Below are positions 1 through 64,000 of a stretch of 64,000 nucleotides of DNA, piece after piece; position 1 is the first letter of the stretch; the number at the start of each line of letters is the position of its first letter. The notes under the pieces were generated by a model. It made no database searches. It saw nothing but the letters and a program-made list of their open reading frames with translations, and had not been told where the DNA came from. The stretch is from positions 36,704,001 to 36,768,000 of the forward strand of contig OZ024757.1 in the NCBI GenBank assembly GCA_964016885.1, read 5' to 3'. The position numbers and the translations under genes are program-made. The DNA comes from Eledone cirrhosa. Taxonomy: Eukaryota.

Positions 1-205
1 GTCCATAATAACATTGATCTATATATATACACACATTATATAATATATATACTAAAGTACCAGTAATGCACTGGGTAATTTGCTGGCCTTGTGCCTAACG
101 TAGAAACAATTATATAATATATATATACTATATATAATAACATTGATCTATATATATATATATACACATACACATCAATTTTATGCACAGCGAGAGACAG
201 AGAGA

Positions 206-396
206 TCCTGAGAAAATCGGGGGTATCCACAGAAAATACGGTACTCAATACATTAGTTGTAGAGTGTAAACGTCAGTATTTAATATAGAAATGGCTTCTA
301 CAAGACTATTTCATCCGTATGAAATCATCAGGGATTCCTGATGATTTCATACAGATGAAACAGTTCTAGTCCTGTAAAAGCCATTTCTATATTAAA
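206..396. mobile_element. family A palindromic hammerhead-bearing element (other copies at 14960-15295, 17784-17945, 52781-52972)
   Basis: shared arms TAATATAGAAATGGCTTC...GAAGCCATTTCTATATTA and tail ACTCTACTAATGTATTGAGTAC..TGTGGTTACCC; flanked by (TA)n or (GA)n. Confidence 0.7.
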
Positions 397-1489
397 TGAT
401 ATATATATATATATCAATCAACCATTGCGTTCAGGGGCCCGGTGGTGGGGTAGAGATGATATAATAGTATATTAACTATCAACATATATTTATAAATATA
501 GTAAAATAAAATATATATATTTATTTATACATAGTATATATTATATCATTTATTTCATTTATTATATATAAATTAATGATTTTATTTATTATATATTATT
601 TACAATTTGCGTACAGGCAGGTCTTTCTAGAAATAGGGTTGGGGAGCGTTGAGGGTATTACGTGGCCGTGTGGTGGGGTGGTGGCCCCAAAAGTTTGAGA
701 ACTTCTGCTCTAGCCTGTTACCATCAACAACGACAGCCATACACCACAAAGTTTGTCAATAAACACGTGTATATACATCCCACACCAACAAATTATCTAA
801 TAATTATATACTGACATTTAACTAAGCCACTAAACTCTTACTAAGATCGCACACATAATAAATCTTCTTTAAAAGCATCTAAGCCAGTCATGATTATGTC
901 AGCTAAAACTGCTTTTGTCTGGCCTTCGTTTCAATGGTGACAACATTTTATTTGTTATAATACAGGAGGAGGGAAAGTTGATTAAATACCTCCTCCCTCT
1001 TGGTACTTGACTGGTATTTTATTTTACCGACCTCGAAAGGATGAAAGCTAAAGCTGAACTCAGCAGAATTTGAACTCAGAACATAAAAAGGGCTGTAACA
1101 CTATGCTGCAAGGCATGTCTGATGCTCTACCGATACTGCCAATCCACTGCCCTAATAATGATTTCTACCATAGGCAGGGCCTCCAAGAGAAATTTTGCAA
1201 GGCAGTACAAAACCCCTTTTGGGCCCAAAAGAGGCAAATATTTTTCTCAAAATGGATGTTGCATAGTTGCTGTGGGGCCTTCTTAGCTCTTGGGCTCCGG
1301 AACAAAGAACTGACTGAACCCTCCTCTCATAGGCCCTGACTATAGGTACAAGGCCAGCAATTTGGTGAGAGGGGAAGTCGATTAAATCGACTCCAGAATT
1401 TGTAGTTAGCTAAAAACTTTTCCATTGTAATTTTATATCCCAAACACCATCTTAATAATGAGAAAGTGAATTTTATTATTAAATCCTTC

Positions 1490-1990
1490 CATATTCTTGG
1501 TCTTCCTCTTCTTCACCCACTTATTCTTGAGAGGTCTGTGAGGGCCGAGCCCTCAAATACTCCTTCCAATGAGTCCTGTCAGAAGCAACCATCTCCAACT
1601 GATCCGGCTGGATCCCCAAGTGAGACCAGCCAAGCTAATGGATATTATCCAACCATCTTGTTCGAGGACTACCCCTAGGTCTCCTGCCAGTTGGTTTTGC
1701 CTGAAAATCTGTTCAGTGATTCTTTCCTGAGACATTCTAACCACATGTCCATAGTGTTGGAGTTGTGATATCTCAATTCAGAGAAGTAGCGGCTCTACCT
1801 GGAGTGACTCTCTGATCTCCGTGGCACACACTTTATTGAGTAACATTACTCCAAAGACCCTTTGTAGGAACCCCATTACAGCTGCTTGTATTCTCAATCG
1901 TATTCCTTCTGTCATTACCCAAGATTCATGACCATAGGTAAGGGTTGGCACAAATACCAAATTGAAGATAGTGATTTTGGCTTTTATACA
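1490..1990 (-). mobile_element. degenerate LINE (RTE-like) reverse transcriptase C-terminal fragment
   Basis: KITIFNLVFVPTLTYGHESWVMT..RLRIQAA.MGFLQRV; second copy at 27020-27335. Confidence 0.7.
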
Positions 1991-2422
1991 TACCTCCCTT
2001 CGGAGGCATTCGATAATATTCTTGGTCTTTTTCAAAATCATTTTACAATCACAGGTAATGTATTTCATTAGAATTATGGTAATCAAAAGCATTTAAACTG
2101 GTTGTATCCAGCCAGAATTCTCTCACCTCTCTCTGTTCAAACTGGCTATAACTGGCCACTTATACTGATGTTAAAGTATGGTTCTCAAAATAAATAATAT
2201 CAAAATTTCATAGATTCGATATTATGTGAGGTAAAGACTTTACTATGAAAATACAATAGTATATTTAGAGTAATGTAAATGGTATGTGAGGTAAAGACTT
2301 TACTGTGAAAATCTAATAGTATATAGAGAGTAATATAAATGTTAAAGGGTTAATGACATTTTCATGAAGTATTTTTCCATGTCTGTTTTGACTGATCTAT
2401 TTGAAATTCTCTCTTCAGAGCC

Positions 2423-29178
<26,756 letters not shown>

Positions 29179-29180
29179 CC

Positions 29181-29800
29181 TGGACACCTCTGCTGTAAAG
29201 TACACCGAACTGCTGTAGGACATCTGTTGAACATCTGTGGCAGGATATCATCTGTAGGACATCTGCTATAAAGTACACCAAACTGCTTTATGACATTTGT
29301 GGCAGGATATCATCTGTAGGACATCTGCTGTGAAGTACACCGAACTGCTGTATGACATCTGTTGAACATCTGTGGCAGGATATCATCTGTAGGACATCTG
29401 CTGTGAAGTACACCGAACTGCTGTATGACATCTGTTGAACATCTGTGGCAGGATATCATCTGTAGGACATCTGCTGTAAGGTATACTGAACTGCCTTAGG
29501 ATATCTGCTGCAACACATCTACTACTGTAGGATATCATCTATATGATATCTGCTACAACAGGACATGTACAGTAACATCTGCCACAACACATCTGTTGCT
29601 ATAAGACATCTGCTACTACAGGACATCTGTAGGACATGTACAGTAACATCTACCACAACACATCTGTTGCTGTAAGACATCTGTAGGGCATGTACAGTAA
29701 CATCTACCACAACACATCTGTTGCTGTAAGACATCTGTAGGGCATGTACAGTAACATCTACCACAACACATCTGTTACTCTAAGACATCTATCACAACAC
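29181..29800 (+). repeat. minisatellites filling the DHX33 3'UTR (73-bp then 54-bp units built on GACATCTG)
   Basis: gtggcaggatatcatc at 29237/29299/29372/29445; gtacagtaacatct at 29638/29692/29746. Confidence 0.85.
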
Positions 29801-29849
29801 AAGGCAGGGAAATGGGTAAAAATGCCATTAATCTTTGTATAAATATGTA

Positions 29850-29855
29850 AATAAA
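29850..29855 (+). terminator. probable DHX33 polyadenylation signal
   Basis: first AATAAA after the stop, followed about 25 nt later by a T/GT-rich tract (ttttgttgtgtttc). Confidence 0.6.
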
Positions 29856-31589
29856 ACATTTTATGTAATATATTTATTTTGTTGTGTTTCTCGTTTATAT
29901 ATATATATGTATGTGTGAAGACGCATGGCTTAGTGGTGAGAGCATTGGGCTTGCAATCGAAAGGTTGAGTTCAATTCTCGGACCGGGTGATGCGTTGTAT
30001 CCTTGAGCAAGACACTTTATTTCATGTTGCTCCAGTTTACTCAGCTGTAGAAACGAGTTGCGACGTCAATGGTGCCAAGCTGTATCGGCCATAGCCTTTC
30101 TCTTGGACAACATCGGTGGCGTGGAGAGGGGAGACTGGTACGCATGGGCGACTGCTAGTCTTCCTCAAACAACCTTGCCCAGACTTGTGCCTCGGTGGGG
30201 AACTTTCTAGGTACAAATTACATGGTCTTTGATATGTATATATTCCATATATCTATATATATGCCGTATATATATATATATATATATGCCGTATAGAGTA
30301 ATAGGATTTCAAATACGAAAGCAAATAATTATAGAAGTTAAATGCACGTAAATTAGAATATGATATAGTTAGCAATGTTTGGCTTATTACTCATTGTATA
30401 TATTTATAGGACGATGATATATATATGTGTATATAAACATGTGTTCTCAATATATAGAAATATGATGATATATATAATATATAGATACATATAACATCAT
30501 CATCATTACTGTTTTACCTATGTTTTTCCATGCTGGCGTGATGCAATGTTTAATAGTCAGATGTTGTCATGTAACCCCAATATGAACCCTTGCAATTCTT
30601 CATAGATAGCTGTAACCAAGCCCACCTACTCCCCAACAAAATTTAATGTTCTGTGTAATAGAGCCAACTTTTCTTGATTTTTTTAATATATATATATGTG
30701 TGTATATGTGCATGTGTGTGTGTGTGTATATACATATATATATATATATAATTTTTCTCTAAATTCCAAGTCTTGTTAACTGGTCTTCTTCAGTTAGTTT
30801 TTAGTTGATCATATTACTTCACCCACGCCACCGCAGTCTGTTTCTCTATGACACCCCATCTACACCACCATACTACAGTCTGTTTCTCTCATACCCCACC
30901 CATACCGTCATACCATTCTTTAACACACACACAGTCTGAGTTTGATTCTGCTCTCTCCTTTCTCTTCCAAGAGTCACACACACACACTTACATAGACACA
31001 GTCACCTATATACATAGATACACACTTAGACATACATTTATACAGACACACACATTCACATACTCATTCTCATACACAAACACGCACACAATATTCACAC
31101 ACATACTGCCTCTCTCTCTCTCTCTCTTTCTCTCTCTGCCCTATATTTTGCTAATAGACAGTGACAACTTTTTTTCAAATATTACACAATATGGACATAT
31201 ATGTATGGCTGTCGAGTGAAGAATTGTCAGGAGATCCCAGTGGAAGGTAGCTGCAGTAGAGGAAGACCGAGGATGATGTGTATGGGTGTTGGGTGAAGAA
31301 GTGGCAGGAGATCCCAGTAGAAAGTAACTGCCGTAGAGGAAGACCGAGGACAAGAGTGACAACATCAACAACAAGACTAGTTGCTATCTATTACAGTAAA
31401 GAGATATATTTATGAGAAAGAAGAAGCTATTTCATCAGCTGTTATTGTTGTTCTATAAGTGTTGTTTACCTGTTTTACCTGTTGATAGAATTCACTTCTG
31501 ACAATCAGAAACATTCCAACACCTTCACAATGGCTCCCTTTCATGTTTATTTTTATTGTAATCTTTTCTAACTTAAACAATATAACTAC

Positions 31590-32325
31590 TACAGCTGTCT
31601 AACTTTAACTCTAAAACTACCACAGCTGTCTAACATAGACAGTAGAACTACCACAGCTGCCTGTTAGACAGTGTCTAACTTAGACACTAAAACTACCATA
31701 GCTGTCTAACATAGCCTCTAAAACTACCACAGCTGTCTAGCATAGATTTAAAACTAACACTGTCTAACATAGCCACTAAAACGACCAGACTGTCTCTGTT
31801 AGAGATTGTCTAACAGACTCTAAAACTAAGACCATGCCTAACATAGCCACTAAAACTATCACAGCTGTCTAACAGATTTAAAACTAACACTGTCTAACAT
31901 AGCCATTAAAACTACCACAGCTGTCTCTGTTAGACTCTAAAACTTAGACAGTGTCTAAGTACCACTGCTGACACTAAAACTATCACTGCTGTCTAACACA
32001 GACTCTAAAACTACCACAGCTATCTCTGTTAGACTCTAAAACTTAGACAGTGTCTAACTACCACTGCTGACACTAAAACTATCACTGCTGTCTAACTTAA
32101 AGACTGTCTAACACAGACTCTAAAACTACCACAGCTGTCTCTGTTAGACTCTAAAACTTAGACAGTGTCTAACTACCACTGCTGACACTAAAACTATCAC
32201 TGCTGTCTAACTTAAAGACTGTCTAACACAGACTCTAAAACTACCACAGCTGTCTCTGTTAGACTCTAAAGCTATGACAATGTCTAACACAACCACTAAA
32301 ACTACCACAGCTGTCTCTGTTAGAC
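31590..32325. repeat. complex minisatellite (cagctgtct..gactctaaaactacca)
   Basis: recurring modules over about 730 bp. Confidence 0.85.
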
Positions 32326-32889
32326 ATGTCAGAGTTCATGACCCTTTGCAGGGCCTCCATGATTGAAGGAAGTGAATGAGTAAGGGAGGAAAGAGGAGAG
32401 AAAAGTATTAGAAAATTTTCTTCTTTGGATTTTGTTAAATTGTAAACTAGCAGGATGCTGGTTACCATAGCCAGATCAAGAGGAAACGGTATGGAATGGG
32501 GGTTACCATATAGCTAGATGAAGAGGAAACGGTATGGAATGGGGGTTACCATATAGCCAGGTGAGAAAGAAACACTATGATGTATGATATATCAAAGCAG
32601 AGAAGGAAGAGGAAGAACTGTTTGATAGAATATTAAGATATTTTGGTATAATCTCTGGCGGATGTAACAATTTGGTAAAGTAGGGATATGAAGCAAATTT
32701 CTTCACCGCAGGGTTGTGTGGGATTTAAGAGACACACATATATATATAGGTATATATATATATATATAGGTATATATATTTATATATATGTTATGTACGT
32801 ACATATATATCATCATCATTGGTTTTATGTCCATATATATATATACATACATACATATATATATATACATAGCTACATAAATATATAAT

Positions 32890-33245
32890 GGAGGCACATG
32901 GCTTAGTGGTTAGAGCATTGGCCTTGCAATCGAAAGGTTGTGAGTTCAATTCTCAGACCGGGTGATGTGTTGTTTCCTTGAGCAAGGCACTTTATTTCAC
33001 ATTGCTCCAGTTTACTCAGCTGTAGAAATGAGATGATAGGGACCCCAGACTGGGGTCCCTATCATTCCACTGCAAAGTGGTCGTGGAGGTGCCACGGCAA
33101 AAAAGCACCCAGCACTCACTGTAAATGAGGTTGGTGTTAGGAAGGGCATCCAGCTGTAGAAATCAAGCCAGAATCAGTTCCCGTCCCACCCTTGCAAGCA
33201 GGGAAAAGTGGACATAAAATGATGATGATGATGATGGTGATGATG
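32890..33245 (+). mobile_element. tRNA-derived composite SINE (representative; copies or heads near 3722, 6275, 10365, 14745, 29915, 34110, 52545 and 53735-54050 on -)
   Basis: A box TGGCTTAGTGG, B box GTTCAATTC, core TCCTTGAGCAAGGCACTTTATTTCAC, RTE-like 3' tail ending in (ATG)n. Confidence 0.8.
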
Positions 33246-33798
33246 ATATATGTGTGTGTAAATATATATTTATATATATATATATATTACATATATATGT
33301 GTCGAGGTCTGGTTGTAGAACTAGTGTATGTACACATTATATGAGTCAGTATTAGAAGATGCTAGTCCAAGCTGGATCTACACAATGGGAATGGAACCTA
33401 GAAGCATACCGTTGTGCAGCAAATTTTGTATCCACATGGCTAAGACAAACATTTTTGTCCTAGGTCTGTGGTGAAGAGTTAAGACAAACATCTTTGTCTT
33501 AGTTCTGTGGTGAAGAGTTAAGACCAAAATATGTGATAAGCAGAAGACAGTTGTAAGATTTATCTTCCTGGATTTCGAGTATTTTTGCAATTGTTTGAGT
33601 ATGTTATATATATATATATGTGTTACATGTTTGTGAGTGTATGTTTGTGTACATATGTATATGCGCATATGTATAAGATGATTATGATTATTTTTTATGT
33701 ATGTGTGTGTATATATATATATATATATAATGAGTATTTCTGTGTTTGTGTATAAATGAGTATACATTTGAGACTATTTGCAATTGCTTGTGAGTAGT

Positions 33799-33829
<31 letters not shown>

Positions 33830-34058
33830 CTGTGTGTGTGTGTATTTTCCAAGTAATCTCAGACACCCTCCCGAGAAAGTTTGGAAAAATTCCAGTTCCA
33901 AAACGGCCAAAATAAGAGTTGGTTTTATGACTCAATGACTTACTAATTTCATTAGATAGGAGTTTTAGGATTTTCACATGGAATGCTTACATACATATAT
34001 ATATACATAGCTACATAAATATATCCATGCATACATCATCATCATCATTTTATGATGT

Positions 34059-34112
<54 letters not shown>

Positions 34113-35229
34113 GGCTTAGTGGTTAGAGCATTGGCCTTGCAATCGAAAGGTTGGGAGTTCAATTCTCAGACCGGGTGATGTGTTGTTTCCTTGAGCAAGA
34201 GACTTTATTTCACATTGCTCCAGTTAACTCATCTGTAGAAATGAGATGATAGGGACTGGGGTCCATGTCATTCCACTGCAAAGTGGACATGTAGGCGCCA
34301 CGGAAAAAAAGCACCCAGCACTCACTGGAAGGGCATCCAGCTGTAGAAATCAAGCCAGAATCAGTTCCCGTCCCACCCTTGCAAGCAGGGAAAAAGCGGA
34401 CGTAAAATGAAATGATGAAATGATGATGATGTATATATAAATATATATGCAAACATACACACATACATACACACCACCCTACATACATATATATATATAT
34501 ACATGCATACATACATATGTATGCATCCATACATACACATATATATATATATACATATATAAATACATACATATATATATATATGCATTCATACATACAT
34601 AAGTACATACATACCACCGTACATACATAATACATACATACATAATACATACATACCACCATACATACGTACATATATATATACATACATATATATGTTG
34701 TTTTTTTTTCTTTATCTTTTTCGTTGGATTTTTATGAGCGAGTATTTTAAGAATGGTTTTACCAAGATATTGGCAACAGAGGAAGTAATATGTTCATATG
34801 GGCTACATCTTTTAACTTTCTCCAGATAAGAGTACAAGGTTTACGTTGATATTGTTGTTGTTGTCGTTGTTGAGTCTTGAAGCAGTTTATTTTTGGAGTA
34901 TTTAGCAAAGGAGCTATTAAAAACATTGGCAATTTCATCTTAAAACTAAATAAAATAATCATATATATGGAAAAAAATGAAATTTCATTTCTCACTCTGA
35001 GTACGGCTGATACTTAAATATAAGTATATATACGTACATACATACATGTATACAGACGTACAGTAGTATGTATATATATACATACATGCACACATATATA
35101 TATATATGTATGTATGGGTTTACCGAACATTTATTATAATGTTCGGTTTGTTTGTAAACAAACAGCCCGAATTATGCCGTACAGTGTTCGGCAACCATCG
35201 TTGCTCTTTTGTTCAACACTGACAAAGGA

Positions 35230-35272
35230 ACGATGAACTAGTTTCTAGCTTATTAGCTGTCATCAGCACCGT
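35230..35272 (-). ncRNA. minimal type I hammerhead ribozyme
   Basis: ACGGUG-CUGAUGA-C-AGCU-AAUA-AGCU-A-GAAAC-UA-GUU^-CAUCGU; 6-bp stem I, 4-bp stem II, palindromic stem III ACUAGU. Confidence 0.8.
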
Positions 35273-35522
35273 ATACCTTCCTGACAGTCGATTGAACGTT
35301 TGAAAGTATATACTTTCCTTATGCATATTAACGGCTGAGCAGCCTAATTTGCATATCGAGTGAGTTAGTTGGCCGGGCGTACCGAAAACGATAAATGGAA
35401 AAAATGAAATTTATATATACACATATACACACACGAGGAGGTGCTGAAAAGATTTGGGCTTTGAGTAAAAGAAAATATAGAAGGATTAGTTAATTATGAT
35501 TTTATTCAACATTGCTCTAAAC

Positions 35523-36915
35523 CAGGGGCGTGCAATAGGCGGCTCTCGGGTCACAATCCGGCCCGCCAGACCTGTCAGAGTGACCCGCGGGCTACAATCC
35601 GGCCCACCCGACCAGTCAGTGACCCATGGGCCACAATCCGGCTCGCCAGACCAGTCAGAGTGACCCGCAGTGACCGTTGTTAATTTTTACCTTGTAGGCT
35701 TATTTAGAATTGTTTTCGTAACCGTAATACAATTTTCTGTTAGTTGACCTATACTAAAGGGCTTCACTGATAGGGTTATGTGTGTTATAATTTCCCAGTT
35801 ATATATATATATACTCAGGCGACTGGGTCGATGCCCTACCCGTGGCCAACGTTGGTGGCCTACTCAGCCTGGACGAACTTCGTGTCTCCATCGCCCTCAG
35901 AGTGGGAGCTGGCGTCTGCATGGGTTTGAGGTGCCGATGCGGCAAACTCCTCGACTTTACAGGCCTCCACGGTCTTTGTTACCGCCTGAATGCTGGCCGC
36001 TTCGCGCGTCACACGGAGCTAAACCTCATTCTGAAGAGAGCTTTGGCCCGGGCGAATATCCCCTCAGTCTTGGAACCATCTGGGTTGTCCAGAAGTGACG
36101 GCAAAAGATCTGACGGTCTTACCCTGTGCCCCTGGTCGAGAGGCAGGTGCCTTGTCTGGGATGTCACTGTTAGTGAGTCCTTTGCTCTTTCCCACATCCT
36201 GAATGCTGCGGTTAGGACGAGAGCCACAGCTTCTGCAGCCGAGCGGAGTAAGGCCCTCAAATACTCTGATCTGTCGGGCAGCTACATTCTTCAGCTTGTG
36301 ACTTTCGAGACGTTTGGGGGAGTCGGGCCGCTGACTACGAGGTTCCTTTCCTCACTGGCGGCTCGCCTAATAGAGGTGACTAGCGAATCTCACGAGGGCG
36401 CTTGGCTGTTTTAGCGCATCAGCCTCGCCATCACCCGAGGTAACACCGCGAGTGTGCTGGCTTGCCTAAAAACTCATTAGAGAGGTTGCCCAGTACTCGC
36501 GATGTTGCTGTCTTTTGCTCTGGTGTTGGCTCCGTTGCTCACCCCTTCTTTTACATTTTCTTTAATATTGTAGCATTGAAGGAATATATCTTTCATTATA
36601 TCATCCTTTGTAGTGTTACCGAAGCATTTGTAATGTTATTTATGTATTTATTTAAAACATATTTGTTATGTTATTCTACTGTAAATTTATTTATATGCTC
36701 TGTTTATATTTTCGTTCTGAAGGAATTGCAAACGATTTGTAATGTTGTTTGTGCAACTATGAAGTATATATTTATGAAATAAAAATAATTATGTGTAATG
36801 GAAGAAAGAAAGAAGTGGTGAATCTTTGGAATAGTGCTTAATAAATATTAATGCCCCTAATAGTTGTTCCAATGTTCAAAAGTGACCCGCCAATGGAATA
36901 TGTTGCACACCCCTG
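35523..36915. mobile_element. non-autonomous hAT (Charlie-like) DNA transposon
   Basis: TIRs CAGGGGCGTGCAA / TTGCACACCCCTG, 8-bp TSD ctctaaac / atctaaac, subterminal repeats (cacaatccggcccgccagacc..gtgacccgc)x3. Confidence 0.8.
35812..36480 (+). pseudogene. 3' fragment of a non-LTR retrotransposon with restriction-like endonuclease (CRE-like), nested in the hAT element
   Basis: CxCG..LD..GLH.LC zinc motif, RH..LN, LEP.GL.RSDGKRSDG, WDVTV, AE..K..KY, ETFG, then *RISLAITRGN after a premature TAG at 36412. Confidence 0.75.
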
Positions 36916-37353
36916 ATCTAAACTAACTATGAATGTTGCTTTGTTATGAAAATAACATTTGTATAACTAATTGAACAATAATGATAATGGATAAATAAGG
37001 AGGACGGGCAATTCGCCACCCACCAAGTGTGACAGTTGGCCACACCTCACATCTTAGGGGTTAACTAAACCCTTTGAAGCAAGCCATCACACTCGCACGG
37101 CACCAAACCCTTCTCTAAAGATTCGTCACCAAACGACATCACATCTCTTTCGTTAGGTTAGGCCATATTAGCTTAATCAGACATTTTCTCTGTGTTATTT
37201 ACTGAAATAACCTGTAAATGAAACTAGCTGAATATATACAGGACCTACCTGTATCATTTCCTGATACCCACGGAGGAAAAAAAGGGGTCAGTTCTTGTCG
37301 TACGTTTGTCCATTGAGAAAAACCTTAAACTTTTGACTTAGGACAAGCTTAGA

Positions 37354-37369
37354 TTACGTCACTTCCGGT
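37354..37369 (-). promoter_or_regulatory. overlapping ETS + CRE-like composite motif (ACCGGAAGTGACGTAA)
   Basis: sequence match to the ETS-CRE promoter composite; no assigned gene. Confidence 0.35.
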
Positions 37370-37685
37370 CTAATGACACATCAAATAATTAAAGTAATTA
37401 TTGTGTATATATATATATGTATCTCTCTCTCTATATATATATATATATTCATATATATGTATTCATATACATATATATATATATATATGTATTCAATACT
37501 AAATTCAATACTAAAAAGCGTTAAGAGAATTGATTGAAAGCAGACGACACATCTAACACACATACACATACACATACATATACACGCACATATATATTCA
37601 CACATACACGCACATATATACATATATGGCACACATATACACGTATACACATATCACACACACATCCTTAAACATATACTCACAC

Positions 37686-37725
<40 letters not shown>

Positions 37726-38174
37726 ATGTGTGTGTGTGTGTGTGTATATATACAGGTAACTTCTGATAGAGAAACCGCCATAACATGAGGTGTTTTGGAC
37801 ATTTTAAACTTGCAGATCCCCATCCACTATCCAGGTCTTAATGCAGCCGATTTCTTCAAGAAAAGGGGTATGAGTAAGAGATAGATAGATCGATAGATAG
37901 ATAGAGCATAGAGATAAATAGATAGATAGATATGTTTCTTTATTTAGATAGATAGATAGAGAGAGAGAGAGAATTGATCCTCAGTATTTGACTGGTACTT
38001 TTCTTTATCGACTTCGAAAAAAGGATGGAAGGCAAGTTGACCTCGACAGAGTTTAAACTCAGAGAGCAGAGAAGGGAGAGAGAGAGAAAGCCAGAACAAA
38101 TAGCATAAATCATTTTATCAGACGTTCTTCTAAAGACTTTGTCCGCCCTGTAATCCAAATACACTAGGCTTATG

Positions 38175-38284
38175 GGCATACGTCAAAACGGCCGGTCGCA
38201 AAAGTGAAACTAATTTTTGACAGTTACGTACGTCATTATTTTCAATTTTGATTGTGAAATTGATTGTTTTTTTACAATATATAT

Positions 38285-38355
<71 letters not shown>

Positions 38356-38392
38356 GAAAGTATAGAAATAATTGTGAGCGTGAAGCCAACAG

Positions 38393-38465
<73 letters not shown>

Positions 38466-38689
38466 TGTATATACATACATATATATTGTGTGTGTGTATA
38501 TACATATATATGTGTGTATGTATATATATACGCATATGTATACATATATGTATGTATGTATGCATATATATATATATATATATATAGGCATAAAAAACAA
38601 ACAATTTCACAATCCAAAATTAAAATAATGACGTACGTAACTGTCAAAAATTAGTTTCACTTTTGCGACCGGCCGTTTTGACGTATGCC
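38175..38689. mobile_element. Mutator/MULE-like (foldback) MITE
   Basis: about 100-bp TIRs starting GGCATACGTCAAAACGGCCGG; exact 9-bp TSD AGGCTTATG (38166-38174, 38690-38698). Confidence 0.85.
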
Positions 38690-38976
38690 AGGCTTATGTC
38701 TAAATAAAATAATGGCTACATTCTACAGACTTATTGTACCGAGAACAGAACCTCCCATTCTAACCTTGAACCTGGCAGACATTTAAAACGATAATAAAAT
38801 AATAAATAACACCACTAACATAAAATTACGTAAATAATATTGTTGTTTATTATACATTATATACAGGGTGTTAACTTTGCCTTTCATCCTTACGGGGTCG
38901 ATAAAATAAAGTACCAGTAATGTACTGGGTAATTGATGGCCTTGTGCCTAAAGTAGAAACAATTATACATTATATA

Positions 38977-39067
38977 CAGGGTGTACCCCAAAAATGTGTA
39001 CACACTTTGATTACCTGTACAGGCAATATTTATTAGAAGTGTGTATACATTTTGGGGGGACACCCTG
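38977..39067. mobile_element. Tc1/mariner-type MITE
   Basis: TA|CAGGGTGTACCCCAAAAATGTGTACACACTT ... AAGTGTGTATACATTTTGGGGGACACCCTG. Confidence 0.7.
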
Positions 39068-39096
39068 TGTGTGTGTGTATATATATATATATATAG

Positions 39097-39290
39097 GAAC
39101 AAGTATGATCCCGACGGCAGACCTCAAGCCGTTTCGACGGCTAATTCTGGACTAGAATTAGCCGTCGAAATGGCTTGAGCTCTGCCGTCGGGGTCATACT
39201 TGTTCATATTACCCACTCTACTACCTCTAAGTATTGAGTACTTTGGTGCGTTATGGTCCAACTGGTTCCTTACCACATTTCCTTCGTTAT
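39097..39290. mobile_element. palindromic element with the 3' half of a hammerhead in each arm
   Basis: about 53-bp arms 39097-39205; GAAA(C/T)GGC...GCCGTC; tail shares ACTCTACTA..TATTGAGTAC with family A. Confidence 0.6.
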
Positions 39291-40154
39291 ATATATATGT
39301 GTGTGTTTGTAATACTGGCGTTCTTGTTGGTCCTTCGTCGTTTACGACGACGAGTGTTCTAGTTGATTCAATCGACAGACCTGCCTGCTCGTGAAAGTAA
39401 CGTGTAAGTGACTGAGCAGCATTCTGCAGACACGTTGTATCCTTAATGTACGTAGTTCTCAGGGAGATTCAGTGTGTCACACTGTGTGACAAGGATGGTT
39501 TCTTTGAATTGCAGGTATAAATAAATTCGTTTTTTTTTTGCCGGTTGAGTGACAGGACAAGAACAACGTGAATCTCCCTGAGAACTAAGTTAAAGGTACA
39601 TATGTCTGTGGAATGCTCCGATACTTTACACTGCATGTATGATTTAAGGGAGACTTGTTTGCTATTTCAATTGCTCATTATATATCATCATCACCATCAT
39701 CGATTAACGTCCATCTTCCACGCTATTTTGAGGCAAGTTGTGTCGGGTGATCGTGTCTCGCTCAAATAGGGGTGTTTCTGGCTGGTTTTCTACGGCTGGG
39801 TGCCTTTCCTAACGCCAACCACATTTTCAGAGTGGGCTGGGTGCTTTTTTGCTGTGTCTTTTACACATCCACTTTAATATATATATATATATGTGTGTGT
39901 GTGTGAGCTGCCAGCCAATTATTCAGTGATGTAAAATGTATTATTCAGTAAATCTTCTGTTTGGTGTATGTAAACATAGTTTATAATATGTTCTGGTTTG
40001 GCTGGGGAAGAACTTCTGAGCCATGGAGTCTAGAACTACCAGTCATGGGAGTGACTATTTCTAGTAATATCACACATATGTATCACTCTCTCTGTATATA
40101 TATATATATTATATATTTAATTAGAAAGTGAACAACACAAAATATAACTACTTC

Positions 40155-40305
40155 ATTACCAAAGGTTTCTGGATCCCAGACAATATTAATATATGTCTGG
40201 ATCGGTCATCAGACAGAGATGTTATGGATAGAAAATAACATCTCTGTCTGATGACCGATCCAGACATATATTAATATTGTCTGGGATCCAGAAACCTTTG
40301 GTAAT
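40155..40305. repeat. perfect 71-bp inverted repeat; each arm carries a hammerhead core
   Basis: arms 40155-40225 and 40235-40305 are exact reverse complements; CTGATGA 40248-40254, GAAAC 40291-40295, GTA 40301-40303. Confidence 0.85.
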
Positions 40306-40679
40306 TAAATAACTGTTCTATACATAGAACATTCTTTTTTCCTTTGCTTTTTCTTCGGAATTACCTAACATATATATATATATATAAAGTCTAAAGTCTA
40401 AAGTCTGTCTTAAGCCAGAAGGGTCATTTGGCCAGTGCTTATCCTGGTAAATTTTACCTACCGCTGCCATTGACAGCATTTTGCTGTTTTAACAGCTTCC
40501 TTGCACTAAGTTCTTCAAATTACTCTATAACTATATATATATATATATATATACACACTTATACACACAACACATATATATATGGTATTTACATTAACAA
40601 TGGAACTTACTTTTGCATTACCAGAATTAAGTCCAACTGTTAATATATATACTATAAACTTCCAGTTTATTAGACAGCA

Positions 40680-40868
40680 CAGATTAGCCATCACAGAATA
40701 GACATCATATATTAACAATCACAAAATTGACCATCACAGATTAGTCACCACAAATTAACAATCACAGAATAGACATCACAAATCAACAATCATAGATTAG
40801 TCATCACAAATCAACAATCATAGATTAGTCATCACAAATCAACAATCATAGATTAGTCATCACAAACA
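40680..40868. repeat. 28-bp minisatellite (atcacaaatcaacaatcatagattagtc)
   Basis: three exact and several degenerate copies. Confidence 0.85.
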
Positions 40869-40941
40869 TGAGACACCAAAACCAAACCAAAAACACAGCC
40901 AATAAAAAAAAACCGGGCAAGGTCTTATGCTGGACATTAAG

Positions 40942-40947
40942 TTTATT
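40942..40947 (-). terminator. candidate distal polyA signal of the LIM gene (would give a 3'UTR of about 4.6 kb)
   Basis: AATAAA on - followed by a GT/T-rich tract (reverse of aaaaccaaaccaaaaacac); other AATAAA sites lie closer to the stop. Confidence 0.35.
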
Positions 40948-41520
40948 TAAATAAAACAATGTCTTCATACAAGATATTCTTTCGTCCTTTTTTGTGTTTT
41001 ATAAACAGAACTGTTGCTTTCTTTTTTATATATATTTGAAACAATATCATTTTGGCTTTAGCAGAGTAGATAGCAAACATTGTATTGTTGTTGTTGGTGT
41101 TGTTGTTGTTGTCTACCCCCCCTTCTCCCTTCTTCATTGTAGGTTAGCCCTGATCAAATATTAGACACATCTAGAATCAAAGGCATACCAGATTATTTGT
41201 TGTTGTACTTTTATCTCTCTCTAGGTCAGGACAACATTATCCATTTGTTGTAGCATTTGTTGTTTTTGTCTTTCTTTTAAAGACACCAGGGTGTGATTTG
41301 AGGGAAATTTGGTTGCCTGTGTGTTTATAACAAGTCAAAAGGCCCCCTTCCTAGATGGTTGGTTGGCTTGTAAACATTACAAGGGTGATATTTATAGTAA
41401 CAGCATGTGTTGTATCGATATTAGGATATCACAAGTTTGAAGAATAATTGTTGTATGCAGTGGTGGTGGTCATGATGTTGGAGGGCTTTAAACAGAAACA
41501 CAATAGCAGCACTAATAATA

Positions 41521-41556
<36 letters not shown>

Positions 41557-42297
41557 GTTTCTGATTTAGGCACAAGGCCAGCAATTTTAGGGACAGAGGA
41601 GGGGAAAGTCGATTAAATCAACCCTAGTGCATGACTGGTACTTTATTTTATCAACCCTGTAAGGATGAAAGTCAAAGTTGACCTCAGTAGGATTTAAACT
41701 CAAAAGATAAAGGAAGTAACTCTATGCCACGAAGCCACAAAGCATATTGTCCGACACTCTACCGATTATTGCTAATCCACCATAATAATAATTCTTTCTT
41801 TATTGTGATGTTGTATATTGAGAACGCTCCTTTAAATTGTTCCTATCATCATCTGTAGCAATAAATTAATAATAATAATAACACAAAAAAGAACAAAAAA
41901 AATACTGCTTGAGAATTTCTAACGACTACTGTCATCATCTCTGCCTTTTATTGATTAATTCATTAATTAATGAGATCTAATTAATATCCATGCAATAGCA
42001 AATAGAAATAATAATAATCATAATAATAATAATAATAATAATTAATTAATAATAATTATAATAATAATTAATAATAATAATTATAATTATCTCTTGTCTC
42101 AGCAGATTCATTTACAGGGCTCAAGACATTTAGGAGAGAAGAAAAAAAACACCAAAAAAACAAACAAACAAAACAAAAACAAAATAATAATAATAATAAT
42201 AAAAAAAGACCCAGCAGTGTGTGAAATACAATGTCGTTAAAAAAAACAAGCGTTTATTTAATTTAAATTAATTTATATATATATATATAAATTATTA

Positions 42298-42344
<47 letters not shown>

Positions 42345-43350
42345 CTGAACCCATAATCAAAGTGTAATCTTTAACACTACACACATCTCTATTTTACCAT
42401 TATTTTCTCTCTTTTCTTTTTAATGATAAAATTTGAGCCTCATAAAGAACAAAAAAATGAGGCTCAATTCACTGGAAGGCACTATGGTCTAGAAAAATCT
42501 CTGGGTTAAGTTTATTATTTTTTTTAAAATTATTTATGTTAACTGTTCATAGGACATGAATCAAGACACAAAAAAAAAAATAATAAAAAAATTTGTGTAT
42601 GTAAATGTGTGTGTGTTTAAAATGTTTTCGTTACAGTAAAAAATAAAATGTAAACACCTTTTCGATGTGATGTTTATTTATTTTTTTTTTTTTTAAAGGC
42701 TTAAACACTTCAGTTTGGTTTTTTTTGTTACATCTTTTAAAAGATGAACGAAGAGAAAAAGATAAGAACTGCATAAGATCAAAGAAAAAAATATATATTA
42801 TTTGTAATATTTAAAATCACTTTTTCTTTCACATTAGAGGATTTTATTTAAAGAATTTTTCTTAAAATAAATATTTGAAACCAAACAAAAAGAGAGAAAA
42901 AAAAACCAAAAAAGTAAAAATTTGATTTTTTAAATTAATTTATTAAATAAAAATTTCCCCTGATTTTAGAAATGTAGAGAAAAAGGGATAGATTTAATAA
43001 TATACATTATTATTATTATTATTATTATTATGATATTTCTCTCTCCAATAAATAGTTCTGTTGGTAGAAAAGATGTTTTTTTTTTAGTTTTATTTTCAAA
43101 CAAAAGACAAAAGATAAAAATTAATTAATTAAAAAAAAAATGACATATTTATTAAAAAGGACACAGCCATATTTCCATAGTATGTGTAATAATAATAATA
43201 ATGATTTCTAAGTTAGGCACAAGGCCAGCAATTTGAGGTGAGGAGAGGGATAAGTCAATTACACAAATCCTCAGTATTTTACTGGTACTATATCTTATTG
43301 ACTTGAAAGGATGAAAGGCAAAGTTGACTTTGGCAGGATATGAACCAGGA

Positions 43351-43388
<38 letters not shown>

Positions 43389-45579
43389 ATTGTTTCTACT
43401 TTAGCCACAAGGCCAGCAATATGGGGAGAGGGGAAAGTCGATTAAATCGACCCTAGTACATTATTGGTACTTTATTTTATCGACCTCCATAAGGACAAAA
43501 GGCAAAGCTAACCTCGGTGGGATTTGAACTCAGAATGTAAAGGGCCGTGACTCTAAATAATAATAATAGTAATGTCTCTTCTTTCATTTTGAAAACATAT
43601 TTGAAAATATAATAATGTCGAAGAGTTAGTTGCCTCACCTATAGACATTTTCTTTGATGTTATTGTTGTTGTTGTTAACGAACAATGTTTATTTAGACAA
43701 GAGGAAGAAAGGAAAATAACTTTGGTTAATCACCCCCAATAACCCTCCCTACCCACAAAAAAAAAACCTCCTTAAAATACCAACAGTTTTTAAGATAGAA
43801 TTTTAAAAATCCTTCGAATGTAGAAATGTTCTTTTTTGTTCTTTTGGATCATGTTGAAAAAATAAAAGAACCAGAAAATATATTTTAAAAAAAAGCCTGA
43901 GAAACTATTCTACAAATATTATTTGTAGAATATCTTAAACTCTGAGATGTTACTGTAACATTTTTCTTCCTCGAACCAAAATATTTATCTAATAATTGTA
44001 CACTATTAAGTGAAGCGAAGGAGATTTTTGTAATCTGAGAAATCTTTGAGTAAGAAACTTCCTGCTTATATAAGTCTTGTAAATTGAAAAGAGAAAAAAA
44101 TAAAATACAAAAAGGAAACACAAAAAAATGTTTCGAGTTAATTGAATAAATCTTTTACAGGTACTTGAGAGAGAGAAATACATGCACGCTGATAACACAT
44201 GTGCTTGTGTGCGTATGAATATGCGTGAATGTGTGTGAGTGAATGTATGTGTTTGTGTGTGTATGTGATGTGAAGGCTTCACCTGCAAGCGTATCTACAT
44301 GTAAACACAAGATTTATTTTTAACTAAGCAACAAGACTAGTTTTTAGGATAGAACGGTTTTTTTTCTTTTTCTTTTTTGTAAGTTTTTACTCGGTGGAAG
44401 TCTTCTTGAGGAAATGGCAGTACCCATGGTCATCAGAAGCCCTCTGGGACCAGATTCTTTACTTGCTAGGTCTGGAGGAAGGGGCAAGGTTCTCCAAGAC
44501 CAGAAAGGAAGCAAAAATATTTATTTCTGAATTATTTGCTGGGTCTCGAGGAAGGGGCAATGCCCATGACTTTTACAAGATCTCTGAAACTGATGAGATT
44601 GCTATGCTGTTAACAAAACCCCACCCAGTATATTTATATCTATGTGGGTACTATATAAACTTCCACTCTGGAGGAGTCTTGGGTGGAAAGGTAAATATCA
44701 CCCTGGTCAGGTTTGAACTCTTAATAATAATGAAATTAATAGACTAGTAAAAACATATTTTGATTTAATTCACATATGATGTTGTAGTTTTATCTGATAT
44801 GAGGGCCAAGATACAGTTCTTTTCATTTATTTGTTTAAACATTTCTTTAAAACTAAATTGATCTAAAATAAATAGCAACAAAAGTGAATAAAAAATCTTT
44901 TTTTCTTCCTAGTTTACATAGTATGGTTGCTGAAGTCTATAGAACATAGCAAGTTTACATAGTATGGTTGCTGAATTCTATAGAACATAGCTAGTTTATA
45001 TTAGTATGGTTGTTAAAGAACATATTAAGAAGAATCTAGAACATGCATTGATTGACCAAAAAAAAAAAAAAAACATAGCTTCCTTTCCCTTTTATTTTAA
45101 AATCATGATACAATTTGAAGAATTGTCTCTCTCTCTTTCTCACTCTCTTTTAATAATATTAATAATATTATTATTATTATTTATTAAAAAATTTAATTTT
45201 TCTTGATTTGTTTTTTTTTTTTTTATATCATTTTCACCACAAGAGAAAAAGTAACAACACGAAAAAATTCGACAAAAATTTAGCAAAATTTAACAAAATT
45301 TTTGCCAGGACCTAAAAGTTGTAGAAATGTTTGGCGGTGGGTAAATTTCAATTCCAATTAAAATTTAATAAATAATTAATATTGTAGCTCTAAAATATTT
45401 CTAATGGTTAAACCATAATTAATTACAGATTCATTTTCAAAAAAAAAAAAAAAAAATGAAAATTGTTGTTGTTCTTGTTGTTGTAGAATAATCTTAAGTG
45501 ACTTTGATCAAGTCCAAAGACAGATTTTTTTTTTTTAAAAAGACTTTCAGAGACTTGTAAAATAATCAAAGAGCAGATC

Positions 45580-45728
45580 TTAGTTGCGTCCACAGGGGGG
45601 GCACAAGATGTCTCCCTCGTTCATCAGGAAACCCTTGCCAACCATTGATGATTTGCATTTGTTGCAGTTGAAGCAGTCGCTGTGCCAGTGACGGTCTTCA
45701 AAAGAGATGAACTTGGTGCCACCAAAGC
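45580..45728 (-). CDS. Lmpt: Limpet/FHL last coding exon ([19 protein letters not shown]...ILCPPCGRN*)
   Basis: ccttAG acceptor; TAA ends at 45580. Confidence 0.92.
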
Positions 45729-48700
45729 CTAAGGATGGAAAAAAAAAACCATAATCAAGTAAACCAAATAGTAGTGGAAGCATTGACATATTTGAAATTA
45801 AAAAATATAGTCATACAGATGTATGATGGCCGCAACTCAATTCTGAGCAATGCCATCACTTGATACTTAAGCATGAGTATCATGGACATGGCTTTTTAGT
45901 CCTACAAGGGACTTGTCTATGGCCAGCAATGCCATGCATCGCAAAAAATGTCACATATCAAGCAATGCCTCTGCTTGAAGCTTTTTTAAGTGAGGAAAGG
46001 CTTTACATGGGGCCAATCCCACACTCTGAACATCAAATGCATTTACTCAAAAAGAAGAACTAGTCTACATCATTGGATGCAAATGAAGTCACAGGTTTTA
46101 TATAAGAGTGATCTTCTCTTAGAGAGATGTCTTAATGAAGACAAGACGTTATTGGATGGCCATTGACTCTTTTGAGTTCCTCTGCCCTTTGACGGGTTTT
46201 GTTTTTCATCCCGCAGGGTGTCCAAAATCACCCTCCTCACCAAGCAAGCTTGGTGGGGTAGCCGGTTTAGTCGTTGACAACCCGACCATGTACAGGTTGT
46301 ACTGGGTTACATGTATGTATGTTATCAGTAGCACTGAAGAGCAACCTGACATAAATACATGTACAAAAAGTCCGATAAACACTTACCCATAATGGCCTTT
46401 GAACAAATGCAGCACTTCTTAGCAAACAAGTCACCATAGCAATCAGCGCAGTACGGCTTATCCTCACGTGATGTGAATTTCTCTCCGGCTAGGTTTTTGT
46501 TACATTTTGAGCAAGTAAAGCACTCACGATGCCATGGTATGTTCTTGTATGACACACCTCCTTTGGTAAGCACCTACACAAAACAAACACAAATAAAAAC
46601 AACAGCAGATATTTATCTTAGATATATTTCATTTGGACATCATTTGAGAATCCCCATTCTATTTTTCCCTTTGTAACGCATTTTCCCTACCAAGTGTGTA
46701 AATTATTTCTCAAGTGTGTAAACTATTTTCCCCCAAGTGTGTAAACTATTTCCCCTCAGTGTGTAAACTATTTTCCCCCAAGTGTGTAAACCATTTCCCC
46801 TCAGTGTGTAAACTATTTCCCCCAAGTGTGTAAACTATTTCCCCTCAGTGTGTAAACTATTTCCCCCAAGTGTGTAAACTATTTCCCCTCAGTGTATATA
46901 CCATTTTTCCTCAGTGTGTAAACGGTTTCTCCCAGTGTGTATTGGGTCATCAAGTATGAAATTTGTAGAAATTTGTAAAGAAAAAACAAATTTCTACAAA
47001 TTGCATGGTTGATGACCCAATATATATATATATGATAGGTATTTGCAGTCTCTGTCTACCAAATTCCACTCACAAGACATTGTGGTAAATGTGAGGCTAT
47101 TGTAGGAGACATATGCCCGAGATGTCACCACACAGCCAGATTGAACCCAAAACAATATGGTTATGAGGGTCGGCTGAAAAGGAGTTATGCTAGAGCTGTG
47201 AAATCTTGCATGAGTTAATTTCAACTCTTTTTGTTATCTTTGAAAGAGTTAACAATATTTGGTATTAACAAGGTTAACCAATTGAAAAAACTGATTCATC
47301 GTAATTTAATTTGGTATCCCTGAAATATGTATAATGAAATAAGTATGGTTTTATAAATATAGTTTCCATTTATTAATATCGTATATCTACTCCAAATACT
47401 TGTCGAGTGCTTTATATCAGTTACAAAAATATTTACTTGTTGTATCCCAACAATTTTAAATAGAACTTTTGCATATATATATATATATATATACATGCAT
47501 ACATATATAGACCTCATATATTTATATGTGTATATATATATATATGAGTACCCTATCTACTATATTTACAGTTTCTATCTCCATTACTCATTCTCCTTGC
47601 CCCATTAGTGTGACTCTCCCTGTTTCATGTGTATTTAAAGTATTTATTCCAACACCACCACCACCACCACGACCACTGCATGTCAACCTACTTGAACATT
47701 TACTCACTGTTGGGGGTTGATGATGGTGGTGGTGGTTGTAGTGGTGATGGTGGTGGAGGTGGTTGTAGTGGTGATGGTTGTAGTGGTGATGGTTGTAGTG
47801 GTGATGGTGGTGGTTGTAGTGGTGATGGTTGTGGTGGTGGAGGTGGTTGTATTGGTAATGGTGGTGGAGGTGGTTGTAGTGGTGATGGTTGTGGTAGTGG
47901 CGGTAGTGGTACTTTATATTCCCCCCTCACCCCAGGTATGAGTAGGATAGTAATATACGACTACTACTACAACCACCACTACCACTATCACCAACACCAC
48001 AACCAACACCACCACAACTATTGCCCCTATCCCCTAACACACAGAACTATAACCACACCAGAGCAGACTATGCCACACCAGACCAGACCAGACTACACCA
48101 CACCACACCAGACTACACCACACCACACCAGACTACACCACATCACACCAGACTACACCACACCAGACCAGACTGCACCACACCACACCAGACCAGACTA
48201 CACCACACCACACCAGACCAGACTACACCACACCACACCACACCAATACCCCAATACTTAGTGAAGTTGCCTAGGAATCAAGTCAAGTTAAACTACTTCA
48301 CTTAAAACCCTCACTTCTTATATTAATGACAAACTGGGTTATATTAACCACAACCTATACAACCGCTACTAATTAGTCAATAGGCCCCCGCCCCTCTCCC
48401 GATAGTTTTCTTATAGTTTCAAAATCTGTTTTTATATTTATATTTGCCACCAACCAATCCTATGTAAAATAAATTGGTCCATTTTTCAGTCACCTTAAAA
48501 AAATATTATATATATTAGTCATGTAAGTCATATATATGTGTTTGTGTGTGTATGTATGTATATATATATATATATATATATACATTCACACATATACAGT
48601 ATATATATATACACACACACATATATATACACATATATATATTTGTGAAGTAGAGTATGTAGATATGTATAGGTGAATATACACACACACACACACACAC

Positions 48701-49852
48701 ACATATTATCATCATCATCATCATCATCATCACTGTTTTAAGTCCATTTTCCACACTAGCATGGGTTAGATGATATATGTGTGTTTGATGGTAGCTATGA
48801 TGCTTCCATAGGCGGTATGCCGGTTGAGCACTCTATGTTCTTACAGAGCAGAGTGTGATATAATATAAAATGCTAAAACCCCAGTGAGAAAATTTGATCT
48901 GAAATTATTGCCAGTGTCCGACGAACCTGCAGTTCTAGAATCAGACCAGATCCATACAATGACCGTGTCTCGAGCTGTCTGCCGGCGAAACAATTGTAAC
49001 ACACAATAAATTGAGTCCTGATGCATCACTGATTTTTCGTTTTATATTATTTATATATATATATATCATCATCATCATCATCAACGTTTAACGTCCGTGT
49101 TCCACGCTTGCATGGGTTTGGACGGGGGTTTTCCCACTTGAGGCAAGAGTGGTTGTCTTGCTCGCATAGGACTGTCTGGCGGGTTTTCTACAGTTGGATG
49201 CCCTTCCTAACACCAACCACATTTACAGTGTGGGGCTGGGAGGTTTTTACCGTGTTGCCTACACGGCCACATTACAGCGTGGACTGTCTGGCGGGTTTTC
49301 TACAGCTGGATGCCCTTCCTAACACCAACCACATTTACAGTGTGGGGCTGGGAGGTTTTTACCGTGTTGCCTACACGGCCACATTACAGCGTGGACTGTC
49401 TGGCGGGTTTTCTACAGTTGGATGCCCTTCCTAACACCAACCACATTTACAGTGTGGGGCTGGGAGGTTTTTACCGTGTTGCCTACACGGCCACATTACA
49501 GCGTGGACTGTCTGGCGGGTTTTCTACAGCTGGATGCCCTTCCTAACACCAACCACATTTACAGTGTGGGGCTGGGAGGTTTTTACCGTGTTGCCTACAC
49601 GGCCACATTTACAGCGTGGACTGTGTGTTTTTTGTCGTGACACCTACACGATCTCATTTGTTTCGGCCTGGATGGTGTGGCACCAACATAACTTTACATA
49701 GAACGGGGTGGTGTGGATGGGGTGGGGGTGGTGGGACGGGGGTGTATTTTGTTAGAGATGCCTACTGGCTGTAGTAGGTTTTACTTTGTATTTAGGTAAG
49801 GCGGGTCTTCTCTATTACTGAGTACCGCCAAAGGTCTCGGTCCAGTGACATT

Positions 49853-49883
<31 letters not shown>

Positions 49884-50504
49884 GTGTGTGTATATATATA
49901 TATATATATACGGGGGGGCGCGTTGGAACATCAGAATACTTTATCGTATTTGTTCTGGCTCTCTGCTCTCTGAGTTCAAATACTGCCCAAGTCAACCTTA
50001 CCTTTCATCCTTTTTGATCCAAGGTTGATAAAAAAAAGTACCAGTCTAGTACTGGGGTCAATTCTTCCTTTATATCTCTTTCTCTCTCCCTTTCTTCTTC
50101 TTGGCTATGTTTTGACCCAGAGAGGCAATGGCTCCACCAGGTTTAAATCAGGCCAAGACATGCTGTATGCCACAATGACTCCGTAAGAAGTCACAGGTTC
50201 ATACATACACCGTATATAGACACTATACAAGTGTATAACCCATGCCAGCATGGAATTTGTATGTAAAATTATATATTGGTGTTGGATTGATTCCTGACTT
50301 GCGTCTTGTGTTCTTGAGCAAAACACTTCATTTCACATTGCTCCAGTATACTCAGCTGAAAATGAGTACCAGCAATAGCTGGGGATTTAACCCTGCAATG
50401 GACTGGCATCTTGTCCAAGGGTAGTTTTGTATCTCAGTCGCTTCACACCATGAAACCGGGATAAGCACTGGTCTAATGAGCCTTCTGGCTCATGACAGCT
50501 CAGA

Positions 50505-50562
<58 letters not shown>

Positions 50563-53500
50563 ATATATATTTATTAGCACAGATTAAAAGTTTAAGCAAA
50601 CAATTATTTCTGCTTTCACCTGGACTTTCTATTTATTATTACTTCTATACACATATATATATATAGTATAAAGAGTTGAGACCCCAATGGCTGACCCCAA
50701 TGGCTGAGCTATTTCAACAGCTAGTTCCAGCCTGACATATATATATATATATATATATGATGAACTGCAGGATCATTAAATCTGTTGAACTGTTGGTTCA
50801 ATTAATCTGTAGGATAAATTATGTAATTATATCAATATCTGTTAGATCAATATTACTGTATAAATCAATGGACCAGATCAATAGACCAGGTCTGTTAGAT
50901 CAACAGACCAGATCTAGATCAGATCTGTTAGATCACTATTACTGTATAAATCAACAGATCAGATGTGTTAACTCAACAGACCAGATCTTTTAAATTAATT
51001 ATTACTATTTAACTCAACAGACCACATCTGTTAGATCAATTATTAGTGTATAACTCAACAGACCAGATGTGTTAGACAAACTGAAGTAGTGGATTAATAC
51101 TTACACCGTTGCATTTAGCACATTTCTGAGCATAAGTATTTTCGAAACATGGGATACAGACAACTTCATCTCCACGAGGAATGAAGCTCTTGTTTTTAAT
51201 AGCCTCCTTACAGACGTTGCACAGGAAACATTCTTCATGCCACTGAGTATTTTTGTATTCAAATTTCTTCATTCCTACAACATTAAAACAAACAAACAGA
51301 TAAATAAATAGATATATATATAGTAGTATAATTAATACAAAGAATTGTAAGATATATAATAAATATATATATATAGTTAATACAAAGAATTGTGACATAT
51401 GTAATTAATATATATCTAGTATAGTTTATACAAAACATTGTAAGTTATATAATAAATATATATCTAGTATAGTTTATACAAAGCATTGTGAGATATGTAA
51501 TAGAAGACCGGTACAATGTGGTAGAAAAATACAAATGGTAAATGATGACAAATAATACAGAACAAAGTAATGTTTTACCCAGTGTATTTCAACATAATAT
51601 TTCAGGGTTATAAACCTCTTTTCAAATGTGGGATTGAAACAGTTCAAAGTAAGACGAGCGATCGATGTGCTTAAATAAATAGATAGATATCAGAGAGAAG
51701 CTTTTAGAAAGAAAGTTAAAACTCTCTTTCATCTGTGTGTTCGTATATGTTCCAGCTCGCTGTGTTCCAAGTTTAAATCCTGCTCAGGTCAACATTGCCT
51801 TTCGTTTTTTGGGGGTCTGGGGACAATAAATAAAGGGGGCTGTATTATTACATCTACTACTACTGCCTGTTATACCCACTGGTAAGTAGGGCAGTAATAA
51901 AGGTCCTCCATTCCTGTCTGTCTTGGGCCAGCTTCTGGATGGTACCCCATGTGTGTTACTAGGTCTTCATCTCTCCCTCAACAGTTCTGTGTCAGGGGTT
52001 CTTTGGCCTTCCTCATTTACATCCATTACACCAATCCCTTATAATATTAATTACAAGATAAACTTTGTATGTAAACCAAGAGCTGTAGGCACTTTAAACA
52101 GTTTGTTAACATCCACCACACCAATCCCCTCTAATAATAATTACCAAAATAAACTTTGTATGACGATGAAGAGCTGTGCTTCCTTTATAAAAGTTTCTAA
52201 CATCCATTACACCAATCCCCTAGAACATTAATTGCAAGATAAACTTTATATGATGACGACGAAGGGCCTTACCTCCTTTAAATGGTTTTTTGCAACCATC
52301 ACACCTAGCAGCAAACAGCTCATCATGGCAATCAGAACAGAAAATTTCGTCATCCTTGTAAGCAAAAGGCTGGTTAACAAGGCTCTTATGACACTCACAG
52401 CACTTGAAGCAGGCTTCATGCCAATGTTTGTCTTTGTAGGACAAGTCCTGGAGAATAAAAAAAAGAATGACAGATGAAACAAAAACATATATAAACATAT
52501 ACAATGAACCTCAGTTCACTCACACATAAATATATATATTTTTAGTGAAGGCGTGTGGCTGATTGGTTAGAGAACTGGATTCGCAATTGTGAGGTTGTCA
52601 GTTCGATTCCTGGACTAGGCGATGTGTTATGTCCTTGAGCAAGACACTTTATTTCACGATGCTCCTTCTACCTGGAGTTGCGACCGATACATAGTATTTG
52701 CAATTGGAAAGACCAATGGAAACATTGTTTCCTCGGTCTGATTTGACGAAAGTCGATCGACAAAAAAAATATATATATATTTTAATATAGAAATGGCTTC
52801 TACAGGACTAGAACTATTTCATTCGAAGGAAATCATCAGAGCTTTCCTGATGATTTCCTTCGAATGAAACAGTTCTAGTACTGAAGAAGCCATTTCTATA
52901 TTAAAAAATGTATACTTTGCTATGTATTGAGTACTTTACTTACTGTGGTTACCCCTGATTGAACCCGGGATACACATATTTATATATATATATATTTTCT
53001 CTCAAAGTTGTAAGGGAATCATTCTCAGGCCTGATCAATACAGATCGAACATTGACCTGATCAATCACGAAATGCGCATCACACCTCAATAAATGTAATG
53101 AAGATTTAACACCTTGTCCTTTTTATTATTACTATATATATCACCATCGTGATCATGTATATATATACATGGGTGTTAGGAAGGGCATCAAACTGTGGAA
53201 CTCCTAGCCAAAATACAGTTCTGTTTGAGCAAGGTACTACTCGGCCAGCTGGCCAGTGTCGTGACGTGGATGACCCATCAAACCAATGCAAGTATGGAAA
53301 AATATATGTTAAACGATGATGATGATGATGATATATATATATATATATAATATATATATATATATATAATATATATATATATATAATCAAATTAAAAGAT
53401 ATAGAGCCATATATCGTAAAAGAAACACGGTATATTGTGTATATACCAAATACATATTCTATAGAAGAATATGTACACAGGTGGAATCATAAGTGAAACC

Positions 53501-54446
53501 TTATAGTGCTATGTATTTGGTATATTTACAATATACCGTGTTTCTTTTATCTTTCTCAATATAAACATATAACTTTTAATTTGGTTATTATGGTTCTAGA
53601 TAAAGTCTATTGAGCTTACTTATTGAGAAACACAAAATTCTAAACATATTTAGTATGTCTTCATTCATCATTTGTATATATATATAATGAAGAAAGTGTT
53701 GGGGTCCTGACTCTTTTCCTATATATATATATATCATCATCATCATCATCATCATCATCATTTTATGTCCGCTTTTCCCTGCTTGCAAGGGTGGGACGGG
53801 AACTGATTCTGGCTTGATTTCTACAGCTGGATGCCCTTCCTAACACCAACCTCATTTACAGTGAGTGCTGGGTGCTTTTTTGCCGTGGCACCTCCACGAC
53901 CACTTTACAGTGGAATGATATGGACCCCAGTCCCTATCATCTCATTTCTACAGCTGAGTAATCTGGAACAATGTGAAATAAAGTGTCTTGCTCAAGGAAA
54001 CAACACATCACCCGGTCTGAGAATTGAACTCACAATCTTTCGATTGCACATCACATCACAAACAAATTGGTTCACAAACAATTTTTCTGAACATGGAACT
54101 TCTCGGTTGACAGACAGTACCTTGTGCCAAATAAGGAAACAACTATTATCATTTCATACTTAATGGGTTGATAATATAAAGTACCAGTTACATACTGGGG
54201 TCGATTTATTCGACTTTTCTTCCCCCCCCCCCCCAAAAAAAAAAAATTGCTGGCCTTTTGCCTAAATCAGAAACCATTATTATTTATTATTATTATCAAA
54301 TATTTTTATTGTAAATATTTTTTAACATGACATTTTGTCGTGTTAGAAATGTCAGTCTGCTATTATTAGCGAGAGAAGTTCCTGTCACTGTTTTTTAGTT
54401 TACAACATTGGTATAACAACATGACATTCTGATGTATAAGGGTGGT

Positions 54447-54485
<39 letters not shown>

Positions 54486-56113
54486 GAGGAGGGGAGGTAG
54501 GGGTTTATATTTTATTAAACTTTAATAGCAACAGGTTATGTTGATGTGAAGTTGGAGCAATTGCTTCAGGAACTAACAGATTAAACAGTTGATAACTGTG
54601 TGTGACATGGAGTAAATAGAGTGTGGTGGTGGTAGTGGTGGGGGAAGGGTTTGTGTGTTGTTGGTAGTAGTAATAAAGTATTGATGTTGTTGGTTGTGGT
54701 GGTGATTTGTAGTGGTGTGGTGGTGTGTGAGCATGCAAAAACACAAAGTCTTATAAGTTTCACGCTTAGGAAGAAGTAAATGAGGGTGTCAATATATCAG
54801 ATATAAATCATTCTTGAGGAAATAACATGCTGATGACGTCGGTAAAGTCTTACGTCATGATCTGATGATGTAAGCAGACCATAGAAATACGTAGTAAGAA
54901 TTTCAAGTCTGGCTTAAACAAAATGTAGGAGGTAATATATATATATAGAGAGAGTGAGAGACTGAGAGAGAGAGTGAGAGGGAGAGAGAGGGATGTGTGT
55001 GTTTATTATTCTAGTCAACAAGTGTGTTGTAAGAGAGGTAACATCGACCAAAGATAATTCTTGTTAGTTTGAAATAATTCAGTAAAGGTGGTGGTGGAGG
55101 GGTGGTGGAGGGGTGGTGTAGGGTGGTGGATCTTTGGGAAAGTGCCAAATTTTCTCTCTTCTGCTAATAGTATCATCATAAACATCAGTAACCATCACTA
55201 CCACTATCATCATCATCATCATCGTCATCACCACCACCATACTATAATAACAGCTACCACACATATGCCACCAGCACCAGCACCAGCACCATACTATAAT
55301 AGCAGCTACCACACACACATATACCACTACCACCACCACCATACTATAATAGAAGCTATCACACACACACATACCACTACCACCATCACCATACTATAAT
55401 AACAGCTACTACACATACACCACCACCATCATCATACTATAATTACAGCTACTACACCACCACCATATTATAAATAAAGATATAGCATACGACCACGTGC
55501 AACTACCACTACCATACCACTACCATACTATGATTAAAGACACCACACACTAATAATGTCAGACCCCACCATCACCGTTACCAACACCAATACTATACCC
55601 CCCCCCCCCCCCATACTAACAATACCAGCCACCACCCCGCCCCCAACACACACATCATCTCCCACTACTATAAAACTCTTCATGCCCAATTATGGCTGGT
55701 TTGAAGAATTCTAAGGAAAGAAAACACCACTACCATCTCTACCATCAACATCACCACAATCACTACCATCACCACAATCACCACCACCACCACTACCATC
55801 ACCACAATCACTACCACCACCACTACCATCACCACAATCACCACCACCACCACCTCCACTGGTGAAAGAAATAGGAAATGATTTATAGCAATAAATACTA
55901 CACACACACACACATATATATAATTGTTTCTACTTTTGGCACAAGGCCAGCAATTACTCAGTACATTACTGGTACTTTATTTTATCGACCCTGTAAGGAT
56001 GAAAGGCAAAGTTAACTTCGGCGGTATTTGAACTCAGACCATAAAGAGTCGTAACTCTCTCTCTCTATATATATATAATAAAATCAAACAAGGGCGAGTG
56101 GTTACTCGCTGTA

Positions 56114-56154
<41 letters not shown>

Positions 56155-56829
56155 TTATGTAATAAACAAACATACATATATTATATGTATATATATATAC
56201 ATATAATATATATATATATACATTATATATCTTTATATGACTATATATTACACTAGCATGGGTTAGACGGGTTGTCCTGTTGTGAGACAGGTCAAATCAG
56301 GTGACCATGTCTTACTCATACAGATATATATATACATATATATACATATATATCTGTATATATATTTCTCTCTCTCTACACACACATACACACATCATCA
56401 TCATCATCATTTTACGTCCGCTTTCCCTGCTTGCAAGGGTGGGACGGGTTTTATTAAGCACAGCATATATATATATATATATACATACACACACAGACAT
56501 ATATAATGTAACACATAATTATATACCCAGATATGACAGCTATGTACCCAGGTAGACAAAAAAGACAACCAACATATCTATCATTTGTTATTAATTATGA
56601 TCTGTGTTTTTCTAAAGATGTGTGTGTGTATGAATGGCGAGGGATGTGTGTGTGTGTGTGTGTATGAATAGCGAGAGATGTGTGTGTGTAAGAATGTCTA
56701 GAGATGTGTGTATGTATGAATGGCTAGAGATGTGTGTGTATGTGTATGAATGCCTAGAGATGTGTGTGTATGTTTGTCTAGAGATCTATGAGTGTGTCTA
56801 GAGATATGTGTGTGTATGAATGGCTAGAG

Positions 56830-56860
<31 letters not shown>

Positions 56861-57104
56861 ACTATGTATATATGTGTGTGTGTGTGTCTACATGTGCATG
56901 TCCACCTGTGTATGTGTGTGTGTATGAGTATGCATGCATGCATGTGTTTGTGTGCATGTGTGCATCTATGTGTGTATGTGTGATCCCATTCAAAGTAAGA
57001 CTCCAATTCCTAACTCCAGTTTACTTCGCTGAAGTAAGGAGGGGGGGGTCCCTAAGATAACATCTGTTAATGAGTCATCATCATTTACACACACACACAT
57101 ACAC

Positions 57105-57135
<31 letters not shown>

Positions 57136-57581
57136 TATATACACACATGTACAGACACGCACACACATGTACAAATACACACATGTACAGATACACACAC
57201 ACACATGTACAGATACACACACACACATGTACAGATACACACACACACATGTACAAATACACACACACATGTACAAATACACACACACATGTACAGATAC
57301 ACACACATGTACACCTACATACATATATATATATACATACATACACACATACATCATCATCAGTGATCCGTGGAATGAAGGATGATATTTCCCCAGGTGA
57401 CATCGCCAGGTATGTCTTCTCATGTGTAACCACAGATCTTCTCTGGGATTTGTATATACACCCACTGACACACAGACAGACACACGCAGACACACACACA
57501 TATACACACACACATATACATACACTTGCACACCTCATAGACATAAACAAGAATAGAGAGAGAGTGGAAGAGGGAGTTAAT

Positions 57582-57616
<35 letters not shown>

Positions 57617-57746
57617 TCACATATATATATACACACACACATATATATATATATAAGTATACATATGTATATATTTATGTGTGTGTGTATATATATATAT
57701 ATATGTGTGTGTACATATATCTCCCTGTTTAGGTATATGAGGTGGG

Positions 57747-57812
<66 letters not shown>

Positions 57813-59436
57813 CATATATATATGTATATATGTATGTTTGGCAAATGATAGAGGCGAGATAATTGCTGATAAAGTGGTGGGTTGAAGTAAAACATTGGTA
57901 TTTATTCCGCCCTTATTGTATAGATACCCCTTTATCAGTCTGGCCATCAGAAACAGGGTTCACCAACTATCGGTCTGTTGGAGGTGTATATAACTAGTGT
58001 GGTGTATATAATAATAATAATGAAAACTATTGTGTACAGTGCTCAGGTACACTACGACTCATCAAAGGTGCATGTATAGTACATAGAATAATTATTTCTA
58101 CTTTTGGCACAAGGCCAGCAATTATTCCAGTGCGTTACTGGTACTTTATTTTATCAACCCCGTAAGGATGAAAGGCAAAGTTAACCTCGGCGGGATTTGA
58201 ACTCAGATTATAAAGGGCCGTAACTCTATGCTGCAAAGCATGGTGTCCGACCCTCTACCGATACTGCCAATTCACCGCCCTATAGTACATAGAATAATGT
58301 AGAAATGGTAGGAAAGGCAACAGTGTATGAGTCATGATATACACCCCCCCCACATGTGTGTGTATGGAAGGGGGAATATCAGGTGTAGTGTTGGTGAATT
58401 TTGGGAAGCATAGAGGTTTTGAAGGTATTTATACAGTTAACTAGCTATTGGTCTATTGGAGGCCTTTAATTGGTGTGTTGTAAATAGACAGTTAACTAAG
58501 AACTGGGTGTTGGATGTCTATATAACTGGTGTGTTTTATATAGACAGTTAATTGGGGATTATATCATCATCATCATTACCGTTTTACGTCCGTTCTTCCA
58601 CGCTAGCATGGGTTAGACGGGTTGTCCTGTTGTGGGCAGTGTCTGGTCGGCTGACCATGCCTTGCTCATACAGGAACTGATTTGGCTTGATTTTTACAGC
58701 TGGATGCCCTTCCTAACACCAACCTCATTTACAGAGAGTGCTGGGTGCTTTTTCGTGGTGCCTACACGTCCACTTTACAGTGTGGGCTGGGTGCTTTTTT
58801 GCCGTGGCACCTCCACGACCACCTTGCAGTGGGGGGTGTGGGGGCATATTGTCTATATGCTTCAGACACATATATATGTATGGTATGGACCCGTAATTCC
58901 TGATAGAGTCGTAGGGGTGCTGTATTGACATACAGCATTTCTTGGGTAGTTTTTAAAGCCTAGTGGAGACCATCCCTCTACAGGCCTGAGTACAACAGAT
59001 TTCTTCTAGAGAAAGATAGAGAGTGAGAGAGAGGAAATGAGAAAGAGATATAGAGGAAGAATCAACCCCAGTATTAGACTGGTACTTTTTTTTATCGACC
59101 TCGAAAGGATGAAAGGCAAATTTGACCTTGGCAGGATTTGAACTCAGAGAGCAGAGAGATGGAAAGAACACCATAAAGCATTCTATCTGACGTTCTAATT
59201 ACTCTGTCAATTCGCCACCTATACACACACACATATATATATATATATATTATTTTTTTAATAAGTTTCCAGTGTCCTCGCTATGCCTGGAGACCTATAC
59301 GGAAAAAGACTTTCCTGATGACGGAATGATTTTCTATAAATTTCTTCGGAAGATATATTTACTCCATTCCAGAAACTAATTAGTTGGAAGTGATTTTTTA
59401 GTAAGTAAGTTAATTTTATAATTTTCTTATTTTACG

Positions 59437-59467
<31 letters not shown>

Positions 59468-62129
59468 AATTTTAGTACAGCATTAACGAAGCTTTAGATC
59501 GCGGCCAAGCTAACGAATGCAAATTCGGTATGTAGCTTTAGCACTCGGATGGGGAAAAGTACCCCAGAGTAATAACAATACGTTTAGACAGCTTAGCAAA
59601 TCAAATATAGCGATCGGCAGTCCAGCTGCATCACCAGAGCAACATATATATATACACACACACGTCACGTGATGCGCATGAAAGACGACAGCTGTATAAC
59701 AAAGTGCAGGGCAATAAAGATAGACGGTAGCCACGGAGTAGGCAGACCCAGAAAAACATGGGACGAGCTGATAAATTCCGACCTCACACGCTTACACCTC
59801 TCCAAGACAATGTCACTGGACCGAGACCTTTGGCGGTACTCAGTAATAGAGAAGACCCGCCTTACCTAAATACAAAGTAAAAACCTACTACAGTCAGTAG
59901 GCATCTCTATCAAAACACACCCCCGTCCCACCACCCTCCACCCCACCCACACCGCCCCTTTCAATGTAAAGTTATGTTGGTCCCACAACATCCAGGCCGA
60001 AACAAATGAGATCGTGTAGGTGTCACGACAAAAAACACACAGTCCACGCTGTAAATGTGGCCGTGTAGGCAACACGGTAAAAACCTCCCAGCCCCACACT
60101 GTAAATGTGGTTGGTGTTAGGAAGGGCATCCAGCTGTAGAAAACCCGCCAGACAGTCCACGCTGTAATGTGGCCGTGTAGGCAACACGGTAAAAACCTCC
60201 CAGCCCCACACTGTAAATGTGGTTGGTGTTAGGAAGGGCATCCAACTGTAGAAAACCCGCCAGACAGTCCTATGCGAGCAAGACAACCACTCTTGCCTCA
60301 AGTGGGAAAACCCCCGTCCAAACCCATGCAAGCGTGGAACACGGACACTAAACCTGATGATGATGATGATGATGATACACACACACATGCACATACACAT
60401 ACACCTACACTGGTATGTTGAATCTAGACATCTAATTTAGGAATTGGCCTGTTGGAAGTCTATAACTGGTGTGTTGAAGATATAAAGTTAAGCAGAGATT
60501 AGTCTACTGGAATACTACAACCAACGCCTGCCATTGTTCACAGACAAAACAAGATAGGAGAAAATATATAGAAATAAATGAATAAATAAATAAAAATAAA
60601 CAAAATATCTAATTACCAGCGCACTAATTAACAAAATATGGTTACATTTTACACCATCAGACCATAATTAGGGGGAAAGTAACGTAATTGTGGTTTCACT
60701 TTGGGTTCTAAATTACAAAACTCTTCTAACAGAATATGGTTACATTTTAAGTGTGTGAATGTCTTTGTGTGTGTGTGTGTGTGCATGTGTATATATATAT
60801 GTGTGTGTGTGTGTATGTGTATATATATATGTGTGTGTGTATGTGTATATATATATATGTGTGTGTGTATGTGTATATACATATGTATATGTGTATATAT
60901 GTGTGTGTGTGTATATATGTGTGTGTGTGTATGTGTATATATATGTGTATGTATATATATATATATGTGTGTATATAAATATATGTATATATATGTATGT
61001 GTATATATATATGTATGTGTATATATGTATTAGGAGGAAACTAACCTATGGTTTGACTTTAGGTTCAACATTACAAAACTCTTCAAATAGAACTCGGTAG
61101 AATGTACAACATTACCAATCTTATCTTTCATGTTCACTTTTGTTCAGAAATAATTGGTTTTAAAAAGGTTAAGAATTTTAAATGGAACCAGAAAGATAAT
61201 TTACTCTCTGTTGCCAGTAAATACCACTGGCTTTAGTGACTTTATTTACTCCCTGTTGCTAGTAAATACTTCCAACTCAAGTGACTCTAAAGATAGTAAC
61301 TTCGTGTAAGATTCTTATATAAAATTATGTTGGAAGATGTTAATTTAAATTGGAAACCTTTAAAATGGGTGGTTTTATTTCATAGAACCAGAGCCAGTTT
61401 TGACCAGGCTGGTAAGATAGTAACTTAATGTATGGTTCTTATATAAAATTATGTTGGAAGATCTTAATTTAAATTGGAAACCTTTAAAATGGGTGGTTTT
61501 ATTTCATAGAACCAGAGCCAGTTTTGACCAGGCTGGTAAGATAGTAACTTAATGTATGGTTCTTATATAAAATTATGTTGAAAGATTTTAATTTAACCCT
61601 TTAGCATTTACATTGCTCTGTATATACTATTACATTTTCATGGTAAAGGTTTTACCTCACATAATATTGAATCTATGAGATTGTGATATTATTTATTTTG
61701 AGAACAATACCGTAACATAAATATGAGTGGCCGGTTACAACCGGTTTTAACAGAAAGAGGTGAGAGAATTCTGGCCGGATACCACAGGTTTAAATGCTAA
61801 AGGGTTAAATTGGAAACCTATAAAATAGGTGATTTTTTTTTTTGTGGAACCATAGCTGGTTTTGACTGGCTTGGTAACTAAAGGGTTAAATAAATATTTA
61901 TTTAAAGCCATCTTTTCCTGCTACTTACCTTGTAGTCAGGTCCTACTGGTTTTCTACAGTCATAACAGTTATGGGCAAACAATTCCTGGTAACAAGGTAT
62001 GCAGTATGGGTTCTCATCCTTTAAGATATATCTACAAGCTATCAGTTTCTTGTCACAGTGTTTGCAGGCCAGGTGATCTTTGTGGAAATTCTGTTCCATA
62101 GCTTTTGTGTATTCGGAAGAAAATATTAA
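45580..62129 (-). CDS. Lmpt: Limpet / four-and-a-half-LIM (FHL2-like) protein, 3' five exons; 5' end outside the window
   Basis: Spliced exons give tandem LIM domains with Limpet-diagnostic stretches LIFSxEYTKAM, [20 protein letters not shown], [17 protein letters not shown], [10 protein letters not shown] and [14 protein letters not shown]; all phases close. Confidence 0.88.
46387..46573 (-). CDS. Lmpt: Limpet/FHL exon ([19 protein letters not shown]...CCICSKAIM)
   Basis: gtgtAG / G|gtaagt; 187 nt, phase 0-1. Confidence 0.92.
46690..46940. repeat. 21-23-bp minisatellite (cccaagtgtgtaaactatttc)
   Basis: about 11 tandem copies. Confidence 0.9.
48914..49002 (+). ncRNA. type I hammerhead-like motif, CCGACGA core variant
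   Basis: GUGU-CCGACGA-long stem II-GAAAC-AAUU-GUA^-ACAC, then AATAAA at 49005. Confidence 0.62.
49066..49850 (-). mobile_element. same RTE-derived element with four 112-bp internal repeats
   Basis: identical conceptual translations in ORFs 49108/49310/49422 (+) and 60023/59866 (-). Confidence 0.75.
51105..51274 (-). CDS. Lmpt: Limpet/FHL exon ([16 protein letters not shown]...CAKCNG)
   Basis: ttgtAG / GGT|gtaagt; 170 nt, phase 1-0. Confidence 0.92.
51855..52010 (-). mobile_element. RTE/BovB-like LINE 3' fragment
   Basis: reverse strand reads ..[30 protein letters not shown], with a (TAG)n tail. Confidence 0.55.
52273..52447 (-). CDS. Lmpt: Limpet/FHL exon ([14 protein letters not shown]...[10 protein letters not shown])
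   Basis: ctccAG / G|gtaagg; 175 nt, phase 0-1. Confidence 0.92.
52781..52972. mobile_element. family A palindromic element, copy in LIM-gene intron
   Basis: about 58-bp arms; CTGATGA 52847, GAAAC 52866; same tail as the other copies. Confidence 0.7.
58093..58282 (-). mobile_element. second SINE family (representative; copies near 960-1150, 5700-5910, 7410-7800, 12920-13105, 15048-15225, 26820-27000, 41555-41780, 43200-43555, 55925-56055)
   Basis: GGCAGTATCGGTAGAG..GAGTTCAAATCCCGCCGAGGTTAACTTTGCCTTTCATCCTTACGGGGTCGATAAAATAAAGTACCAG..GTAGAAACAATTA. Confidence 0.8.
59308..59391 (+). ncRNA. type I hammerhead ribozyme with extended stem II
   Basis: ACUUUUC-CUGAUGA-C-GGAAUG...CAUUCC-A-GAAAC-UAAUUA-GUU^-GGAAGU. 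Confidence 0.7.
59670..60375 (+). mobile_element. RTE-type LINE 3' end plus 3'UTR with two 112-bp internal repeats and an (ATG)n tail
   Basis: [26 protein letters not shown]; near-identical inverted copy at 49066-49850. Confidence 0.75.
61597..61804. mobile_element. piggyBac-like MITE inserted in a 124-bp tandem repeat
   Basis: same TIRs, TTAA duplicated; neighbouring repeat units show the empty site. Confidence 0.8.
61929..62129 (-). CDS. Lmpt: Limpet/FHL exon ([22 protein letters not shown]...[13 protein letters not shown])
   Basis: tttatttcAG / AAG|gtaagt; 201 nt, phase 0-0. Confidence 0.9.
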
Positions 62130-62344
62130 CTGAAATAAAAAAGAAAATCAATCATTAGTTATTGAACACAAAGAAAATTTTTTTTTTTTGGTAAATTATA
62201 TAAAACTGGGCTGTAAGAAAAAAACTCATCATCATCATCATCGTCGTCATCATCACTATCATCATCAATGTCCATCTTTATGTGAAACTGGAATACAGGA
62301 GACCAGCTAAACCTGCATAGTGGCTGCTATGACAGCATGATAGA

Positions 62345-63214
62345 TTGGGCACCCCTATCATTAGAACACCTGAGAAACCTCCTATGAGATACGACCTTGT
62401 AGGAAACCAGTTAAACCTACATAGGTGTGAGCTGTAACAACAACTTGATAGGACTGGGGTCCCTCTTATCCTTAAAACACCTGAGAAACCTCCTATGAGA
62501 TATGACCTAGTAGGAAACCAGTTAAACCTACACAGGTGTGAGCTGTAACAACAACTTGATAGGACTGGGGTCCCTCTTATCCTTAAAACACCTGAGAAAC
62601 CTCCTATGAGATATGACCTAGTAGGAAACCAGTTAAACCTACACAGGTGTGAGCTGTAACAACAACTTGATAGGACTGGGGTCCCTCTTATCCTTAAAAC
62701 ACCTGAGAAACCTCCTATGAGATATGACCTAGTAGGAAACCAGTTAAACCTACACAGGTGTGAGCTGTAACAACAACTTGATAGGACTGGGGTCCCTCTT
62801 ATCCTTAAAACACCTGAGAAACCTCCTATGAGATATGACCTAGTAGGAAACCAGTTAAACCTACACAGGTGTGAGCTGTAACAACAACTTGATAGGACTG
62901 GGGTCCCTCTTATCCTTAAAACACCTGAGAAACCTCCTATGAGATATGACCTAGTAGGAAACCAGTTAAACCTACATAGGTGTGAGCTGTAACAACAACT
63001 TGATAGGACTGGGGTCCCTCTTATCCTTAAAACACCTGAGAAACCTCCTATGAGATACGACCTAGTAGGAAACCAGTTAAACCTACACAGGTGTGAGCTG
63101 TAACAACAACTTGATAGGACTGGGGTCCCTCTTATCCTTAAAACACCTGAGAAACCTCCTATGAGATACGACCTAGTAGGAAACCAGTTAAACCTACATA
63201 GGTGTGAGCTGTAA
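62345..63214. repeat. 111-bp tandem array, about 7.6 near-identical copies
   Basis: ctgagaaacc recurs at 62370, 62481, 62592, 62703, 62814, 62925, 63036 and 63147. Confidence 0.95.
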
Positions 63215-64000
63215 ATTGTGTTTTTTTTTCAACAAGAGCTGGTGGTGGGGTTGGATACAAATGAAATCCCTTTTCTTTAACAATGGAACAGTCTACAGCC
63301 TGTGTCTCCCCTCGATTGCTCTATTATTGTACTTTCCTTGAAATTTCTGAAACTATCAGAAATAACGCAAAGAATGTACGAAATTGTGATAAGATTACAT
63401 AAGAAGAGAAAGTGAAACGATTTCATATAGGTGAGATATGTCATAACAATAGTTCCCGGAAATGTTTTACAGTTCATACTCAAGTTGTTTAGAGTTATGG
63501 GATGGTAGGGCTGGAATTTCTACAGCGATATGATTTTATAAGGAATCTTATAAGAATCTGATGCAGATTCTTTATAAACCTTCCAGCTCATATATCTCCC
63601 CGAAGGAAAGCAATTAGTCTTGAATTAGAATGTCTGGTATTTTGTTTTTCATGTATGACTACAATTATTATTATCATTATTATTATTTCACGGTTACACT
63701 GTTGAATTGGCCCTTATCATATTTATTGTGTACATAAATCATCATCATCAATATCACAAACACCATCATCATCACTTATAACACCACCACCACCACCATC
63801 AACCCCTTTATAAACTCCCTTCCGCAAACAACCACCACCACCACCATTACCATTGCTGTCACTCCCCACCGCCACCCACAGCTGCCAATATCATCCTTAT
63901 TATCATAATTTACGGTAATAACTATTTTTCTAAGGGAAGGGAGTACAGAGAAAGGGGAAGAAGGGAGAGATATGTGTGTACGTGTGTGGAGAGAGAGGGA

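What the first reader, a model, noticed from the sequence alone, without database searches (positions are those of the whole stretch)
35110..35410. Cleanest hammerhead: 43-nt minimal ribozyme on the minus strand that could only work as a dimer
35272->35230 reads ACGGUG CUGAUGA C AGCU AAUA AGCU A GAAAC UA GUU^ CAUCGU. All core nucleotides are present, with a 6-bp stem I and a 4-bp stem II above a C.A pair. Stem III would need a 2-nt loop, but ACUAGU is self-complementary, which suits the double-hammerhead mode. The host island lies between (TA)n/(CA)n tracts and ends on - in a hairpin ACCGAACATT-ATAATA-AATGTTCGGT that overlaps an AATAAA. An octamer ATTTGCAT near 35347 lies upstream.
Basis: partly seen in the sequence, partly recalled or inferred. 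Interest (0 to 1): 0.75.

Follow-up and report, generated by a model that had tools for sequence, protein, structure and literature searches.

The report
Hammerhead retrozyme with snRNA-like promoter
This self-cutting-RNA motif is a textbook animal hammerhead sitting in one copy of an abundant 430-base non-coding repeat that was likely spread by Penelope-type jumping genes; it likely cuts well only in pairs, as known for salamander repeats, and its unit carries promoter-like blocks matching the host's own small-RNA genes, which would let it transcribe itself (untested).

Summary
The hammerhead at 35272->35230 (-) is real, but it is a canonical metazoan type I motif, not a minimal one. It has a 6-bp helix I with a covarying distal extension, a 4-bp helix II and a palindromic helix III. 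It lies inside a ~430-bp non-coding unit (35412->34961) with 550 exact copies of the 39-nt core; the wider motif occurs 23,570 times against 4 in the control. Copies form partial tandems, long arrays and head-to-head arms in (TA)n, ending at two fixed sites ~55 bp apart, the Penelope 'tail' footprint. It is a non-LTR retrozyme, a known kind. Dimer cleavage is published for such motifs, and five different helix III sequences here are all self-complementary; 'only as a dimer' is too strong. The octamer is part of a box found at -77 to -79 in this genome's U6, U6atac and MRP promoters, followed by a U1/U2-like TCAG and a TATA, so self-transcription is plausible but untested. This scan already reported sister families, and the promoter idea, on other DNA of this genome.

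The parts
34961..35412 (-). Whole insertion: one 427-nt unit plus ~20 nt of the next; single arm, between TA-rich flanks
   Evidence: Copies align over 35412->34961; unit length 427 in this copy; 4 differences from the per-column majority in the non-repetitive part
35344..35355 (-). Box TATGCAAATTAG (contains the octamer)
   Evidence: Identical to the box of one U6 promoter; like boxes at -77 to -79 in 3 distinct U6, 1 U6atac and 1 RNase MRP promoter; no such box in 6 U1 loci and only weak scores in 3 U2 loci; function inferred
35335..35338 (-). TCAG, at the place of the U1/U2 proximal element relative to TATA
   Evidence: 9 of 9 U1/U2 promoters have TCA(G/A)T at -56 to -58; match of the full motif not significant in this family (p 0.22), p<0.05 in 5 of 15 retrozyme spacers tested
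35307..35312 (-). TATATA, 43 nt after the box; predicts a start near 35282-35281
   Evidence: spacing 4-6 nt shorter than in the five host Pol III promoters (47-49); start site inferred
35219..35287 (-). Extended canonical type I hammerhead (helix I with internal loop and distal helix, helix II, palindromic helix III)
   Evidence: 16 of 24 pairs change on both sides across 15 sequences of 5 families; 0 of 500 shuffles reach this
35237..35242 (-). ACUAGU palindrome, helix III of a double hammerhead; predicted cut after U35236
   Evidence: 95 of the first 100 listed motifs keep ACTAGT where two letters were left free (copies not independent)
35122..35147 (-). Internal hairpin with AAUAAA overlapping its loop; not the end of the element
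   Evidence: a sister family keeps a hairpin with other arms around the same loop (by eye)
35015..35115 (-). Internal self-complementary TA/CA/TG tract; the 'short' 3' end of copies lies at its far edge (35018-35015)
   Evidence: 28 of 58 sampled arm ends fall in this class; folds into long hairpins
34968..35017 (-). Optional ~50-55 nt 'tail' with a hairpin and a T7 run; 'long' 3' end, running into (AT)n
   Evidence: 19 of 58 arm ends; 9 of 18 two-armed insertions pair one long with one short end, none pair two long ends

Best explanation
This is one copy of an abundant ~430-base non-coding repeat with a canonical type I hammerhead, a non-LTR retrozyme, that is likely transcribed from its own snRNA-like promoter, likely cut mainly as a double hammerhead, and likely re-inserted by Penelope-type enzymes. 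Shown: the motif, its covariation, copy number, tandem and head-to-head layout, two fixed 3' ends in (TA)n, Penelope-like elements with long RT plus GIY-YIG frames in the genome, and promoter-like blocks shared with host snRNA genes. Inferred steps: (1) transcription starts near 35282, about 46 nt before the cut site, and reads through tandem units; (2) neighbouring hammerheads pair their ACUAGU palindromes into a 6-bp helix III and cut out unit-length RNA, while a lone unit stays mostly uncut; (3) the unit is closed to a circle or stays an uncut multimer; (4) a Neptune/Nematis-type Penelope protein nicks (TA)n DNA and starts reverse transcription at either of two internal sites, often from both sides of the break, running past the cut site; (5) copying more than one unit puts the promoter back in front of a ribozyme. 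The window copy is a single arm, so it would have no partner in cis.
For: Core and helices. 550 exact and 23,570 degenerate motifs against 0 and 4 controls. Tandem arrays of 466-bp units, at least 31 listed in a row with an inverted copy at the 5' side. In 40 sampled loci: 18 two-armed, 47 of 58 ends at two sites, 5' ends scattered, only 2 of 58 near the cut site, 16 of 58 arms over 440 bp. Opposite arms share rare variants in 16 of 41 pairs against 722 of 8,819 between loci (pairs not independent). Sense-strand A>G exceeds T>C, 128 against 41, or 76 against 41 without one hot site (p 0.016). RT plus GIY-YIG frames of 636-1,096 aa exist and many such loci carry palindromic hammerheads behind the frame. 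Box at -77 to -79 in five host Pol III promoters; box+TATA pattern 23,440 against 669 control, and unrelated families with it carry hammerhead-like cores 85-101 nt downstream. Papers: PMC4209133, PMC7229834, PMC11167929, PMC8557442, preprint 10.64898/2026.07.22.740005.
Against: No cleavage, circle or start site was observed. Predicted lowest-energy folds are not the hammerhead, for monomer or dimer: this family can form an AGCUAG/CUAGUU hairpin over the core, and has C.A at the base of helix II, so it may cut poorly. Rfam gives no hammerhead hit. No sequence link to any autonomous element in 50 GIY-YIG loci, apart from two retrozyme insertions. Box-to-TATA spacing is 43 against 47-49 in host Pol III genes, and the U1/U2-like motif is not significant in this family. 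The A>G excess is weak at site level (40 against 33 sites), and its hot site may be a subfamily variant. Opposite arms differ almost as much as unrelated copies (54 against 62 per kb). In the one Penelope element tested in vitro, hammerhead cleavage was not needed for insertion (PMC11167929).
Confidence: 0.82

Rival explanations
1. Same mobile family, but the ribozyme of this subfamily is largely inactive. It spreads as uncut read-through RNA that Penelope proteins copy, and the hammerhead is inherited baggage.
For: C.A at the helix II base and a competing hairpin over the core in predicted folds; no pile-up of copy ends at the cut site; PMC11167929 found uncut RNA to be the main substrate for a Penelope protein in vitro.
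Against: Core invariant and helices covarying across five families; sister families tolerate U.U at the same place, as does axolotl Amex2, which cleaves; nearest-neighbour folding ignores tertiary contacts.
Confidence: 0.1
2. The units are solo pseudo-LTRs, that is 5'-truncated 3' ends, of an autonomous Penelope element that I did not find, not a self-standing retrozyme.
For: Partial tandems, inversions and tails are the normal layout of Penelope insertions (PMC8557442); only 150 of 10,597 GIY-YIG candidates were scored and 50 loci read.
Against: Whenever a copy exceeds one unit it continues into another unit, never into a reading frame; long arrays of pure units; hammerheads of the Penelope loci read have a different core (U3-A8) and lack the box.
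Confidence: 0.05
3. The retrozyme reading is right, but the box, TCAG and TATA are not a working promoter; RNA comes from read-through of host transcription.
For: Spacing differs from host Pol III promoters and the U1/U2-like motif is weak here; AT-rich DNA gives TATA easily; no start site seen.
Against: The same box and TATA stand before hammerhead-like cores in families otherwise unlike each other, at near-constant distance, and match host promoters found independently; a newt hammerhead satellite is reported to use an snRNA promoter (cited in PMC2220036).
Confidence: 0.35
4. Chance match, or a host regulatory RNA unique to this locus.
For: Rfam has no hit.
Against: Hundreds of exact and thousands of related copies, controls near zero, compensatory changes.
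Confidence: 0.01

Closest known systems
Metazoan non-LTR retrozymes (Cervera and de la Pena 2020, PMC7229834: passages and section 15 read; Li, Clavereau and Pollet 2026, preprint 10.64898/2026.07.22.740005: part 1 of 5 and passages read)
   Same: Non-coding unit of a few hundred bases, low GC, canonical type I hammerhead, monomers to long tandem arrays, thousands of copies, co-occurring with Penelope elements; axolotl Amex1 has the same 1-bp plus palindromic-tetraloop helix III and needs dimers for efficient cleavage.
   Different: Unit of 430-500 bp is at or above the top of the 150-450 bp range given; head-to-head arms, two fixed ends and an internal promoter-like block were not in the passages I read (the word 'promoter' does not occur in the preprint); expression and circles are untested here.
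Newt satellite 2 (Coats, Zhang and Epstein 1994; paper not held; seen only as a sentence and reference in PMC2220036)
   Same: Hammerhead satellite with weak helix III, dimer cleavage, and an internal snRNA-type promoter (reported as Pol II).
   Different: Here the block joins a box seen in host Pol III genes (U6, U6atac, MRP) to a U1/U2-like TCAG and TATA; polymerase unknown; many copies are dispersed and two-armed.
Penelope-like elements, Neptune/Nematis type (PMC4209133 part 1 of 4 read; PMC8557442 and PMC11167929 passages read)
   Same: Hammerhead with palindromic helix III, partial tandems, 5' inversions, optional tail from two reverse-transcription start sites, AT-rich targets.
   Different: No reading frame; canonical rather than minimal hammerhead; tail ~50-55 nt against 30-40; no sequence match to the 50 Penelope loci read; clade named from the cysteine motif only, no tree built.

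Membership tests
Canonical metazoan type I hammerhead | Core CUGANGA / GAAA / UH with helix I open | tested here: met
   core invariant except N7
Canonical metazoan type I hammerhead | Helix I 6 bp, helix II 4 bp, helix III 1-2 bp with palindromic loop (PMC4209133) | tested here: met
   98.9% of helix I cells paired, 5 of 6 pairs covary; 3 of the 4 upper helix II pairs covary
Canonical metazoan type I hammerhead | Loop 1-loop 2 tertiary contact | tested here: inconclusive
   Internal loop and AANA loop 2 are conserved; the contact itself cannot be shown
Canonical metazoan type I hammerhead | Self-cleavage | not testable with these tools
   Needs an in vitro assay
Minimal hammerhead (min-HHR) of Penelope elements | Long helix II (7-8 bp), short helix I with poorly defined loop 1 | tested here: not met
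   Helix II is 4 bp and helix I is extended
Non-LTR retrozyme | Short non-coding unit bearing a type I hammerhead | tested here: met
   427-nt unit; only short frames over it, none above 84 aa
Non-LTR retrozyme | [quoted passage not shown] | tested here: met
   L031 has four units, three with the intact core; the window copy itself is a monomer
Non-LTR retrozyme | No LTR, PBS or PPT; dispersed high copy number | tested here: met
   Ends run into (TA)n with no terminal repeats; 550 exact cores; PBS and PPT not searched explicitly
Non-LTR retrozyme | Expressed as linear and circular unit RNA | not testable with these tools
   No run on record as RNA was listed; contigs cannot show ends or circles
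Penelope-mobilised element | Partial tandem, 5' inversion, optional tail, AT-rich target | tested here: met
Penelope-mobilised element | Sequence shared with an autonomous partner's pseudo-LTR | tested here: inconclusive
   None in 50 loci of 10,597 candidates
Type 3 Pol III (U6-like) promoter | Host upstream box plus TATA | tested here: met
   Box scores 14.7 bits, second best of 127,968 window positions; TATA present
Type 3 Pol III (U6-like) promoter | Host box-to-TATA spacing (47-49 nt) | tested here: not met
   43 nt here; 41-44 in 13 of 15 retrozyme spacers, 48 in two
Pol II snRNA (U1/U2-like) promoter | Proximal element TCA(G/A)T about 23-28 nt before TATA | tested here: inconclusive
   TCAG 26 nt before TATA; full motif p 0.22 here, p<0.05 in 5 of 15 spacers, four of them one family

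The most novel reading that the evidence does not exclude
These retrozymes are self-sufficient transcription units with a hybrid promoter. A box taken from the host's Pol III snRNA genes is joined to a U1/U2-type proximal element and TATA, kept across many otherwise unrelated hammerhead families in about 23,000 places. Because the promoter lies upstream of the start, the element can only keep it by being copied from a circle or read-through multimer for more than one turn. That makes dimer-gated cleavage, circularisation and Penelope two-sided copying one obligatory cycle, testable with a single short construct.
Probability: 0.4. Interest if true: 0.62.

Novelty: new member of a known kind. 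Interest (0 to 1): 0.38.

Why it matters
The ribozyme and its dimer mode are known biology. The value lies in the family. How animal retrozymes are transcribed and inserted is still proposed rather than shown in the papers read. Here the genome gives a predicted start site, a predicted cut site 46 nt later, two predicted reverse-transcription start sites and candidate helper enzymes, all at base resolution. As a by-product, the comparison outlines this animal's U6-type and U1/U2-type promoter elements, useful for guide-RNA expression. The scan has already noted sister families and the promoter idea, so this window adds a further family and a sharper host comparison.

Tried and rejected
Rfam at gathering score (whole window) and at E<=10 (34700-35800): no hammerhead family, only microsatellite-driven miRNA look-alikes. 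A recalled Pfam accession was not in the library. Search for an autonomous partner: BLAST of retrozyme units against 30 and then 50 GIY-YIG loci gave only two retrozyme insertions and low-complexity or chance hits. Expression: no RNA holder listed; laying four runs of unrecorded library type gave contigs only and says nothing on RNA. Pile-up of 5' ends at the cut site or predicted start: absent, 2 and 1 of 58. Hairpin/AATAAA as terminus: rejected. A plain U6-type promoter: spacing not met. The Coats 1994 and Ferbeyre 1998 papers are not held. Paper searches showed no paper on this family or on retrozyme promoters in this animal group; most subscription journals and bioRxiv supplements are not covered, and no supplements were opened, so repeat libraries or supplements may already list the family. 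Sequence look-up in earlier findings gave nothing. The neighbouring 207-aa frame had no Pfam or PDB match. Five U6 loci of the tandem cluster with a replaced upstream region, U6/U6atac copies without a promoter, and 10 U6 copies whose start my motif did not find were left out of the promoter set, so 'five promoters' means five chosen as intact-looking.

Full report
Observation. My descriptor scan of both strands of the window returned this as the only type I hammerhead. The cut would fall between 35236 and 35235. The hairpin at 35147->35122 and the octamer at 35347-35354 are present. Rfam did not recognise the motif at any threshold tried, and the lowest-energy folds pair the core away; both count against an easy call and are why I sought comparative evidence.

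It is a high-copy element. A search of the 3.0-Gb host genome with 35110-35410 gave 2,339 candidates; the best match in each of the 40 scored regions was 96-100% identical. The exact 39-nt core occurs 550 times against 0 for the reversed control. A pattern with free helix II and free loop III occurs 23,570 times against 4, including a run of at least 31 units at 466-bp spacing with an inverted copy at its 5' side. Aligning copies puts the ends at 35412 and about 34961, a 427-nt unit plus about 20 nt of the next. The TA/CA tract at 35115-35015 is therefore internal, and the hairpin is not the terminus: none of 58 arm ends lay there. Mean divergence of 154 pieces from the column majority was 3.4% (pieces under 88% identity dropped).

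The ribozyme is canonical, not minimal. Over 15 hand-picked sequences of five families, 16 of 24 named pairs change on both sides and 91% of cells pair; no shuffle of 500 reached this, and slid controls fell to 34-49% (relatedness inflates the shuffle test). Helix I continues beyond an internal loop into a distal helix, so the motif spans about 69 nt. PMC4209133 (part 1 of 4 read) describes this as the usual metazoan form: helix I 6 bp, helix II 4 bp, helix III 1-2 bp with a small palindromic loop, active as a dimer in tandem repeats. Five different helix III sequences were seen by eye in this genome, all self-complementary: ACUAGU, ACGCGU, AUGCAU, ACAAUUGU and, in Penelope elements, ACCGGU. 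Closing helix III changes the computed energy by +5.4 kcal/mol in the monomer and -2.8 in the dimer, although a non-hammerhead dimer scores lower still, -36.0 against -25.8. The axolotl motif of the same build gave 6% cleavage as a monomer and much more as a dimer (PMC7229834 section 15), so 'mainly as a dimer' is the fair wording. This family's C.A closing pair and a competing hairpin leave open that it cuts poorly.

The copies bear a Penelope footprint. I read 40 consecutive exact-match places on contig C1, skipping five multi-hit places fetched earlier as L032, L033, L034, L036 and L037, which biases against paired layouts. Eighteen of 40 were head-to-head two-armed. Of 58 outer ends, 28 fell near unit position 395, 19 near 445 and 11 elsewhere; most ran into (TA)n. 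Nine two-armed insertions paired a long with a short end and none paired two long ends. PMC11167929 (passages) shows a Penelope protein cutting AT-rich DNA on both strands and starting reverse transcription at two adjacent internal sites, which explains the optional tail; PMC8557442 (passages) describes partial tandems, 5' inversions and tails. The 5' ends were scattered, with 2 of 58 near the cut site, and 16 of 58 arms exceeded 440 bp as summed, so the template was a circle or an uncut multimer (inferred). Opposite arms shared a rare variant in 16 of 41 pairs against 722 of 8,819 pairs between loci, yet differed at 54 against 62 sites per kb, which is modest support for one template. Sense-strand A>G outnumbered T>C 128 to 41, but 52 came from one site; without it 76 to 41 (p 0.016), and by distinct sites 40 to 33: weak.

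Candidate helpers exist but were not tied to this family. A GIY-YIG search gave 10,597 candidates, 150 scored. Three long frames tested matched RT; two of them also matched GIY-YIG at the C-terminus in that scan, preceded by a cysteine motif that PMC8557442 assigns to Neptune and Nematis. Their loci end in (TA)n and often carry U3-A8 hammerheads with an ACCGGU palindrome. No sequence was shared with the retrozyme in 50 loci, other than two insertions of the retrozyme itself.

The octamer is part of a promoter-like block. Three distinct U6 promoters, one U6atac and the RNase MRP promoter have TATG(C/G)(A/T)AAT(T/G)AG at -77 to -79 and TATA at about -30; these five were chosen as intact-looking, and promoterless copies were left out. 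Six U1 loci lacked the box, and three U2 loci scored 3-5 bits against 14.7 for the window element. Nine of nine U1/U2 promoters instead have TCA(G/A)T at -56 to -58. The element has the box at 35355->35344, TCAG at 35338 and TATATA at 35312. A box+TATA pattern occurs 23,440 times against 669, and unrelated families found by it have hammerhead or hammerhead-like cores 85-101 nt downstream (several degenerate ones judged by eye). Against a plain U6 promoter, the spacing is 43 rather than 47-49. Against a plain U1/U2 promoter, the full proximal motif is not significant here (p 0.22), though it is in 5 of 15 retrozyme spacers. Both rules predict a start at 35282-35281, about 46 nt before the cut. 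A newt hammerhead satellite is reported to use an snRNA promoter with Pol II (sentence in PMC2220036; original not held). No run on record as RNA was available, so transcription is untested.

Mechanism committed to: self-promoted read-through transcription, double-hammerhead cleavage, a circular or multimeric template, and Penelope-driven insertion from one or both sides of a break in (TA)n. Structure, copy number, layout and motif matches are shown; every RNA-level step is inferred. The window copy is a lone arm.

Comparison and verdict. It meets the testable criteria of a metazoan non-LTR retrozyme (PMC7229834; preprint 10.64898/2026.07.22.740005, part 1 of 5 and passages read) and fails those of a minimal Penelope hammerhead. 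Six paper searches did not show this family, within the limits of the library. Earlier AI notes of this scan describe sister families with two-armed ends, editing marks and an snRNA-like promoter on other DNA of the same genome; these prompted my end-class, editing and arm tests. Novelty: new member of a known kind; interest 0.38.

Noticed in passing
window 35791-36414 (+): 207-aa frame with a cysteine/histidine motif and an LEPSGL...DGKR.DGLT...WDVT stretch that resembles the restriction-like endonuclease end of CRE-type retrotransposons (recalled); no Pfam or PDB match.
   Followed up: partly
L031 (G000:C1:411520000-411521700) and G000:C1:14045471-14047379: Variants alternate with a period of two units: units 1/3 and 2/4 of L031 are more alike (6 and 2 differences against 7-10), and a loop III variant recurs every second unit in another array. 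This would fit a two-unit circle as template, or a later duplication.
   Followed up: partly
L211-L218, L134-L137, L158, L102-L104, L164, L210: Host snRNA promoter layout: a shared (A/T)CCTCCC(T) motif near -260 to -270 in most U1, U2 and U6 genes; TCA(G/A)T at -57 and a TATA-like box near -30 in U1/U2; an octamer-containing box at -78 in Pol III genes.
   Followed up: partly
L072-L101, L114-L133: Several Neptune/Nematis-type Penelope families use a U3-A8 core (UUGANAA) with GAAACCGGUA/C; one has the same U.U-closed 4-bp helix II as a retrozyme family.
   Followed up: partly
window 40150-40330: Palindromic block with two CUGAUGA...GAAAC motifs on opposite strands sharing a long helix II-like stem; may be a minimal-hammerhead remnant.
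   Followed up: no
window 290-400, ~14940-15040 and ~52790-52900: A repeated palindromic element with CTGATGA...GAAA on both strands; it does not close a hammerhead helix I by eye.
   Followed up: no
L108, L109, L111-L113 (G000:C19:31.79-31.83 Mb): In the tandem U6 cluster, some units have the upstream box replaced by a fragment of another repeat just before the TATA.
   Followed up: no
L249, L250: A hammerhead-like repeat family with box-to-TATA spacing of 48, exactly as in host U6 genes; best candidate for a true Pol III-driven retrozyme.
   Followed up: no
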